A DNA stretch of 64,000 nt, from positions 39,532-103,531 of the forward strand of contig JBHLKM010000002.1 of NCBI GenBank assembly GCA_048886685.1, in the 5' to 3' direction. The number at the start of each line of letters is the position of its first letter. Within the stretch, counting starts at the first letter, position 1. This DNA is from Candidatus Hodarchaeota archaeon. GTDB lineage: Archaea > Asgardarchaeota > Lokiarchaeia > Sigyniarchaeales > SOKP01. The translations under genes were made by a program, and so were the position numbers. The notes below the pieces were generated by a model. It was not told the origin of the DNA. It did not search any database and was given only the letters and a program-made list of their open reading frames with translations. Below are positions 1-64,000 of this stretch, piece by piece.

Positions 1-46
1 AAAATGAAAATTAGTCGACTCAGAATATTTTAAAAATAATAATATC

Positions 47-964
47 ATGAGTAGTGAAACCCAAAATCCTTTGTTATTCAAGATATCTATTCTAGGAGAT
101 GAAGGGATTGGCAAAGATAAATTTATTAATTTATTTGCCAAAAGCCAATTTTTAGAAGAATCAGATGCTGAATCAGGTGTCACTTCTTATAACGGCAAAA
201 TAACTATTGATACAGACGAGGGTCAGCAGGAGTGTGTCATTTGGATTTGTAATATTGAAGGAAAAAAAAGATTTAAAACGTCATATTCTACTTATTTGGA
301 AGAAAGTCATGGGATTATGATATTTTTTGATTTGACAAATCGAAAGTCATTTGACAATTTACCAAATTGGATTGATGATATTAAAGAAGAGCGTAAATCT
401 AAAGTTCCTATCCTCCTTGTTGGTAATACAGAAAAATCTAAAGAGTTTGTTGTTTCACCTAAGGAGATTAACAGTCTTATTCGAAAGTTTAATTTATACT
501 ATATAGAAACTTCCCTAACGGCAAGAGAAGGAGTTTTTGACAGCTTTTATTGTATTACGAGCTTATCACTTGGAATTAATGTTAATAGTAAATTTTTTCT
601 AACTAAAGATGTCGTTTATTATCCATCATCAAGCTTAGCTGAATCAATTCCTACAACCCAAATATTATCTTCTCAAGATCTTAGTAATTTGGGACACAAA
701 GCAATTTTTGAGAAAATAGATAGACTAGAGGAAAAAATTAAAAAATCAATGCAAATTGAGCTCCCGCATTATATAATTCTTGCAGCTATATTTTTATCCA
801 TTTCTTCACTTATTTTATTATTTATACAAGATTCCTTGTATATCCTACCAAGAAATCATCCTGGAAGAAGTTACGTTGATCTCATTCTTTGGACAGCAAT
901 GGGATTTGAAATTGTGTTTGTAGTTTTGATTATAATAAGTTATGTTAAACGATATAAAATATAA
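47..964 (+). CDS. Rab-like small GTPase domain with degenerate G motifs plus C-terminal two-TM anchor
   Basis: FKISILGDEGIGKD (G1), GIMIFFDLTNRKSF, PILLVGN, YIETS; two hydrophobic helices at the C-terminus. Confidence 0.85.
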   Translation: MSSETQNPLLFKISILGDEGIGKDKFINLFAKSQFLEESDAESGVTSYNGKITIDTDEGQQECVIWICNIEGKKRFKTSYSTYLEESHGIMIFFDLTNRKSFDNLPNWIDDIKEERKSKVPILLVGNTEKSKEFVVSPKEINSLIRKFNLYYIETSLTAREGVFDSFYCITSLSLGINVNSKFFLTKDVVYYPSSSLAESIPTTQILSSQDLSNLGHKAIFEKIDRLEEKIKKSMQIELPHYIILAAIFLSISSLILLFIQDSLYILPRNHPGRSYVDLILWTAMGFEIVFVVLIIISYVKRYKI

Positions 965-1065
965 TAGATATATTACTGAGCAAATAAATGTGTTAGATGT
1001 AAAATTACAATTTAGGGCAATAAAGAATATTTTTTAAGTTAAATTAAGATAAAAAATGATAAACT

Positions 1066-2043
1066 ATGCCTATCAATACATCAAATCCTTTATTGTTTAG
1101 GATATCCATTATTGGTGAGGAAGGGATCGGTAAAGACATATTTATTAATGCTTTTACATCTAATCAATTCCTAAAAGAATCAGATACAGGCTTAGGTGTT
1201 GCATTTTACAAAGGAAGTCTAATATTAGATGCAGAAAAAGGACAGCAAGAGTGTGTCATTTGGATTTGGGATCTTAAAGAGCGGGAAGGTTATAAGAATT
1301 TACATTCTCGTTATTTGAAAGGAACTAATGGGATTATGCTTTTTTTTGATCTTACTAATCGTAAATCTTTTAACAAAATCCCTGATTGGATTAAGAATAT
1401 TAGAAATAGTGTTAATATTGAAATTCCAATCCTTCTTGTTGGTAATCGAGGAGTTACAAAAAAATTTTTAGTTTCACCTAACGAAATTAACAATATTATA
1501 CGAGAATTCAATTTATTCTATATTGAAACCTCCCTAACAACAAAAGAAGGAATTTATGATAGTTTTTATTGTATGATCAGTTTAACACTTGGGGTAGAGG
1601 TCGATCATCAATTTTTTTTATCAAAAGATATTATCTATTATCCACAATCAAGTCTAGCATTAAAAACTTCTACAACTGAATTGTTAACTTCCCAAGATTT
1701 AAGTAAGTTAAGTCAGCAAGCAATTTTTAGAAAAATAGAGTCTTTAGAAGAAACCTATGAAAGATCGACACAAATAAAAATACCTATTAAATTGTTAGTA
1801 TCTGAAGTAGTTTTATCTATTGGAGTAATATCCTTTTTTATTATTGAGCATTTTTTACGTATGCTTCTTTATGAGTTTCCAGAAGATTTTGAGTATGTAG
1901 ATCTCATTCCTGAACTATGGTCTGTTAGGACAGCGGATCTAATTAAGTTTCTTCTTCTTACCGGTACCACAATGCAATTATTCATCGCTATTTCTATCAT
2001 AGTCAGTTATATTAAAAGTACTCTTAAAAAGACCACTTTTTGA
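1066..2043 (+). CDS. Tandem paralog: degenerate Rab-like GTPase with C-terminal two-TM anchor
   Basis: GEEGIGKD, IWIWDL, FDLTNRKSF, LLVGN, YIETS; colinear with 47..964 including the SQDLS..AIF.KI..LEE linker. Confidence 0.85.
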   Translation: MPINTSNPLLFRISIIGEEGIGKDIFINAFTSNQFLKESDTGLGVAFYKGSLILDAEKGQQECVIWIWDLKEREGYKNLHSRYLKGTNGIMLFFDLTNRKSFNKIPDWIKNIRNSVNIEIPILLVGNRGVTKKFLVSPNEINNIIREFNLFYIETSLTTKEGIYDSFYCMISLTLGVEVDHQFFLSKDIIYYPQSSLALKTSTTELLTSQDLSKLSQQAIFRKIESLEETYERSTQIKIPIKLLVSEVVLSIGVISFFIIEHFLRMLLYEFPEDFEYVDLIPELWSVRTADLIKFLLLTGTTMQLFIAISIIVSYIKSTLKKTTF

Positions 2044-2063
2044 AGTTCTTTAGAATCTGTGGA

Positions 2064-2214
2064 ATGATAGTTAAACTATTTCTATCTACAAATAGTGTTT
2101 TAAGTGGGATGTTTTCCAGCTAATGACATAGTTAATGCTCTTTTTATTCTCGCAATTATAATACAAATTGAAGTGATCATTCCTATTATTATTGGTTATA
2201 TTAAGAATCGCTGA
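2064..2214 (+). pseudogene. Frameshifted relic resembling the TM tail of the two upstream GTPases
   Basis: Reads MIVKLFLSTNSVLSGMFSS* and, in another frame, NDIVNALFILAIIIQIEVIIPIIIGYIKNR*; compare ADLIKFLLLTGTTMQLFIAISIIVSYIK. Confidence 0.4.
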
Positions 2215-2365
2215 ATCTATTTAAAAACCTATTAAAAATTTTTTGATACTAAATATTTAAGTGTTCACAAAAAAGTAGTAATTTAAATATAAAATCTATA
2301 TTTTTCATAACAAAAATCAAATTATTAGCACAAATTAAGAATTGATAAAATGATTGCTGACGATT

Positions 2366-2479
2366 TCACTGACGGGAATCTTCTCTAACAATAGATCCAA
2401 ATAAAGAAGCTCTTTTAACATCATGCTCTTTTAATTTCACTATAATTTTTTCTCTATACTTTTCAATTTGAGAGACCAT
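2366..2479 (-). pseudogene. Truncated minimal nucleotidyltransferase (MNT)
   Basis: MVSQIEKYREKIIVKLKEHDVKRASLFGSIVREDSRQ*; MNT LFGS motif present but the ORF stops before the DxD. Confidence 0.65.
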
Positions 2480-2580
2480 TTTATTTGTCAGACTATTCTA
2501 ATGTTTAGCTTATCTTTACTAAGTATTATCTTCACTAAGCTTAAAAACCTTATTTATTATTATTGCTTTTACGTTTAAAA

Positions 2581-2795
2581 ACATCAGCCTTCATTGGATG
2601 TTCAGCAATCTAGATACTATTTTACAAATATCATCGTGAAACGATGATTTCACGAAAAATGTGATTGCAGAGAAAATAATTCTTCAGTCTTACTAGTTGG
2701 CAATAAAATAGATTTAGCAAAACATCGAGGATATAAAATTCTTTTTCCCGAAATATGCCGCAGCTAAGGATGGATTAGAAATAATGCTGTACTAA
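2581..2795 (+). pseudogene. Decayed Rab-like small GTPase fragment
   Basis: SVLLVGNKIDLAKHR (G4; GNKID at 2699-2713), upstream GCSAI*ILF..RET..KM*LQ and downstream AAKDG in shifted frames. Confidence 0.6.
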
Positions 2796-2797
2796 TT

Positions 2798-3355
2798 TTA
2801 AATTTTCCAATTATTCAAAATTTCTATTGTGTTTTGAGAAGGGAAATTTATTAATAATTTTATCATTATCTCGAAGGCTTTTATCACATTTTCTCCAGAT
2901 TTGGCTGATACTTCGAGAAAAGCGGCAAGGTTATATTTTGTTGCGGTTCGTATTCCTTCAAGGTATGATACTTCTCTTAGATCATATAAATCTGATTTAG
3001 AACCGATTAAAATTATTGGAATGTCTCCTGCATTTTCCCTTATCATTTGAATCCAATCGACTAGGTTCTCTAACGATTCTATATTTGTAATATCATAAAT
3101 AAAAAAAGCTCCATTTGCATCTTTACAGTATTGCGAAAATAAAGATGGTAATTTTAAATCGATCCCCAATTCCCATATCTGTAATTTTATTTCTTTATTT
3201 TTGAAAAATGCTGTTTTTAAATAATATTCAACCCCAATTGATAATTTTCTATCTGGGTTGAATAAACCAGAGGAATATCGTCTTACAAAAGAATGTTTGC
3301 TCCCAGAGGCGTCACCAATGATTAAAACCTTGAATATATAATCAGCTATCGCCAT
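2798..3355 (-). CDS. Rab-like small GTPase with divergent G1/G3
   Basis: YIFKVLIIGDASGSK, IGVEY, KLQIWE, YDIT, GSKSDL, EVSAK; ATG at 3355 preferred to the track TTG at 3403. Confidence 0.85.
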   Translation of the reverse strand: MAIADYIFKVLIIGDASGSKHSFVRRYSSGLFNPDRKLSIGVEYYLKTAFFKNKEIKLQIWELGIDLKLPSLFSQYCKDANGAFFIYDITNIESLENLVDWIQMIRENAGDIPIILIGSKSDLYDLREVSYLEGIRTATKYNLAAFLEVSAKSGENVIKAFEIMIKLLINFPSQNTIEILNNWKI

Positions 3356-3622
3356 CTTATTTATTGAACCCCAATATCCTAATTTTAAACCTCTTATACC
3401 CAAATATCAGAAAAAAATTCACTTATTTATAATTAACACTTCTTTCCTTATTTCACGTGAAAAAAGGGAATTGATTAATAATCTCAAGAATTTCTATTTT
3501 CAAACAAACAAAGTAAGGATACGAGAAAATAGCGAAATCTAACAAATAAGTATATCTATATACTTTGTTTGAATAATAATTAATCATATAGCAAAAGAAG
3601 TTGATTAAAAATTTCAGAACAA

Positions 3623-4708
3623 TTGTGGCAAAAGGTAACAAGAAATTTTGTAAATGCAGGAGGTGCGCCTATCCCTATAAGTGATACACTAATAAAGCTA
3701 ATTCAGATTCTAGTTAATGAAGATCAAGCAAAATTTCTATTAATTTTTAGGAAGCGTGCATTAAATATTGACCAGATTAAAACTAAAACCGATTTAGACG
3801 ATATAGCACTAAAAAAGATGCTCAATGAATTAATGGATAATGGGATAATAACTGGAATTCCAAGTAGGAGTACTGGAATTATGGTTTATTCTTTAGTGTC
3901 TGTCCTTCCGGGTTTAATGGAGTATCCTTTTATGAGAGGTGAAAAAGGTCAAAAACAGAAGGAACTAGCTAAATTAATGGATAAAATATTTGATGAATTG
4001 AGCCACTTAACTCAAAGTAATTACGAAGTACTTGTGGAGCAATTTAAGGGTGGAAATCCATTGGATAGGGTCGTACCTGTTGAAGAGGAACTCGAACCAT
4101 ATCTAGACGTGGTGTTGCCTTATGAAGGCATTAAAAGTATTATAGAAAGAAATGAAATTATTAGTATTAATCATTGCTATTGTAGAAATTGGAAAGATAA
4201 TTTACAAGAACCATGTAAACTAGAAAGTCCTGAATTAAGTTGCTTTCAATTTGGGAGATACGCCCAATTTCTTATAGAACACAAATTTAGTAAGCCAGTT
4301 ACAAAAGAAGAAGCATTAAAAATATTGAAAGAAGCTGAGGATAATGGTCTTTTACACAAAGCTTTTCATGGGAGGAATCCTGGACAGGAAGAAGACGCAT
4401 TTTGTAACTGCTGTAGTTGTTGTTGCCAGCTTTTTCAACTTTATAAGCGAGGAATATTCCCTTTTCATACATTAACATATTATATAGTAAAAATAGATGA
4501 AACCAAATGCACAGGATGTGGAACTTGTGCTCAAAAATGTCCCATAGAAGCAATTGAATTAATAGATAATCTTTCTATCACTAATCTTGAGAGATGCATA
4601 GGTTGTGGGTTATGTGCTTATCATTGTCCTGAGAAAGCTAGGAGTTTAGAAAGAATAGGACTTAGAGAAGTGTGTATCCCCCCTCCACAAATAGTTCCGA
4701 TTAATTAA
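3623..4708 (+). CDS. 4Fe-4S binding protein (N-terminal HTH-like region, Cys cluster, C-terminal 2x[4Fe-4S] ferredoxin)
   Basis: HCYCR, CNCCSCCC, CTGCGTCAQKCP, CIGCGLCAYHCP; start may be ATT at 3611. Confidence 0.85.
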   Translation: MWQKVTRNFVNAGGAPIPISDTLIKLIQILVNEDQAKFLLIFRKRALNIDQIKTKTDLDDIALKKMLNELMDNGIITGIPSRSTGIMVYSLVSVLPGLMEYPFMRGEKGQKQKELAKLMDKIFDELSHLTQSNYEVLVEQFKGGNPLDRVVPVEEELEPYLDVVLPYEGIKSIIERNEIISINHCYCRNWKDNLQEPCKLESPELSCFQFGRYAQFLIEHKFSKPVTKEEALKILKEAEDNGLLHKAFHGRNPGQEEDAFCNCCSCCCQLFQLYKRGIFPFHTLTYYIVKIDETKCTGCGTCAQKCPIEAIELIDNLSITNLERCIGCGLCAYHCPEKARSLERIGLREVCIPPPQIVPIN

Positions 4709-4917
4709 AATTCTATTCGCACTAATTTTTATCTATGTATTCAATTTTAGCAGATATTAGTTATTAGCTATGAAATTATTATTTATCATTAAATAAGTTG
4801 TTTGCAAGTTTTTTTAACTTTCAAATGCTATTTATAATAATTAAAATAATATGGTAATTCCTTATCGGACGATTTAAACTCACTACTGTCAAATTTAAAG
4901 ATCTTGCACCCATTATT

Positions 4918-7140
4918 TTGGTAATGCTATTGCTTTTCGTCTCGATAGCATGTGCCAATATGCTCATTCCTAGTTATGCTGCTATAAGAGAAGAGTTTGA
5001 AATCCCTAAAGCGTTAATAGCAATCCCAGATGCATTTTTTGTTTTAATAAGCGCATTTTTTGCCTTATTATGGGGATATTGGGCAGATCGAATTGATAGA
5101 GGAAAAGTATTAGTTGCAGGAGCATTTTCATGGACTTTTGGGATGCTTTTAACGGCGTTTTCAAATTCGTATCTAATGTTAGTAATCTCCAGAGTATCGA
5201 GTGGAGCCGGATTAGGTTGCGTTTTACCTGTTGGGTATTCTATTATCTCAGATGCGATTCCTGCTGAAGAAAGATCTGGTTGGTTTGGTACTTTGGCTAT
5301 TCTAAGCTCGATATCTAACGGGGCTGGACAAGGGCTTTCTTCTTTCTTGGGTCCTATTTTTAGTTGGAGGTTTCCTTTTCTCTTACTTGCTGTGATTAGT
5401 GTAATTGTAATTATTGTACTTTTTTTTGTAAAAATCCCTCAAAGAGGAGCGGGAGAAAATGAACTTCTAGATTTAGTCGAATTAGATTTAGAATATAGTT
5501 ATCGTATTTCTAAAGAGGATTTAGGTGCTATTATCAAAAAAAAGACAAATCTCTATTTGATAATTCAAGGTTTTTTTTCTATTATCCCTGGGACTGTGCT
5601 CGTATATTTTACAACTTCGATGTTAGTTACTGATTTTTTTAATGATATACCTAGTGAAATACAACTGCAAACAGCTACCATCTTTGCAGGAATGATCGGT
5701 GTTGGTTATATTCTTGGTAATGCTGTATTTGCTCGTTTAGGAGACATCTTATTTAGAAAAAATAAAAAAAATAGAGCTAGGTTAGCTACTTTATGTTTAA
5801 TACTTTCAATTCCTTTTGCTATAATTTTACTTATCTCATTAAGGCCAATAAATGCGAGCAACCTAAATATTAACTATCCTCTATCTCCTGATACAATTTC
5901 CACAGATCAATTGTGGAGTTATATCTTCAGGACCATTGGAGCGATATTTGTTGCCTATCCAACATATATTATCTTTTTTATATTTGCATTAATGGCCTCA
6001 ATGTTAGGGGCAGGACCAGTTGCTAATAGAAATGCTGTTATGATAGATGTGAACATGCCAGAACATAAGGGGACTTCAGCTTCTTTTTTTAAACTCTCCG
6101 AACAGATAAGTAAAGGAATAACTCTTTTAATATCATATACCCTCATTTCTATATTAGGAAGTGTATTCAACATGCTTTTTGTTACTGTGTTTTTTTGGCT
6201 TCCTGCAGCAGTTTTATGGTATCTTGCAAGTAGAAATGTAGAAAAAGATATGAATTATAAATCTAGAATTTTATCAGAACGAAAACAAGTGGGAGTAATT
6301 GATTATATCTTCGAAGTAGAAATTCAAATGGATAGAGCAATTCAAAAGGTACAAGATTCAAGATATTATATACATACTAATCAAGAAAAATTCAATGAAT
6401 TACTTGAAGATGCTTTAAAAATTTTTAAATTCTGTGAACATGAAGGTGAATCTCGAAGTATTACAAATATTGAAAAAAAAGCACATATAATGTATTTAAG
6501 AGTTTTATTAATCAAACATGAAACAAATAACATATTTAAGAAACTTAACTCTCCTGATCTTACAGAATCTGAAATTACTCGCTTAAAAAAGGAACTAAGT
6601 AAAAATTCTATTAAAATTAGTGAATGGGAGAAAAGTACTTTTGGAGAAATTCAAACATATTATGAGGATGCTAGTTTAAAAATTATTGAGGCAAGACTTA
6701 ATCGTAAAAAGAATTTAATTAAGGGACTACATAAGATTTCAGAAGCTATTAAAATTTATGAACGAATAAAATATCTACTAAATGAAAGACTTGAAATTAT
6801 AGAAGAAAGTCAAGAATTATCAGAAGAAGAAACTATCGTTAGAGACAAGGAACAAGAATTATATGATAAATGTATCAAATCTTTAAATGCTACAATTAAG
6901 CTAAAGGAAGAAATTGAATATGCCTTAAATCAGTTAAAAGAAAAAGGGATTCAACAGGAAGATTTAACGAAAATCTCTAATCTTACACAAGAATATGAAG
7001 TAGATCTCTATAATGTGATAGTAGATACATTTAAACAAGATGAACAAACCAAAAATGCACTTATAGATACATTAGAAAAAATAGATGATCTTTTTAATCA
7101 ATATGATAACTGGAGAGAAGTAGATCTTACTGTATTTTAA
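4918..7140 (+). CDS. MFS transporter fused to a long C-terminal soluble helical domain
   Basis: Motif A WGYWADRIDRGK, about 12 TM segments, then about 300 aa charged helical region; frame open upstream to 4858. Confidence 0.85.
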   Translation: MVMLLLFVSIACANMLIPSYAAIREEFEIPKALIAIPDAFFVLISAFFALLWGYWADRIDRGKVLVAGAFSWTFGMLLTAFSNSYLMLVISRVSSGAGLGCVLPVGYSIISDAIPAEERSGWFGTLAILSSISNGAGQGLSSFLGPIFSWRFPFLLLAVISVIVIIVLFFVKIPQRGAGENELLDLVELDLEYSYRISKEDLGAIIKKKTNLYLIIQGFFSIIPGTVLVYFTTSMLVTDFFNDIPSEIQLQTATIFAGMIGVGYILGNAVFARLGDILFRKNKKNRARLATLCLILSIPFAIILLISLRPINASNLNINYPLSPDTISTDQLWSYIFRTIGAIFVAYPTYIIFFIFALMASMLGAGPVANRNAVMIDVNMPEHKGTSASFFKLSEQISKGITLLISYTLISILGSVFNMLFVTVFFWLPAAVLWYLASRNVEKDMNYKSRILSERKQVGVIDYIFEVEIQMDRAIQKVQDSRYYIHTNQEKFNELLEDALKIFKFCEHEGESRSITNIEKKAHIMYLRVLLIKHETNNIFKKLNSPDLTESEITRLKKELSKNSIKISEWEKSTFGEIQTYYEDASLKIIEARLNRKKNLIKGLHKISEAIKIYERIKYLLNERLEIIEESQELSEEETIVRDKEQELYDKCIKSLNATIKLKEEIEYALNQLKEKGIQQEDLTKISNLTQEYEVDLYNVIVDTFKQDEQTKNALIDTLEKIDDLFNQYDNWREVDLTVF

Positions 7141-7146
7141 TGTTTT

Positions 7147-7419
7147 TTAATTATATACCTCCCACCTTAAAACATCAAGCATCTGAATTCTTTCATCTTC
7201 TGAAAGGTCTTGGGATTGTTTTCCTATACGATCTGTATAATCGCAATATTCTTGTTCAAGATATAGGTTTATTAAAAGGATTAAGCAATTTCTAACTCTT
7301 AAAGCATTTGATATTCCATCTTCGAGATCTTTCATCAACTTAATAATAATCTTATATTGCATTAAATCGGACTTGCTACTCTCTTTTAAGATTTTATCGA
7401 AACAATCGTCCATTTTCAA
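7147..7419 (-). CDS. Hypothetical protein
   Basis: 90 aa ORF, plausible composition, no motif recognised. Confidence 0.55.
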   Translation of the reverse strand: MKMDDCFDKILKESSKSDLMQYKIIIKLMKDLEDGISNALRVRNCLILLINLYLEQEYCDYTDRIGKQSQDLSEDERIQMLDVLRWEVYN

Positions 7420-7522
7420 GAAAAAAAATCTAAATTTTTAACTCAATTCAGCATTATCTCTTTATCTTAAGATTTTACATAAAGAATCATCAATTTAAAA
7501 GTATCTATATTCTTTTTTTTCC

Positions 7523-7545
7523 CGAGATAAAAGGTCTTTATCTCG
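7523..7545. repeat. Perfect 9-bp inverted repeat (hairpin or operator)
   Basis: CGAGATAAA-AGGTC-TTTATCTCG flanked by T runs. Confidence 0.6.
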
Positions 7546-7626
7546 TTTTTCCTATGATAAAAAGTAACTTTTTTACTTGATTATAGACTATATTTCAATC
7601 AAAATTTTAGCAATCTACAACCCGTA

Positions 7627-8136
7627 CTACAATGGAAAAATAGCAATGTTATCCCTATCTTTTATAATATAGTCTTCATCATGGATTGGTTTACCATTAA
7701 CAATGACCTCAATCTTATCTCTTTTCTCAGAAAGTTTGTATTTATCTAATACTGAATTTATAGTACTACCTTCTGGCAAATCTACTATTGCTTCAGCAGG
7801 ACCGACTTCATTAAGTCCTTCATGAAATATGATTTTTGTATAAATAGATTTGATTTTTGTAATTTCTATAAACATTAATCCCATTCTCTTTGGAAATAAT
7901 CCTATCCTATCTCCATCCTTAACTAATTTTCCTGCACCACTATATATCCCATTGACAAAAATATGACTTATTTCATTCTCATTGATGCTTAACTGGTTAA
8001 GTATATCTAATACTGTTTTAAACTCATTAACCTCGATTAGTAAAGTATTTGGGATTCCTGCATCAACCTTCTTATGAAAGAATTTTTCTCTTAATTCTCC
8101 ATATAATTTTACAGATATTGGTATTTTATACACCAC
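7627..8136 (-). CDS. Tandem MoaD/ThiS-like beta-grasp protein without C-terminal GG
   Basis: Two repeats ending IFVNG..VKDGDRIGLFP and VIVNG..IKDRDNIAIFPL*. Confidence 0.8.
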   Translation of the reverse strand: MVYKIPISVKLYGELREKFFHKKVDAGIPNTLLIEVNEFKTVLDILNQLSINENEISHIFVNGIYSGAGKLVKDGDRIGLFPKRMGLMFIEITKIKSIYTKIIFHEGLNEVGPAEAIVDLPEGSTINSVLDKYKLSEKRDKIEVIVNGKPIHDEDYIIKDRDNIAIFPL

Positions 8137-8307
8137 CTTTCTAAAAATAATTAATATTAGCTTAAAATTTATCAGTAAGTAGAAATAGCTCTGCTCTTAT
8201 AAATTGAACACGTTGTTCTTAATATAAATCTTTCTTTTATGAGCTAAAGTAGAACTTTTTTTAAAGTATGAACAGAAGAACTGAAATTTTTAGGTAAAAA
8301 AATACTC

Positions 8308-8862
8308 TTAGGGCCCTACTTCTAGGCTTTGTACAAAACTATCGATAGTTTGTTCTAAATCTATAATATCGTCTACTTCTTTAATATCACTTGATGCCAG
8401 TTTAGCAAGAAACTCTTTTAACAATTTTTCTTTATCTTTATCAGTTGGAAACAAAAGACTGCTTTTGTAATGTTCCCAATCTAGAATATTCGTGAAAATT
8501 AGAAACAAAATCTCAATGTGTGAATATTCAATTAAGCTTAGTAATTTATCCTTAGTAATCATAATTTTAGTATGATCCTTGTAGAAATCAGATAAATCAT
8601 CATAATAGTTTGTAAGTCTGGCAATGTTATCTAATTGTGAACGTAAAGCTGCTTTATTTATTGGACTATCTTCATCTTTATATAAAATATCAAAATAAGT
8701 CATTATAAAGTCTTTTAATTTTTGAAGCTTGGTTTGGAACACGCGAGTCTTTACAATTCGCTCGAACATGGGTGACTCACGGTCTTGGTAAAATTTAAGC
8801 TCAAACTTTACTATATCCAAAATATCAAAAAATAATTCCCTTATATCAATCTGTTCAGCCAT
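8308..8862 (-). CDS. Hypothetical helical protein
   Basis: 184 aa ORF, no motif recognised. Confidence 0.65.
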   Translation of the reverse strand: MAEQIDIRELFFDILDIVKFELKFYQDRESPMFERIVKTRVFQTKLQKLKDFIMTYFDILYKDEDSPINKAALRSQLDNIARLTNYYDDLSDFYKDHTKIMITKDKLLSLIEYSHIEILFLIFTNILDWEHYKSSLLFPTDKDKEKLLKEFLAKLASSDIKEVDDIIDLEQTIDSFVQSLEVGP

Positions 8863-9029
8863 AATTATAATCGTTCAATTATGATTTAAAAATTTATTAT
8901 ATTTAGGATGAAAATATCTAAACTTATTACAATTCTAAATAAGTTAAAAAATATTTATATTTTTATATTTAAAGATTGGATATACAACAATTTAAATTTC
9001 TCTCTAAAGTACATCATTTTCATTTTATC

Positions 9030-10013
9030 CTAAAATCTTAATGGAAAAGTACGTTCTGGAATAACCGGTTCAATAAACTTCGGCAAAATTCTCGCAGCCA
9101 TTCTTCTTTTTATCAATTTTTTATTAATGATTGCTTTCAAGTGGATTTTTATAATGCGAAATGGACATCTAAGCATGAAATTCATATCATTATAAGGTGT
9201 TTTTCGCAAATTCAGAAAATCAGTAAAGAATCTTTCAGCATTTTTTTGAGATCTAGGCATTTCAAATGAAATAAAACGTTTTGTGATTCTTTCCAGTGAT
9301 GCCGAGTCTCTAAAACAATAAAAATTGGAAGCTCTTAACGCCCACTTTATTGCTTCCAATTGGTATTTAGTTGGATCAAGTTTTTTACGTAATGATATAA
9401 GAATTGAGAAAAAAGAAATCATGAGATTCATTATTGTACTTTTAATCATCTCTAGGAAAGTGATTTGAATTTTAGGTCGAATTTTTTCTTTTATTTCATT
9501 GCCATAAAGAGTAGTACTATTTGTTATAATATTCCCTAGAACTATATTCCTCGGGGCAAAGATTGCTGAAAATACTTTATTCACTCTAAAAATTTTATGG
9601 AAATTTGCTTTTTCCCAATATTTAATTTTTGTTAAGAAATGACTAACAAAAATACCTGTGGTTTGTTGGATTACACCCAATATCTTTTTACTTAATTTCT
9701 TATCAAATTCCCTAAATTTATGTTTAATTTCTAAGGCAATGAAATATTTTTCTATCTCTTTGATATGACGGTTAGAAACTCGATTTTTGAAGATTATGAG
9801 TAAATCACAATCAGAGACTGCAACTGCTTCACTTTTTGCTCTTTGGCTTCCAAATAAAAGGATTGATAAAATTTTATTAATTCCAATCTCTTTATTAACA
9901 AGAGATATTATATCCTTTATGTAATTACGGGATTGCGTATTAATTCCCTGCAGATTGTTAGAAATCTTCTCTTCGAAGACTTTAGTGCTTCTTATGATAT
10001 TTGTATCTTGCAC
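9030..10013 (-). CDS. Nucleotidyltransferase-domain protein (Pol beta superfamily)
   Basis: LLFGS..SDCDLLIIF motif followed by a helical C-terminal region. Confidence 0.75.
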   Translation of the reverse strand: MQDTNIIRSTKVFEEKISNNLQGINTQSRNYIKDIISLVNKEIGINKILSILLFGSQRAKSEAVAVSDCDLLIIFKNRVSNRHIKEIEKYFIALEIKHKFREFDKKLSKKILGVIQQTTGIFVSHFLTKIKYWEKANFHKIFRVNKVFSAIFAPRNIVLGNIITNSTTLYGNEIKEKIRPKIQITFLEMIKSTIMNLMISFFSILISLRKKLDPTKYQLEAIKWALRASNFYCFRDSASLERITKRFISFEMPRSQKNAERFFTDFLNLRKTPYNDMNFMLRCPFRIIKIHLKAIINKKLIKRRMAARILPKFIEPVIPERTFPLRF

Positions 10014-10130
10014 TTTAAATCTTTAAAATTGAGTTAATGTTTTTATTAGGACCTTCTCTTAAATATTATCAACTAAGATTTATAAATATAATAAAAATTG
10101 TATTTATTTATTTTTTTGATTGTGTGAAAG

Positions 10131-12155
10131 TTATTTATCCAGATTATATGCTACTTCAAATCCTTCATGAATTGCTTCCAGCATCGTTCTTGGCTCTTTA
10201 CTGTCCCCAATATTAAATATTTTGTAGGATGGATTCATGGCTTTTACTTTTTCATAAAGATCGGTATTACCCTTCACTCCAGTTGCTAAGATAAATGTAT
10301 CCACATTATCAATTCTATGGGTTTCTTCTTCCTTATCAGAGATCTTAATCTTATACTCAACTGAATTCCCTTCGAATTTTGTGATTTCGGCATTTAAAAT
10401 GGAGTTTATCTGCAATTTCATTGACATACCAATCAAATATCCCCTTGTAGTTCTTCCCACGTTTGTAGCTAGTCTCGGTAATATATCTATTATGGTAACA
10501 TTTCGATTTCCTTTCAGCCATCGTTTGATAATTTCTTCCTGAGGTATCAAGTCATAAAAACTAAGGAAATGTGCAATATCGGAATTAATGGCTCCTAGCT
10601 CGGCAGCCCAAATCGCCGTTTCTAAACCGGTTCCTCCCCCACCAACAACAACGACATTTTTCCCCACAACATGATCTCCGGCTAAAGCTTCATCTGCAAA
10701 ACATATATCACTCCCATTTGAACCGTCAATTCCTGGAATATCCGGGATGGAGAACTTTACTCCAGTTGCGAATATAACAGCATCCGGATTAAAATCATTA
10801 ATAAATTCTGGAGTGGCTTCGGTTGCTATTCTTAATTTTATATGACGATGACGAATTTGTGCTTCATAGTAACTTAACATCTCTGAGATGTTTCTTCTAC
10901 TATGTGGAACAGCCGCAACTTTCATCTGCCCACCTATGGATTCACTTTTTTCTACTATTGTTACATCATGCCCCAGTACTGCAGCAACTCGAGCCGCTTC
11001 AAGTCCACCTGGACCGCTTCCAACGACTAAAACCTTTTGAGGATTATCAGTTTTCTTGCTTAGGTCAATATCCCCTTCTTTGGCTGTAATGTAATTTCTC
11101 ATACATACAACAGATCTACCACTAAAGATTGTATCGAAACAACCTTGATTACAAGCCACGCATTTCATAATATCCCAAAGTCGGTTTTCTTTCGTTTTAT
11201 TGGGTAATTCTGGGTCAACTATCAGTCCTCTTCCCATACAAATTGCATCTACTCTTTCATCTCTTAATATTTGCTCTGCTATTAATGGATCATTTATCCG
11301 ATTTGCCATAAAAACGGGGACATTCACTTCCTTTTTAATGTTCTCACCGAGATATACATATGCTGCTTGCGGTACCATCATAGGAAGTTGCGGAATTCTG
11401 GTCTCGTGCCATCCTCCCGTTACATTTAAAAATTCTATTCCTGCTTCTTCGTAGTGTTTCGAAAAAATTGGGCTTTGCGTCCAATCGTTGGAGTCTGGAA
11501 CGAAATCATCACCAGCAACGCGCATTCCCACTATCATTCTTCCTCCTACTCTCTTTTTCACCAGTTTAATTAACTCGATTGGATATCTTAGACGATTTTC
11601 TAAAGATCCACCATATTCATCGGTTCTTAAGTTGATTTTTGGGCTTAAAAATTGATTAATTAGATAACCTGCGCTTCCGAGTAATTCCACTCCATCGAAA
11701 CCAGCTTCTAATAAACGTTCCGCAGCTAATGCATGCTCTTCCTGTATTTGTTTTATTTCATCAATGGTTAATTCTTTAGGCACCAATCGTGTAAGGTTTG
11801 ATCTCACTGCAGAAGCGGATACTGCTTTTGGACTAGGAAAATATGCGCCTTGATGCATTATTTGTGCCATGACTTTAGCACCGTGTTTATGCATTTTTTC
11901 GGCAAATGCAGTGTATCCAGGAATAAATTTATCATCTCCAATATATGGTGTACCTCCACTATTAGGACTAATTCCTAATCCACCAATTATAATTAATCCT
12001 ACTCCACCCTTTGCTCGTCTTTCGTAAAAATTAGTGAAAACATCATTAACTTCTCCTTTAGGTGTGTAACCCAGACCTAGAGCTGGCATAACAAATCGAT
12101 TTTTTACTTCCAAATCCCGAATTTTTAAAGGCTCAAATATTTTTATGAATTTCAT
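10131..12155 (-). CDS. fadH: NADH:flavin oxidoreductase, 2,4-dienoyl-CoA reductase (FadH)-like
   Basis: OYE barrel (GYLINQFLSP..RTDEYGGSLENR), CVACNQGC Fe-S motif, GSGPGG and GGGGTG Rossmann motifs. Confidence 0.85.
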   Translation of the reverse strand: MKFIKIFEPLKIRDLEVKNRFVMPALGLGYTPKGEVNDVFTNFYERRAKGGVGLIIIGGLGISPNSGGTPYIGDDKFIPGYTAFAEKMHKHGAKVMAQIMHQGAYFPSPKAVSASAVRSNLTRLVPKELTIDEIKQIQEEHALAAERLLEAGFDGVELLGSAGYLINQFLSPKINLRTDEYGGSLENRLRYPIELIKLVKKRVGGRMIVGMRVAGDDFVPDSNDWTQSPIFSKHYEEAGIEFLNVTGGWHETRIPQLPMMVPQAAYVYLGENIKKEVNVPVFMANRINDPLIAEQILRDERVDAICMGRGLIVDPELPNKTKENRLWDIMKCVACNQGCFDTIFSGRSVVCMRNYITAKEGDIDLSKKTDNPQKVLVVGSGPGGLEAARVAAVLGHDVTIVEKSESIGGQMKVAAVPHSRRNISEMLSYYEAQIRHRHIKLRIATEATPEFINDFNPDAVIFATGVKFSIPDIPGIDGSNGSDICFADEALAGDHVVGKNVVVVGGGGTGLETAIWAAELGAINSDIAHFLSFYDLIPQEEIIKRWLKGNRNVTIIDILPRLATNVGRTTRGYLIGMSMKLQINSILNAEITKFEGNSVEYKIKISDKEEETHRIDNVDTFILATGVKGNTDLYEKVKAMNPSYKIFNIGDSKEPRTMLEAIHEGFEVAYNLDK

Positions 12156-12338
12156 TTTCTTTACATTCTCTTTTATAATTATCAATTATTACTAGTTTTG
12201 AATTTTTAATGAGTTTTAAATCTTTTAATAAAATTGAAATTGTTTATACTAAGCTCATAGCTATTCAAAGAGTATAAAATTTCTGATTATAATCAAATAA
12301 GAAGAAGAATATAAGGATTCAGATCAAAAAGAAAACCA

Positions 12339-13136
12339 TCAGCGAAAGTAGGAGTCTGCGCCTTTATCTTCTTGAGGTGGTTTCATAAAATGATCAGCTT
12401 GTTTCTTTAATGATTCAAACACAGTTTCCATTTCTTTTATTTTTTCATTTAGAGTACTGAAATCCATTTCTATTGAAAAATAATCTTTTAATAAAGAAAC
12501 TAGAGCTTTTGATGAACGAGGATCTAAAGTCATTATTGGCAATGGTAATGTCTCCGCCAACAAACATATTCCTGGGGCAAAATTATTTGCACCAGCATAA
12601 GCAGGTATTATCCCATTTGCACCTGAAATATATCCACCTTCATATAACTTTGTATTCTCAAATTTAAGGAATTCATTCACAAGATCCTGATTCGTACCAC
12701 ATACATACACTAAGGGAGAATCATGGACAATATCAGAGATCATTGCTCCAGTACTTAGATACATTCTAACTTTCCTACCTGTGATTTTATCCATTTCTTC
12801 ACAAAATATTTTAGAAAACTCAAAAACACCTTCTGGCGTCTGGGGTTGATACGTAGCAGTTAAAATAAAGAAATCGTTTCCATCTTCTTGATCTGTTGGT
12901 TTATAAAATAATTGTGCTGATGGCATTTCTAATGAGCCTTTTTCTACAATGGATTTTGCTGGAAAATCGAAAAACTGAATATTTAAAAACTCTTTAGCCT
13001 TAATAGAATCTTTTATAGAAGTTATAGCCAATTTCGCAACTAATGCGATTCCTGGGAAGCCTATGAGGATCACGGGATCTTTAATATCTTCGGGTTTTAT
13101 ATCAAACTTTTTTTCTATATTTATGTACATTTTCAT
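12339..13136 (-). CDS. PAC2 family proteasome assembly chaperone
   Basis: LIGFPGIALVAKLA, ISGANG, GICLLAET, DPRSS. Confidence 0.85.
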   Translation of the reverse strand: MKMYINIEKKFDIKPEDIKDPVILIGFPGIALVAKLAITSIKDSIKAKEFLNIQFFDFPAKSIVEKGSLEMPSAQLFYKPTDQEDGNDFFILTATYQPQTPEGVFEFSKIFCEEMDKITGRKVRMYLSTGAMISDIVHDSPLVYVCGTNQDLVNEFLKFENTKLYEGGYISGANGIIPAYAGANNFAPGICLLAETLPLPIMTLDPRSSKALVSLLKDYFSIEMDFSTLNEKIKEMETVFESLKKQADHFMKPPQEDKGADSYFR

Positions 13137-13150
13137 GAATTCGTCTATAA

Positions 13151-14236
13151 TTATTTATTTATAAATGAAAAACTTTCTCCACAATTTGGACAAAATTTCT
13201 TAGGTGTATTTATTTTGTATCCACAAAAAGGACAATAAAATTCACCTTCTAATTGTAATTTTGTTGGGGAAATCTCGTCAACAGACTGATCCTGACTTTG
13301 ATTTAGTCCTATAGGTTGCGAAACTGTCCTCTCATACCTCTCTCTAACGGGTAAATACTGCTTTTGATAGCTAAAGCCTAAATCTTTTTTAGCCTTTAAA
13401 GACGTGAATAATGAAGTTAAGAAGCAGATAAATAACGGTGCAAGTAAAATATCAACTAAATTGACAAGGATTTGATAAATTATAATCATTCCATAATTTC
13501 TCGTACTTGGGGCTTGCCATAAATCATAATTAGACGAGAGAGTATCAGGATCTAAAAAAACATCTATAATTGAATTAAATATAAAACTACAGATGAAAAT
13601 AAAGATAAAATTGATAATAAAAATACTAATCACTTTCCAGAAATTTCCCCTTGAAACATTCCGTGCTTCTTTGATGGGATTTTCAATATCCTCCATATTA
13701 TAAGTAAAGACCAGAAAAATATAAAACCCAAATATAATAATAGCAGGAATAAATAATAGTAAAGAACCTAATGGTATACATATCCCTATTATTAGAATAA
13801 CCAAGAACATTTTTTTTTTAAATGATGATTTGAAAGCCTCTATAAAACGCGTTTCTATATGTAAATGTCTTTTTAATATATAGTTACTAACTGAACACAT
13901 TGCTATTGTAATAATTATTGCCCCAATTAAATTCTCAAGAAATAACAATGCAATATTTAAGAGTAAAAATGATGTTATTAAGTTCCATTCACTTTCAGTA
14001 AGGCTTACGTTATCAGCGAATTTATCCATTATATCTGATATGTTTAATCCAAAAGAATCAATATACCATTTAAGATCTGTTAATATAAAGATATCTAAGA
14101 CAATTAGTAACACTTGAAAGGAGGCAAGAGGTAAAATTAGGGTCCCATAATTTCTGAAAAATAATTTAAATCCATCTAAAATTATATCAGAAAAGCGTCT
14201 ATTAGCAAGATCAACTAATCTTTGTGATTTTTCCAT
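13151..14236 (-). CDS. Multi-pass membrane protein with C-terminal zinc ribbon
   Basis: About 6 TM segments; CPFCG..CPNCG at the C-terminus. Confidence 0.75.
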   Translation of the reverse strand: MEKSQRLVDLANRRFSDIILDGFKLFFRNYGTLILPLASFQVLLIVLDIFILTDLKWYIDSFGLNISDIMDKFADNVSLTESEWNLITSFLLLNIALLFLENLIGAIIITIAMCSVSNYILKRHLHIETRFIEAFKSSFKKKMFLVILIIGICIPLGSLLLFIPAIIIFGFYIFLVFTYNMEDIENPIKEARNVSRGNFWKVISIFIINFIFIFICSFIFNSIIDVFLDPDTLSSNYDLWQAPSTRNYGMIIIYQILVNLVDILLAPLFICFLTSLFTSLKAKKDLGFSYQKQYLPVRERYERTVSQPIGLNQSQDQSVDEISPTKLQLEGEFYCPFCGYKINTPKKFCPNCGESFSFINK

Positions 14237-14353
14237 ACTCTCTATAAAAAAATATTTTATTTATAATTTTTTAGATAAAGATATAATAATCGATTTATTC
14301 ATTACTCTAGAAGGTATTATCTCAGATAAGAATTACTATAAGTTTAACAGTTT

Positions 14354-16240
14354 ATGTTTATCAAAAAACAAACCTCTCGCCAAATCCCAGGAATAATTTC
14401 ATATATGGAATTTTTCCAGTCAAGAAAGTTAGCTTATTCTACTTTTATTGGTACTCCAATTGTAATTGGCTTATTATCGTTAGTTTTACATTATTTTTTA
14501 ATAGATGAAATAGACTTTTTACATTTTTTCAGATTTGTAGGATTATTTTGGTTTGTTTCAGCTTTAGGTGCTAGTTTTTCTATATTATTTTTTTCCAGAA
14601 AAGCACCTATCCTGCGAGCTCCTCCAAATGGATGGGCAATCCAAATGAACGTGTATTTTAGTGCTGTTATAGAATTAATTTTTATTTTTGGACAAATTAT
14701 TGCAATATTGCTCCAAGATATCTGGTATCAAGAGGTATTTTTTATCATGGGAACGATTATATCTTATATTGTTGCTTTTGTCATTTATTTCTCATTTACT
14801 ACTGTAGGTCGTCCAGGATACTTGATTTTATCACTTTTACAGCCTGTAGCTGCTATTATTCTCTATAGCCTTTATACTGGGCAATTTGATTCTGATTTTT
14901 TTATGAGAGCAATAATATTTTTTATTGCATGCGCTCTGTTATTTGCATTTCCATACCGAAGAGGTTTGTTTCAAGTGAGTAATATTTATAAGGAAGCAAC
15001 TGGTATGAGCGGATATCCCTTTATTCGCGCGTTTATTCTTTCTATGATGACAGATGGAAATGATGAGCTTATAGAGAGCTATTTTGAGAGGGTTGGGATA
15101 AATTCTAATGCTAGAATTCAGTATTTAATTATCCGTAGCATATCCTCAAAAGAAATTAAAGGCTTATTCATTATTCCACATATTCATTTCGGACCATTTA
15201 AGTCATGCGGTTCTTCAGATTTACCTGAACATATATATAGAGTATTTAAACACATCCCTGGAACCACAGTATATCATACAACTAATGATCACACTCAAAA
15301 TTTAACTAGTCAAAGCTATGTAGAAATCGTTTTAAAGAAAATAAAGCAAGATATTGAACTTATTAATAATAACCCAGATATTAATTGGGTTAAGGAAGTT
15401 AAAGATTTTTCAAGAAAGATCTCAAATTCTGCCAAACTCATTGGTATTGAAGTTGATAATGTCCCGATGATATTCATTACAAGGCATCCACTTCCTTCTG
15501 ACGATATCGAATCAGGGGTAGGAGATCGAATAAGAAAATATGCAATTTCAAAAGGCCATAAGGATATTATTATTATAGATTCACATAATGCCATTATTGG
15601 TGATGAGGTATTAATTAAAAGGGATTCTATTGAAGCACAAGATTTATTTAATGTAGCACAAAATTTCATTGAAAGTAAAACAGTTCAAGATTCTCAGAAG
15701 GTTCCGATGCGATATGGTGTTGCTAAAGGAGCATTTAAAAATTACTCTGAAAAAGATGGAATAGGTTTAGGCGGAATAGTTGTCCATTTATTTCAAAACA
15801 CCATTACTGATCAAACAACAGCATTAATTCACTTTGATGGAAATAATGCTTTCATAGATATTCGATCTTATATCTTAAATATGCTACAAAACAGAGGAAT
15901 AGAAAGAGGAGAAATTACAACTTCTGATTCACATACAGTAGCAAGACAATTTTCTGCTAGAGGTTATTCCCCCATTGGTGATAAAATAAAAATCGATGAG
16001 ATTCTAGAAAAATTAGATTTTTTAATCCAAGAAGCAGAAAACAATATAGAACCAGTTGAGTTTTATTATAGTGACTCGATAGAACCTAACGTTAAGATTT
16101 GGGGGAACCCAAAGTACTTTAATGCTATTATTGATACACTTAAAGAGGCACTTAGAGTATCTCAGAGCTTATTAACATTTAGTTTAATAATTCCTACGTT
16201 TTTTTCTCTGATATTATTATTTTTTCTCTATAATATCTGA
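14354..16240 (+). CDS. DUF2070 family membrane protein
   Basis: N-terminal TMs; HFGPF..GSSDLP, IDSHN, DGNN, TSDSH motifs; C-terminal TM. Confidence 0.8.
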   Translation: MFIKKQTSRQIPGIISYMEFFQSRKLAYSTFIGTPIVIGLLSLVLHYFLIDEIDFLHFFRFVGLFWFVSALGASFSILFFSRKAPILRAPPNGWAIQMNVYFSAVIELIFIFGQIIAILLQDIWYQEVFFIMGTIISYIVAFVIYFSFTTVGRPGYLILSLLQPVAAIILYSLYTGQFDSDFFMRAIIFFIACALLFAFPYRRGLFQVSNIYKEATGMSGYPFIRAFILSMMTDGNDELIESYFERVGINSNARIQYLIIRSISSKEIKGLFIIPHIHFGPFKSCGSSDLPEHIYRVFKHIPGTTVYHTTNDHTQNLTSQSYVEIVLKKIKQDIELINNNPDINWVKEVKDFSRKISNSAKLIGIEVDNVPMIFITRHPLPSDDIESGVGDRIRKYAISKGHKDIIIIDSHNAIIGDEVLIKRDSIEAQDLFNVAQNFIESKTVQDSQKVPMRYGVAKGAFKNYSEKDGIGLGGIVVHLFQNTITDQTTALIHFDGNNAFIDIRSYILNMLQNRGIERGEITTSDSHTVARQFSARGYSPIGDKIKIDEILEKLDFLIQEAENNIEPVEFYYSDSIEPNVKIWGNPKYFNAIIDTLKEALRVSQSLLTFSLIIPTFFSLILLFFLYNI

Positions 16241-16326
16241 ATTTTTTTCTATGAATATAATTCAATATTTATATAATTCATTCTCTTTATTTTTATTTAT
16301 ACAAATTAAAAAAATCTATACATGAA

Positions 16327-17052
16327 ATGTCATTAGATCCTTTAGATACGTTAAATGGAATATTTTCTCTTGTTTTTGTGGCAATATCTTTATTCGTGGG
16401 CTTTATAATAATCTCTCGATATTTTAAATACAAGGAAAGAGTATATCTTTTAGTTGGTGCTACTTGGGTTTTAATAGCTTCCCCTTGGTGGCCCTCTTGT
16501 ATCTCATTTCTGGTAGCTCTTTCTAATGGCGTTGGAATTACACCTGAATTCTACTTTTTGATAGGAAATATACCTGTCCCCTTGGCAGTGGCACTATGGC
16601 TATTGGCTTTTACAGAGTTCTTATACTCAGAAAAACGTAAGTTAATTCTTTCTATATTCACAGTAATTGGCTTAATCTTTGAAATTTTATTTCTTGTGTT
16701 TCTTTTTCTTAATTCGGATTTTATTGGTGAATTGAACGGGCCCGTAGACGTAAATTATAAATCTTTCATAATGTTTTTTTTGATATCCTATTTACTAATC
16801 GTTGTTATTACTGGATTTTTATTTGCAAATCTTTCTTTAAAATCAAAAGATCCCGAAGTAAAACTTAAAGGTAAATTATTGGTACTCGCATATATCTTCT
16901 TTTCAGTGGGGGCTTTATTAGATTCATCCATACCTTTAAATGAGACATTAATCATAATAACAAGACTAATCTTAATATTAAGTGCATTCTTTTGGTATTC
17001 TGGGTTCTTACTACCAAGGTGGTTGAAAAAATATCTTTTAAAAACAAAGTAA
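16327..17052 (+). CDS. Standalone seven-TM membrane protein (HisKA_7TM-like sensor fold suspected)
   Basis: Seven hydrophobic segments by eye; basic amphipathic tail LPRWLKKYLLK; no soluble domain. Confidence 0.65.
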   Translation: MSLDPLDTLNGIFSLVFVAISLFVGFIIISRYFKYKERVYLLVGATWVLIASPWWPSCISFLVALSNGVGITPEFYFLIGNIPVPLAVALWLLAFTEFLYSEKRKLILSIFTVIGLIFEILFLVFLFLNSDFIGELNGPVDVNYKSFIMFFLISYLLIVVITGFLFANLSLKSKDPEVKLKGKLLVLAYIFFSVGALLDSSIPLNETLIIITRLILILSAFFWYSGFLLPRWLKKYLLKTK

Positions 17053-17151
17053 CCTTTCTATTTTTTCTCTATATTACTTAGATATTATCCAGATTCATAT
17101 TTTTTTTCAATCCATTGTTTCTTAATAATTCATTTAAAGTCATGAATCGTA

Positions 17152-17673
17152 ATGTTAAGTTCAGAACTCGAAAAATTGGTGAAGTTAACGCTTATAGGGT
17201 GTCCCGCTGTTGGAAAAACCACCATAGTTAAACTCTTATCAGAAAATACATTAGATCGCTTTTATATTCCAACTCATGGATTGGATTTAAAATCTATAAA
17301 GTTTGATGATTATTATTTAAGACTTTGGGATTTGGGGGGACAGAATAGTTATTTAAGAACATACTCAAAAGATTACTTGCTTGGATCCGATATTATTTTC
17401 GTAGTAACAGACTCTACACCTCGAAATGTATTAAACTCAAGAGAATTAATTAACTATGCATATCATTTTGTGGGGAAAGAATGTCCGATCATCGCAATAG
17501 CGAATAAGCAGGATTTAAAAGATGGTAGAATGGATGCTAAAAGAGTTGAGGATCTTCTACATGTGAAAACATATGGATTAACAGCTATAGAACCAGCAGA
17601 AAAAATGAAATTAATGAAAATAATAAAAAATGAATTAGAAAAAATCGCAATTAGGAGGGGATTAAAGAAATGA
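17152..17673 (+). CDS. Arf/Rag-like small GTPase with intact motifs
   Basis: GCPAVGKTT, YIPTHG, WDLGGQ, NKQD, LTA. Confidence 0.9.
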   Translation: MLSSELEKLVKLTLIGCPAVGKTTIVKLLSENTLDRFYIPTHGLDLKSIKFDDYYLRLWDLGGQNSYLRTYSKDYLLGSDIIFVVTDSTPRNVLNSRELINYAYHFVGKECPIIAIANKQDLKDGRMDAKRVEDLLHVKTYGLTAIEPAEKMKLMKIIKNELEKIAIRRGLKK

Positions 17674-18230
17674 ATTTTAATGAAGAAGAATTATTTGGGG
17701 CTGCTTTAATTGGATTTGATATGATTGATGGCCCTTTCCTTAAATGGAAAAAAGAATATAATAAAACAAAAAATATGGTAAAGTTAGATGATTTTGCAAT
17801 GAATTTTTATCTCGCCTTTCGAGGTGGAAATGCATCAGGGAAAAAGCCTAGAGCTATTTTATATGACAATTTTTACATAGTAGCTTTTCCAAGAGATTTG
17901 GAGCTCTGTTGTTTGTTTATGAAACCTGAAGATCTTGATGAAAATATTAAGCAATTAAATAAAGTAGCATGTAGAATTATTACAGAAATGGAAATAATAG
18001 AAGAAAATAAAGCAGAAGAACAAGAAGATTCAGATGAAAATACCGTAGAAGAAATAATGAGAATAATTCCTAATTTATTAACAGGAACTAAGATGACGAC
18101 TCCTGAATTGAGAAGATATTTCAAACTTAGTAACTCTCAAATTTGGAAAATAATGTCTGATTTAGAAAATTCGAAAAAAATCAAACGTTCAGAAAAAAAA
18201 GGAAGAGCTCAACTTTGGACGGCACTTTAA
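17670..18230 (+). CDS. Longin/uDENN-like domain plus C-terminal winged helix
   Basis: LIGFDMIDGP hairpin signature, b-b-a-b-b-b-a pattern, acidic linker, wH MTTPELRRYFKLSNSQIWKIMSDLE; ATGA overlap with the GTPase stop. Confidence 0.6.
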   Translation: MNFNEEELFGAALIGFDMIDGPFLKWKKEYNKTKNMVKLDDFAMNFYLAFRGGNASGKKPRAILYDNFYIVAFPRDLELCCLFMKPEDLDENIKQLNKVACRIITEMEIIEENKAEEQEDSDENTVEEIMRIIPNLLTGTKMTTPELRRYFKLSNSQIWKIMSDLENSKKIKRSEKKGRAQLWTAL

Positions 18231-18262
18231 AGCTTATAACTTTTCCATTTTTCCATTTTTTT

Positions 18263-19078
18263 TTATCTTGTCCTATGATCCCAACCTTTCTCCTTAGTAT
18301 AAAGACGAGAAAACATAATATAGCAAATATCAGGTAATTCCTTCTCTAAATTGTGCACTGTAATATATCGAAGAATATGATTCAAAACGAATATACCAAC
18401 AAATTCAGCATGATAACTTCCTAAGTTTTTTTCTAATTTGTTTCCGTGAAATTTAATATCTAATCCATTCTCCTTTTCCCACATAATCTCTGTGAAGATT
18501 TCTGGGAAAATTTCCTTTTTAATTAGCCAACCATTAACAGTTTTCCATACCCTAGCTCCTAAAAAAACCTCAAGTTTTTCTTGATCTTTTTCTAGCAAGA
18601 ATTTGAATGGTTCAGCTCTTTGTAATAATACCTTTTGCATCAAATCTGATTTTGAGTTATAATTCTTTTCAAATGGCTCCTCTTTTTTTAACTTTCTTTC
18701 AATAAAATCCATGACAATATCGATAAAAGTTGCACTATCTTCACCAGGCACCCAAATAACATGCTTACCCGAGAAATAAAATTTAAATTCTGCTTCAATT
18801 CCATCTCCAAATTCATCCCCAAAATAAGTATATGCCATATGAATGTTTACTTCAGGAAACATTTCGAGAGTAATAGTCCAATCCTCGCTAAAACCAATAT
18901 TTTCAATTATTCCCCCAAGATCATTGTTAACTATTGATTCAAGGGCATTTAAATCAACATTTAAGAAGATAGAATATTTATTTTTACTAATATCTCCTAA
19001 TTCTTTCTCATGGGGCCCTCTTACGCCTGTAGCATCAATTTGTCCAATAGTCATGAATTTCCTATTTTCAGAAGGCAT
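18263..19078 (-). CDS. Hypothetical protein with internal duplication (DUF3786-like)
   Basis: WTITLEMFPEVNIHMAY..GDEF and WLIKKEIFPEIFTEIMW repeats. Confidence 0.5.
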   Translation of the reverse strand: MPSENRKFMTIGQIDATGVRGPHEKELGDISKNKYSIFLNVDLNALESIVNNDLGGIIENIGFSEDWTITLEMFPEVNIHMAYTYFGDEFGDGIEAEFKFYFSGKHVIWVPGEDSATFIDIVMDFIERKLKKEEPFEKNYNSKSDLMQKVLLQRAEPFKFLLEKDQEKLEVFLGARVWKTVNGWLIKKEIFPEIFTEIMWEKENGLDIKFHGNKLEKNLGSYHAEFVGIFVLNHILRYITVHNLEKELPDICYIMFSRLYTKEKGWDHRTR

Positions 19079-19115
19079 GAAAATTGTTCACAACACTAAC
19101 TAACAATAAGTAAAG

Positions 19116-20417
19116 TTATATTTCTTTTTTTTTGAATTTTCCTATGAAAAATCCTTGAGTTTGATGGATTGAAGGGAATAATCTACCCGTTCCTGGTAAA
19201 ACTGAATCTTCAATAATATAACTCGGAGAGAACCACTTTGGTAAGTTTTGAGGTTCTAAATAATCTTGAAAATTCATTATTATATATTCTCCTTCTTCTG
19301 GATAGAGACTACATGTTGAATATACAAGGATTCCATTTGGTTTTAATATTTTCAAAGCACTTTCGAATAATTTTTTTTGTAAGACAGTATTTTGATGTAA
19401 AAAATTCTCGTTTTGTCGCCATTTGAGCTCGGGGTTTATTAAAAACGCACCATTCCCAGTACAGGGAGCATCTAGTAATATGCGGTCAAAAATATTTTCA
19501 AATCGTATTGGAAATATGATACTATCAGTATTTAAGATATGAGTATTTAACACACTCAAGTGATTGAGTAAATCCTTCATTATAATTGTTCGCTGGTCGA
19601 GAAATTCTCCTGCAATTATATGACCTCTATTATTCATATTCTGGGCAATCAAACTAGTTTTCATTCCCGGAGCAGCACACATATCACAGATTAATTCTCC
19701 TGGTTGAGGAGACAATACTTGGATTACAGCAGCTGAAGCCTTATCTTGAAAAATAAGATGACCTTCTTGATAAATATCGGTTTTTAGTACATTATTTTTC
19801 AAAGTGATTGGAATAGTTAGTAAATCTCTAATGTGAGGATCCTTATTAAAAGAAATTTTTTCCTTTTCAAATTCGGTCTTAATAACTGAGTTTAAATCAC
19901 TATTCAAATCCTTTTCCAGCAATCTATTAATCCGAACAAAGGTGACAGCATTCTCATTTAAACCATTCATGGCTTGAATATTATCCCTGATAAAATCTAA
20001 AGACGATACAGATAAAAGATGATTTATCATAAAGCTGGGAATAGCTTCACATATACTTAATCTCTCTTTCTCATCTTTTCTATTTAAAGCCTTTTCCCAA
20101 GAAAATTTCCTTAGATTTTTTAAAAAGCTTTTATTAATTCGCTTCATTTCATAATAAATTGTATTATCAGAGGTTCTTTCCCATAATATTCTATATGTTG
20201 CATATAACAACTGGGCTAATTGAGATGTAGTTGGTGTGATAGTATTAGGCAGAATTCTTCTAATTATAAAATTTATCTTGCTCCAATATCTCACAATTTC
20301 GCGGTAATAATGAATAATTCTTGAACTTTTTTTAATTGATTTTAAATTAGAATTATAGTCTCCTTCTATAAATTTGGCAATTAGATTTAATAGTTCAGAT
20401 AAATCTTTATTTATGAT
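19116..20417 (-). CDS. RsmB/NOP2/Sun family RNA m5C methyltransferase
   Basis: QDKAS, DMCAAPGMKT, LLDAPCTG, YSTCS; frame open 41 codons upstream of the track GTG to an ATC at 20417 after GAGGT. Confidence 0.9.
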   Translation of the reverse strand: MINKDLSELLNLIAKFIEGDYNSNLKSIKKSSRIIHYYREIVRYWSKINFIIRRILPNTITPTTSQLAQLLYATYRILWERTSDNTIYYEMKRINKSFLKNLRKFSWEKALNRKDEKERLSICEAIPSFMINHLLSVSSLDFIRDNIQAMNGLNENAVTFVRINRLLEKDLNSDLNSVIKTEFEKEKISFNKDPHIRDLLTIPITLKNNVLKTDIYQEGHLIFQDKASAAVIQVLSPQPGELICDMCAAPGMKTSLIAQNMNNRGHIIAGEFLDQRTIIMKDLLNHLSVLNTHILNTDSIIFPIRFENIFDRILLDAPCTGNGAFLINPELKWRQNENFLHQNTVLQKKLFESALKILKPNGILVYSTCSLYPEEGEYIIMNFQDYLEPQNLPKWFSPSYIIEDSVLPGTGRLFPSIHQTQGFFIGKFKKKEI

Positions 20418-20508
20418 TTTAATTGACCTCTTTCTTAAAAAACTATGACTCTAATTAGTATTCTTTTACAAAATTAATAAAAAATAGGAAAAAAAGTTTA
20501 TTTTAAAT

Positions 20509-23500
20509 TTATTGTAATTCAGCCGGCATTATTAATCCTTTTCTTTTTAATGAAATAATTATGCTAATAATCTCGTCTCTCGAAGCTTTTCTCCCCGCTA
20601 AACCAAAATTCAAAAGACTTGATACAAAAAAGAATTTCCTTTCTTTCTGTATTTCCTCCGCTAATTCTACAAGATCTTTTTCTAAACCTTTTAACTTTAC
20701 TACTCCGTAATGTTTTCCTAATTGAAGTGGATAAACGAAGGTAACATTGAAGAATCTTTCAATTAAATCATCAGCGGCTCTGAAAGGAGTAATATCTCCC
20801 ATAAAATTCTTCAAATTGGGTTCAAATCTTCTTTCAAAAGATTCTGTGAATGCTATTTGACTTTCTTTTAATTTTTCAGAAGGAATGCCGTCTAATATCA
20901 AGGCTACTCGAACATAATCTCCATCGGTGATAACAATTTTAAAATCATAATAATCCATTTCAAAACCCTTACCTCTTGGGGTTTTTTCTGCATCTTTTTT
21001 AATCTCAGTTCTAAATTGTGAAATGGCTTGTAAAAATCCTGAAATTAAATCTGAATCAATCCCTTCTAAAGAAATTTGCTTATCAAAAATTGAGACTCCA
21101 CTATCTTTTTCAATTATCATTATATAAGCAATTTTCAATAAATCATCTAAAATTTTAGCTTCACCCGCCCAAAATCTTCTTTGTCTCGAATGTCTAATAT
21201 GTCTTACCGTAACAAACGTTATAGCAGCAGCCAAACCTGCTATTATATAAGGTAAATAACGCATAAACGTATCCATGAAAAGTATAAACTCCGACACAAC
21301 TTTAATATATCCTGAAACGATTTCCGCGCTTGTATACATCCCCTCTTCTGCAAATGTAGCTCGAACAGAAAATCTACTACCAGTATTTTCGAATTTTAAA
21401 GAAGCTGTTGCCACTCCTTGATCATTGGTTACTGCCGTAGTTTCATATAAAGTAATATTATTAGCATTTAGTACTTCAAAGATTATTTCAACATTCTCTA
21501 ATGATTTTCCTCCTGGCTCAAAAACTCTAGCGGAAATGAATCTAGTTCCTGTCATATACTGAGAGGCAGGAGGTTCGATAAACTCTATGATGGGTTCTAT
21601 TTTAAAAATTTCATACGTCCCATTGACGTCAAAGCGTATAGAATGCCATTTGGATATAACATTGAATTCAAAAAACCCGTGAGAAATATCAGCGTTATCA
21701 ATATCTGCTTCCCATGTTCCCATACCAATTCCATTATCAAGCACATCTACCCCGAAATTTTGTAATTCTATTTCTGACGCAGTTAACGTATTGCTATTGA
21801 TTCCTAAGCCCAAAGATGACGAGATATCTGAAGATATTGCATTTTGTATATAAAAATTCACATTAAATTCGTTAATAGAAACAGTAAAACCATAATCGGA
21901 TGATGAGTTTGAGAGATATCTCAACCGAAATTTTACTTGATTATTTTCAGATTCATTTAATAATTGTAAAAGAATCCAGGTAAACCCTGCGTCAAAAGGT
22001 AATAAATCTGTAGTTTCATCCAGATGAGCGAGTGTTCGATTCTCACTTATTAAAATCCAATCTTTGTCATTTTGATTTTGATCAAAAAAGTCAAATGTTT
22101 CATTACCTTTATAGAGCTCTAATACCGCAAAATCTAAATTGTCTGGTTTGCTCACATTAGAACTAATTCTTACATGTATTTGCGGAATGATTGGATTTGG
22201 ATAAGAAACAATCCAATCGTAGAAATCTATGTTCCAGAGAGAGCTATCAAGATCTCCTAAAACGTTTAATGTGAATTCAATAGAAATATTGCTTGTTAAT
22301 GCTTGAGCTCTATATTTATCATCATCGTTGAATTCAAGGAAATCAACAGTCTGATTGCCAAAAGGTATAGTGGTTCCATTAATAACGTTTACATCATTTG
22401 GAACGAAAAATTCTTGGATTAAGGGATCATACCTTTGGATTGTATCGAGGTTGTCCAGCTCTCCTATTTCAACCTTAAATTGATTAATTGATGCAGTAGC
22501 ATTAGCACCCCCATCTGTTATATATTCAAATTTAAATCTAAGAGTATTATTTTTCAATGGACCGATATCCATAACATGTAGGAAAAATAATTTTTCTTCT
22601 GGATCGCGTGCTGAGTAATAAAAAGAATATTCACTTTCTCTTATTATATTGAGTCCAAGATCTATCCATTTTGGTTGGAATAATCCTGCTTTAAAATTAT
22701 AAACTGATAAATTTGCAGATTTTATATGAGAACTGTCAGAAATATTTAATGTGAAATAAAAATCAAAACTAAATATATATCTATAGTGTTCAAACCACCA
22801 ATTAATAAGCTCAGGTTTCAGTGCTCGCAAATATAATTCCCAATAATTAAATGGAGAATTTTTTAAGTTTTTTAAATCAAACTGAATGTCTATTGTTAAA
22901 TTATTTAAATCAGTTGCAGTATATCTATCTTCATCAATAGTTTTAAAAGATTCTGGGGTTCCTTGAGGAGCTAATAAATATCCACTTGTAACCTGGGCTC
23001 GCTCTACATCATTTACTGTATAATTATCAAAATAAAAATCAGGTGAGATAGCAAAAGTATCTCCTTCTCCTATATCTTCACTATCAGGATTAAAATATAA
23101 GAATTTAGGACCACCACCAGAGAGCTCATCGTCAGGAGGTAGCTTAATTCGAAATGCAAACCAGTATTTATTGACACTTCCTTCAGTTGTCATATTAGTT
23201 TTTGAAGTATCTAGGAAAATTGGTCCAGATTCAGAATTTTTAAAATCAAAAACTTCCCAATGAGCAGCATAGATTATAGGATGAGGTTTTTGTAAAACAC
23301 CCAAATTTTCTACTGTGTTAGGCGTTCCATCATTAGAGCAGTTCACAATAGCCACTTCCCATGAATTTTCATCTGTAAAAGAAGTAGGATTATTAATATC
23401 CTGGATAAGAATACTCACATTATTTATGTATTGACTTATTTCAACTGCAAATTTTTGATAAATATAAGTAGGTTCAACTCGAGAACTAGAAATAAACTCA

Positions 23501-23895
23501 GAAAAGTCATTTTCTATATAGCGAGTATAATTAACTGCTGTAATGTTCTCAAAGGACATTTTTGCATGTGAAATATTATAGTTTGGAATATAAATGCTAG
23601 GTTGGACATTTAAACCTGGTTGATCTCGGTTGATATAACAATACTTACTGATACTTGTGATATTACTAAATATTTTTCCTGTACGGTTAATAGCTTGAGG
23701 GTAGAGTGGATAAGAATTTCCTTGCGAATCTGCTGCTGGAAAAATAATAGATTTAGAGTTATAAACTGGAATAATTATAAAGGATATTAAAAGAAAAGTA
23801 ATGAGCATTTTGTTATTAATAGTTTTCATTTGTAAAAACCTCATTTTTTTTAAAATATAAAGAACAACTTTAGTTACAAATGAGAGATCAGACAT
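20509..23895 (-). CDS. Large single-pass surface protein with cytoplasmic longin-like and wH domains
   Basis: Signal-like N-terminus, N/S/T-rich beta ectodomain, Ig-like TNDQGVAT segment, TM YLPYIIAGLAAAITFV, then IMIIEKDSGVSIF..DSDLISGFLQAI. Confidence 0.75.
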   Translation of the reverse strand: MSDLSFVTKVVLYILKKMRFLQMKTINNKMLITFLLISFIIIPVYNSKSIIFPAADSQGNSYPLYPQAINRTGKIFSNITSISKYCYINRDQPGLNVQPSIYIPNYNISHAKMSFENITAVNYTRYIENDFSEFISSSRVEPTYIYQKFAVEISQYINNVSILIQDINNPTSFTDENSWEVAIVNCSNDGTPNTVENLGVLQKPHPIIYAAHWEVFDFKNSESGPIFLDTSKTNMTTEGSVNKYWFAFRIKLPPDDELSGGGPKFLYFNPDSEDIGEGDTFAISPDFYFDNYTVNDVERAQVTSGYLLAPQGTPESFKTIDEDRYTATDLNNLTIDIQFDLKNLKNSPFNYWELYLRALKPELINWWFEHYRYIFSFDFYFTLNISDSSHIKSANLSVYNFKAGLFQPKWIDLGLNIIRESEYSFYYSARDPEEKLFFLHVMDIGPLKNNTLRFKFEYITDGGANATASINQFKVEIGELDNLDTIQRYDPLIQEFFVPNDVNVINGTTIPFGNQTVDFLEFNDDDKYRAQALTSNISIEFTLNVLGDLDSSLWNIDFYDWIVSYPNPIIPQIHVRISSNVSKPDNLDFAVLELYKGNETFDFFDQNQNDKDWILISENRTLAHLDETTDLLPFDAGFTWILLQLLNESENNQVKFRLRYLSNSSSDYGFTVSINEFNVNFYIQNAISSDISSSLGLGINSNTLTASEIELQNFGVDVLDNGIGMGTWEADIDNADISHGFFEFNVISKWHSIRFDVNGTYEIFKIEPIIEFIEPPASQYMTGTRFISARVFEPGGKSLENVEIIFEVLNANNITLYETTAVTNDQGVATASLKFENTGSRFSVRATFAEEGMYTSAEIVSGYIKVVSEFILFMDTFMRYLPYIIAGLAAAITFVTVRHIRHSRQRRFWAGEAKILDDLLKIAYIMIIEKDSGVSIFDKQISLEGIDSDLISGFLQAISQFRTEIKKDAEKTPRGKGFEMDYYDFKIVITDGDYVRVALILDGIPSEKLKESQIAFTESFERRFEPNLKNFMGDITPFRAADDLIERFFNVTFVYPLQLGKHYGVVKLKGLEKDLVELAEEIQKERKFFFVSSLLNFGLAGRKASRDEIISIIISLKRKGLIMPAELQ

Positions 23896-23982
23896 TTAAA
23901 ACTAGTTTTTCTATTGTAATCGAGGATATGCAAATTTTAGGTTAAAATTGCTACAAATTCACTGTTCTATGAAAATTGAACT

Positions 23983-25221
23983 TTATTTTACTATCCTAAT
24001 TATTAAACTTTCTAAATCTTCTTCTGAAATGAATTTATTCTTAGTGATAATGGAATGAACCCTCCTTAAAATTTTATCTAAATACCTTTCATAATTATCC
24101 AATCCTAATTGTTCACATTTCATTTTGATCGCATCCCCATGAAGCGTTGTGGGTCCAAAAATAACCTGTTCTTTTTGCCCTACTATTTCTGGTTTATATG
24201 GTGTAAAACACATCCAAAATTTATCTTTCTCTAATGCGCTCATGACATGGAGTTCACTTTCATGAATAAAGGTATTCCTCCCAACAATAGGTTTATTATA
24301 TGGCAAAGGAATTCCAGAAACCTTTTCGATATATTTACTCAAATCATATAATTTAGAAAGATCGATCCCTGTGTCTATTCCATATAACATTTCTAAAGTA
24401 ACAACAACTTCCTCAAGTGAGGTATTGCCTGCTCTGTCACCAAGTTTATTAACCACAAGGTCCATATATGATGCTCCTTGTTCAACAGCAGCAACAGTAG
24501 AAGCAGTCCCCATTCCAAAATCATCATGAACATGAATCCCTATAGGAATATCTTCTGCAATAGGTCTTACTTGCTTTATTAAATAAGTAATGGCTGGTAT
24601 ACTACAAGCACCAACTGTATCATACAACATTATCATCTTTACTCCATTCTTAATACCTTGTTCAATTGCTTTTATCAAAGTCGATAATTTTGAGCGAGTT
24701 GCATCAACACAATCTAAAATTGCATTTGCTCCAAGTTTCTTAATTCTGCTTAATACTGCGGGAATTGTTGACACAATAACTTCTGGGGTTATTTTGTTAT
24801 CACCTGTAAATAATTGAAGCTGCCATTCTGTTAAAACAATTCCAAAACCAATATAATCAATTTTTGCTTCTATTGATTTTTTAACTTCTGTCGTCCATCT
24901 TGAAGGATTTGAACTGAGATGGGAATATGTCTTTAATTTAATACCTAATTCTTTAATTTGATTTGCTAAATCCCACTGATCTTGAACTTGTCCAATATAG
25001 CCACAGTCTATATGTTCAATACCGATCTCTTCTAATTTTTCTACAATTTTAATCTTTTGGTCTAATGTATAATAAACTCCGGGGGTTTCTTCCCCTTCTC
25101 TAATTGTAGAGTCTCTAACATAAACTCTTTCAGGAATATTAGTTGATCTAAGCACGTCTTCATTAAAATTGAGAGGTGAAACCCACCATTTTTTATTAAA
25201 CCATTTTGTTTCTTCTTTCAT
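23983..25221 (-). CDS. DRE-TIM acyltransferase (homocitrate/isopropylmalate synthase-like, no regulatory domain)
   Basis: DSTIREGEETPG, HVHDDFG, GDRAGN, PYNKPIVG, FIHES. Confidence 0.85.
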   Translation of the reverse strand: MKEETKWFNKKWWVSPLNFNEDVLRSTNIPERVYVRDSTIREGEETPGVYYTLDQKIKIVEKLEEIGIEHIDCGYIGQVQDQWDLANQIKELGIKLKTYSHLSSNPSRWTTEVKKSIEAKIDYIGFGIVLTEWQLQLFTGDNKITPEVIVSTIPAVLSRIKKLGANAILDCVDATRSKLSTLIKAIEQGIKNGVKMIMLYDTVGACSIPAITYLIKQVRPIAEDIPIGIHVHDDFGMGTASTVAAVEQGASYMDLVVNKLGDRAGNTSLEEVVVTLEMLYGIDTGIDLSKLYDLSKYIEKVSGIPLPYNKPIVGRNTFIHESELHVMSALEKDKFWMCFTPYKPEIVGQKEQVIFGPTTLHGDAIKMKCEQLGLDNYERYLDKILRRVHSIITKNKFISEEDLESLIIRIVK

Positions 25222-25327
25222 GATAATATTACAATTAAAAATATGTCATTGACTAAAAATAATTCAAAAAATTTTATTATTTTTTCAATACTCTTCATGA
25301 TGTAATAATTTTATCTTGTGAATTAAC

Positions 25328-26086
25328 ATGTGGTTGATATTTTTGGTCTGGCTTATCGTAATTTTTATATCTACAATATTTATTAGTCAATATATAAAAA
25401 TTTATAAGAGAGAAGATGTAGCAATCGCATTCTTTGTGATATTTTTAGCTATGTCTCAAATTTTAGCAGCAAAAATTGGTGATTTTAGTATTGGTAATTA
25501 CACAATAACAGCCCCAGTGGCAGTAGTCATATTTCCATTTACATTTCAAATTACAGATATGGTGAATGAAAACTTTGGACAAAAGGCTACACATCGAATG
25601 GTATTCATCGCATTTATCACACAAATATTTATGACGCTTTTTATATGGTTTGGTATTGAAATATCGAGTGCCCCTTTTTGGGGATCTGATTGGGGTAGTA
25701 ATCCAACTGTGGCCCAAACGTGGTGGATAAACTTTTTAGGGTCAACTTTACGTATAACTGCTGCTTCCTGGATTGCTTTCTTAATTACAGAAAATCTTGA
25801 TGCTGTTTTATTTGCTAAATTCAAGATTTTAACAAAAGGTAAAAATTTATGGATAAGGAATATATTAAGTGATATCCCTACACTTGCATTAGACAGTTTT
25901 ATTTTTGTAAGTATCGCATTTGGTGGCTTGTTGCCCCTTTGGTCAATTATATGGGGTCAAATTTTGACTAAATGGTTTTTCGGTCTAATGGATACACCCT
26001 TCATGTACCTTTCACGTGGAATTACCAGTGGTAAAATTAGCATTTTGGATGATCTAGCTGGAAAAATAGTATTTTGGAAAAAATAA
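25328..26086 (+). CDS. VUT family (YhhQ-like) preQ0/queuosine-precursor transporter
   Basis: ILAAK, FPFTFQITDMVNENFG, RITAAS, LWIRN, DSFIF, DTPF. Confidence 0.85.
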   Translation: MWLIFLVWLIVIFISTIFISQYIKIYKREDVAIAFFVIFLAMSQILAAKIGDFSIGNYTITAPVAVVIFPFTFQITDMVNENFGQKATHRMVFIAFITQIFMTLFIWFGIEISSAPFWGSDWGSNPTVAQTWWINFLGSTLRITAASWIAFLITENLDAVLFAKFKILTKGKNLWIRNILSDIPTLALDSFIFVSIAFGGLLPLWSIIWGQILTKWFFGLMDTPFMYLSRGITSGKISILDDLAGKIVFWKK

Positions 26087-26109
26087 AAAAAAATTTGGTA
26101 TGTTTTTCT

Positions 26110-26922
26110 TTACTGTTTCTTTTTCATTACCACGTAAATTAAACTTATAATGATCCCCATTGAAACGCCTAATAAAACAGGTATCTCAAAACCAGGTATA
26201 TCTGCTCCAGCACTAGGAGTTTCTAATTCTGTTTCATACGCTATTGTTCCATTATTATGCACTAATTTATAGCCCAAAAATGTTCCATAAGCGCTAGAAT
26301 ATCTCCAAGATTCAACGCAATTTACCAAATACGTTACTCCAGGGAGACCCGTATAAAATGCTGCAACGTTATGAGTAACTGTTGTACCTGAAATTGTGTA
26401 ATCATTATCCCAAAGGAGCTCAGATAAATAAGTGTCCGCTGGAATAGGAAGAAAATTCAGGAAACCAAATCCACTTACTTGTGAGACGTTACCAGTAGGA
26501 AATGGGCTCATAATTTGACAATAATAGGTTAAATTTTCAGGATGCATTAAAACATATCCAGAACCAGTGACATTAGGCACATTACCAAAGGGTAAGGTTG
26601 TCCAAGTCCAGATGTCTGAAGTAATATTACAAGCTTCAAATGTAAGTACTGTAGCACTTGTATCTACGCTTACAACTTTAGTTTTCATTTTGGCACCCAA
26701 TTGATGAGAGCCTGGTCCGAAAGAACCTTGAATAGAGAGAAACCAAGTAGAACCAAAAATGCTAGTTAGTGTACCATTGTGGACAGTTTTTACTCTCCAT
26801 GTGGCTTCTGCGCCAACAACTCCAGTACAACTATATGTAGTGCCTCTAACAGGTCCGATTGACCCAACAATCATGAGAGAAATTAATAGTAATCCAATTA
26901 AGGTGTAAGAGGTTTTTTTCAT
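26110..26922 (-). CDS. Secreted surface protein with Loki/PGF-CTERM-type sorting signal
   Basis: Signal peptide MKKTSYTLIGLLLISLMIVG; C-terminal IPGFEIPVLLG-TM-KKKQ. Confidence 0.75.
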   Translation of the reverse strand: MKKTSYTLIGLLLISLMIVGSIGPVRGTTYSCTGVVGAEATWRVKTVHNGTLTSIFGSTWFLSIQGSFGPGSHQLGAKMKTKVVSVDTSATVLTFEACNITSDIWTWTTLPFGNVPNVTGSGYVLMHPENLTYYCQIMSPFPTGNVSQVSGFGFLNFLPIPADTYLSELLWDNDYTISGTTVTHNVAAFYTGLPGVTYLVNCVESWRYSSAYGTFLGYKLVHNNGTIAYETELETPSAGADIPGFEIPVLLGVSMGIIISLIYVVMKKKQ

Positions 26923-27102
26923 TTTAAAAATCACGCCTTTTCTATTTAAAAATTCTGTATATTATTATTTATTAAACGATTATATAAATATTTCTTAAGA
27001 ATTCATGACTTAACGGGTTAAAAAAAAGTATTATTAAGACGATTTAATTAATTAAGATTATTTTAATTAGAAAATTTTTATATATTTTTAGGTGGTCGAA
27101 CT

Positions 27103-27879
27103 ATAGAATATTTTTCTCCTGAAAAGGGATTCGAAATTGCATATGAAATAAGTGGTGTAAGTAATGGACCAAAAATAATATTAATTCATGGATTATTCTT
27201 GAATAGTGATTGCTGGAGAGATCAATTACCCACATTTGAATCTAGATTTAATATATTAAGATATGATCTACGTGGACATGGAAGGACAACAAAACCTAAA
27301 AAACGTTTTACTATTCGAAATTATGTCGATGATCTTTATGCACTACTTACTCACCTTAATTGGACTGAAAATCTTTATTTAATTGGGCATTCTCTTGGTG
27401 GTATGATTGCCCTTGTATATGGGCTTGAAAATCCTTCTCATATAAAAAAGATGGTTGTAGCCGATAGTTTTTGTTTTATTAGTCAAGAAGCCATTACCGA
27501 TGTTTTAGGTCGTATTAATAGCAGTAAACTTGAAAAATTTGCAATAGGTATTAGTGTAAGAGGATTAATTCCGTACAACCAAGACATTGCTGATTTTGTA
27601 GCAAAATTAGTTACAGATCACATGACAAAAAAAGATTGTCTTCGGGCAACCGCAGCTTCAGCAGGATTTAATATATGTGAGAATTTGAAATCATTAAACA
27701 TTCCAGTACTATTACTTGTAGGGAAAAAAGATATAACAACTCCTGTTTGGGCTAGTGAGATGATTCATGAGTGGCTTCCACAATCAGAATTAGTAATTTT
27801 ACCTGATGCCGGACATCTAACTATTTTAGACCATCCCTCAGAATTTAATGAATTTGTCTTATCTTTTTTTGCAAAATAA
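27103..27879 (+). CDS. Alpha/beta hydrolase (PcaD-like), probable ATA start
   Basis: ILIHGLF lies upstream of the track TTG; YDLRGHG, GHSLGG, GKKD, AGH; AGGTGGT precedes ATA 27103. Confidence 0.85.
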   Translation: MEYFSPEKGFEIAYEISGVSNGPKIILIHGLFLNSDCWRDQLPTFESRFNILRYDLRGHGRTTKPKKRFTIRNYVDDLYALLTHLNWTENLYLIGHSLGGMIALVYGLENPSHIKKMVVADSFCFISQEAITDVLGRINSSKLEKFAIGISVRGLIPYNQDIADFVAKLVTDHMTKKDCLRATAASAGFNICENLKSLNIPVLLLVGKKDITTPVWASEMIHEWLPQSELVILPDAGHLTILDHPSEFNEFVLSFFAK

Positions 27880-27907
27880 AAAAAAGGGAATTTATTAAAA
27901 ATTTAAA

Positions 27908-28936
27908 TTATTTAGGAGGACCCCATCTGATTACACCGGCATTCCAAGCCCAACCTATTCCAGCAGAAACTATAACAATTAAATCACCATCTTTGATTTT
28001 CCCATCTCTAATTCCATATTCTATTGAAATTATCCCATCATTTTGCCCATTGTGACCAATATCTTCTAAATATGTAGATTGAGTATACGGGTCAACACCA
28101 ATTGTCTTTGCTACATATTCAAAAGCACTTCGTTTCATATGAAGGAGTGCTAAATAACCAATATCCTTACGTGAATATCCTGATTGTCTCAAGGCATTAT
28201 CAATAACTTTTACAAAAGAATTCATAGAGTATTTATCTAGTCTTTCTTTTAAACCTTCAGGGTCTGGTACATCCAAATAATTTAATCCTTCTTTGATAGT
28301 TCTTTCAGTTATAGGTTGAATCGTACCTCCCGCGGGAACATAAACATCATCAACAAAACGGCCGTCTGTAATTGCGGTTATACTTAATATTTCATTTACT
28401 TGATAATCTGCTCGAATAATAGCAGCAACACCACTGGCTGCTAAGCTAATCATAAATCTGGATCTCTGATTTTTATAATTTATCAAATCAGAATTTCTAT
28501 ATCCACTGGCAACTAAAATTCTATTAATATTTGGATTTGTTTGAATTAAACTTTTTGCCATTAACATCCCTATTAAAAAAGTTCCACATCGCTGATTCAC
28601 ATCGAATGCCCAAGATTTCATAGGGTTTCCTAATAATTGCTGTAGTTTTATCCCATTAACTACTAATGGGCGTTCAGCATGTACTTCTCCTGCCCAAATT
28701 ATCACATCAATGTCTTCAGGTTTTAGATTTGCTCTTTTTAAAGCTTGGAAACTAGCATTAGCACCCATTTGAACGGTATGATCTTCTGATCCAGGTACAG
28801 TTTTTGCTACTAAGCCAAATTTCTCTTCAATAATATTTTTAGGGATACCTGTTTCTTTAGATATATAATCACTTGTATGTCTTTCCTTTGGAAGATATAC
28901 ACCCCAAGCTTCTAATCCAACATGTCGGAATTTCAA
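27908..28936 (-). CDS. 3-oxoacyl-synthase III (FabH-like) with Cys-His-His triad
   Basis: NQRCG, LLHMKRS, IGHNGQND, SAGIGWAW. Confidence 0.85.
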   Translation of the reverse strand: MKFRHVGLEAWGVYLPKERHTSDYISKETGIPKNIIEEKFGLVAKTVPGSEDHTVQMGANASFQALKRANLKPEDIDVIIWAGEVHAERPLVVNGIKLQQLLGNPMKSWAFDVNQRCGTFLIGMLMAKSLIQTNPNINRILVASGYRNSDLINYKNQRSRFMISLAASGVAAIIRADYQVNEILSITAITDGRFVDDVYVPAGGTIQPITERTIKEGLNYLDVPDPEGLKERLDKYSMNSFVKVIDNALRQSGYSRKDIGYLALLHMKRSAFEYVAKTIGVDPYTQSTYLEDIGHNGQNDGIISIEYGIRDGKIKDGDLIVIVSAGIGWAWNAGVIRWGPPK

Positions 28937-28946
28937 ATTTCCTCAC

Positions 28947-30497
28947 CTATTCAAGTTCACGTTTTAAAATCTTCCCAGCAGCACTTGTAGGTAAACTATC
29001 TTTTATTTCGAAATATTTAGGAATTTTATATTTTGCTAAATTTTGTAAAAGGTAATCTCGAATATCTTCTATTGTTATTGTTTTTCCAGGCTTTAAAGTG
29101 ATAAAGGCTTTACCCACTTCTCCCCATTTTTTATCATCAACTCCTATAACAGCAGCTAAATCAATTGCAGGATGTTTGTATAATAATTCTTCAATTTCTA
29201 CAGGATAAACATTCTCCCCTCCACTTATATACATTTCTTTCCTACGACCTACGATGTAAAAATATCCATCCTCGTCTTGCTTAGCCAAATCACCCGTATG
29301 TACCCATCCATCTTTTTCAATTGTCTTTTTAGTCTCTTCTGGTTCGTCCCAATAGCCTGAAAATATATGTGGTCCTCTCAATAATAGTTCCCCTATTTCT
29401 CCTCGTATAACTATCTTATTTGTTTTAGTATCAATGATCTTCATATCACAATGTAGTACAGGCAATCCTACAGATGTCGGTTTCAGTTTTATTTTATTCT
29501 CAGGTAAGTAAAAGTTATTTGGTCCCACTTCAGTTAAGCCATATCCCATCTTAAAAAGTTTATTTCTAGCCCAATACTTTTCCATAATTGCTACTGGGCA
29601 TGGTGCCCCTCCAGAGATGAAGATTTTTACAGACTCAATATTAGCAGTGTCAAAATTGGGACTATTTGCCATCATATGGAACATTGTTGGAACACCAATT
29701 ACAATGCTACAAGCATGATCTTCTATAATTTTTAAAGTTTCTTCGGGATTAAAATCTCCCATTAATATTGTTTTTGCGCCTAAATGGTAAAATGGTACTA
29801 ATAATACATTCCATCCTCCTGTATGAAATAGCGGAAAGAGAAGAGGTTGAATGTCATCTTGATTTAAACCCCAGGAAAGAATAGTATTCACAGAATTCCA
29901 AAAAATAAGTCGATGAGAAAGTACTGCTCCTTTAGGTAAACCTGTTGTTCCTCCTGTAAATAATATAAGATGAGGGTCTTCAAAATAAAGGATTGGTTTT
30001 TTAATTTCTGAATTCGAGGCTTTAGTCATTAATTTTTGAGTTGTGGGATCATTTTGTATAGAAACAGCACCCATAGCTATATTTTTTAAGATGAGATCCT
30101 TATCCTTTATTTCTTCTACTTGAGATTTCAGCCTTGATTCATAAAAAAATATTGAAGGTCCGGTCTTTTTAATTAAATATTCTAATTCTTTAATTGATAA
30201 CCTTACATTGAAGGGAACCAGTATCGCTCCAATTTTACCCGTGGCTAGAAATAAGTCTATGCATTCAATTCGATTTGTTGAAAACATAGCAATCCGATCT
30301 CCTTTAGAAATCCCATTATCCAATAACACTCGTGCTAGTTGATTTGCTCTGTAATCAAGCTCTTTATATGTATAAATTTTTTTCTCTATGTTATCAAAGA
30401 TGGCCTCACGATTAGGAGATAACATTGCACGACGTCTAGACCAATCTCCAATCCAAGAGAAATCATTTAATCCTAAAATTTTTCCCTTTTTAACCAT
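28947..30497 (-). CDS. Long-chain fatty acid-CoA ligase (AMP-binding)
   Basis: FTGGTTGLPKG, GYGLTE, HTGD, GRRKEMYISGGENVYP, GKILK. Confidence 0.9.
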   Translation of the reverse strand: MVKKGKILGLNDFSWIGDWSRRRAMLSPNREAIFDNIEKKIYTYKELDYRANQLARVLLDNGISKGDRIAMFSTNRIECIDLFLATGKIGAILVPFNVRLSIKELEYLIKKTGPSIFFYESRLKSQVEEIKDKDLILKNIAMGAVSIQNDPTTQKLMTKASNSEIKKPILYFEDPHLILFTGGTTGLPKGAVLSHRLIFWNSVNTILSWGLNQDDIQPLLFPLFHTGGWNVLLVPFYHLGAKTILMGDFNPEETLKIIEDHACSIVIGVPTMFHMMANSPNFDTANIESVKIFISGGAPCPVAIMEKYWARNKLFKMGYGLTEVGPNNFYLPENKIKLKPTSVGLPVLHCDMKIIDTKTNKIVIRGEIGELLLRGPHIFSGYWDEPEETKKTIEKDGWVHTGDLAKQDEDGYFYIVGRRKEMYISGGENVYPVEIEELLYKHPAIDLAAVIGVDDKKWGEVGKAFITLKPGKTITIEDIRDYLLQNLAKYKIPKYFEIKDSLPTSAAGKILKRELE

Positions 30498-30510
30498 ATG
30501 ATTGAATCAC

Positions 30511-31713
30511 CTAAACTGCTTTGTATATTGGCCATTTTCTCCACACATATGCGAACAAAATTTCTATCCAGAGAAACCATAATACAAATGGAGTTGGATT
30601 GACCTCCCAAAAATTGTGTGGTTCTCCAAAAAAGATAGGAGATATAAGATAAAAACCAAAAAATCCAATAGTACCAAGTGCGATAACTAATATAAAACGA
30701 ATTAGGAAATTTTTCCACTGTGAGTATTTTTTAGGCCAATTATCAAAGAACAATGAGACAAGAACAACAGCACATATTAAAAAAATAGCATAACTTATAC
30801 TCATATAATACCAACCAGTAAGTCTTATAAAAGGATCACTTGGTATTGTCCCTCCTATTAGCCTAAAAATTGGATCAAAAATATATCTACCTATATCTTC
30901 TAAAAGAAAAGCAAAAAAGAGACCTAATAATACACAAACAGCTGAAGCAATCATACCCATAAACGGTTGTTTCCTACCCAGTTTATTCCAGGGCCAATAT
31001 TCAAAAACCATCATTGTTAATAATGAAAAGAAAATTATCCATTGTGTCCATCCAAGAGAAAACGGATAATTAGGGATTGGAGCATAAATTCCTTTTACTG
31101 CTGTAGGTATTGAAGCAGAGGGTTCTCTATTTCCATTTGGGAAAAATAGAAAGAACCAGACCAATACAGTAATTGCATTACCAATAACCCACACAATTAT
31201 TCCCCGTTTTGGTTGTTTGAATTTAAAAAATGGCCAGTACATCGTTCCAGCAACCCAAAGTATGGCAAATGAAAAACAAGATCCACTTAAGGCTCCAAAA
31301 ATAGATGCACCAACATACCATGCTACATAATCGTCTGTTATTTCTGCACTATAATATGAATTAAATAATGGTAACAATACAAGAGTAAAAATTAGTATTA
31401 TAGTAGCATTAAACAACGTACCTACTAATCCTACTTTCCAAGGTGTCCTAAACCAATTATAATATGGCCAATTTTCAAACCAAATCGCCCAGACAACTCC
31501 TATTAACCCAAATCCCCCAATGACAGAAGCATAGGGCACAACCTCATGACTATGCCATCTTGAATCAAAAAATATCCACCAAGTTATTATACTAATGATA
31601 AAAACAATTAGTATAGATACAACACCTGCAAATGGTTGCTTGTAACGAGCCATAACAATCATTGGAGCCTCATCAGCAGAAGGTATTCCAACTTTTTCTC
31701 CAGCAAGAGCCAT
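30511..31713 (-). CDS. Polytopic membrane protein with repeated WP motifs, probable transporter
   Basis: About 10-11 TM segments; first gene of the ligase/KAS III run. Confidence 0.6.
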   Translation of the reverse strand: MALAGEKVGIPSADEAPMIVMARYKQPFAGVVSILIVFIISIITWWIFFDSRWHSHEVVPYASVIGGFGLIGVVWAIWFENWPYYNWFRTPWKVGLVGTLFNATIILIFTLVLLPLFNSYYSAEITDDYVAWYVGASIFGALSGSCFSFAILWVAGTMYWPFFKFKQPKRGIIVWVIGNAITVLVWFFLFFPNGNREPSASIPTAVKGIYAPIPNYPFSLGWTQWIIFFSLLTMMVFEYWPWNKLGRKQPFMGMIASAVCVLLGLFFAFLLEDIGRYIFDPIFRLIGGTIPSDPFIRLTGWYYMSISYAIFLICAVVLVSLFFDNWPKKYSQWKNFLIRFILVIALGTIGFFGFYLISPIFFGEPHNFWEVNPTPFVLWFLWIEILFAYVWRKWPIYKAV

Positions 31714-31875
31714 TATTTTTCACTCTACTTTATTCATAGATTTTATATAATATATCCTATAATATTCATTTCATATATAAATAATATATTCTATTTGAAT
31801 CTAAATTTGCTTTTTAAATTCAATCTAGAAGCAAAGACCTCATTATTCATGATATAGTTTGAGAATAAAAAAAAA

Positions 31876-33084
31876 TCAGATTTTTATTAGTTCATAATCA
31901 GTTGATCCTATTTTATTCTTAACAGCTGCATCAAATTGAAAAGAAGTATTAACCATTGGGTTCAAAGCATGAAATTTTTCCACACCCCTCTCTAAAGGTA
32001 TAGTCCATTCACCATTGTTATTAAGAAATGGAAGTCCTGGAGCATCAGTTTCCATGTCAACACAAGCTTTATCAATAGAAACGGGATCGATAGAACCGAA
32101 TATACCAAGGTCAGGGATTATTGGTACACTCGCGTTAGAAACACAATCGCACTTTGCAGGAATATCAAAAGCGAAATTGATATACCGAATTTTTTCAGGA
32201 CCGAAACTTAACACCGCTTTAACATTATCAATAAAACGCTCAACAAACTTTTTTACATTATTCCAGCTAGGTCTTTTTATCGCTTTCTCAATTGGGCATT
32301 TTTGTAGGCATCTAGAGCAACCATAACAAATGGATTCATCGATCACAGCAGATTCACCATTCATACTTACTGCTTCTACCGTACATGCCTTTATACATTC
32401 TTGCTCGCACTTTGAGGAGTCACAAACATCTGGATTAACGATAAACATACTCTCAAAATGAGCTAATTGCTTATTATGTTTCGTAACACATCCTAATCCG
32501 AGTTGTTTTAAAGCACCTCCATGCGCGGCAAATGGATGACCTTTAAAATGAGAAATTACAACCAGTTTATCATAATCGAAGAGTCCTTTCGCAACAGACA
32601 CTTCTTTCAATTCAATTCCGTCTATCTTTACAATCTTTCTATCAATTCCTTGATCTCCATCTATAAAACGTAGAGGTGCTCCTATTACTGATTCACTATA
32701 CCCATGAAGATGAGCAATTTTCATATGCGCTTCTGCTGATTTTCTATGTCCTACACATATTGTATAATTATCATTAATCTCTATTTTTTCTACATTAGCA
32801 CCTCTACCTTGGGTTTCTATAAGGGTAGGAAGACCACCTTTAGCTCGAATAGCTTTTACCACTTCACGTACAAAATCAGGTCGTAAATAATGAGTATTGT
32901 GCGCTTCCCCTACGTGCACTTTAACTCCCACTTTATCACCATGTTCAATATTATTTAATATTTTATCTGCTATAAATCGAGTTTTAACCAGATTATTGGT
33001 TACCATATTTTCAGCTGTATTAGGAAGAGCAGCAATTTCTATGGGTGGAACCCAATATACAATAGATTTACTTACCATTTTCAA
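31876..33084 (-). CDS. DUF362 domain protein with ferredoxin insert
   Basis: VKVHVGE, SHFKGH, GGALKQLGLGC, CYGCSRCLQKCP, CDC, SIDPVSIDKAC. Confidence 0.85.
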   Translation of the reverse strand: MKMVSKSIVYWVPPIEIAALPNTAENMVTNNLVKTRFIADKILNNIEHGDKVGVKVHVGEAHNTHYLRPDFVREVVKAIRAKGGLPTLIETQGRGANVEKIEINDNYTICVGHRKSAEAHMKIAHLHGYSESVIGAPLRFIDGDQGIDRKIVKIDGIELKEVSVAKGLFDYDKLVVISHFKGHPFAAHGGALKQLGLGCVTKHNKQLAHFESMFIVNPDVCDSSKCEQECIKACTVEAVSMNGESAVIDESICYGCSRCLQKCPIEKAIKRPSWNNVKKFVERFIDNVKAVLSFGPEKIRYINFAFDIPAKCDCVSNASVPIIPDLGIFGSIDPVSIDKACVDMETDAPGLPFLNNNGEWTIPLERGVEKFHALNPMVNTSFQFDAAVKNKIGSTDYELIKI

Positions 33085-33189
33085 TTTCTACCTAAATTTC
33101 AATTTATTATTCAGATTAATATTAAATTTGTTAAAAATTAAATTATTTTAATAGTTAGGTAAAGTTTTAATAAATTTATAATTCGAAAA

Positions 33190-34062
33190 TCAAATAGAAA
33201 GAGTATTAAACTCTTCTTTTTCAAAACCCCATGATTTCAAAATAATTTCAGCTTCATTCATAATATTTTCAATGAAATCACGTAGAGGAATAATTTTCTT
33301 TTGAAATGATATAGAGGGAGAAGGAACACTAGTTCCCCTTAATGTTCTATGATAAAGTCTTCGATGATAATCTTCTGTAAAAATATCCGTATTAATTCGA
33401 TCTATTTTTATTTCTACTGAAAGAGGGCTTTCTTCAGTTGTTAAGATAGCTGTTCCCAAACAAACGGCATCAGCGCCCATAGCTAAAGCACCAAGGAAAC
33501 CACGCGCATCCCCTATGCCTCCTGCGGCAATTAAGGGTGTTTTTAATAGACTTCTACCTGTTGTGAGATTTACTAATGTTGTTTGTTGATATGGATTCTT
33601 AAATCCTGCAGATTCCATGCCCATGAGAGTTATTGCATCAGCTCCTGCTTTTTCTGCTGAAATCGCATGTCTCATTAATGGGCATTTTGGAAACCAATAA
33701 CAACCTGCCTCATGGATTCTTTTACCAATATATATTGCTTGATACGCGGAAGTTGTAAATATATTCACGCCGGCATTGATTGCAACTTCCAAATATTTTA
33801 AATATGTTTCTTTGTCACCATCCTCATCAACAGTTATATTTACCCCGAAAGGATTATTAGTAAGATCCTGCATTTTATTTAATTTATTTTTAAAATCTTT
33901 AAGTTCATAAGATAAAGCCGTAATGATTCCCAAACCTCCAGCATTTGAATAAGCCGCCGCAAATTCAGCTATACCATATCCAGCAAATGCTGCCATAATA
34001 AGAGGATATTTAGTTCTTGTTAATTTAGTAATGCGTGTATTCCAGATCAATCTATTCAACAT
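33190..34062 (-). CDS. Nitronate monooxygenase/FabK-like FMN enzyme
   Basis: AYSNAGGLG, PFGVNI, AAGGIGDARG..ALAMGADAVCLGT. Confidence 0.85.
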   Translation of the reverse strand: MLNRLIWNTRITKLTRTKYPLIMAAFAGYGIAEFAAAYSNAGGLGIITALSYELKDFKNKLNKMQDLTNNPFGVNITVDEDGDKETYLKYLEVAINAGVNIFTTSAYQAIYIGKRIHEAGCYWFPKCPLMRHAISAEKAGADAITLMGMESAGFKNPYQQTTLVNLTTGRSLLKTPLIAAGGIGDARGFLGALAMGADAVCLGTAILTTEESPLSVEIKIDRINTDIFTEDYHRRLYHRTLRGTSVPSPSISFQKKIIPLRDFIENIMNEAEIILKSWGFEKEEFNTLSI

Positions 34063-34118
34063 ACTTTACTACTTTAATTATGTGAAACTATAAGAAAAAC
34101 AAAAAAAAGTTTGTGTTT

Positions 34119-34973
34119 TTAAAGATTTAAGACTTTTTTGGCATTATCGTAATATATTAGATTCTTAAATCCGTCTGAAATTGGTAGATTTTTCACAGCA
34201 GGTAAAATTTGACTCCAATGAACTAGTGGGTGATCAGAACCGAATAAAATTTTATGTTCTATTCCATAATTAGTAAATGCATCCCATGGGAAGTATTGGT
34301 ATAAATGAGGATGCGCGGAGATATCGACATATACATTAGGGTGTCTTAAAACAACGGAATAGGTATCCCAAAACCATGGTGTCCCCATATGCCCAATTAT
34401 TATGACTAAATCTTGATGCCTCATTGCTAATTCATCGATTAACATAGGATGTCCAAATCTTGCTATGGACCGTGAAGTGGAGACTTGATGACCTCCATGT
34501 GTCCATAAAGGAATATTCAGATCAACCATTTTTTTCCATATAGGATCATAAATCGTATCAGAAATGTCAAATTTTTGGACAGGAGGAACTATTTTTACTC
34601 CTTTTAAATTCAGTGAATTAATTCCATAATCGAGTTGATCAAGAGCATTAGGGGCGGGGATATCTATACCTGCAAATCCAATTAATCTCTTTGGATGAAG
34701 TGCTACAAGATCAGCAATATCATCATTTGATACTAATATTACATTATAAGCTGTTTTAGCATTAAAACTTACAATCACTGATTTATTTATTCCAAAACTG
34801 TCCATCAATGCAATATAATCATTAATAGAAACGTTTTTACTTACATTTTTCAACATTTTATACATATATTTTCTCTTAAAAGGATCTGAAGCCCACATTG
34901 CATCAGCTATCGCATTTAAATCATCCCATGACACTTCTTTGCAAAAAGGATGAATATGTATATCAATAATCAT
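34119..34973 (-). CDS. Amidohydrolase_2 family protein
   Basis: IDIHIH, GVKI, HGG, GHMG, NVYVDIS, LFGSDHP. Confidence 0.9.
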   Translation of the reverse strand: MIIDIHIHPFCKEVSWDDLNAIADAMWASDPFKRKYMYKMLKNVSKNVSINDYIALMDSFGINKSVIVSFNAKTAYNVILVSNDDIADLVALHPKRLIGFAGIDIPAPNALDQLDYGINSLNLKGVKIVPPVQKFDISDTIYDPIWKKMVDLNIPLWTHGGHQVSTSRSIARFGHPMLIDELAMRHQDLVIIIGHMGTPWFWDTYSVVLRHPNVYVDISAHPHLYQYFPWDAFTNYGIEHKILFGSDHPLVHWSQILPAVKNLPISDGFKNLIYYDNAKKVLNL

Positions 34974-35000
34974 ATAACTCTTTTAATTAAATTTGAGAAT

Positions 35001-36332
35001 TTATAAAAAAGTATCTAAAGTCTTTTGAGTTTTAATGAAATTAATTAACTTACTACTTTTCTTCCAATACTTAAATTCAACCATGAAATTTTCAGCCATC
35101 TTATTTATAGCATCGTTAAAATTATCTAATTTAACAGGATCAGAGGTAAACATAGCATTGTTTACCGTTTCTCGAATCACCCAAACTCCGAGAGGTACAA
35201 CATAACCTCCAGAAACTTCCCGAAAAATCAAAACTCGAGCTTGCCTCTTAATTTTATATAGATATTCGCAAACTGATTTACGAGCAGCATAATAAGCTCC
35301 AGTAATATTACTTGCATAATTTTTCCTACCTCGGTAGAATTCAAAATCTGTCATTATCTGAGGTTTTAGATTACGATTATTCCCATCCAAAGAAATATTC
35401 CATAAAGTATTTGGTGCCCACACTTCATTCATTTCATAAATAAACTTACCAGGGAATAAGAGAATTTTAAAATGGTTATCAAGGTAAGTTGCTTCAAAAA
35501 TCTGATAATCATTGATCTCAGGAAATTTCTTAATTTCTTTTATTAAAGCTTTCGAGATAATATCGTCCACAGCGGTTATGCTCCAACGAGTTGGGACAAT
35601 TCGACGTCTTTTTTCTTCACCAAGTAATCCTGCTGAAAAAACTCTTTTGATGGTAGATTCAGGTACATGCCCTTTAAAATAAAGATGTTCTGAAACCGCC
35701 TCGGTTGCTTTTAGATCTGTATCAGAAACACAATAATCCACTTGGGGATGCACTTTTGTATTTTCTGTTATTGTGATTTTCTCAGTCATACCTGAAGGCC
35801 CCATAGGTAACGCATGATTATCCATCATCATACGTAAATTCATCTTCGTTAACTTAGTTTCTGTATCAACTGGTCTTGCGGCCATCGATAATTCTTGTGA
35901 TGTTTCAAGGAGTTTTTGAGTTTTTACTGAAGGTGTGCTTTTTTGGCTCTTCTGACCAATAAACACATTTGTTTTAAAGTTGCTTCTAACTAAACTGCTT
36001 CTATAACGTATTATATCAACCATATTTTTTCCAAACCATAGCTCTGGAGCATCAAGAATATGATAATCTGATATATTTAATCCTGTTTCAAATTCTTGAT
36101 ATGGTACGAGTGGACCTAGATACACATTTGGGTAACTAAAATGCCCTACAAAAAATCCAGGAGGACTTGCACCAAATATCTCTACGTCTCTTTGAGTTTT
36201 ATCAATTTCAAAAGGAACCATCGATTTTAAGACAGATTTCTTTAATAAAATTGGGCAGGTTTTTTTGCCACACAGAAGCCTTGCTCCTTTACAACGAAGG
36301 CAGATGTTTTTTTCTGTCTGAGGTCGAACCAA
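35001..36332 (-). CDS. nreA: Nre family archaeal DNA repair protein
   Basis: CLRCKG..LCG..CP zinc finger, VPTRWSITAVD, PLGVWVIRE, C-terminal PIP box QKTLDTFL. Confidence 0.9.
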   Translation of the reverse strand: MVRPQTEKNICLRCKGARLLCGKKTCPILLKKSVLKSMVPFEIDKTQRDVEIFGASPPGFFVGHFSYPNVYLGPLVPYQEFETGLNISDYHILDAPELWFGKNMVDIIRYRSSLVRSNFKTNVFIGQKSQKSTPSVKTQKLLETSQELSMAARPVDTETKLTKMNLRMMMDNHALPMGPSGMTEKITITENTKVHPQVDYCVSDTDLKATEAVSEHLYFKGHVPESTIKRVFSAGLLGEEKRRRIVPTRWSITAVDDIISKALIKEIKKFPEINDYQIFEATYLDNHFKILLFPGKFIYEMNEVWAPNTLWNISLDGNNRNLKPQIMTDFEFYRGRKNYASNITGAYYAARKSVCEYLYKIKRQARVLIFREVSGGYVVPLGVWVIRETVNNAMFTSDPVKLDNFNDAINKMAENFMVEFKYWKKSSKLINFIKTQKTLDTFL

Positions 36333-36471
36333 ATTGCGTTCTCTCGAAAATTTAAGCTGATCAATAATTATTATTACTTGTTATTATAAAAAAAGTAGAA
36401 GAGTATAAATTTTTAATATTTATATTAAAGAACCAAAAATTCAATCCTAGAAATTTAAAATGGGGAACTTT

Positions 36472-37503
36472 TTATTTTTTTCCCATTAAGTTTTTAATTC
36501 GTTTTTCAGCTAAATGTTTTGCTGCCATTTGTTGAGGTCGAAGAAGAGATATAAGCAGTGAAGCAAGGAAAATTTTCGTGTCATCTGGTTCTCCGAGAAC
36601 AAATTGAATTTTTTCAAATAATTTATCTTCATCTTGTTCATTATTTTCCTTATTACCTTTAATCCACGATTCAATTGCAACAAGATATCTATTTAAAAGG
36701 TAAGCTCTTTCTAATCCATCTATTCCCTTCCTTGGCATGGTTGCTCTCCATTTACCTGCTCCAATGCTTGAAATTATTATGTCATATCTACGGAATGCTT
36801 TATGATGACAAGGATTAAGCCTACCATCACCATCAAACTTCATTGCTTTTAAAATTTGACTCTGTGGATCTTTTTTCAGTATTTCTTCCTCAATTGCTCT
36901 TACTGCAGCATAATGTGCGATTATTTGAGGATGTCTTTCCGTCCAATAACCACCAAGCCAAAATTCAAATAAAAGGCAGATACGTTCGACATATAGCTCC
37001 TTTAATCTACTTCTTTCACCAAGTAATTCGAAAATCTTTCTTCTAACTAATTTAGCAGGATCACAGAAATCCTGTAATAATTCATAGCCATTTACCCTAT
37101 CAAATGGAAGCCAATTACGCAGGGTTAAATAATATGCCCATAAATTCTTCCATCGTTCACTTGTAATTGAATTTAAATGACCAATTGGTAGTGCTGGTGA
37201 TTTTTTTTCACCTATCGCTTTACATATACTTAATATACTCTTCTCAAGATTCCAATTACATACCTCAAGAGCAATTATACTCTTTAGAATATCCTTTCCT
37301 GAATTATCAAGTGGTTGAACTTTATTCCAAAGATTCTTGAGATGTGCAAGTTCACTAGTTACCTTTTCACTATCTAAAGAAATTCGATTCTCTGGAAACC
37401 ACAATTTGAGTCTCCCCCAACGATGACCAGCAAGAAATTCCCTCTCCCAATCTCGAATTTCATTACCATTTTCATTAGTATTATTTTCAAACATTGTTGC
37501 CAA
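36472..37503 (-). CDS. Hypothetical Trp-rich helical protein
   Basis: 343 aa ORF, no family recognised. Confidence 0.7.
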   Translation of the reverse strand: MATMFENNTNENGNEIRDWEREFLAGHRWGRLKLWFPENRISLDSEKVTSELAHLKNLWNKVQPLDNSGKDILKSIIALEVCNWNLEKSILSICKAIGEKKSPALPIGHLNSITSERWKNLWAYYLTLRNWLPFDRVNGYELLQDFCDPAKLVRRKIFELLGERSRLKELYVERICLLFEFWLGGYWTERHPQIIAHYAAVRAIEEEILKKDPQSQILKAMKFDGDGRLNPCHHKAFRRYDIIISSIGAGKWRATMPRKGIDGLERAYLLNRYLVAIESWIKGNKENNEQDEDKLFEKIQFVLGEPDDTKIFLASLLISLLRPQQMAAKHLAEKRIKNLMGKK

Positions 37504-37595
37504 TTTCTTTGTTTAGTTTCTAGAATTTAAAAATCTAAAGTTTGTGTTATATTTTTATAAAAATCCACCAATTTGTATTTTATTATTAGAAAAAG

Positions 37596-37958
37596 TTATT
37601 TATCATTTTGCAATGATTTCTTATGAGCCCATTCCATTAAAGGCATCATTGCCTTCCTAACCTCGATTCCATCTTGAGTTAACGAATACTCTACTTTTGG
37701 TGGAATTTCGGGATATATCTCTCTCTTTATTAAGTCTGCTTTATTTAACTCTTTTAGTCTATCTGAAAGTGATTTGGGACTGATACCCTTTATGTTTTTT
37801 AAAATTTCATTAAACCTTATCTTTTTAAAATTACTGATTGTACCAATAATTGCTAATGCCCATTTCTTACTAATAATATTAATAATTCCTTCTACTGGAC
37901 AAAAGCAAAATTCGAGCTCTTCTGTATTTTCACAATTTATCTCAGTAACTTTTTTAAT
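37596..37958 (-). CDS. HxlR family winged-helix regulator (absent from ORF track; ATT start)
   Basis: CFCPVEGIINIISKKW..RFNEI..GISPKSLSDRLKEL..YPEIPPKVEYSLT; in-frame TGA three codons upstream and no NTG before the domain. Confidence 0.9.
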   Translation of the reverse strand: MKKVTEINCENTEELEFCFCPVEGIINIISKKWALAIIGTISNFKKIRFNEILKNIKGISPKSLSDRLKELNKADLIKREIYPEIPPKVEYSLTQDGIEVRKAMMPLMEWAHKKSLQNDK

Positions 37959-38029
37959 AGTATCTCACTATTTTACTACTTAATATAGAATAAAACACTT
38001 AACAACTTAAATACTTTATCATCTATATT

Positions 38030-38048
38030 TACTATAAAAAATATAGTA
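38030..38048. promoter_or_regulatory. Inverted repeat, candidate HxlR operator
   Basis: TACTATA-AAAAA-TATAGTA just upstream of the AGGTGA ribosome-binding site of the small Cys-rich ORF. Confidence 0.35.
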
Positions 38049-38063
38049 TTGAAGGTGATAAAA

Positions 38064-38213
38064 ATATCTGAGGAATCTCATCAAACCACGAAAATTCAGA
38101 TCCAACCTGAGCAAGAAACTTGTTCTTGTTGTTGTATGGGTCAAGAAAATGTAGACTTTAAAAAATCTGAACAAGATCTAGTAATTCAACCCCAAAGTGA
38201 ATTAAACAAGTGA
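38064..38213 (+). CDS. Small Cys-cluster peptide (about 49-54 aa)
   Basis: AGGTGAT SD, then SEESHQTTKIQIQPEQETCSCCCMGQENVDFKKSEQDLVIQPQSELNK*; in-frame TTG 38049, GTG 38055 or ATA 38064. Confidence 0.55.
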   Translation: MSEESHQTTKIQIQPEQETCSCCCMGQENVDFKKSEQDLVIQPQSELNK

Positions 38214-38310
38214 ACTAGTCTACATGAACCTGCTAGAATAAGTTTTAAAATTTATTTTTTTTAATCTTAAATAACTAATAAATTTCCTAAATTCCAAATG
38301 AGGATACTAG

Positions 38311-38886
38311 CTAAGGAAATCTATCATAATCCAAATTATGAGATTGCATGATTTTTTTAGTCATTTCTTTAAAACAATATAATATATTCATGTTTTCTTT
38401 TGAGGAGGTTTTTACGAAATCTTTTTCATTGTGGTTCTGCAAGAATTGTTGAATAATGTATTTATCAACTTTAAATTTTTTATCTGCTCCCTGTACTAAA
38501 TCATGTTTAGTCCCAACTAAAGTTTTAGGGCGATCATGGACCTTAAACTTTATTAAATTATCATACCACCAATCAAGTTTGATAAGAGTTTCAATATTTA
38601 ATAAATCAAAAACTAGAAATATTCCATTCGCTCCATTGATATAATAACCAAATAGTGTTTTAAATTGTTCTTGTCCCCCGAAATCCCAGATTGAAAGTCG
38701 AGCAACAGCTTGATCTCCTTTAACTATTACAGGGATGTTATAAGTATAAAAGTCTGTTCCAACAGTCAATTGAGTCTTGGCACTAAACGTATTAAAGCAG
38801 AGTCTTCGCGCGATACAAGTCTTTCCAACACCACCACTACCAATTAAACAAATCTTAAAGATATAATGAGGTTGATTATTTTCCAT
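38311..38886 (-). CDS. Rab-like small GTPase
   Basis: GSGGVGKT, TVGTDF, WDFGGQEQF, GTKHDL, TSSK. Confidence 0.9.
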   Translation of the reverse strand: MENNQPHYIFKICLIGSGGVGKTCIARRLCFNTFSAKTQLTVGTDFYTYNIPVIVKGDQAVARLSIWDFGGQEQFKTLFGYYINGANGIFLVFDLLNIETLIKLDWWYDNLIKFKVHDRPKTLVGTKHDLVQGADKKFKVDKYIIQQFLQNHNEKDFVKTSSKENMNILYCFKEMTKKIMQSHNLDYDRFP

Positions 38887-39056
38887 TTTCCACTCTTATT
38901 CGAATATTAATTTTTATTTATAAATCAATAGAAATAAAACCTTTATTTATATGTTTTAGAAATGGTGTTATAATCGAAAAAATGGATATTGTTTAATTAC
39001 CTCAACTTATAAAATTATTTGTAGCCGTTAAATAGAGTAATATTCTATTTTCATTA

Positions 39057-39584
39057 TTACTCTCTATTTTTAAATAAGTTAATTGAATAACTTACAATTA
39101 CTTCAGCATCTTTAGCATTTTTCCATTCTTTAAATTTAACCCATTTGTGTGGTTCTAATCTTTTATATGTTTCATAGAATTCTTGAATCTCCTTCAATTT
39201 ATGTTTATGAACATCTTGAATATCATTAAATCCGCTAAATCTTGCATCATTAATTAAAACAGAGAGGATTTTTGGGTCATCTCCATGCTCGTCTTCAAGA
39301 ATTAATGCCCCAATCACTCGAACTTTTACAATGCATCCTACTTCAAGAGGTTCATAGCTTAATACCATTATATCAAGAGGATCATTATCATCTGACCATG
39401 TTTGAGGGACAAATCCATATTCTACAGGAAATATTACAGAAGAAGGGATAATTCGATCTAAAACAAAGGCTTCCCAATTATGATTATACTCATATTTATC
39501 CCTTGAACCACTGATAACCTCAATCACCGCATTTAACAAAAGCGGAGGATTATCTCCAGCGGGAATATCTTTCCATAAATCCAT
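39057..39584 (-). CDS. ppa: Inorganic pyrophosphatase, family I
   Basis: KYE, LDR, YGFVPQT, DNDPLD, DPKI, FYETYK. Confidence 0.95.
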   Translation of the reverse strand: MDLWKDIPAGDNPPLLLNAVIEVISGSRDKYEYNHNWEAFVLDRIIPSSVIFPVEYGFVPQTWSDDNDPLDIMVLSYEPLEVGCIVKVRVIGALILEDEHGDDPKILSVLINDARFSGFNDIQDVHKHKLKEIQEFYETYKRLEPHKWVKFKEWKNAKDAEVIVSYSINLFKNRE

Positions 39585-39645
39585 AATTATCTTAATTTAA
39601 ATATATTTTTTAAAAATTTTTTTTTAAATTCTCAGACACATTACA

Positions 39646-40536
39646 TTACCGTAAAACAGGGATTACTTCCTTGGCTATTATTTTAATATTTTTAATTTGC
39701 GGTGAATCAAAGAAGGGGTAGTATATAATAAATTCATTAATTCCAATTTCCTTATATTGATTTATAACTTCTCGAAAAATTTCTTTAGAATTAATGATTG
39801 TTCTTCCATGTCGGCTATAGAATAGCAAAGAACGTCGTATCGTTTCTGGATCTCTACCAATTTCATCACAATACTTTTCTATAAGTTCCACTCGGGTTTT
39901 AGTATTTTCAAGAATCTTCTCTGCAGGAGCACGCCAGTCTTCGGATCCAAAGGAATTCCAGGTATCAGCATATTTTGCTGCTATTTTAAGCATAGACTTT
40001 CCCATTGCCGCAATTACTAAAGGTGGTCGTGGTCTCTGAATTGTCCCTGGATTCATTGTTGCATTATTTAGTCTATAAAAATTCCCTTCATAACTTGAAA
40101 TATCATAACGTAAAAGTCTGTCAATTACCTCGATTTGATCCTTGAATCGCTCAACTCTTTCTGATCCAACCCAATCCTCGATTCCTAGCATGGTATGAAC
40201 TGGATCTCTACTAGCACCTGTACCTAGTCCTAACTCTAATCTTCCATTCGAAATATGATCAATTGTAAGTGCTTGTCTTGCTAACACTGCTGGTCTACGT
40301 AATGGCATGGAAGCGACTAAAGTTCCAATTCTAATTTTTTTAGTCATTACTGCCAATGAAGCAAGAAGTGTCCATGACTCAAACCAATGTCCTGTATGAT
40401 TTACGGGATCAGTGAAATGGTCTGCTAACCAGACACTATCGAATCCCAAACTTTCTATAAGTTTCCAACGCTCAACCTCCTTTTCCCAAGGAAGATTTTG
40501 TACCGTCAATACTCCAAATCGAATATCATTTCCCAT
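39646..40536 (-). CDS. LLM-class flavin/F420-dependent oxidoreductase
   Basis: GFDSVWLADH, IGTLV, DHISNGRLELGLG, AAKYADTWN. Confidence 0.9.
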   Translation of the reverse strand: MGNDIRFGVLTVQNLPWEKEVERWKLIESLGFDSVWLADHFTDPVNHTGHWFESWTLLASLAVMTKKIRIGTLVASMPLRRPAVLARQALTIDHISNGRLELGLGTGASRDPVHTMLGIEDWVGSERVERFKDQIEVIDRLLRYDISSYEGNFYRLNNATMNPGTIQRPRPPLVIAAMGKSMLKIAAKYADTWNSFGSEDWRAPAEKILENTKTRVELIEKYCDEIGRDPETIRRSLLFYSRHGRTIINSKEIFREVINQYKEIGINEFIIYYPFFDSPQIKNIKIIAKEVIPVLR

Positions 40537-40712
40537 GTAAAATTCTCCTCGTAATGTAGTTTAGGTCGTATTATATAACATAACAAAATCCAAATGATAA
40601 AGTTTTACTTTCAGTGACCCCTCTTATCCTTTTTAAGTGACTTACAACATTAATTAATACTTCAATTTGAAGAAGTTTAAAACTATTTGAATTAACAAAT
40701 TATATAATAAAA

Positions 40713-40994
40713 GTGGAAATTATGGGATATATTAAAGATACCGCAGAAGTGGTAAAGGATTCACTGAAAGGAGTGTCAAATAAAAAGAAGTTTAAAAAAT
40801 TGATTGACAATATGATCTTTGCTATAGAAACAAATACAGTTAGTGAATATTTTCTATATAAGTTCAAGATTTTAGAGGAGTTAGCCCCACTCATTAAATT
40901 GAAAAAGGAAAAAGATAAAGATTATTTAGAGAAGTATAAAAAAGTAAAAAAGTACTATAAATCTCACTATAAGGAGATTGCTTATTCATCATAA
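40713..40994 (+). CDS. Hypothetical small basic protein
   Basis: 93 aa ORF filling an intergenic gap. Confidence 0.5.
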   Translation: MEIMGYIKDTAEVVKDSLKGVSNKKKFKKLIDNMIFAIETNTVSEYFLYKFKILEELAPLIKLKKEKDKDYLEKYKKVKKYYKSHYKEIAYSS

Positions 40995-41059
40995 AAAGAG
41001 TTTTATTCATTTAACTATATCTTAGTTTATATAATAAAAAAGAAAAAAAAAATTGTTAT

Positions 41060-41152
41060 TTATAGGTCTTTCAATCCAAATCTATATTTTCTTGGATTTA
41101 AAAGATAGTCTGCTAGAGTTGCTTCCAACCCGTTTTTAGCTTTTTTTGACAT
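41060..41152 (-). CDS. 30-aa micropeptide MSKKAKNGLEATLADYLLNPRKYRFGLKDL
   Basis: GAGGT-TTAAAAA-ATG ribosome-binding context; T-rich tract downstream. Confidence 0.55.
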   Translation of the reverse strand: MSKKAKNGLEATLADYLLNPRKYRFGLKDL

Positions 41153-41189
41153 TTTTTAAACCTCTTTTGAATTTGTTTTAAAAAAAAAA

Positions 41190-41270
41190 TTATTTTATTA
41201 AATCTCGATAAATATGAAAATTACCATTATTGGTAATTTTTATCAATCCTTCGGATGCTTTTTTCTTCAT
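41190..41270 (-). CDS. 26-aa micropeptide MKKKASEGLIKITNNGNFHIYRDLIK
   Basis: GAGGT-TAAAAAA-ATG context nearly identical to its neighbour; shared MxKKAxxGL start. Confidence 0.5.
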   Translation of the reverse strand: MKKKASEGLIKITNNGNFHIYRDLIK

Positions 41271-41344
41271 TTTTTTAACCTCATGTTTTAAATTTTTCTT
41301 TCTAATTTTAGAATAGGTAAGATTTCATATATAGTTTAACTACA

Positions 41345-41364
41345 CGAACTTCATGCGAAGTTCG
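41345..41364. promoter_or_regulatory. Perfect 8-bp inverted repeat upstream of the micropeptide pair
   Basis: CGAACTTC-ATGC-GAAGTTCG next to a TATATAT box on the minus strand. Confidence 0.45.
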
Positions 41365-41473
41365 AAGTAAACAAAAAGCCTCAAAATTATATAGAAATTC
41401 ATCCTATAATTAGTAAAATTTGAATTTCCCTAAAAAAAAGTCTATTCAAAAATTTAGTGGAAAACAACCTTGT

Positions 41474-42583
41474 TTATGTTTGGGACAATAGTTCAATTAG
41501 AGCTCTAGGGATTTCTTTATAATCATTTACGGCATAAAACTTCCCTCGACCAGCCTTAGCTATTTCCTGGCATGTTGTAATACCCTGAGTCGCATCATTT
41601 TCTGCTGGCATTCCTATAACATGTAGTTTTGGATATTTCTTAGCAATTTCAACTGGATCTCCTCCTCTGTTGAAATTACCATCAGAGATTAGAATTCCGA
41701 AACGACTCTTCCTACTTTCCCTAGTTTTGTTCAACTCTTTTAATCCTTTTTCTAAACCAATTTCGATATTTGTAAAGCCAACTGCTTCTGAATCTAAAAT
41801 TTCGTCAATAATATTAATAACTGATTTTTTTTGATTAATTTTTTTTAAGATCATTGCTGTTGAATTAAATAATATTATAGCATAATCCTCTTTTTCTAAA
41901 TTGTAAGCTAACACAGAGCTAGTAAGGGCTGCATTCAATAATAACCGACCATACATGCTTCCACTTGTATCTAATATTAACACTACTTTTCGTTTTTGAC
42001 GCTTTCTTACTACTCCATATATATCTTTATAATTCAAACTTTTTTCATAAATTTTTAAAGGATTATGTTGGATAGTCTCATCTAAACTAAATTCAGGCAT
42101 ACCAATTTTGTAAAAAGGAACAGTTTTCTTGAATTGACCTCTTATTCCTTTACTAGTTATTTTTAATGATAATTTTAAAATACTTTGACGAGCTAAACGT
42201 CTAAAAATTGCTTTATATTTGGGCGATATTGGGCGCCTAATGAAAAAGTAAATTTCTGGCATAAAATCCCCTGATTCTCTTGCCTTTTGCGAGAAAAACT
42301 CAACTCCTTCTTCTGTGTCCAGAATATCTGTTGCTGCATACACATTCGCTTTAAGTAAACCCATTATTGCTTCAAGGTTCTTATGTTGTATTGCCAAGTA
42401 TGTCATATTTTTGATAGTCTGATAATCAAGAGTGTTGGAAAGATGCTTATAATAATCCGGTTTCTTTCTTTTTTTCCGAATTATTTCATACTCTAAGATT
42501 TCTTTATCCAGTCGACTTTCAGTAAGTCTTACATGCAGTCTCTTCTCAATCTCGTCGGATTCCTCCTCAGAGAAATCATCGAT
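41474..42583 (-). CDS. VWA domain protein (MoxR partner)
   Basis: MIDAS DTSGS, GFTNI, ISDG; frame extends 59 codons upstream of the track ATG to an ATC overlapping the MoxR TAA. Confidence 0.85.
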   Translation of the reverse strand: MDDFSEEESDEIEKRLHVRLTESRLDKEILEYEIIRKKRKKPDYYKHLSNTLDYQTIKNMTYLAIQHKNLEAIMGLLKANVYAATDILDTEEGVEFFSQKARESGDFMPEIYFFIRRPISPKYKAIFRRLARQSILKLSLKITSKGIRGQFKKTVPFYKIGMPEFSLDETIQHNPLKIYEKSLNYKDIYGVVRKRQKRKVVLILDTSGSMYGRLLLNAALTSSVLAYNLEKEDYAIILFNSTAMILKKINQKKSVINIIDEILDSEAVGFTNIEIGLEKGLKELNKTRESRKSRFGILISDGNFNRGGDPVEIAKKYPKLHVIGMPAENDATQGITTCQEIAKAGRGKFYAVNDYKEIPRALIELLSQT

Positions 42584-43473
42584 TATTGAAAATCCGATTT
42601 GTTTAATACAGCTAATACAATGTTAGTTATAATTTCTTTCTTAGATTGTGTTAATCCGTCTTCTAATTCAATTTTATTATGTAAAGACATTACTGCTGCT
42701 TCTACCCAATTATTTGTACTGCTAGTATTTTCATATTGATTTATCAATGTAGCCATGTCTATCGCACCTCTAATAGAACTTCCTCTACGAATTGCTGTAC
42801 TGTTTCTAGTCGCTTGAATTATCTTTTGAGATAGAGTTGCTATTTTTTCGGCACTCAACGCTGTTGTGTGATCTAAATCAGCTTCTTGTTTGATAATAAG
42901 GATTTCTTCTTCAGGTTGTTGATAAGAAAGATTTATCCATATAAATCTATCCTTTAATGCTTCTCCTAAGACAGTAACTCCAACATGAGCTGCTGGATTT
43001 TGCGTTGCGACTACAAAAAAATCTTTATGAGCCTTAATTGTTTTCAATTTGGGTATTTCTAAGATACCCTCATCTAAAGCGGTAAGTAATGAGTTTTGGG
43101 TGTTCTCTGGCATTCTATTAATTTCATTTATAAACAAACATCCTCCATTTAACATCGCTAAAGCTAATGGACCGTATTTATAAGATTCTTCATTATATCC
43201 TTTTGCAATGACAAGAGGAGGTTCAAAATAACCAACGAGGTTATGAGGTAATAATTCCTCACTACAGTCAACCCTATAAAAATTTGAATCATTAGTACTA
43301 TAATATTTAGCAATTGCTCTAGCTAGTGTAGTCTTGCCTACTCCTACATTCCCTTCTAACAATATATTCTTACCTACTGAATGAGCTAAAACAATTTGTT
43401 TTAGTTCTTCCGTTCTACCTATGATTTTAAATTTTTCCTTTATTTCAGTGATTATACTGGTCGTATCAACCAT
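42583..43473 (-). CDS. MoxR family AAA+ ATPase
   Basis: GNVGVGKT, LFINEINR, ATQNP, EALKDRF, SIRG. Confidence 0.9.
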   Translation of the reverse strand: MVDTTSIITEIKEKFKIIGRTEELKQIVLAHSVGKNILLEGNVGVGKTTLARAIAKYYSTNDSNFYRVDCSEELLPHNLVGYFEPPLVIAKGYNEESYKYGPLALAMLNGGCLFINEINRMPENTQNSLLTALDEGILEIPKLKTIKAHKDFFVVATQNPAAHVGVTVLGEALKDRFIWINLSYQQPEEEILIIKQEADLDHTTALSAEKIATLSQKIIQATRNSTAIRRGSSIRGAIDMATLINQYENTSSTNNWVEAAVMSLHNKIELEDGLTQSKKEIITNIVLAVLNKSDFQ

Positions 43474-43746
43474 AATTTTCAAAATTAAACTTTTCTAAAA
43501 TAATTTACTATTTGAATAGTTGGTTTTCATATTATGATAGATCTATTAAGTACTTATCAAGAAATAATAAATATTTAAATATTTACATTTTTCCGTCGAG
43601 AGTGCATAGTTCTCTTGTTCTTTAATAAAAAACTTTAAAAATTATGCATGCTTATAACTATAGAGAGAAAAAAATCATTTATTTTCACTTTATAACTACA
43701 GCTTATTCTATAATCTCAATTGCTAGAAGAAAATAAAAGAAAAAAA

Positions 43747-44691
43747 CTAATTTTCAGATAATTCAGAAGATGCTAGTTCAATAGGAGATCTAGATAATTC
43801 ACCAAGAGGTACTGAATTCTTTTTCCATAATTTCAAGGAAATAAATCCAATGAGTAGAAGTAATGACGGATATACGATAATTTCTAATAAAGCAGGATTA
43901 GCATTATAACCAAAAAGTGCTTTTAGCAGCGACCCTATTATTTCAAGAAATGCAGGTGTCGCCGAGTTTCCATCAGGAAAAGCCTCTGGTAAAATATGTT
44001 TTATATTCCACACCTCATCAATAATGGGATTAACAATTCCCGCCTCAATAAACTCATGGATTCCATAAGTAATTAATCCTGCAGCAAACAGTATCAGAAT
44101 CACATTAGTGATTTTAAAGAATTTTGATAAATCTATAGTTTTTATCCCATAAAATGTTAAAAGACCAATGAGAACTGAGATTCCCAATCCAATGACGGAC
44201 CCTAAAATCATTGTAATTTGATTTATTGACCCTATAGAAGCAGTTCCAGTTAATAATAATACAAGTTCAATTCCTTCTCTGATGATTATGATAAATGTTA
44301 GAATTGAAATAGAAAATGCTTTCTGCTTCTCAATTGATTCTTCCACCCTTCCCTCCAAACTCTCTCGTATTTTTGGACCTTCCTTACTTACCCATAGAAC
44401 TAAGGTAACTATGAAAATTCCAGACATTATAAATGTCGTTCCTTCGAATAATTCTTCTAGTAATCCTGTAAATCCTCCAAATATCATTGAAAACACAATA
44501 GCAAAAATTATACTTGAAAATATTGCTAAAATTGCCCCAAGGTATACATGTCTACTATAAGATCGCTGATTTGTTTTCTTCAAATACAAGAGTATAATAA
44601 CAACAACCAAAGTTGCTTCTAAACCTTCTCTTAGAGCTAAAAAAGCGGGAGATATTAAATCTATATAAGTAGCCATAATAATTAAACTCAA
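43747..44691 (-). CDS. FTR1 family iron permease
   Basis: Two RExxE motifs (REGLE, REGIE); about 7 TM segments. Confidence 0.9.
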   Translation of the reverse strand: MSLIIMATYIDLISPAFLALREGLEATLVVVIILLYLKKTNQRSYSRHVYLGAILAIFSSIIFAIVFSMIFGGFTGLLEELFEGTTFIMSGIFIVTLVLWVSKEGPKIRESLEGRVEESIEKQKAFSISILTFIIIIREGIELVLLLTGTASIGSINQITMILGSVIGLGISVLIGLLTFYGIKTIDLSKFFKITNVILILFAAGLITYGIHEFIEAGIVNPIIDEVWNIKHILPEAFPDGNSATPAFLEIIGSLLKALFGYNANPALLEIIVYPSLLLLIGFISLKLWKKNSVPLGELSRSPIELASSELSEN

Positions 44692-44734
44692 TTAATATAT
44701 TATGAAGGATATAGATTTAAAAAATATAAGAATT

Positions 44735-44748
44735 TTAGTTTTGACTAA
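44735..44748. promoter_or_regulatory. Candidate DtxR/MntR-type operator
   Basis: TTAG-TTTTGA-CTAA about 45 nt upstream of the FTR1 gene. Confidence 0.35.
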
Positions 44749-44852
44749 TAAACTCAATTAAAATTTTTGTTTTAAAAAATAAGATAATAATAAACTCTTA
44801 AGCGAATTTATAAGATAATCAAATTACTAGAAAAAAAACCTTAATTAAGAAA

Positions 44853-46100
44853 CTATTTAGGAAATAATTTCACTTTCACTTTATCCCCTTTTTTTAGACC
44901 TTCTTGATGAGGAGGAATCTCAACTATTCCATCGGAGAAAGTTAATGAACTGATAACTCCAGAACCTTTTAACTTAACTGGAATGGCAATAAATCCTTCT
45001 TGAGATTTTTCAAGATTTACCCTTAAATAGTGGAGATATCCAAGACCAGAAACAGGTACATCTCTACTAATGCTTGCTATTAATTCAGTTCTAGGATCAA
45101 GCACGGCACATCCTAACATTTTTCTAATGGCGAGTCCTACTATTTTTAAAAATGAAACATAAGCCGCGACTGGTGTACCAGGTAGACAAAATATTAAAGA
45201 TTCACTCAAAAAACCAATTAAAACGGGAGATCCAGGGCGTTGAGCAATTCCATGGCTTAAAATTGTACCTGTTTCATTGATAATTTCTGGTAAATAATCT
45301 TTAGTTCCAACTGATGTACCACCTGTAAAAATTATTATTTGAGAATCTTGTGCTGCTTCGATTAATTTATTTTTAATAACCTCTTTATCATCTTTTATAG
45401 TTTCACCCCTAGTAACAATTCCACCATATATTCTTACTAATGTTGATATCATCGAGGTGTTTGAGTTATAGATTTTTCCTGGTTGAAGTGGAGTACCTGG
45501 TTCTAATAATTCGTCTCCAGAAGAAAAAACACTTATTTTAGGTTTTTTTCTCACTTTCACTTTAGCAAAACCTAAAGAAGTCAAAAGAGCAATATGTTCT
45601 GCTTTTAATTCTGTACCCCCACTTAAAACATGGGTTCCTTTTTTAATATCTTCTCCTTTCTTTGACACATTTTTACCCGGTGGGATAGAAATATAGACAC
45701 TTATTATATCATTTTCAATTTCTGTGTCTTCTATTTTGACAACAGCATCAGCACCTTCTGGTATAGGTGCTCCGGTGGAAATTTTTATTCCTTCATTTTT
45801 ATTTAATATAAAATTGGAAGATTCTCCTATTTCAATTGTCCCAACAAGTCCTATTTTTTTTGGATTTTTTGGAGAAGCATTAAAAGAATCTTCTGCTTTA
45901 ATCGCATATCCATCCATTGCTGATCGGTCAAATGGCGGAATATTCATCTCACTAACAATATCAATGGCTAAAATACGATTTAATGAATCATTAACTTTAA
46001 TTTCTTCATATGAATTTAATTGGATTTTTGAAAATAGTTTTTCTAAAGCATCTTCTAATGGAGTTAATCTTGAAAATCCAATTTTTCGAAGTTTTTCCAC
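44853..46100 (-). CDS. moeA: Molybdopterin Mo/W insertase MoeA
   Basis: PPFDRSAMDGYA, STGAPIP, SSGDEL, GGTSVG, LPGTP. Confidence 0.92.
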   Translation of the reverse strand: MEKLRKIGFSRLTPLEDALEKLFSKIQLNSYEEIKVNDSLNRILAIDIVSEMNIPPFDRSAMDGYAIKAEDSFNASPKNPKKIGLVGTIEIGESSNFILNKNEGIKISTGAPIPEGADAVVKIEDTEIENDIISVYISIPPGKNVSKKGEDIKKGTHVLSGGTELKAEHIALLTSLGFAKVKVRKKPKISVFSSGDELLEPGTPLQPGKIYNSNTSMISTLVRIYGGIVTRGETIKDDKEVIKNKLIEAAQDSQIIIFTGGTSVGTKDYLPEIINETGTILSHGIAQRPGSPVLIGFLSESLIFCLPGTPVAAYVSFLKIVGLAIRKMLGCAVLDPRTELIASISRDVPVSGLGYLHYLRVNLEKSQEGFIAIPVKLKGSGVISSLTFSDGIVEIPPHQEGLKKGDKVKVKLFPK

Positions 46101-46106
46101 AGTCCT

Positions 46107-46667
46107 TCACTCTTTCTTATTAATTAAATATTGAATATGCCCTAATTCTGGGATTATTATGTTTTTCAAAGCTAAGATCACGGCATTTGGGGAGCCGGGT
46201 AGTAGAAAAAGAGACTTATTTTTCTTTCGACTCCTAAGAATACCAGCGGTTGCCCTTGATAACATAGCTGAAGGACCAATTTCATTAAAAGAGAGATATC
46301 TAAAGAGTTCTCCAAAACCATCAAATTTTTTTTCTAAACGTGGCTCTAAAGTTTCATAAGTTATATCCTTTAGTGTTAATCCAGTTCCCCCGCTAAAGAG
46401 AATAGAATCTACCCTTTCATCTTTCATCAATTTTATTAAGATATTATTAATATGTTCTTCCGAATCTGGTATAATTTCAGTATAAACTAATGAAATTGAT
46501 GGATCATTTTTTAAAAATTGTCTTACTTTCGGAATTGTTTTATCTGTACTTACATTTCCAGAAGTTGTTTCATTAAATCTACTCGTGCTAACTACAACTA
46601 AAGCTATGTTAGTTCTTTTTGGTGCTTTATATTTATGTTCCTCATGGACTTTTAATTTCTCTCTCAT
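46107..46667 (-). CDS. moaB: Molybdopterin adenylyltransferase MoaB/Mog
   Basis: SGGTG..DIT, GFGELFR, AMLSRATAG, LPGSPNA. Confidence 0.9.
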   Translation of the reverse strand: MREKLKVHEEHKYKAPKRTNIALVVVSTSRFNETTSGNVSTDKTIPKVRQFLKNDPSISLVYTEIIPDSEEHINNILIKLMKDERVDSILFSGGTGLTLKDITYETLEPRLEKKFDGFGELFRYLSFNEIGPSAMLSRATAGILRSRKKNKSLFLLPGSPNAVILALKNIIIPELGHIQYLINKKE

Positions 46668-46697
46668 TTTTTTCAAACACCCTAATTATCATCTTTA

Positions 46698-47924
46698 TCA
46701 GAAGAAATTTACTTTTCTTTTCTCCCCTTTTTCAATAATTGATTCTAATTCTTCAATTTCTATATAACCATCAGCAAAGAACATTGTACTAATTGCTTCG
46801 GAACCTGTTTTGATAGGATATATTTTCTTAATGCCTTCATCTTCTTTTATTTTTATTGCTTTAAACTCATGACGTCCAACGGTACTATAGATTCTTTCAC
46901 CAACCACCATTAGTTTTGAAAATTTATCTTTTAAAGGATATCCAGACAATTTTCTTAGAAAATTATCAATAAAAATATAAAAACAACTCAATGCTGAAGT
47001 TGGATAACCTGGCAAAATAAATATAATTTTATTTTTTATTTTCGCAAAAATTATTGGTTTCCCTGGTTTTATGTTCACACCATGTACTAAAATTTCTATA
47101 TCTTCAAAATCCTCTAAAACTTTTGGGCCTAAATCCCCCTCACCTTTAGATGTACCACCAGATAAAATTACTATATCACTCATTTCCATGGCGTCATCAA
47201 TAGCATTTTTCAGATCTCTATAATTGTCTTTTATAATACCAAAAAATTTAACTAAAACTCCTGTATTTTCAATCGCTTTTTTTAGTACAATCGAATTTAC
47301 ATCATATATTTTACCAATCTCTAAATTTTGTACTTCTTGGTTAACAAGTTCATTACCAGTACTTAATAGTGATATTTTTGGCTTTTTATTTACCCAAATT
47401 TCTTTAATTCCACATGAAGCAAGAATTCCGATAGTAGCTAAATCAACTAGAGAACCCTTTTTTACGATAATTTCTCCTTTTTTTATATCATGACCAATAT
47501 CAATTACATGGGTTCCTGGAGTTATTGCCTTGGAAATTGAAACAACATTCTCATGAACCTCTGTAAATTCAACCATTACTATTCCATTTGAGTTATCAGG
47601 TAAAGCAGCTCCGGTTGATACATAACTACACTGTTTATTATCTAATCTTTTTTTAGGAATATCCCCCGCTTGAATGGTTTCTATTAATTCAAGTTCGATT
47701 AAATTATCTTCTTCAGCTCCAAATGTATCTTTCGCTATTACTGCATATCCATCCATTCTGGACTTCCGAAAGTGAGGAACATCTATAGTACTTCTTATAT
47801 CTCTTGAAACTATTCGATTATAACAATTTTCAATATTCAATTGTTCTTCTTCAATTTCTAAGATTGAAATTGAGGTAAGGATATCTTTAAATTCTTCCAC
47901 TTTAATTGTTTTTAAGAACTTCAT
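46698..47924 (-). CDS. moeA: Second MoeA paralog
   Basis: PHFRKSRMDGYA, STGNEL, SGGTSKG, KPGKP, LPGYP. Confidence 0.92.
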   Translation of the reverse strand: MKFLKTIKVEEFKDILTSISILEIEEEQLNIENCYNRIVSRDIRSTIDVPHFRKSRMDGYAVIAKDTFGAEEDNLIELELIETIQAGDIPKKRLDNKQCSYVSTGAALPDNSNGIVMVEFTEVHENVVSISKAITPGTHVIDIGHDIKKGEIIVKKGSLVDLATIGILASCGIKEIWVNKKPKISLLSTGNELVNQEVQNLEIGKIYDVNSIVLKKAIENTGVLVKFFGIIKDNYRDLKNAIDDAMEMSDIVILSGGTSKGEGDLGPKVLEDFEDIEILVHGVNIKPGKPIIFAKIKNKIIFILPGYPTSALSCFYIFIDNFLRKLSGYPLKDKFSKLMVVGERIYSTVGRHEFKAIKIKEDEGIKKIYPIKTGSEAISTMFFADGYIEIEELESIIEKGEKRKVNFF

Positions 47925-47958
47925 ACGGAAATCAAACTTAAATTAATTTAGACTAGAT

Positions 47959-48411
47959 CTAATGAACCCATTCAGATGATCCATTACGAAAATCTTCTCT
48001 CTTCCATACGGCTATTTCTTTTTTATACATTTCTACAGCATCTGAAATAGTTTCAAAACCCTCTTTTCTATGTGCTGATGCCACAACCACATGCACTAAA
48101 TCTTCGGTAAGCTCGAATTCTCCCTTTAAGTGAACAATCTTTACATCTATAATTTCTTCTCTTTTTTTTAGTTTTTCGCAAATCTTTCTAATACTTTCAT
48201 TTGCTAATTCATCATATGCATCAATTTTCATACTTTCTACAGATTTCCCATTTTTGGAGGTACTCCTGACAATACCAGTAAATGTGTGAATTGATCCTGC
48301 TTTCGTTATATTAGAATTTTGTTTCATAGATTCAATTATTCTCCCAAGGTCAATCTCTCCTTTAGAATAAATACCTGATTCTACTTTTTTAGTGTTTTCA
48401 GGATCAATCAT
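47959..48411 (-). CDS. moaE: Molybdopterin synthase catalytic subunit
   Basis: FTGIVR, VASAHR, KKEIAVWKRE. Confidence 0.9.
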   Translation of the reverse strand: MIDPENTKKVESGIYSKGEIDLGRIIESMKQNSNITKAGSIHTFTGIVRSTSKNGKSVESMKIDAYDELANESIRKICEKLKKREEIIDVKIVHLKGEFELTEDLVHVVVASAHRKEGFETISDAVEMYKKEIAVWKREDFRNGSSEWVH

Positions 48412-48417
48412 TTAGTA

Positions 48418-48702
48418 TTACCCTCCAGAAACAGGCGTTAAAAAAGCAATAGTATCACCATCACTTAAATTAATTATTGATGGATCTTTTTCATGAATTG
48501 GTGTATTATTTATAATTATCGAAATTAAATTATGTAGTTTTTGAACTTTTTCATCCCAAATTAGATTGTGAAGACTCTTTCCATATTTTTTAGTTAATAG
48601 ATTAATTACTTCCTTTAGATGAGAATTATATAATTCAAATTTTTCTCTCTCTTTACCAGTAATATCTTTAAACTCAGCAAAATATAGGACTTCAACAATC
48701 AT
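48418..48702 (-). CDS. moaD: MoaD/SAMP sulfur carrier
   Basis: VLYFA..; ends DGDTIAFLTPVSGG. Confidence 0.9.
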   Translation of the reverse strand: MIVEVLYFAEFKDITGKEREKFELYNSHLKEVINLLTKKYGKSLHNLIWDEKVQKLHNLISIIINNTPIHEKDPSIINLSDGDTIAFLTPVSGG

Positions 48703-48727
48703 TTATCATTTTCAATTTCATTAATTC

Positions 48728-49645
48728 TTAATAATAAGGTTCCCTCGAATCTACAACTTGTTTAACAATATGTTCATATTTGGATAAGGAATGATGATTA
48801 CGGAGAGCTTCCTTGATATTTTTCCCAAGATCGGATCGATATAAGCATCCAAACAAATTTCCGTCACACCCAACACGTAATTTGGTACATCCCATACAAA
48901 ATTCATGACTTGGAGTGATTGTTTCGATAACAGCAGAATTAGGGAGAATGAACACTTTTCGATTTTGCATTGACCCTCTTATTAATGTTTTATTTGCTCT
49001 AGATTCAAGCTCTTCTATAATAGGTTTGATATCTAAATGATGCTTTTCATAAAAATCTCCATTTCCCCCGACTGCATCAGAAACCTTATGTAATTCAATT
49101 AATTGTAAAATAAAACCATTTACTGTGCAAAAATTGATAAAAGCTTCTAATTCGTTATCATTAATACCTTTCATCAAAACTAAATTTAATTTAATTGGAT
49201 TAAATCCAACCTTCTTTGCTTTTTGTAAACCTTTCAAGACTTTTTTTAAGGTATCTGATCCATACACTTTTTTATATATTTCGGGTTGAAGCGATGCTAA
49301 AGAAACATTAATCCTCTTTAGTCCTGCTCGAAACAATTCTTCCGCCATCTCAGAAAGAAATAAACCATTAGTAGTCATTGAAATATCTTTATAAACGTTT
49401 AAATCAGAAACGTTTTGTATTATTTGTACAATTTCTTCTCGACACAACGGTTCCCCGCCGGTAAATTTAATTCTGGTGACATTTAGAATTTCTGCTAATA
49501 TTTTACATAATTTTGTAATTTCTTCAACAGTGAGTTCATTGGTTCTACTATAGCCCTCACTATCACAGTATAAGCACGAATATTGACACTTTGAAGTAAT
49601 TGAAAACCTAATATGCTTGATTTTTCTATTATAGTTGTCCTTCAT
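48728..49645 (-). CDS. moaA: GTP 3',8-cyclase (radical SAM)
   Basis: CQYSCLYC, TGGEP, TTNG, FCMGCTKLR..CL. Confidence 0.92.
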   Translation of the reverse strand: MKDNYNRKIKHIRFSITSKCQYSCLYCDSEGYSRTNELTVEEITKLCKILAEILNVTRIKFTGGEPLCREEIVQIIQNVSDLNVYKDISMTTNGLFLSEMAEELFRAGLKRINVSLASLQPEIYKKVYGSDTLKKVLKGLQKAKKVGFNPIKLNLVLMKGINDNELEAFINFCTVNGFILQLIELHKVSDAVGGNGDFYEKHHLDIKPIIEELESRANKTLIRGSMQNRKVFILPNSAVIETITPSHEFCMGCTKLRVGCDGNLFGCLYRSDLGKNIKEALRNHHSLSKYEHIVKQVVDSREPYY

Positions 49646-49656
49646 TGATTTGCGAA

Positions 49657-50085
49657 TTATTTCTTTATTTTTTCTTCAACTTTAACGTCATAAATTAATG
49701 TTGAGGGATACTGACCTTCTTCATCCTTCTCATACATCTTTACCACATCCCAAATGTTTAAGAGAGCAACTCCAACGCCTGTTAAAGCCTCCATCTCAAC
49801 ACCAGTTTTGGCTATACTTTTAACCTTACATGAGACTTTTAAGGTTGTGTCGTTTTCAATTTCAAAATCTATTTCAACATTATTAATAGGAATTTGATGG
49901 CAAAAAGGAATTAAATCTGGTACTTTTTTAACAGAATTGATAGCCGCTATTTTTGCTATGGTAAAAACATCTCCTTTCCCGACTTGACTATTTTTAATTC
50001 TTTCAATTGTCTCTTTTTTAAGTCTAATTCTTCCAGAAGCAGTTGCGATCCTCGGAATTGCGTCTTTTTCAGAAATGTCGATCAT
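49657..50085 (-). CDS. moaC: Cyclic pyranopterin monophosphate synthase
   Basis: MIDISEK, LIPFCH, TGVEMEAL, WDVVK. Confidence 0.95.
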   Translation of the reverse strand: MIDISEKDAIPRIATASGRIRLKKETIERIKNSQVGKGDVFTIAKIAAINSVKKVPDLIPFCHQIPINNVEIDFEIENDTTLKVSCKVKSIAKTGVEMEALTGVGVALLNIWDVVKMYEKDEEGQYPSTLIYDVKVEEKIKK

Positions 50086-50108
50086 TTTACTTCAAGTCTT
50101 ATTTCATT

Positions 50109-50132
50109 CGTTGTGGTTGACTGACCATAACG
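50109..50132. promoter_or_regulatory. ModE-like operator upstream of moaC
   Basis: CGTTGT-N12-ATAACG. Confidence 0.6.
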
Positions 50133-50182
50133 TCAGTAATTTATTTTAAATTGAAATTTCTTAAAAACTTCTCCTTTCTTAA

Positions 50183-51274
50183 TTATAAAATTTTTATATC
50201 TGTTGCTTTAAAATTAATATATACTTCAGATCCTTTTTCTAACTCAAGTTTCTCTCTTGAATATTCAGTTATAGTAATTAGGAACTTTTCAGAATTAGTT
50301 CTAACAATTAAGTGACAAATGTTACCAAGATCACGAATATTTTCTATAATTCCTTTGAAGGTGTTTCGATAGCTCGTATTTTTGGGGGGTTCTTTTACAA
50401 TCCCGATACTCTCTGGGCGTATACACACTTTAACTTTCCCTTCCAATTGAGTTGATGATGTTATAGTTAAATCATTAACTTGTATTAGCGTTAATCCAGA
50501 AGATTCGTCAATTTTTGCAATCCCTGTAAGGATATTTTCATATCCTACAAATAGAGCTGTGAATTCATCTTTAGGTGCAGTAAATATTTCATTAGGTGTT
50601 CCTATTTGTGTGAATTGTCCATTATTGAGCACTGCAATCCGATCTGCATATTTTATTGCTTCAATGGGATCGTGTGTACTCATAATAATAATCTTTTCTT
50701 TATCTTGCTTTATTTTCATAATAAATTCTTCTAATAATTTAATGTTCATAGGATCTAAATTCGCTGAAACTTCATCTAATAAATATATCTCAGGTTCAAT
50801 AACAAAATTCATCGCAATTGCTACTCTCTGCATTTCACCACCAGATAAAGCTCTTGCATTCTTATTCTCCATTCCTTTTAATCCAACAAAATCGATAATA
50901 TTATTGACAGTTTCAACATATTCCTTATATCTCATTCCCCTGACTTTTAAACCAAATGCAATGTTATTAAATACTGAAGTGTTTCGAACTACAGGTTTTT
51001 GTTTAACAAATGAGATATTCCTCCGATATTTGACTTTTTCTTTTCTTGAAATTCTTGAAATATTTTCCCCTTTATAACTTATCATCGCTCGCGTAGGTGA
51101 TTCAAGTAAACCCAAAATTCTTAATAAAGTTGTTTTACCACTACCATTTGGGCCTATTATAACAAAACATTCCCCTTTCTTGACTGAAAAATTAATATTA
51201 GAGAGTACTTGAATAGATGTTTTACCGTCTTTATAGTAATCCTTATGAAGATTTTTAATTTGAATCAATTCCAT
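50183..51274 (-). CDS. tupC: Tungstate ABC transporter ATPase with TOBE domain
   Basis: GPNGSGKT, LSGGE, LLDE, C-terminal TOBE (FKATDI). Confidence 0.88.
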   Translation of the reverse strand: MELIQIKNLHKDYYKDGKTSIQVLSNINFSVKKGECFVIIGPNGSGKTTLLRILGLLESPTRAMISYKGENISRISRKEKVKYRRNISFVKQKPVVRNTSVFNNIAFGLKVRGMRYKEYVETVNNIIDFVGLKGMENKNARALSGGEMQRVAIAMNFVIEPEIYLLDEVSANLDPMNIKLLEEFIMKIKQDKEKIIIMSTHDPIEAIKYADRIAVLNNGQFTQIGTPNEIFTAPKDEFTALFVGYENILTGIAKIDESSGLTLIQVNDLTITSSTQLEGKVKVCIRPESIGIVKEPPKNTSYRNTFKGIIENIRDLGNICHLIVRTNSEKFLITITEYSREKLELEKGSEVYINFKATDIKIL

Positions 51275-51275
51275 C

Positions 51276-51971
51276 TTAGTCACCTCTACTCTGGATTCGA
51301 GTTAAGCCATAATTCACAATGAAAGCTATTGAAATTAGGATAATACCTAAAGCAATTGCCATCCCGAATTCACCCATTCGTGTTTCGAGGACGATAGAAG
51401 TTGTAAAAGTTCGCGTTTCCCAGCGTATGTTTCCACCAACAATCATTACAGCACCAACTTCAGATATCGCTTGACCAAATGCTACCAAAAATCCCGCTAT
51501 TATAGATTTTTTAGAATCCTTAATTAATTCCCACCATAGTTGCCGTTCATTAGCACCTAATGAAAGAATCGTCTCCTTCAAAGTAGGATCTACGCTTTCA
51601 ATTGCTGCTTTTGCTGTACCAGTTATTATTGGAACAGCTAAGAAGAACTGAGCAATTATCATGGCACTTGTAGAATAAAGTAAACCTAATGAACCAAGGG
51701 GACCACTTCGTGACAACAACAAGAATATGATTAATCCCATTACCACGGGAGGAAAACCCATAAATGTATTAATTAAATTAGTAATCGTTTTCTTTCCACG
51801 AAACTGTCTTAGACCAATAAATGATCCAATTGGTAATGCAATTAAAGCCGCAAGAAATGTTGATGTTAATGAAACTCTGAATGACACTTCTATAATCCCC
51901 CATAACTCTGGGTCAAAAGTAATCATCAAACGCAGTGCTTCTAATATTCCTTTAATGATATCATTTGCCAT
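51276..51971 (-). CDS. tupB: Tungstate ABC transporter permease
   Basis: PPVVMGL..LSRSGPLG, ISEVGAVMIVGGNI..TR; ATG at 51971 preferred. Confidence 0.9.
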   Translation of the reverse strand: MANDIIKGILEALRLMITFDPELWGIIEVSFRVSLTSTFLAALIALPIGSFIGLRQFRGKKTITNLINTFMGFPPVVMGLIIFLLLSRSGPLGSLGLLYSTSAMIIAQFFLAVPIITGTAKAAIESVDPTLKETILSLGANERQLWWELIKDSKKSIIAGFLVAFGQAISEVGAVMIVGGNIRWETRTFTTSIVLETRMGEFGMAIALGIILISIAFIVNYGLTRIQSRGD

Positions 51972-52052
51972 ATTAAAAAAAATCTTATATTTTTTATTTA
52001 TTTTAACAAATTTAAGAAAAAATAATGGTTTGAATATATACCTGTTATACAT

Positions 52053-53069
52053 TTAAATTGAAAGTTCTGCAAATTCGCCATGATAAGGTTTCCAAATAGC
52101 AATTTCTGCATCTGTGGTTAGACAATTGTGAGTCTCATTACACATTCCAAAGCACGAGTGAAATAAAACAGCATTATTCTTTTTATAAGTGTTAATTAAA
52201 GTTTGACCATAAGGCGATGTAAGAAATCCAACAAACCGACATGCTGCCACAAATTTAACATGTGAATGTAAAATAGGATTAACAGGGATTACTCCATAAG
52301 GATTTAATAAAAAATCTTCCCCTACAACAGATTCAGCTAGAATATTAAGAGTGGTATAAGTATCATTAAAAGAGAGCCATGTTCCCCTATCTACTAAAGT
52401 ATAGCCTCTATCATTGGCATCGTTGTAAGTAATAAGCAATGTATCACCCATACCTGCTCCTACATCTTTATAGTAATTAGTTCCAGCTGTAGTTGGATCC
52501 CAACCTATTTGATCCCATAAACTCAATTCTTTTGAATGTGTTCCCGAGCTATCACCTCTAGAATAGAATGTTGTATTATGTCCTATGGTCATCCCTAAGT
52601 TCAATTTTGTCATTACAGTTGTAATATTATCACCAGGTACTAAATTTGCGGGATTTGATGAATGTCCAACTATCAGAAAGTCATTGTACATTACACATGC
52701 TCGATGAACTCCATAAGGCATCTTATTGTCGCTATAATTTACGAAAGCGTCTTCCCTTGACCTAGAATGAACAAGTATGACATCAGCATCACCACTTTGC
52801 CCATAAGCTATTGCTTGACCAGTACCTACAGACAAAACTCTAATTTTAATTCCCGTTTGCTCCGTAAACTTTGGAAGTAAATAATCTAGTAAACCAGAAT
52901 CATATGTAGAGGTTGTAGTTGCTAAAGTTATTCGATTTGGATTTTGTGAATTCATATAATCAATTACAAAATAAGTACCAATTGTTCCACCAGCAATAAG
53001 TATAAGTGCTATAAGAATCGCTGTTTTATGCTCACTTAAAAATTGTTGTGTTGATCTTTTTGTTGACAT
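52053..53069 (-). CDS. tupA: Tungstate ABC transporter substrate-binding protein, N-terminal TM anchor
   Basis: LATTTSTYDSGLL, VGTGQA, MYNDF, SRGDSSGTH, DRGT, LLNPY. Confidence 0.9.
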   Translation of the reverse strand: MSTKRSTQQFLSEHKTAILIALILIAGGTIGTYFVIDYMNSQNPNRITLATTTSTYDSGLLDYLLPKFTEQTGIKIRVLSVGTGQAIAYGQSGDADVILVHSRSREDAFVNYSDNKMPYGVHRACVMYNDFLIVGHSSNPANLVPGDNITTVMTKLNLGMTIGHNTTFYSRGDSSGTHSKELSLWDQIGWDPTTAGTNYYKDVGAGMGDTLLITYNDANDRGYTLVDRGTWLSFNDTYTTLNILAESVVGEDFLLNPYGVIPVNPILHSHVKFVAACRFVGFLTSPYGQTLINTYKKNNAVLFHSCFGMCNETHNCLTTDAEIAIWKPYHGEFAELSI

Positions 53070-53123
53070 TCTTTATTCTTTTTTTAAATTTGATATTTAT
53101 TCAAATGTTTCTTTGCATTTAAG

Positions 53124-53147
53124 CGTTATTTCCGTTTGGACACAACG
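53124..53147. promoter_or_regulatory. ModE-like operator upstream of tupA
   Basis: CGTTAT-N12-ACAACG followed by AT. Confidence 0.6.
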
Positions 53148-53271
53148 ATCAATTTTATTGAAAAATTGCTAAAAAAAGCTTTTCGATATTTTTTTTTTTC
53201 TATATTGATTATTCAAATGTACTTACCCTTAATCCTAAATATTTTTATTATCGATTAAATTAGAGAGAGAT

Positions 53272-54027
53272 ATGGCAACATGGGGATCTCATTTTCGTAT
53301 TGCCGAGAATATTTTAAAAAAATATAAGAACATCAACCGAAATTTCTTTACAATCGGAAATATTGCCCCGGATTGCGGTCTCCCGAATAGTGATTGGTCA
53401 GCCTTCACCCCTCCTAAAGAAGTGTCTCATTTTACTGTTGGTGATGTAAGTGAATTCCTAGGGATGCAGACAGATAAATTCATTCTGAACGACGTCAAAT
53501 TTTATTCTGAATATTTAAAGGATTCTGAAATAATCTCCTCTCAGAGTGATCGATCATTCCTGTTTGGATATTTTATCCATCTTATAACTGATAATCTATG
53601 GAATTATTACATTATGAAGCCTTTAAAAGAAAATTATTTAAAAGAACTTCAAAATAATCCTAATTTTATTTGGGAAGTAAAGAGGGATTGGTATGACTTA
53701 GATAAAATTTACATTACAGAAAATAAAGATTCACTATTTTGGACTGACTTTCTTGAAGCAGAATATAATGAAGAAATGCTTGACTTTCTCCCAAGAAAAG
53801 GAATTAAACGTCAATTGAAATTTATTAAAAATTTCTATCAAATATCTAATGAAGAATACTTGAGACTTTCAAACAAAAAATTTGTTTATCTTAAAAAAAA
53901 AGAAATGGACAGTTTTATACGAAATACTACTAATGTAATCCTAAAAGTCCTTAAACAGATTATTGATAAGACTTTTGAATTTAACGAAAAAATATCCGTT
54001 TTGGATGATATAATCATTTGGAATTGA
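53272..54027 (+). CDS. Zinc-dependent phospholipase C-like protein
   Basis: TWGSH, GNIAPD, SHF, GYFIHLITD. Confidence 0.75.
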   Translation: MATWGSHFRIAENILKKYKNINRNFFTIGNIAPDCGLPNSDWSAFTPPKEVSHFTVGDVSEFLGMQTDKFILNDVKFYSEYLKDSEIISSQSDRSFLFGYFIHLITDNLWNYYIMKPLKENYLKELQNNPNFIWEVKRDWYDLDKIYITENKDSLFWTDFLEAEYNEEMLDFLPRKGIKRQLKFIKNFYQISNEEYLRLSNKKFVYLKKKEMDSFIRNTTNVILKVLKQIIDKTFEFNEKISVLDDIIIWN

Positions 54028-54125
54028 CTTTATAAATAAATAAACCTCGTAAAGGAGATAATTAGATCTTCCGTCAATCCATAGGATTTATGAATAAAAT
54101 AAGAAAAAAATAAGAAAAAAACAAT

Positions 54126-54854
54126 TTAAGGTAAGGTTACTTTTCCCGTACTTTCATCGAGATTAAGAATTCCCTTTATGGCTAGTTGTTTAATAGTCCT
54201 AACCGCCATAATTGGTGGAACATCCAGCAGTTTCTTCAAGTCATCCAATTTTGCTTCTCCTTTATCCATAATTGTAGCTATTATATCAACTTCATGAATT
54301 TCTTCGTCTGAATTTTCAATCAAAAATGACGTAAAGAAATTTTGCTGTCTCAGTTGGTCAATTTTAGTTTCTAAATCATCCATCTTTTGCTGGTAGGTAT
54401 TTTTTGATTCTACTTCTCGGTTTTCATTTTCAACCGTTTTTTGATCTAACACCGTCTTCTCTTCTTCTTTTGCCATAATTTTTTCATTAAGAGTACTAAG
54501 TTTCTCCTCAAGCTGAGTAAGTTCAAAAGCTGGTTTTTTTAAATCATTAATACTTGTTTCTAATGTGTTAGTTAATTCAGAAATCTTTGAATTTAATTCT
54601 TCTTTCTTCGCTTTTAATCCCTCAATAGTCCTATCTAATTCTTCTGATTTTGTTCTTAACTCAGTTAATTCTGAATTTTGAGCCGATAATCTTTCTTTAA
54701 TAGTTTCTTCTTCTTTTTGCTCAGCTTGCATAAAACGCCATGCTTCTCTTAATTGAGAAAGAACTTCTTCATTATGTTTCTGTAACACTTGCCAGTAGGT
54801 GTCGTAAGCGGTTTCAAACTGTTCTATCAATGCTAATATTTCTTGCGAACCCAT
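54126..54854 (-). CDS. Coiled-coil protein with C-terminal winged helix (subunit B)
   Basis: About 170 aa E/K/Q/L heptads, then KLDDLKKLLDVPPIMAVRTIKQLAIKGILNLD. Confidence 0.7.
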   Translation of the reverse strand: MGSQEILALIEQFETAYDTYWQVLQKHNEEVLSQLREAWRFMQAEQKEEETIKERLSAQNSELTELRTKSEELDRTIEGLKAKKEELNSKISELTNTLETSINDLKKPAFELTQLEEKLSTLNEKIMAKEEEKTVLDQKTVENENREVESKNTYQQKMDDLETKIDQLRQQNFFTSFLIENSDEEIHEVDIIATIMDKGEAKLDDLKKLLDVPPIMAVRTIKQLAIKGILNLDESTGKVTLP

Positions 54855-55600
54855 TAGAAATCAACCTCCCCTTTTAATGTAACTGTTCCTGCGGTTTCAT
54901 CAAATTCGATTGGTCCATTTTTCTGTACCATTTTTGTGAGAATACTTCTTGCTACATCTTCCCTTAACCCCATAGCTTGTACAATGTTCTTTATTTCAAG
55001 AGTAGTATTTGGTTGTAAGGATTGTATAACTTTTAATTGAGCAGATTGCACATACCCCGCTTTAATTAAAGATTTCATAGCGGCTGTTCGCATGGCGTAA
55101 GAACTGCTAAATTTTTCCTTTTTATTATACTCTTCTTGAAGTTGACTCTCGAGTTCTTTCATTTTGTTATCAAATTTCTCTTGAATATCTTTTAATTCTA
55201 CAAGCCGATTTTCTAATTCCTTTAGACGAGTTTCTCGGGTTGTTAATTCTTCTCTACGCGCTGTTATTTTTGTTTGAGTTTCATTTAATTCATCTTGTGC
55301 GTCTTGGATCTTTTCTAATAGAGTTTGTCGTTGATTATTTAGTTCAGCATTGTTTTCTTCAAAAGCAGTAATATCTCGTTGATTTTGAGAAATTTTATTT
55401 TTTAATGAATTAATCTCATCATCGTTTGATTCAATAGAACTTAAATCACTAGCTTTAGTTTCTTCAAGTTTCCCGATCTGTTCGAGTAAATTATTAGGTT
55501 GAGTTTGTAATTTAGGAACTGAATCTGTATTTAATCCATTAAGTTCTTCAATAATTGAAAGTATTTTCTTTAAAGCTGATTTTGTGTCGGTAAGACTCAT
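54854..55600 (-). CDS. Coiled-coil protein with C-terminal winged helix (subunit A)
   Basis: Long heptad region, then EIKNIVQAMGLREDVARSILTKMVQKNGPIEFD; TAATG overlap with the next gene. Confidence 0.7.
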   Translation of the reverse strand: MSLTDTKSALKKILSIIEELNGLNTDSVPKLQTQPNNLLEQIGKLEETKASDLSSIESNDDEINSLKNKISQNQRDITAFEENNAELNNQRQTLLEKIQDAQDELNETQTKITARREELTTRETRLKELENRLVELKDIQEKFDNKMKELESQLQEEYNKKEKFSSSYAMRTAAMKSLIKAGYVQSAQLKVIQSLQPNTTLEIKNIVQAMGLREDVARSILTKMVQKNGPIEFDETAGTVTLKGEVDF

Positions 55601-55692
55601 AATAATTTCTCCTAAAAAATTAGTTACAAATTTCTATAAAATAATAGGGTACGGATTTAAAAAATTTAATTTTTAGAAACTCTAAAAGAAGA

Positions 55693-56532
55693 TTAAATTT
55701 CTTTTGAAATATCTTCAATAAAAGATGACATGCTAATCGGACCATATGGAAGGTTTCTTCTCTGTATAACTATATTAAGATGCTCAATTATTTTTTCTGC
55801 TAAATAATTAAAATCAAATTGAAAAGATGTGGTTTCACGATAATATTTTTTTAAAAATAAATTAATCAGCTCAATCTTATGTTTTGGTTCATCCATATCA
55901 AATAATCCAGGATTAGTATCTAAAAGCGAACAACAAATCCAAGCTAAATCGTCCATGTGATTTCCTTCATAAGCATCTTCAAAATCTACTCCATATAGTA
56001 TATTTTCTGAAAAATTAATAATAAAATCTCTTAGCCTTGTATCTCCCTTATTTAATACAAATAAGTCCTCTAATTTATGCTTTCTAACAGTATTCTTTTC
56101 GTGTAATTGGGCGAGCCATTCAGCTAATTTTTCAATACTATTAATTACTTGATTTTTAATATCTGGAGTTAAATCATTTAACTCTTCAGTATCTCTTAAA
56201 TTATCATTGATAAAATCACATAGATTAATCCCTTGCACTTTTTCGAGGATTAAGTAAGGTTTTTTTAAACCTAATATACTCGGGACAGAAAAATTCTGAT
56301 TTTTTAATCTATTTAATATATTAATCTCACTTACAATGTTTTTCGTCCTAAAAATTTTTATTATAAATTCCTTTGGAAAATTCGGTGGTTGTTTATCAAA
56401 AACTAGATTTATTACTGAATTTTTTCTGCTATTTAATTCAGTTATATCAAAATTATAGTCTTTGTTGCGAAACTCGGGAATAATACTTTTCAGATCTTTG
56501 GCAATTCTAGATTTAATTTTTAAGAGGCTCAT
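55693..56532 (-). CDS. Protein-kinase-like (APH/Bud32-type) phosphotransferase
   Basis: IIKIF, SEINIL, LILEKVQG, KGDTRLRDF, GVDFED, DDLAW. Confidence 0.75.
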   Translation of the reverse strand: MSLLKIKSRIAKDLKSIIPEFRNKDYNFDITELNSRKNSVINLVFDKQPPNFPKEFIIKIFRTKNIVSEINILNRLKNQNFSVPSILGLKKPYLILEKVQGINLCDFINDNLRDTEELNDLTPDIKNQVINSIEKLAEWLAQLHEKNTVRKHKLEDLFVLNKGDTRLRDFIINFSENILYGVDFEDAYEGNHMDDLAWICCSLLDTNPGLFDMDEPKHKIELINLFLKKYYRETTSFQFDFNYLAEKIIEHLNIVIQRRNLPYGPISMSSFIEDISKEI

Positions 56533-56661
56533 ATCAAAAATTTTATTAATTTTGACCTAAATCAGTAATTTTATGAAGTAAATACCAATTTAAATCTATA
56601 TATTTATGTGTTATAGAATTCTTATCAAGTAATTTATATGAATAAATGTGAAATTAGGTTT

Positions 56662-57216
56662 TTATTGTTTTTCTTTCATTTTTCTTAAAATAATATCCTT
56701 AATATCAGAGAATTCAGGTATTACAACAATTCCTTCCATCTTTTTCAACTTTTCAATGTTTTTCACCTCGATATCTCTGATTTTTAGTACTAAAGGAGAA
56801 CCATCTGGTCTTGTAGTAACAATAGGCTCCAAATCTTGATCTGAAGGAAAAATATGGACCTCCATACCACCTTTAATTGCTTGAGCTACACAATTAGTAA
56901 TAAGTGTGTCAGCTATCCCTTGAACAATTTTAGCTACTGAATTTGCAGAAACGGGGCATACCAGAAACATATCATAATTTCCTAGTTGTAAAGGCCCTGC
57001 ATAAAAAGGGATGTTAGGTGTTTTTTCTACCTTAACTTTTTTCACTGCTTCTGTCAGATTTAACCATTTCTTATACCATTTTACTACTGCAGCACCTTCC
57101 TTCGTTAATATCACCGTTAAATCAGTGTTATGATTTTCTTGTAAATCTTTCATTAAAGCTATACATTCATCCAATAGATATCCCGTTCCTGTAATACCCC
57201 ACATTAATTTAAACAA
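56662..57216 (-). CDS. Archaeal flavoprotein AfpA-like
   Basis: WGITGTG, PFYAGPLQLG, ANSVAKIVQGIADTLITN, FPSD. Confidence 0.8.
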   Translation of the reverse strand: MFKLMWGITGTGYLLDECIALMKDLQENHNTDLTVILTKEGAAVVKWYKKWLNLTEAVKKVKVEKTPNIPFYAGPLQLGNYDMFLVCPVSANSVAKIVQGIADTLITNCVAQAIKGGMEVHIFPSDQDLEPIVTTRPDGSPLVLKIRDIEVKNIEKLKKMEGIVVIPEFSDIKDIILRKMKEKQ

Positions 57217-57363
57217 TTAAAACATCTCTCCTATTTTTTAACATATAGATACTTATTCTATGATACTTTAAATTTTTTTTATAAAATCTAAAGAAAAATA
57301 TTATTAACTCAATCATTATAAATAATTAACTGGGATGGTCTATAATTTTTATGATGATGAAAT

Positions 57364-58596
57364 ATGAATGATTCAAAATATGTTTACTTAGATAATGCTG
57401 CTACTACTCCAATGGACCCTCGAGTGATTGAGGAAGTTAATAAGCATTTCAGAGAGACTTATGGTAATTCTATGAGTTTACACTCAGCAGGTCAAAAAGC
57501 AGCTCAATTATTATTAAAATGTCGAGAATCAATAGCAGCTGTAATCAATGCAGATAGGGATGATATATTCTTTACGTCTTCTGGAACTGAAGCTGATAAT
57601 ATTGCGATATTTGGTATTGCTTCAAAATGTGAAAACCGTGGAAACCACATTATTACATCTAACATCGAACATCATGCTGTAGAAAATCCGTATAAACAAT
57701 TAGAAAAGAAAGGATTTGAAGTTATCTTTTTACCGGTTGATAATTTGGGCGTAATTAGTTTAGAGGATCTGGAACAGGCAATAACAAAAAGAACTATTTT
57801 AATTAGCATTATGTTTGCTAACAATGAAATTGGTACAATTCAACCTATTAAAGAGATCGGAGAAATCGCAAAAAAACATGATGTTATCTTTCATACTGAT
57901 GCTGTACAAGCATTTGGTAAAATTCCAATAGATGTAAATGAAATGAATATTGATTTACTCTCAGCTTCCGCTCATAAATTGTATGGACCAAAAGGAGTAG
58001 GGATGTTGTATATAAAAAATAAAGGAGTAAGAAAAGGATGGGGTAAATATATTGAACCTATAATGTACGGTGGTGGTCATGAAAGAGAAATGAGACCTAG
58101 TACCGTAAACATTCCCGGAATTGCAGGATTTGCCAAAGCTGCAGAATTAGCCAAAGAAGAAATCGTTGAAGAAGCTCAACGACAGATAAGATTAAGAGAT
58201 AAAATTATTCATTGGGTTGCTGAAAATATTGAAGATTCTTATCTTAATGGACACCCTAATCAAAGACTTCCTAATAACGTAAATCTCGGTTTTAGATACA
58301 TTGAAGGTGAGTCAATTGTACTAGATTTAGATATGGAAGGTATCGCAACTTCTACGGGTTCTGCGTGTTCTTCGAAATCACTTGATCCTTCGCATGTTTT
58401 ATTGGCAATTGGCTTAAAACCTGAAGAAGCACATGGATCGCTAAGAGTAACTCTAGGAAGATTTACTACAGAGGAAGACGTGGATTACTTTTTGGAAAAA
58501 TTACCTGGTGTGATTGAAAGGTTGAGAAAAATGTCTCCCTTAAAAAAAGGAGTTAAGTATATGTTCTCAGATTCTTCAGACGACCATCAACACTAA
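57364..58596 (+). CDS. iscS: Cysteine desulfurase IscS/NifS
   Basis: YLDNAATT, HTDAVQ, SAHKLYGPKG, STGSACSS, RLRKMSP. Confidence 0.95.
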   Translation: MNDSKYVYLDNAATTPMDPRVIEEVNKHFRETYGNSMSLHSAGQKAAQLLLKCRESIAAVINADRDDIFFTSSGTEADNIAIFGIASKCENRGNHIITSNIEHHAVENPYKQLEKKGFEVIFLPVDNLGVISLEDLEQAITKRTILISIMFANNEIGTIQPIKEIGEIAKKHDVIFHTDAVQAFGKIPIDVNEMNIDLLSASAHKLYGPKGVGMLYIKNKGVRKGWGKYIEPIMYGGGHEREMRPSTVNIPGIAGFAKAAELAKEEIVEEAQRQIRLRDKIIHWVAENIEDSYLNGHPNQRLPNNVNLGFRYIEGESIVLDLDMEGIATSTGSACSSKSLDPSHVLLAIGLKPEEAHGSLRVTLGRFTTEEDVDYFLEKLPGVIERLRKMSPLKKGVKYMFSDSSDDHQH

Positions 58597-58715
58597 TAAT
58601 TATTTTTCGATATATCAAGATAAAATCTATAAAATTCAATCTATTTCTATAAGTTCTATTTTTAAAATGCAAAAAATTCGAAAGGATTTTTGTTAAAGGA
58701 ATTTTCTTCTATTTA

Positions 58716-64000: not shown

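What the first reader, a model, noticed from the sequence alone, without database searches (positions are those of the whole stretch)
16327..18230. Candidate GPCR-like module: 7TM protein, small GTPase, longin regulator
Seen: three co-oriented genes: a standalone seven-TM protein with a helix-8-like basic tail and no catalytic output, an intact Arf/Rag-like GTPase 99 nt downstream, and a translationally coupled longin+wH protein. Known: G-alpha subunits are related to the Arf branch, and longin domains act as GEFs or GAPs. Inference: a receptor-GTPase-regulator switch analogous to GPCR or Rag signalling, the best candidate for an undescribed system here. Caveat: T tracts between 17052 and 17152 could end transcription, and such 7TM genes may be common enough for adjacency by chance.
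Basis: inference. Interest (0 to 1): 0.85.

Follow-up and report, generated by a model that had tools for sequence, protein, structure and literature searches.

The report
Arf-like GTPase and longin partner operon
In this Loki-type Asgard archaeon, a small Arf-like GTPase gene and a translationally coupled longin-plus-winged-helix gene form a conserved two-gene operon, while the seven-helix membrane gene upstream is only a lineage-specific neighbour, so the proposed GPCR-like three-part receptor module is not supported.

Summary
The three co-oriented genes exist as described. They are a 241-aa protein with seven TM helices, N-out/C-in, and a short basic C-terminal helix (AF2 pLDDT 92); an intact 173-aa Arf-like GTPase; and a 186-aa longin + winged-helix protein whose ATG overlaps the GTPase stop.

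The receptor-GTPase-regulator reading does not hold. GTPase and longin-wHTH stay adjacent and overlapping in five families of the phylum, down to about 30% identity. The 7TM gene lies upstream only in genus g1 and one other genus. In genera g14 and g16 the pair directly follows DUF2070. In two g1 genomes an opposite-strand gene separates the 7TM gene from the pair.

A conserved, genome-unique element (17081-17100) and a TATA-like box lie between the 7TM gene and the GTPase, and they travel with the pair.

The 7TM protein belongs to a large paralogous family (3-42 copies per genome, about 1,100 representatives). The family shows no enrichment next to GTPases: 3 of 61 copies within 1 kb, about 3 expected. 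Its fold resembles GPCR 7TM domains only at a level common for helical bundles (Z 9.5-11.9).

One caveat remains. A second paralogue sits beside another Arf-like GTPase in three genera.

Verdict: a real GTPase/longin-wHTH operon, a new variant of a known kind. The GPCR-like trio is unsupported.

The parts
16296..16304 (+). TATA-like box (TTTATACAA) 23-31 nt upstream of the 7TM ATG, with no Shine-Dalgarno. Suggests a separate promoter and a leaderless-type start for the 7TM gene (inference).
   Evidence: Read from the sequence. A T7 tract at 16242-16248 follows the DUF2070 stop.
16327..17052 (+). 7TM membrane protein, 241 aa, N-out/C-in, with a GPCR-like helix arrangement. It is a member of a large Lokiarchaeial paralogous family and is NOT part of the conserved unit.
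   Evidence: pLDDT 92.3; fold matches; family size; no conserved linkage.
17061..17107 (+). Two oligo-T tracts (T6 at 17061-17066, T8 at 17100-17107) downstream of the 7TM stop. They are candidate archaeal terminators. The second abuts the conserved element.
   Evidence: read from the sequence. Function as terminators is inferred.
17070..17100 (+). Conserved non-coding element TATATTACTTAGATATTATCCAGATTCATAT (core 17081-17100), with ATATTA-type repeats about 11 nt apart. Candidate operator or upstream promoter element of the GTPase operon.
   Evidence: The core occurs with 4 or fewer mismatches, ending about 50-53 nt before the GTPase ATG, in nearly all g1 and g14 loci, including those without a 7TM gene upstream. 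It is unique in the own genome: no other site has 2 or fewer mismatches. No Rfam match.
17122..17129 (+). TATA-like box TTAATAAT, 23-30 nt before the GTPase ATG, with no SD. Suggests a leaderless or short-leader operon mRNA (inference).
   Evidence: This block is conserved in the alignment of upstream regions across g1, g14, g16, g12 and g15. Sequence.
17152..17673 (+). Arf-like small GTPase, 173 aa, first gene of the operon.
   Evidence: Pfam Arf 2.2e-19. PDB: Arl3 3.9e-15. Invariant G1-G5 motifs and the family signature VTDSTPxNVL across deep orthologues.
17653..17660 (+). Shine-Dalgarno AGGAGGGG, 9 nt before the ORF3 ATG and inside the GTPase coding region. The ATGA start/stop overlap is at 17670-17673.
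   Evidence: Overlap or abutment of the two genes is conserved in all pair-bearing loci.
17670..18230 (+). Longin + winged-helix protein, 186 aa. Longin domain at residues about 6-119 (nt 17685-18026), acidic linker, wHTH at residues 126-186 (nt 18045-18227).
   Evidence: AF2 model; Foldseek; VIA-align; alignment A1 with invariant F16, D17, G21, P22, N45, Y47, F50, G52, G53 and P60.

Best explanation
The functional unit is a two-gene operon at 17152-18230, not a trio.

Gene 1 encodes an intact Arf-like small GTPase. Gene 2 is translated by coupling: a strong SD lies inside gene 1 and the start and stop overlap as ATGA. Gene 2 encodes a protein with an N-terminal longin domain and a C-terminal ArsR/MarR-type winged helix-turn-helix.

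The operon carries its own upstream region. This consists of a conserved, genome-unique repeat element about 52-82 nt before the ATG and a TATA-like box at about -26.

Proposed mechanism (inferred). The longin domain is the cognate platform for the GTPase and binds its switch regions, as longin/roadblock proteins do for SR-beta (SRX), Rab (TRAPP, Mon1-Ccz1), Rag (Ragulator, GATOR1) and MglA (MglB). It acts as regulator (GEF or GAP) or as effector. The nucleotide state of the GTPase would then control what the wHTH does, most simply binding to the conserved upstream element (autoregulation), or alternatively dimerisation or partner binding.

The 7TM gene upstream is a separately transcribed member of a large, lineage-specific 7TM family with a GPCR-like helix arrangement. 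It came to lie next to the operon only in genus g1 (and g15).
For: SHOWN
1. The GTPase and the ORF3 homologue are adjacent, co-oriented and overlapping or abutting in families f1 (genera g1, g12-g16), f2, f11, f12 and f18, down to 30-36% ORF3 identity.
2. The upstream gene varies. It is a 7TM gene in g1 and g15; DUF2070 directly in g14 and g16 (gap about 120-150 nt); unrelated genes elsewhere.
3. In G006 and G023 (g1) an opposite-strand gene lies between the 7TM gene and the pair.
4. The 20-nt core at 17081-17100 recurs with 4 or fewer mismatches, ending about 50-53 nt before the ATG, in nearly all g1 and g14 loci whatever lies upstream. It is unique in the genome.
5. An SD plus ATGA overlap precedes ORF3; there is no SD before the GTPase.
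6. ORF3 fold: longin order, with Z about 10 to TRAPP longins and 8.8 to a Lokiarchaeota longin domain; wHTH with Z 10.7 and rmsd 1.7 A.
7. The GTPase has intact G1-G5 motifs and a family-specific signature across orthologues.
8. The 7TM family has 3-42 copies per genome and about 1,111 representatives. Copies within 1 kb of a GTPase: 0 of 36, 1 of 21 and 2 of 4 in three genomes, pooled 3 of 61 against about 3.0 expected.
9. The closest 7TM relatives outside g1 have no neighbouring small GTPase.

INFERRED
Longin-GTPase binding, the GEF/GAP/effector role, DNA binding by the wHTH, operator function of the element, and promoter and terminator assignments.
Against: - No physical interaction was predicted or measured; no multimer prediction was available.
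- The ORF3 model is only moderately confident (pLDDT 70), and the longin assignment rests on fold, not sequence (no Pfam hit).
- The C-terminal domain is not conserved with the pair. It is a wHTH in f1 and f2, a different and possibly HhH-like domain in f12 and f18, and absent in f11. DNA binding therefore cannot be the core function of the pair.
- No Arg in ORF3 is invariant across the deep alignment, so an arginine-finger GAP is not supported.
- The most distant longin-only homologues (f10, f17, f20, f21) have no adjacent GTPase.
- Against dismissing the 7TM gene: within g1 the adjacency is kept in 21 of 23 genomes. g15 also has 7TM genes upstream of the pair. A second paralogue (7TM_B) lies beside another Arf-like GTPase in g1, g14 and g15. 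GPCR TM domains are the top fold matches.
Confidence: 0.75

Rival explanations
1. Proto-GPCR module. The 7TM protein is a receptor that signals through the adjacent Arf-like GTPase, with the longin protein as its GEF or GAP.
For: - The genes are co-oriented and adjacent in 21 of 23 g1 genomes, and 7TM genes lie upstream of the pair in g15.
- Topology is N-out/C-in with a basic helix-8-like tail.
- GPCR TM domains are the best fold matches: Foldseek E 5e-4 with TM 0.46-0.56; VIA-align Z 9.5-11.9 over about 210-225 residues.
- A second paralogue, 7TM_B, sits next to a different Arf-like GTPase in g1, g14 and g15.
- A 2026 preprint reports Asgard-eukaryote structural clusters annotated as GPCRs (10.64898/2026.10.28.762692).
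Against: - The pair is conserved without the 7TM gene in g12, g13, g14, g16, f2, f11, f12 and f18.
- Opposite-strand genes are inserted between the 7TM gene and the pair in two g1 genomes.
- The pair's own conserved element and TATA-like box, plus T-tracts, lie in the gap.
- The 7TM family shows no enrichment near GTPases (3 of 61 against about 3 expected).
- 7TM_B and its GTPase are convergent, so they are not an operon.
- Within-family synteny is general: DUF2070, ORF271 and RsmB are conserved there too.
- Z below 13 is common for helical bundles.
- There is no Pfam 7tm family hit and no E/DRY or NPxxY motif (sequence).
- No 7TM form of 423 to 2000 residues, the range where one fused to a GTPase or longin domain would fall, was found (weak evidence).
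Confidence: 0.08
2. The pair is an MglA/MglB-like or Rag/Ragulator-like polarity or trafficking switch with no role in transcription. The wHTH is a protein-protein or dimerisation module, as winged helices are in ESCRT-II or GATOR1, and the conserved upstream element is simply the promoter.
For: - The C-terminal domain is replaceable or absent in deep orthologues, while the GTPase-longin core is kept.
- Foldseek also hits the Nprl2/Nprl3 (GATOR1) and Ragulator chains.
- Longin/roadblock platforms for small GTPases are established knowledge (Levine et al. 2013, PMC3747258, listed).
Against: - The best C-domain matches are DNA-binding ArsR/SmtB/MarR regulators at rmsd 1.6-1.8 A.
- The wing is strongly basic (KRSEKKGRAQLW).
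- The upstream element is longer and better conserved than a TATA/BRE needs to be, sits upstream of the TATA-like box, and is unique in the genome.
Confidence: 0.15

Closest known systems
Small GTPase + longin/roadblock partner systems: SR-beta/SRX, MglA/MglB, Rag/Ragulator-GATOR1, Rab/TRAPP or Mon1-Ccz1
   Same: A Ras-superfamily GTPase is paired with a small alpha/beta longin/roadblock-superfold protein. In prokaryotes (mglA-mglB) the two genes are adjacent. SR-beta, like this GTPase, is Arf-like, and its partner SRX is longin-like. The ORF3 N-domain matches TRAPP longins, Ragulator and GATOR1 chains.
   Different: The partner here has the longin order (beta-beta-alpha-beta-beta-beta-alpha), not the roadblock order of MglB. 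It is fused to a wHTH. It has no sequence-level match to any of these families. No invariant Arg is present. GEF, GAP or effector activity is untested.
Asgard Arf-family GTPases (AArfs; PMC11914678; bioRxiv 10.1101/2024.02.28.582541) and the Asgard small GTPase / roadblock / longin survey (Tran et al. 2024, PMC10933270)
   Same: An Arf-like GTPase of a Lokiarchaeial genome. It shares the WDxGGQ motif, and solved Asgard Arf structures (8oul, 8ouk) are among its PDB relatives. Some AArfs are fused to longin domains.
   Different: Here the longin protein is a separate, translationally coupled gene. [quoted passage not shown] There is no long N-terminal amphipathic helix and no Gly2, so membrane anchoring of the Arf type is unlikely.
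Eukaryotic GPCR / G-alpha signalling
   Same: The 7TM protein has N-out/C-in topology and a short amphipathic C-terminal helix, and its best fold matches are GPCR TM domains. The GTPase shares the DxGGQ switch II motif with Arf and G-alpha (partial Pfam G-alpha hit, 21.5 bits).
   Different: - There is no Pfam GPCR family match and no E/DRY or NPxxY motif.
- The fold score lies in the range common for helical bundles.
- The GTPase has no G-alpha helical domain (173 aa; G-alpha score below the 48.8-bit cut-off).
- The gene linkage is not conserved, and the genes appear to be transcribed separately.
Prokaryotic 7TM sensor modules (Pfam HisKA_7TM, 7TMR-DISM) and the Asgard GPCR-like 7TM clusters of a 2026 preprint (10.64898/2026.10.28.762692); archaeal GPCR-like 7TM folds in PMC13581589
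   Same: A standalone 7TM bundle of about 240 aa. One family representative matches HisKA_7TM over its full length at E 2e-5. The ESM Atlas's nearest named cluster carries HisKA_7TM. The literature already reports GPCR-like 7TM folds in archaea, including Asgard.
   Different: Only 1 of 76 and 1 of 20 members give any HisKA_7TM signal. Profile-profile comparison with genuine HisKA_7TM from the same phylum gives a probability of 4.5%. There is no kinase or other output domain. I could not establish whether this family is one of the published clusters.

Membership tests
Arf-family small GTPase | Pfam Arf score above the gathering cut-off | tested here: met
   70.1 bits against a cut-off of 22.3, E 2.2e-19. 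The nearest PDB sequences are Arl3, Arl2, Arf1 and Arl8.
Arf-family small GTPase | Intact G1-G5 motifs with the Arf-type WDxGGQ switch II | tested here: met
   GCPAVGKT, PT(41), WDLGGQ, NKQD and TAI are present. They are invariant or nearly so across 11 deep orthologues; Gln64 is His in f11 and f12.
Arf-family small GTPase | N-terminal amphipathic helix, usually with myristoylated Gly2, for membrane insertion | tested here: not met
   Only about 10 residues (MLSSELEKLVK) precede beta-1, and there is no Gly2 (sequence). The protein is therefore 'Arf-like', not a canonical Arf.
Heterotrimeric G-alpha | Helical insertion domain and a full-length G-alpha profile match | tested here: not met
   The protein is 173 aa. 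The Pfam G-alpha hit is partial (residues 36-86) and scores 21.5 bits against a cut-off of 48.8.
Longin domain | Secondary-structure order beta-beta-alpha-beta-beta-beta-alpha and structural match to solved longin domains | tested here: met
   AF2 elements: E8-17, E21-29, H39-45, E61-64, E69-75, E78-84, H90-117. VIA-align: TRAPPII chain 7u05_D Z 10.3 (108 aa, rmsd 3.0); synbindin 2zmv Z 9.6; Tca17 3pr6 Z 9.5; Lokiarchaeota longin 8yqg Z 8.8. Caveat: the model's pLDDT is about 70 and is lower in the alpha-1 loop.
Longin domain | Sequence-profile membership (Pfam Longin, Sedlin, Robl_LC7 and the like) | tested here: not met
   No Pfam or NCBIfam family hits the N-domain. An A1 profile against PDB sequences finds nothing relevant.
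ArsR/MarR-type winged helix-turn-helix | alpha-beta-alpha-alpha-beta-beta fold superposing on DNA-binding wHTH regulators | tested here: met
   Residues 126-186: Z 10.7, rmsd 1.7 A over 61 aa to PH1932/ArsR homologues 2cwe and 1uly; many ArsR/SmtB/MarR/Z-alpha entries at Z 9-10. Weak Pfam FaeA hit, E 0.005. DNA binding itself cannot be tested with these tools.
GPCR (eukaryotic 7TM receptor) | Seven TM helices, N-out/C-in, with the GPCR helix arrangement | tested here: inconclusive
   Seven helices and the topology are met. Foldseek's top hits are class C and class A GPCRs at E 5e-4 to 4e-3, TM 0.46-0.56, rmsd 6-8 A. VIA-align wide gives Z 9.5-11.9, with ACER3 ceramidase at 11.5. This is below the Z of about 13 at which helical-bundle matches stand out.
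GPCR (eukaryotic 7TM receptor) | Sequence-family membership or class motifs (E/DRY, NPxxY, CWxP) | tested here: not met
   No Pfam 7tm_* hit for the protein or for 20 + 76 family members. The TM3 end reads FTEFLY and TM7 reads FFWYSGFLLP (sequence).
GPCR (eukaryotic 7TM receptor) | Coupling to a G protein, with conserved genomic linkage to the GTPase as the proxy here | tested here: not met
   Linkage is confined to g1 and g15. The pair is conserved without the 7TM gene elsewhere. The 7TM family shows no enrichment near GTPases. Physical coupling cannot be tested with these tools.
HisKA_7TM (PF16927) | Profile match to the 7TM sensor region of histidine kinases | tested here: inconclusive
   P0273 scores E 2e-5 and 25 bits against a cut-off of 28.6. 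One further member scores E 0.0046. Only 1 of 76 representatives match. hhalign against nine genuine HisKA_7TM domains gives probability 4.5%.
MglA/MglB-type module | Partner protein with the Roadblock/LC7 order (alpha-beta-beta-alpha-beta-beta-beta) and an adjacent GTPase gene | tested here: inconclusive
   The adjacent gene pair is met. The partner has the longin order, not the roadblock order, although roadblock structures such as MK-D1 Roadblock2 9jq8 are among the Foldseek hits.

The most novel reading that the evidence does not exclude
Particular subfamilies of this expanded 7TM family with a GPCR-like fold really are receptors for neighbouring Arf-like GTPases in some Lokiarchaeia. Two separate loci would fit this. 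One is 7TM_A with GTPase_A and the longin-wHTH protein. The other is 7TM_B, flanked by a 367-aa protein and a convergent GTPase_B, conserved in g1, g14 and g15. That would be a prokaryotic forerunner of 7TM-to-GTPase signalling. The evidence here neither requires nor strictly excludes it.
Probability: 0.08. Interest if true: 0.9.

Novelty: new variant of a known kind. Interest (0 to 1): 0.45.

Why it matters
Asgard archaea encode about a hundred small GTPases per genome and many longin/roadblock proteins. Which regulator serves which GTPase is unknown, because these genes are said not to lie in operons (Tran et al. 2024, PMC10933270).

This locus gives a rare cognate pair defined by the genome: an Arf-like GTPase with a translationally coupled longin protein, conserved across five families. 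It could be expressed and assayed directly for GEF, GAP or effector activity.

The fusion of the longin domain to a DNA-binding-type wHTH, together with a conserved, genome-unique upstream element, raises a testable idea: a small-GTPase switch that feeds into transcription.

Showing that the '7TM + GTPase' adjacency is lineage-specific guards against over-reading it as a proto-GPCR system. It also flags a large, unannotated 7TM family with a GPCR-like fold in Lokiarchaeia.

Tried and rejected
1. Genus-level synteny as evidence for the trio. Rejected, because the whole neighbourhood (DUF2070, ORF271, RsmB) is collinear in g1.
2. Family-wide association of 7TM genes with GTPases. Tested in G193, G195 and the own genome, with no enrichment.
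3. ORF3 related to the 367-aa protein upstream of 7TM_B. There is a visual 'GP' hairpin resemblance, but BLASTP and hhalign find nothing. PDB profile and ESM Atlas searches give no name.
4. ORF3 related to the cytoplasmic tail of the 1128-aa membrane protein at 20509-23895. No BLASTP similarity.
5. Split/fused 'Rosetta stone' between ORF3's wHTH and the small wHTH genes next to the distant longin genes (f11, f17). Those are PF0610-like wHTH + zinc-ribbon proteins with no detectable similarity to the ORF3 C-domain.
6. 7TM family as HisKA_7TM. Hints only; hhalign probability 4.5%.
7. Longer, fused forms of the 7TM protein. None were found among proteins of 423-2000 aa (weak evidence). The 336-361 aa forms carry a RING/C1-like zinc finger or extra TM helices, not a GTPase or longin domain.
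8. Independent recruitment of 7TM genes to the locus in g1 and g15. The tree places the g15 copies with a g64 copy, but the AU test does not reject one clade (p 0.205), so this is undecided.
9. The upstream element as a known RNA. No Rfam match.
10. Arginine-finger GAP. No Arg is invariant in the deep ORF3 alignment: R51 and R61 are replaced in f2 and in distant families.
Full report
**Observation**

The window is G000:C2:39532-103531 of a 4.4-Mb, about 30% GC assembly. The closest database homologues are annotated as Promethearchaeota or Lokiarchaeia MAG proteins.

*The 241-aa protein.* It has seven hydrophobic segments. A very confident AF2 model (pLDDT 92.3, pTM 0.86) shows seven TM helices, a beta-hairpin in the TM4-TM5 loop and a short helix at 231-238 in a basic tail. 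Basic loops follow TM1, TM3 and TM5, and the tail is basic. This gives N-out/C-in by the positive-inside rule, read from the sequence. It has no Pfam or NCBIfam match.

*The 173-aa protein.* It is an intact Arf-like GTPase. Pfam Arf scores 70.1 bits against a cut-off of 22.3. The motifs GCPAVGKT, PT, WDLGGQ and NKQD are present. The nearest solved relatives are Arl3, Arl2 and Arf1, with Asgard Arf structures further down the list. It is not a G-alpha: it has no helical domain and only a partial, sub-threshold Pfam hit.

*The 186-aa protein.* It has no Pfam domain. Its AF2 model (pLDDT 70) has the longin order beta-beta-alpha-beta-beta-beta-alpha followed by a winged helix.
- Foldseek returns roadblock/longin-superfold chains: Ragulator, GATOR1 Nprl, MK-D1 Roadblock2, VAMP7 longin.
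- VIA-align gives Z about 10 over 108 residues to TRAPP longin subunits and 8.8 to a Lokiarchaeota longin domain.
- For residues 126-186, VIA-align gives Z 10.7 at rmsd 1.7 A to ArsR/MarR-type wHTH regulators.

**Is the trio a unit?**

*Within genus g1.* The order DUF2070 - 7TM - GTPase - ORF3 - (reverse) ORF271 - RsmB is kept in 21 of 23 genomes. Every neighbour is kept as well, so this is general synteny and says nothing specific.

*Deeper comparisons.* Searching ORF3 across 150 genomes of the phylum found homologues in 43.
- In every locus from families f1 (genera g1, g12-g16), f2, f11, f12 and f18, a GTPase orthologue lies immediately upstream. It is co-oriented and overlapping or abutting, down to 30-36% ORF3 identity.
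- The gene upstream of the GTPase varies. It is a 7TM gene only in g1 and g15.
- In g14 and g16, DUF2070 is followed directly by the GTPase, with a gap of about 120-150 nt and no room for a gene.
- In g12, g13, f2, f11, f12 and f18 the upstream genes are unrelated.
- In two g1 genomes (G006, G023), an opposite-strand gene is inserted between the 7TM gene and the pair.
- The closest relatives of the 7TM protein outside g1 (44-49% identity; g13, g14, g16, g62, g64, g65) sit in unrelated neighbourhoods with no small GTPase next to them.

**The gap between the 7TM gene and the GTPase**

Aligning the 140 nt upstream of the GTPase start from 21 loci shows two conserved blocks.
- One is an element with core GATATTATCCAGATTCATAT (window 17081-17100), preceded by a similar ATATTAC repeat about 11 nt earlier.
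- The other is a TTAATAA-type box (17122-17129) at the distance expected for an archaeal TATA box if the mRNA is leaderless.

The core recurs with 4 or fewer mismatches, ending about 50-53 nt before the ATG, in nearly all g1 and g14 loci. This holds where the upstream gene is DUF2070 or an inserted gene. g16 and g13 carry diverged versions, and g12 and g15 share a different version. In the own genome no other site matches with 2 or fewer mismatches, and the region has no Rfam match.

The GTPase has no Shine-Dalgarno. ORF3 has AGGAGGGG 9 nt before its ATG plus the ATGA overlap. The 7TM gene has its own TATA-like box 23-31 nt upstream and no SD. T-tracts follow the stops of DUF2070, the 7TM gene and ORF3.

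The conservation is shown. The promoter, operator and terminator roles are inferred. Together they indicate that the 7TM gene is monocistronic and the GTPase-ORF3 pair is a separate bicistronic operon.

**Is adjacency of this 7TM family to GTPases more than chance?**

The genome has 97 Arf-model matches. The 7TM protein belongs to a paralogous family with 3-8 copies per genome in g1 and up to 42 in other genera of the same taxonomic family. A profile search of 1.84 billion representatives finds 1,111 family members, nearly all about 240 aa.

| Genome | 7TM copies | GTPase matches | Observed near a GTPase | Expected |
|---|---|---|---|---|
| G193 | 36 | 85 | 0 within 2 kb | 2.8 |
| G195 | 21 | 61 | 1 within 1 kb | 0.99 |
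| Own genome | 4 | 97 | 2 adjacent | about 0.2 (rough) |
| Pooled, within 1 kb | 61 | | 3 | about 3.0 |

There is no family-level association.

**A caveat taken seriously**

The second adjacent case in the own genome is paralogue B, which lies outside the window (G000:C2:135529-136287). It sits between a 367-aa protein of unknown family and a convergent 230-aa Arf-like GTPase.
- This three-gene arrangement is conserved in g1, g14 and g15, in g15 with different outer flanks. The GTPase is missing in one g1 genome.
- The convergent orientation excludes an operon.
- g1 and g14 are collinear over the whole block.
- The 367-aa protein shows no sequence or profile similarity to ORF3.
- A tree of 35 family members does not resolve whether the 7TM genes at the g15 locus are orthologues of the g1 gene. 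They group with a g64 copy at 99/94, but the AU test for one clade gives p 0.205.

I read this as local synteny.

**What is the 7TM family?**

- Foldseek against PDB puts class C (mGlu, CaSR) and class A GPCR TM domains first, at E 5e-4 to 4e-3, TM 0.46-0.56, rmsd 6-8 A.
- An independent all-representative VIA-align search also ranks GPCR-fold chains first, at Z 9.5-11.9 over about 210-225 residues. A 7TM ceramidase scores 11.5. By the tool's own calibration this is a range common for helical bundles.
- No member matches a Pfam GPCR family, and class A motifs are absent (sequence).
- Hints of kinship to HisKA_7TM are not borne out by profile-profile comparison, which gives probability 4.5%.
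- A few members carry a C-terminal RING/C1-like zinc finger.
- GPCR-like 7TM folds in archaea, and Asgard-eukaryote structural clusters annotated as GPCRs, have been reported recently (PMC13581589; bioRxiv 10.64898/2026.10.28.762692). I could not tell whether this family is among them.

**Mechanism proposed for the real unit**

*Shown.* An Arf-like GTPase family has invariant nucleotide-binding motifs and its own signature VTDSTPxNVL. It is always followed by a longin-fold protein with invariant FD...GP and NxY..F.GG motifs.

*Inferred from established knowledge of longin/roadblock platforms* (SRX/SR-beta, TRAPP, Mon1-Ccz1, Ragulator/GATOR1, MglB; Levine et al. 2013, PMC3747258). The longin domain binds the switch regions of its cognate GTPase and acts as GEF, GAP or effector. 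No Arg is invariant across the deep alignment, so an arginine-finger GAP is not favoured.

*Inferred.* In f1 and f2 the longin domain is fused to an ArsR/MarR-type wHTH with a basic wing. The operon is preceded by a conserved, genome-unique repeat element upstream of the TATA-like box, so the simplest model is GTPase-controlled autoregulation.

*Against this as the core function.* The C-terminal domain differs in f12 and f18 (possibly HhH-like; IMS_HHH E 0.07). It is absent in f11. The most distant longin-only homologues have no adjacent GTPase.

**Comparison with what is known, and novelty**

Small GTPase plus longin/roadblock partner is a known kind of system. Asgard Arf-like GTPases and longin proteins are well documented, including longin-AArf fusions. 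Tran et al. (2024) state that small GTPase genes of MK-D1 are not generally in operons with roadblock, longin or TRAPPC3 genes, which makes cognate pairs hard to assign.

A deeply conserved, translationally coupled Arf-like GTPase / longin-wHTH operon with its own conserved upstream element is therefore a new variant of a known kind and a convenient experimental entry point. The headline claim of the finding, a GPCR-like three-component module, is not supported.

**Verdict**

| Item | Judgement |
|---|---|
| Observation | confirmed |
| Confidence in the two-gene-operon reading | 0.75 |
| Interest | 0.45 |

The same stretch was also noted by first readers in overlapping windows (e1-5571627, e1-5571638), without follow-up.

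Noticed in passing
L051:3312-6015 (= G000:C2:134311-137014, outside the window): A second 7TM paralogue (252 aa, 42% identical) lies between a 367-aa protein of unknown family (N-terminus ...HWNKQTGPEPIIQYPP...) and a convergent 230-aa Arf-like GTPase. The arrangement is conserved in g1, g14 and g15, and the GTPase is lost in one g1 genome.
   Followed up: partly
window 16327-17052 and family members P0241-P0390: The 7TM protein belongs to an unannotated family that is greatly expanded in this archaeal family: 3-42 copies per genome and 1,111 representatives at 50% identity. It has conserved intramembrane E119, D199 and R213. A few members carry a C-terminal RING/C1-like zinc finger (P0271, P0310, P0387).
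   Followed up: partly
window 20509-23895 (-): A 1128-aa single-pass membrane protein with an Ig-like (Big_1) domain. It has no BLASTP similarity to ORF3. Its homologue stays near the pair in g16 (L033).
   Followed up: partly
window 18263-19078 (-): A 271-aa protein with no Pfam match (MPSENRKFMTIGQIDATGVRGPHEKEL...). It is convergent with ORF3 and conserved in that position in g1, g12, g14, g15 (duplicated there) and g16, but not in g13 or f2.
   Followed up: no
L047:2394-2735, L072:2029-2352, L077:2224-2541: In families f11 and f17, a PF0610-like wHTH + zinc-ribbon gene lies divergently next to the longin gene (in f11, next to the GTPase-longin pair). It is not detectably related to ORF3's wHTH.
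   Followed up: partly
L046:1246-1833, L048:1300-1866, L050:1456-2034: Distant ORF3 orthologues (f12, f18) replace the wHTH with a different C-terminal domain. It contains an IRGLGPKR motif reminiscent of helix-hairpin-helix (Pfam IMS_HHH, E 0.07 only).
   Followed up: no
L070:2425-2982 (-) and L069:2281-3963 (-): Two g1 genomes carry different opposite-strand insertions between the 7TM gene and the GTPase operon: another 185-aa small GTPase in G023 and a 560-aa protein in G006. The spot therefore tolerates insertions.
   Followed up: no
L056:4026-5831 and L067:1042-2847: One 7TM subfamily lies next to a 601-aa translation-factor-type GTPase (HIDHGKTSLL, IF2/aIF5B-like by eye) in two genera (g16, g65). 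This is probably plain synteny.
   Followed up: no
L073:3089-3520 and L076:1832-2263: In family f21, the longin-only ORF3 homologue is divergent from a 143-aa protein (MAIRNLYVFK...LVAGFFSAIQS) that looks roadblock/longin-like by eye. It has no Pfam hit.
   Followed up: no
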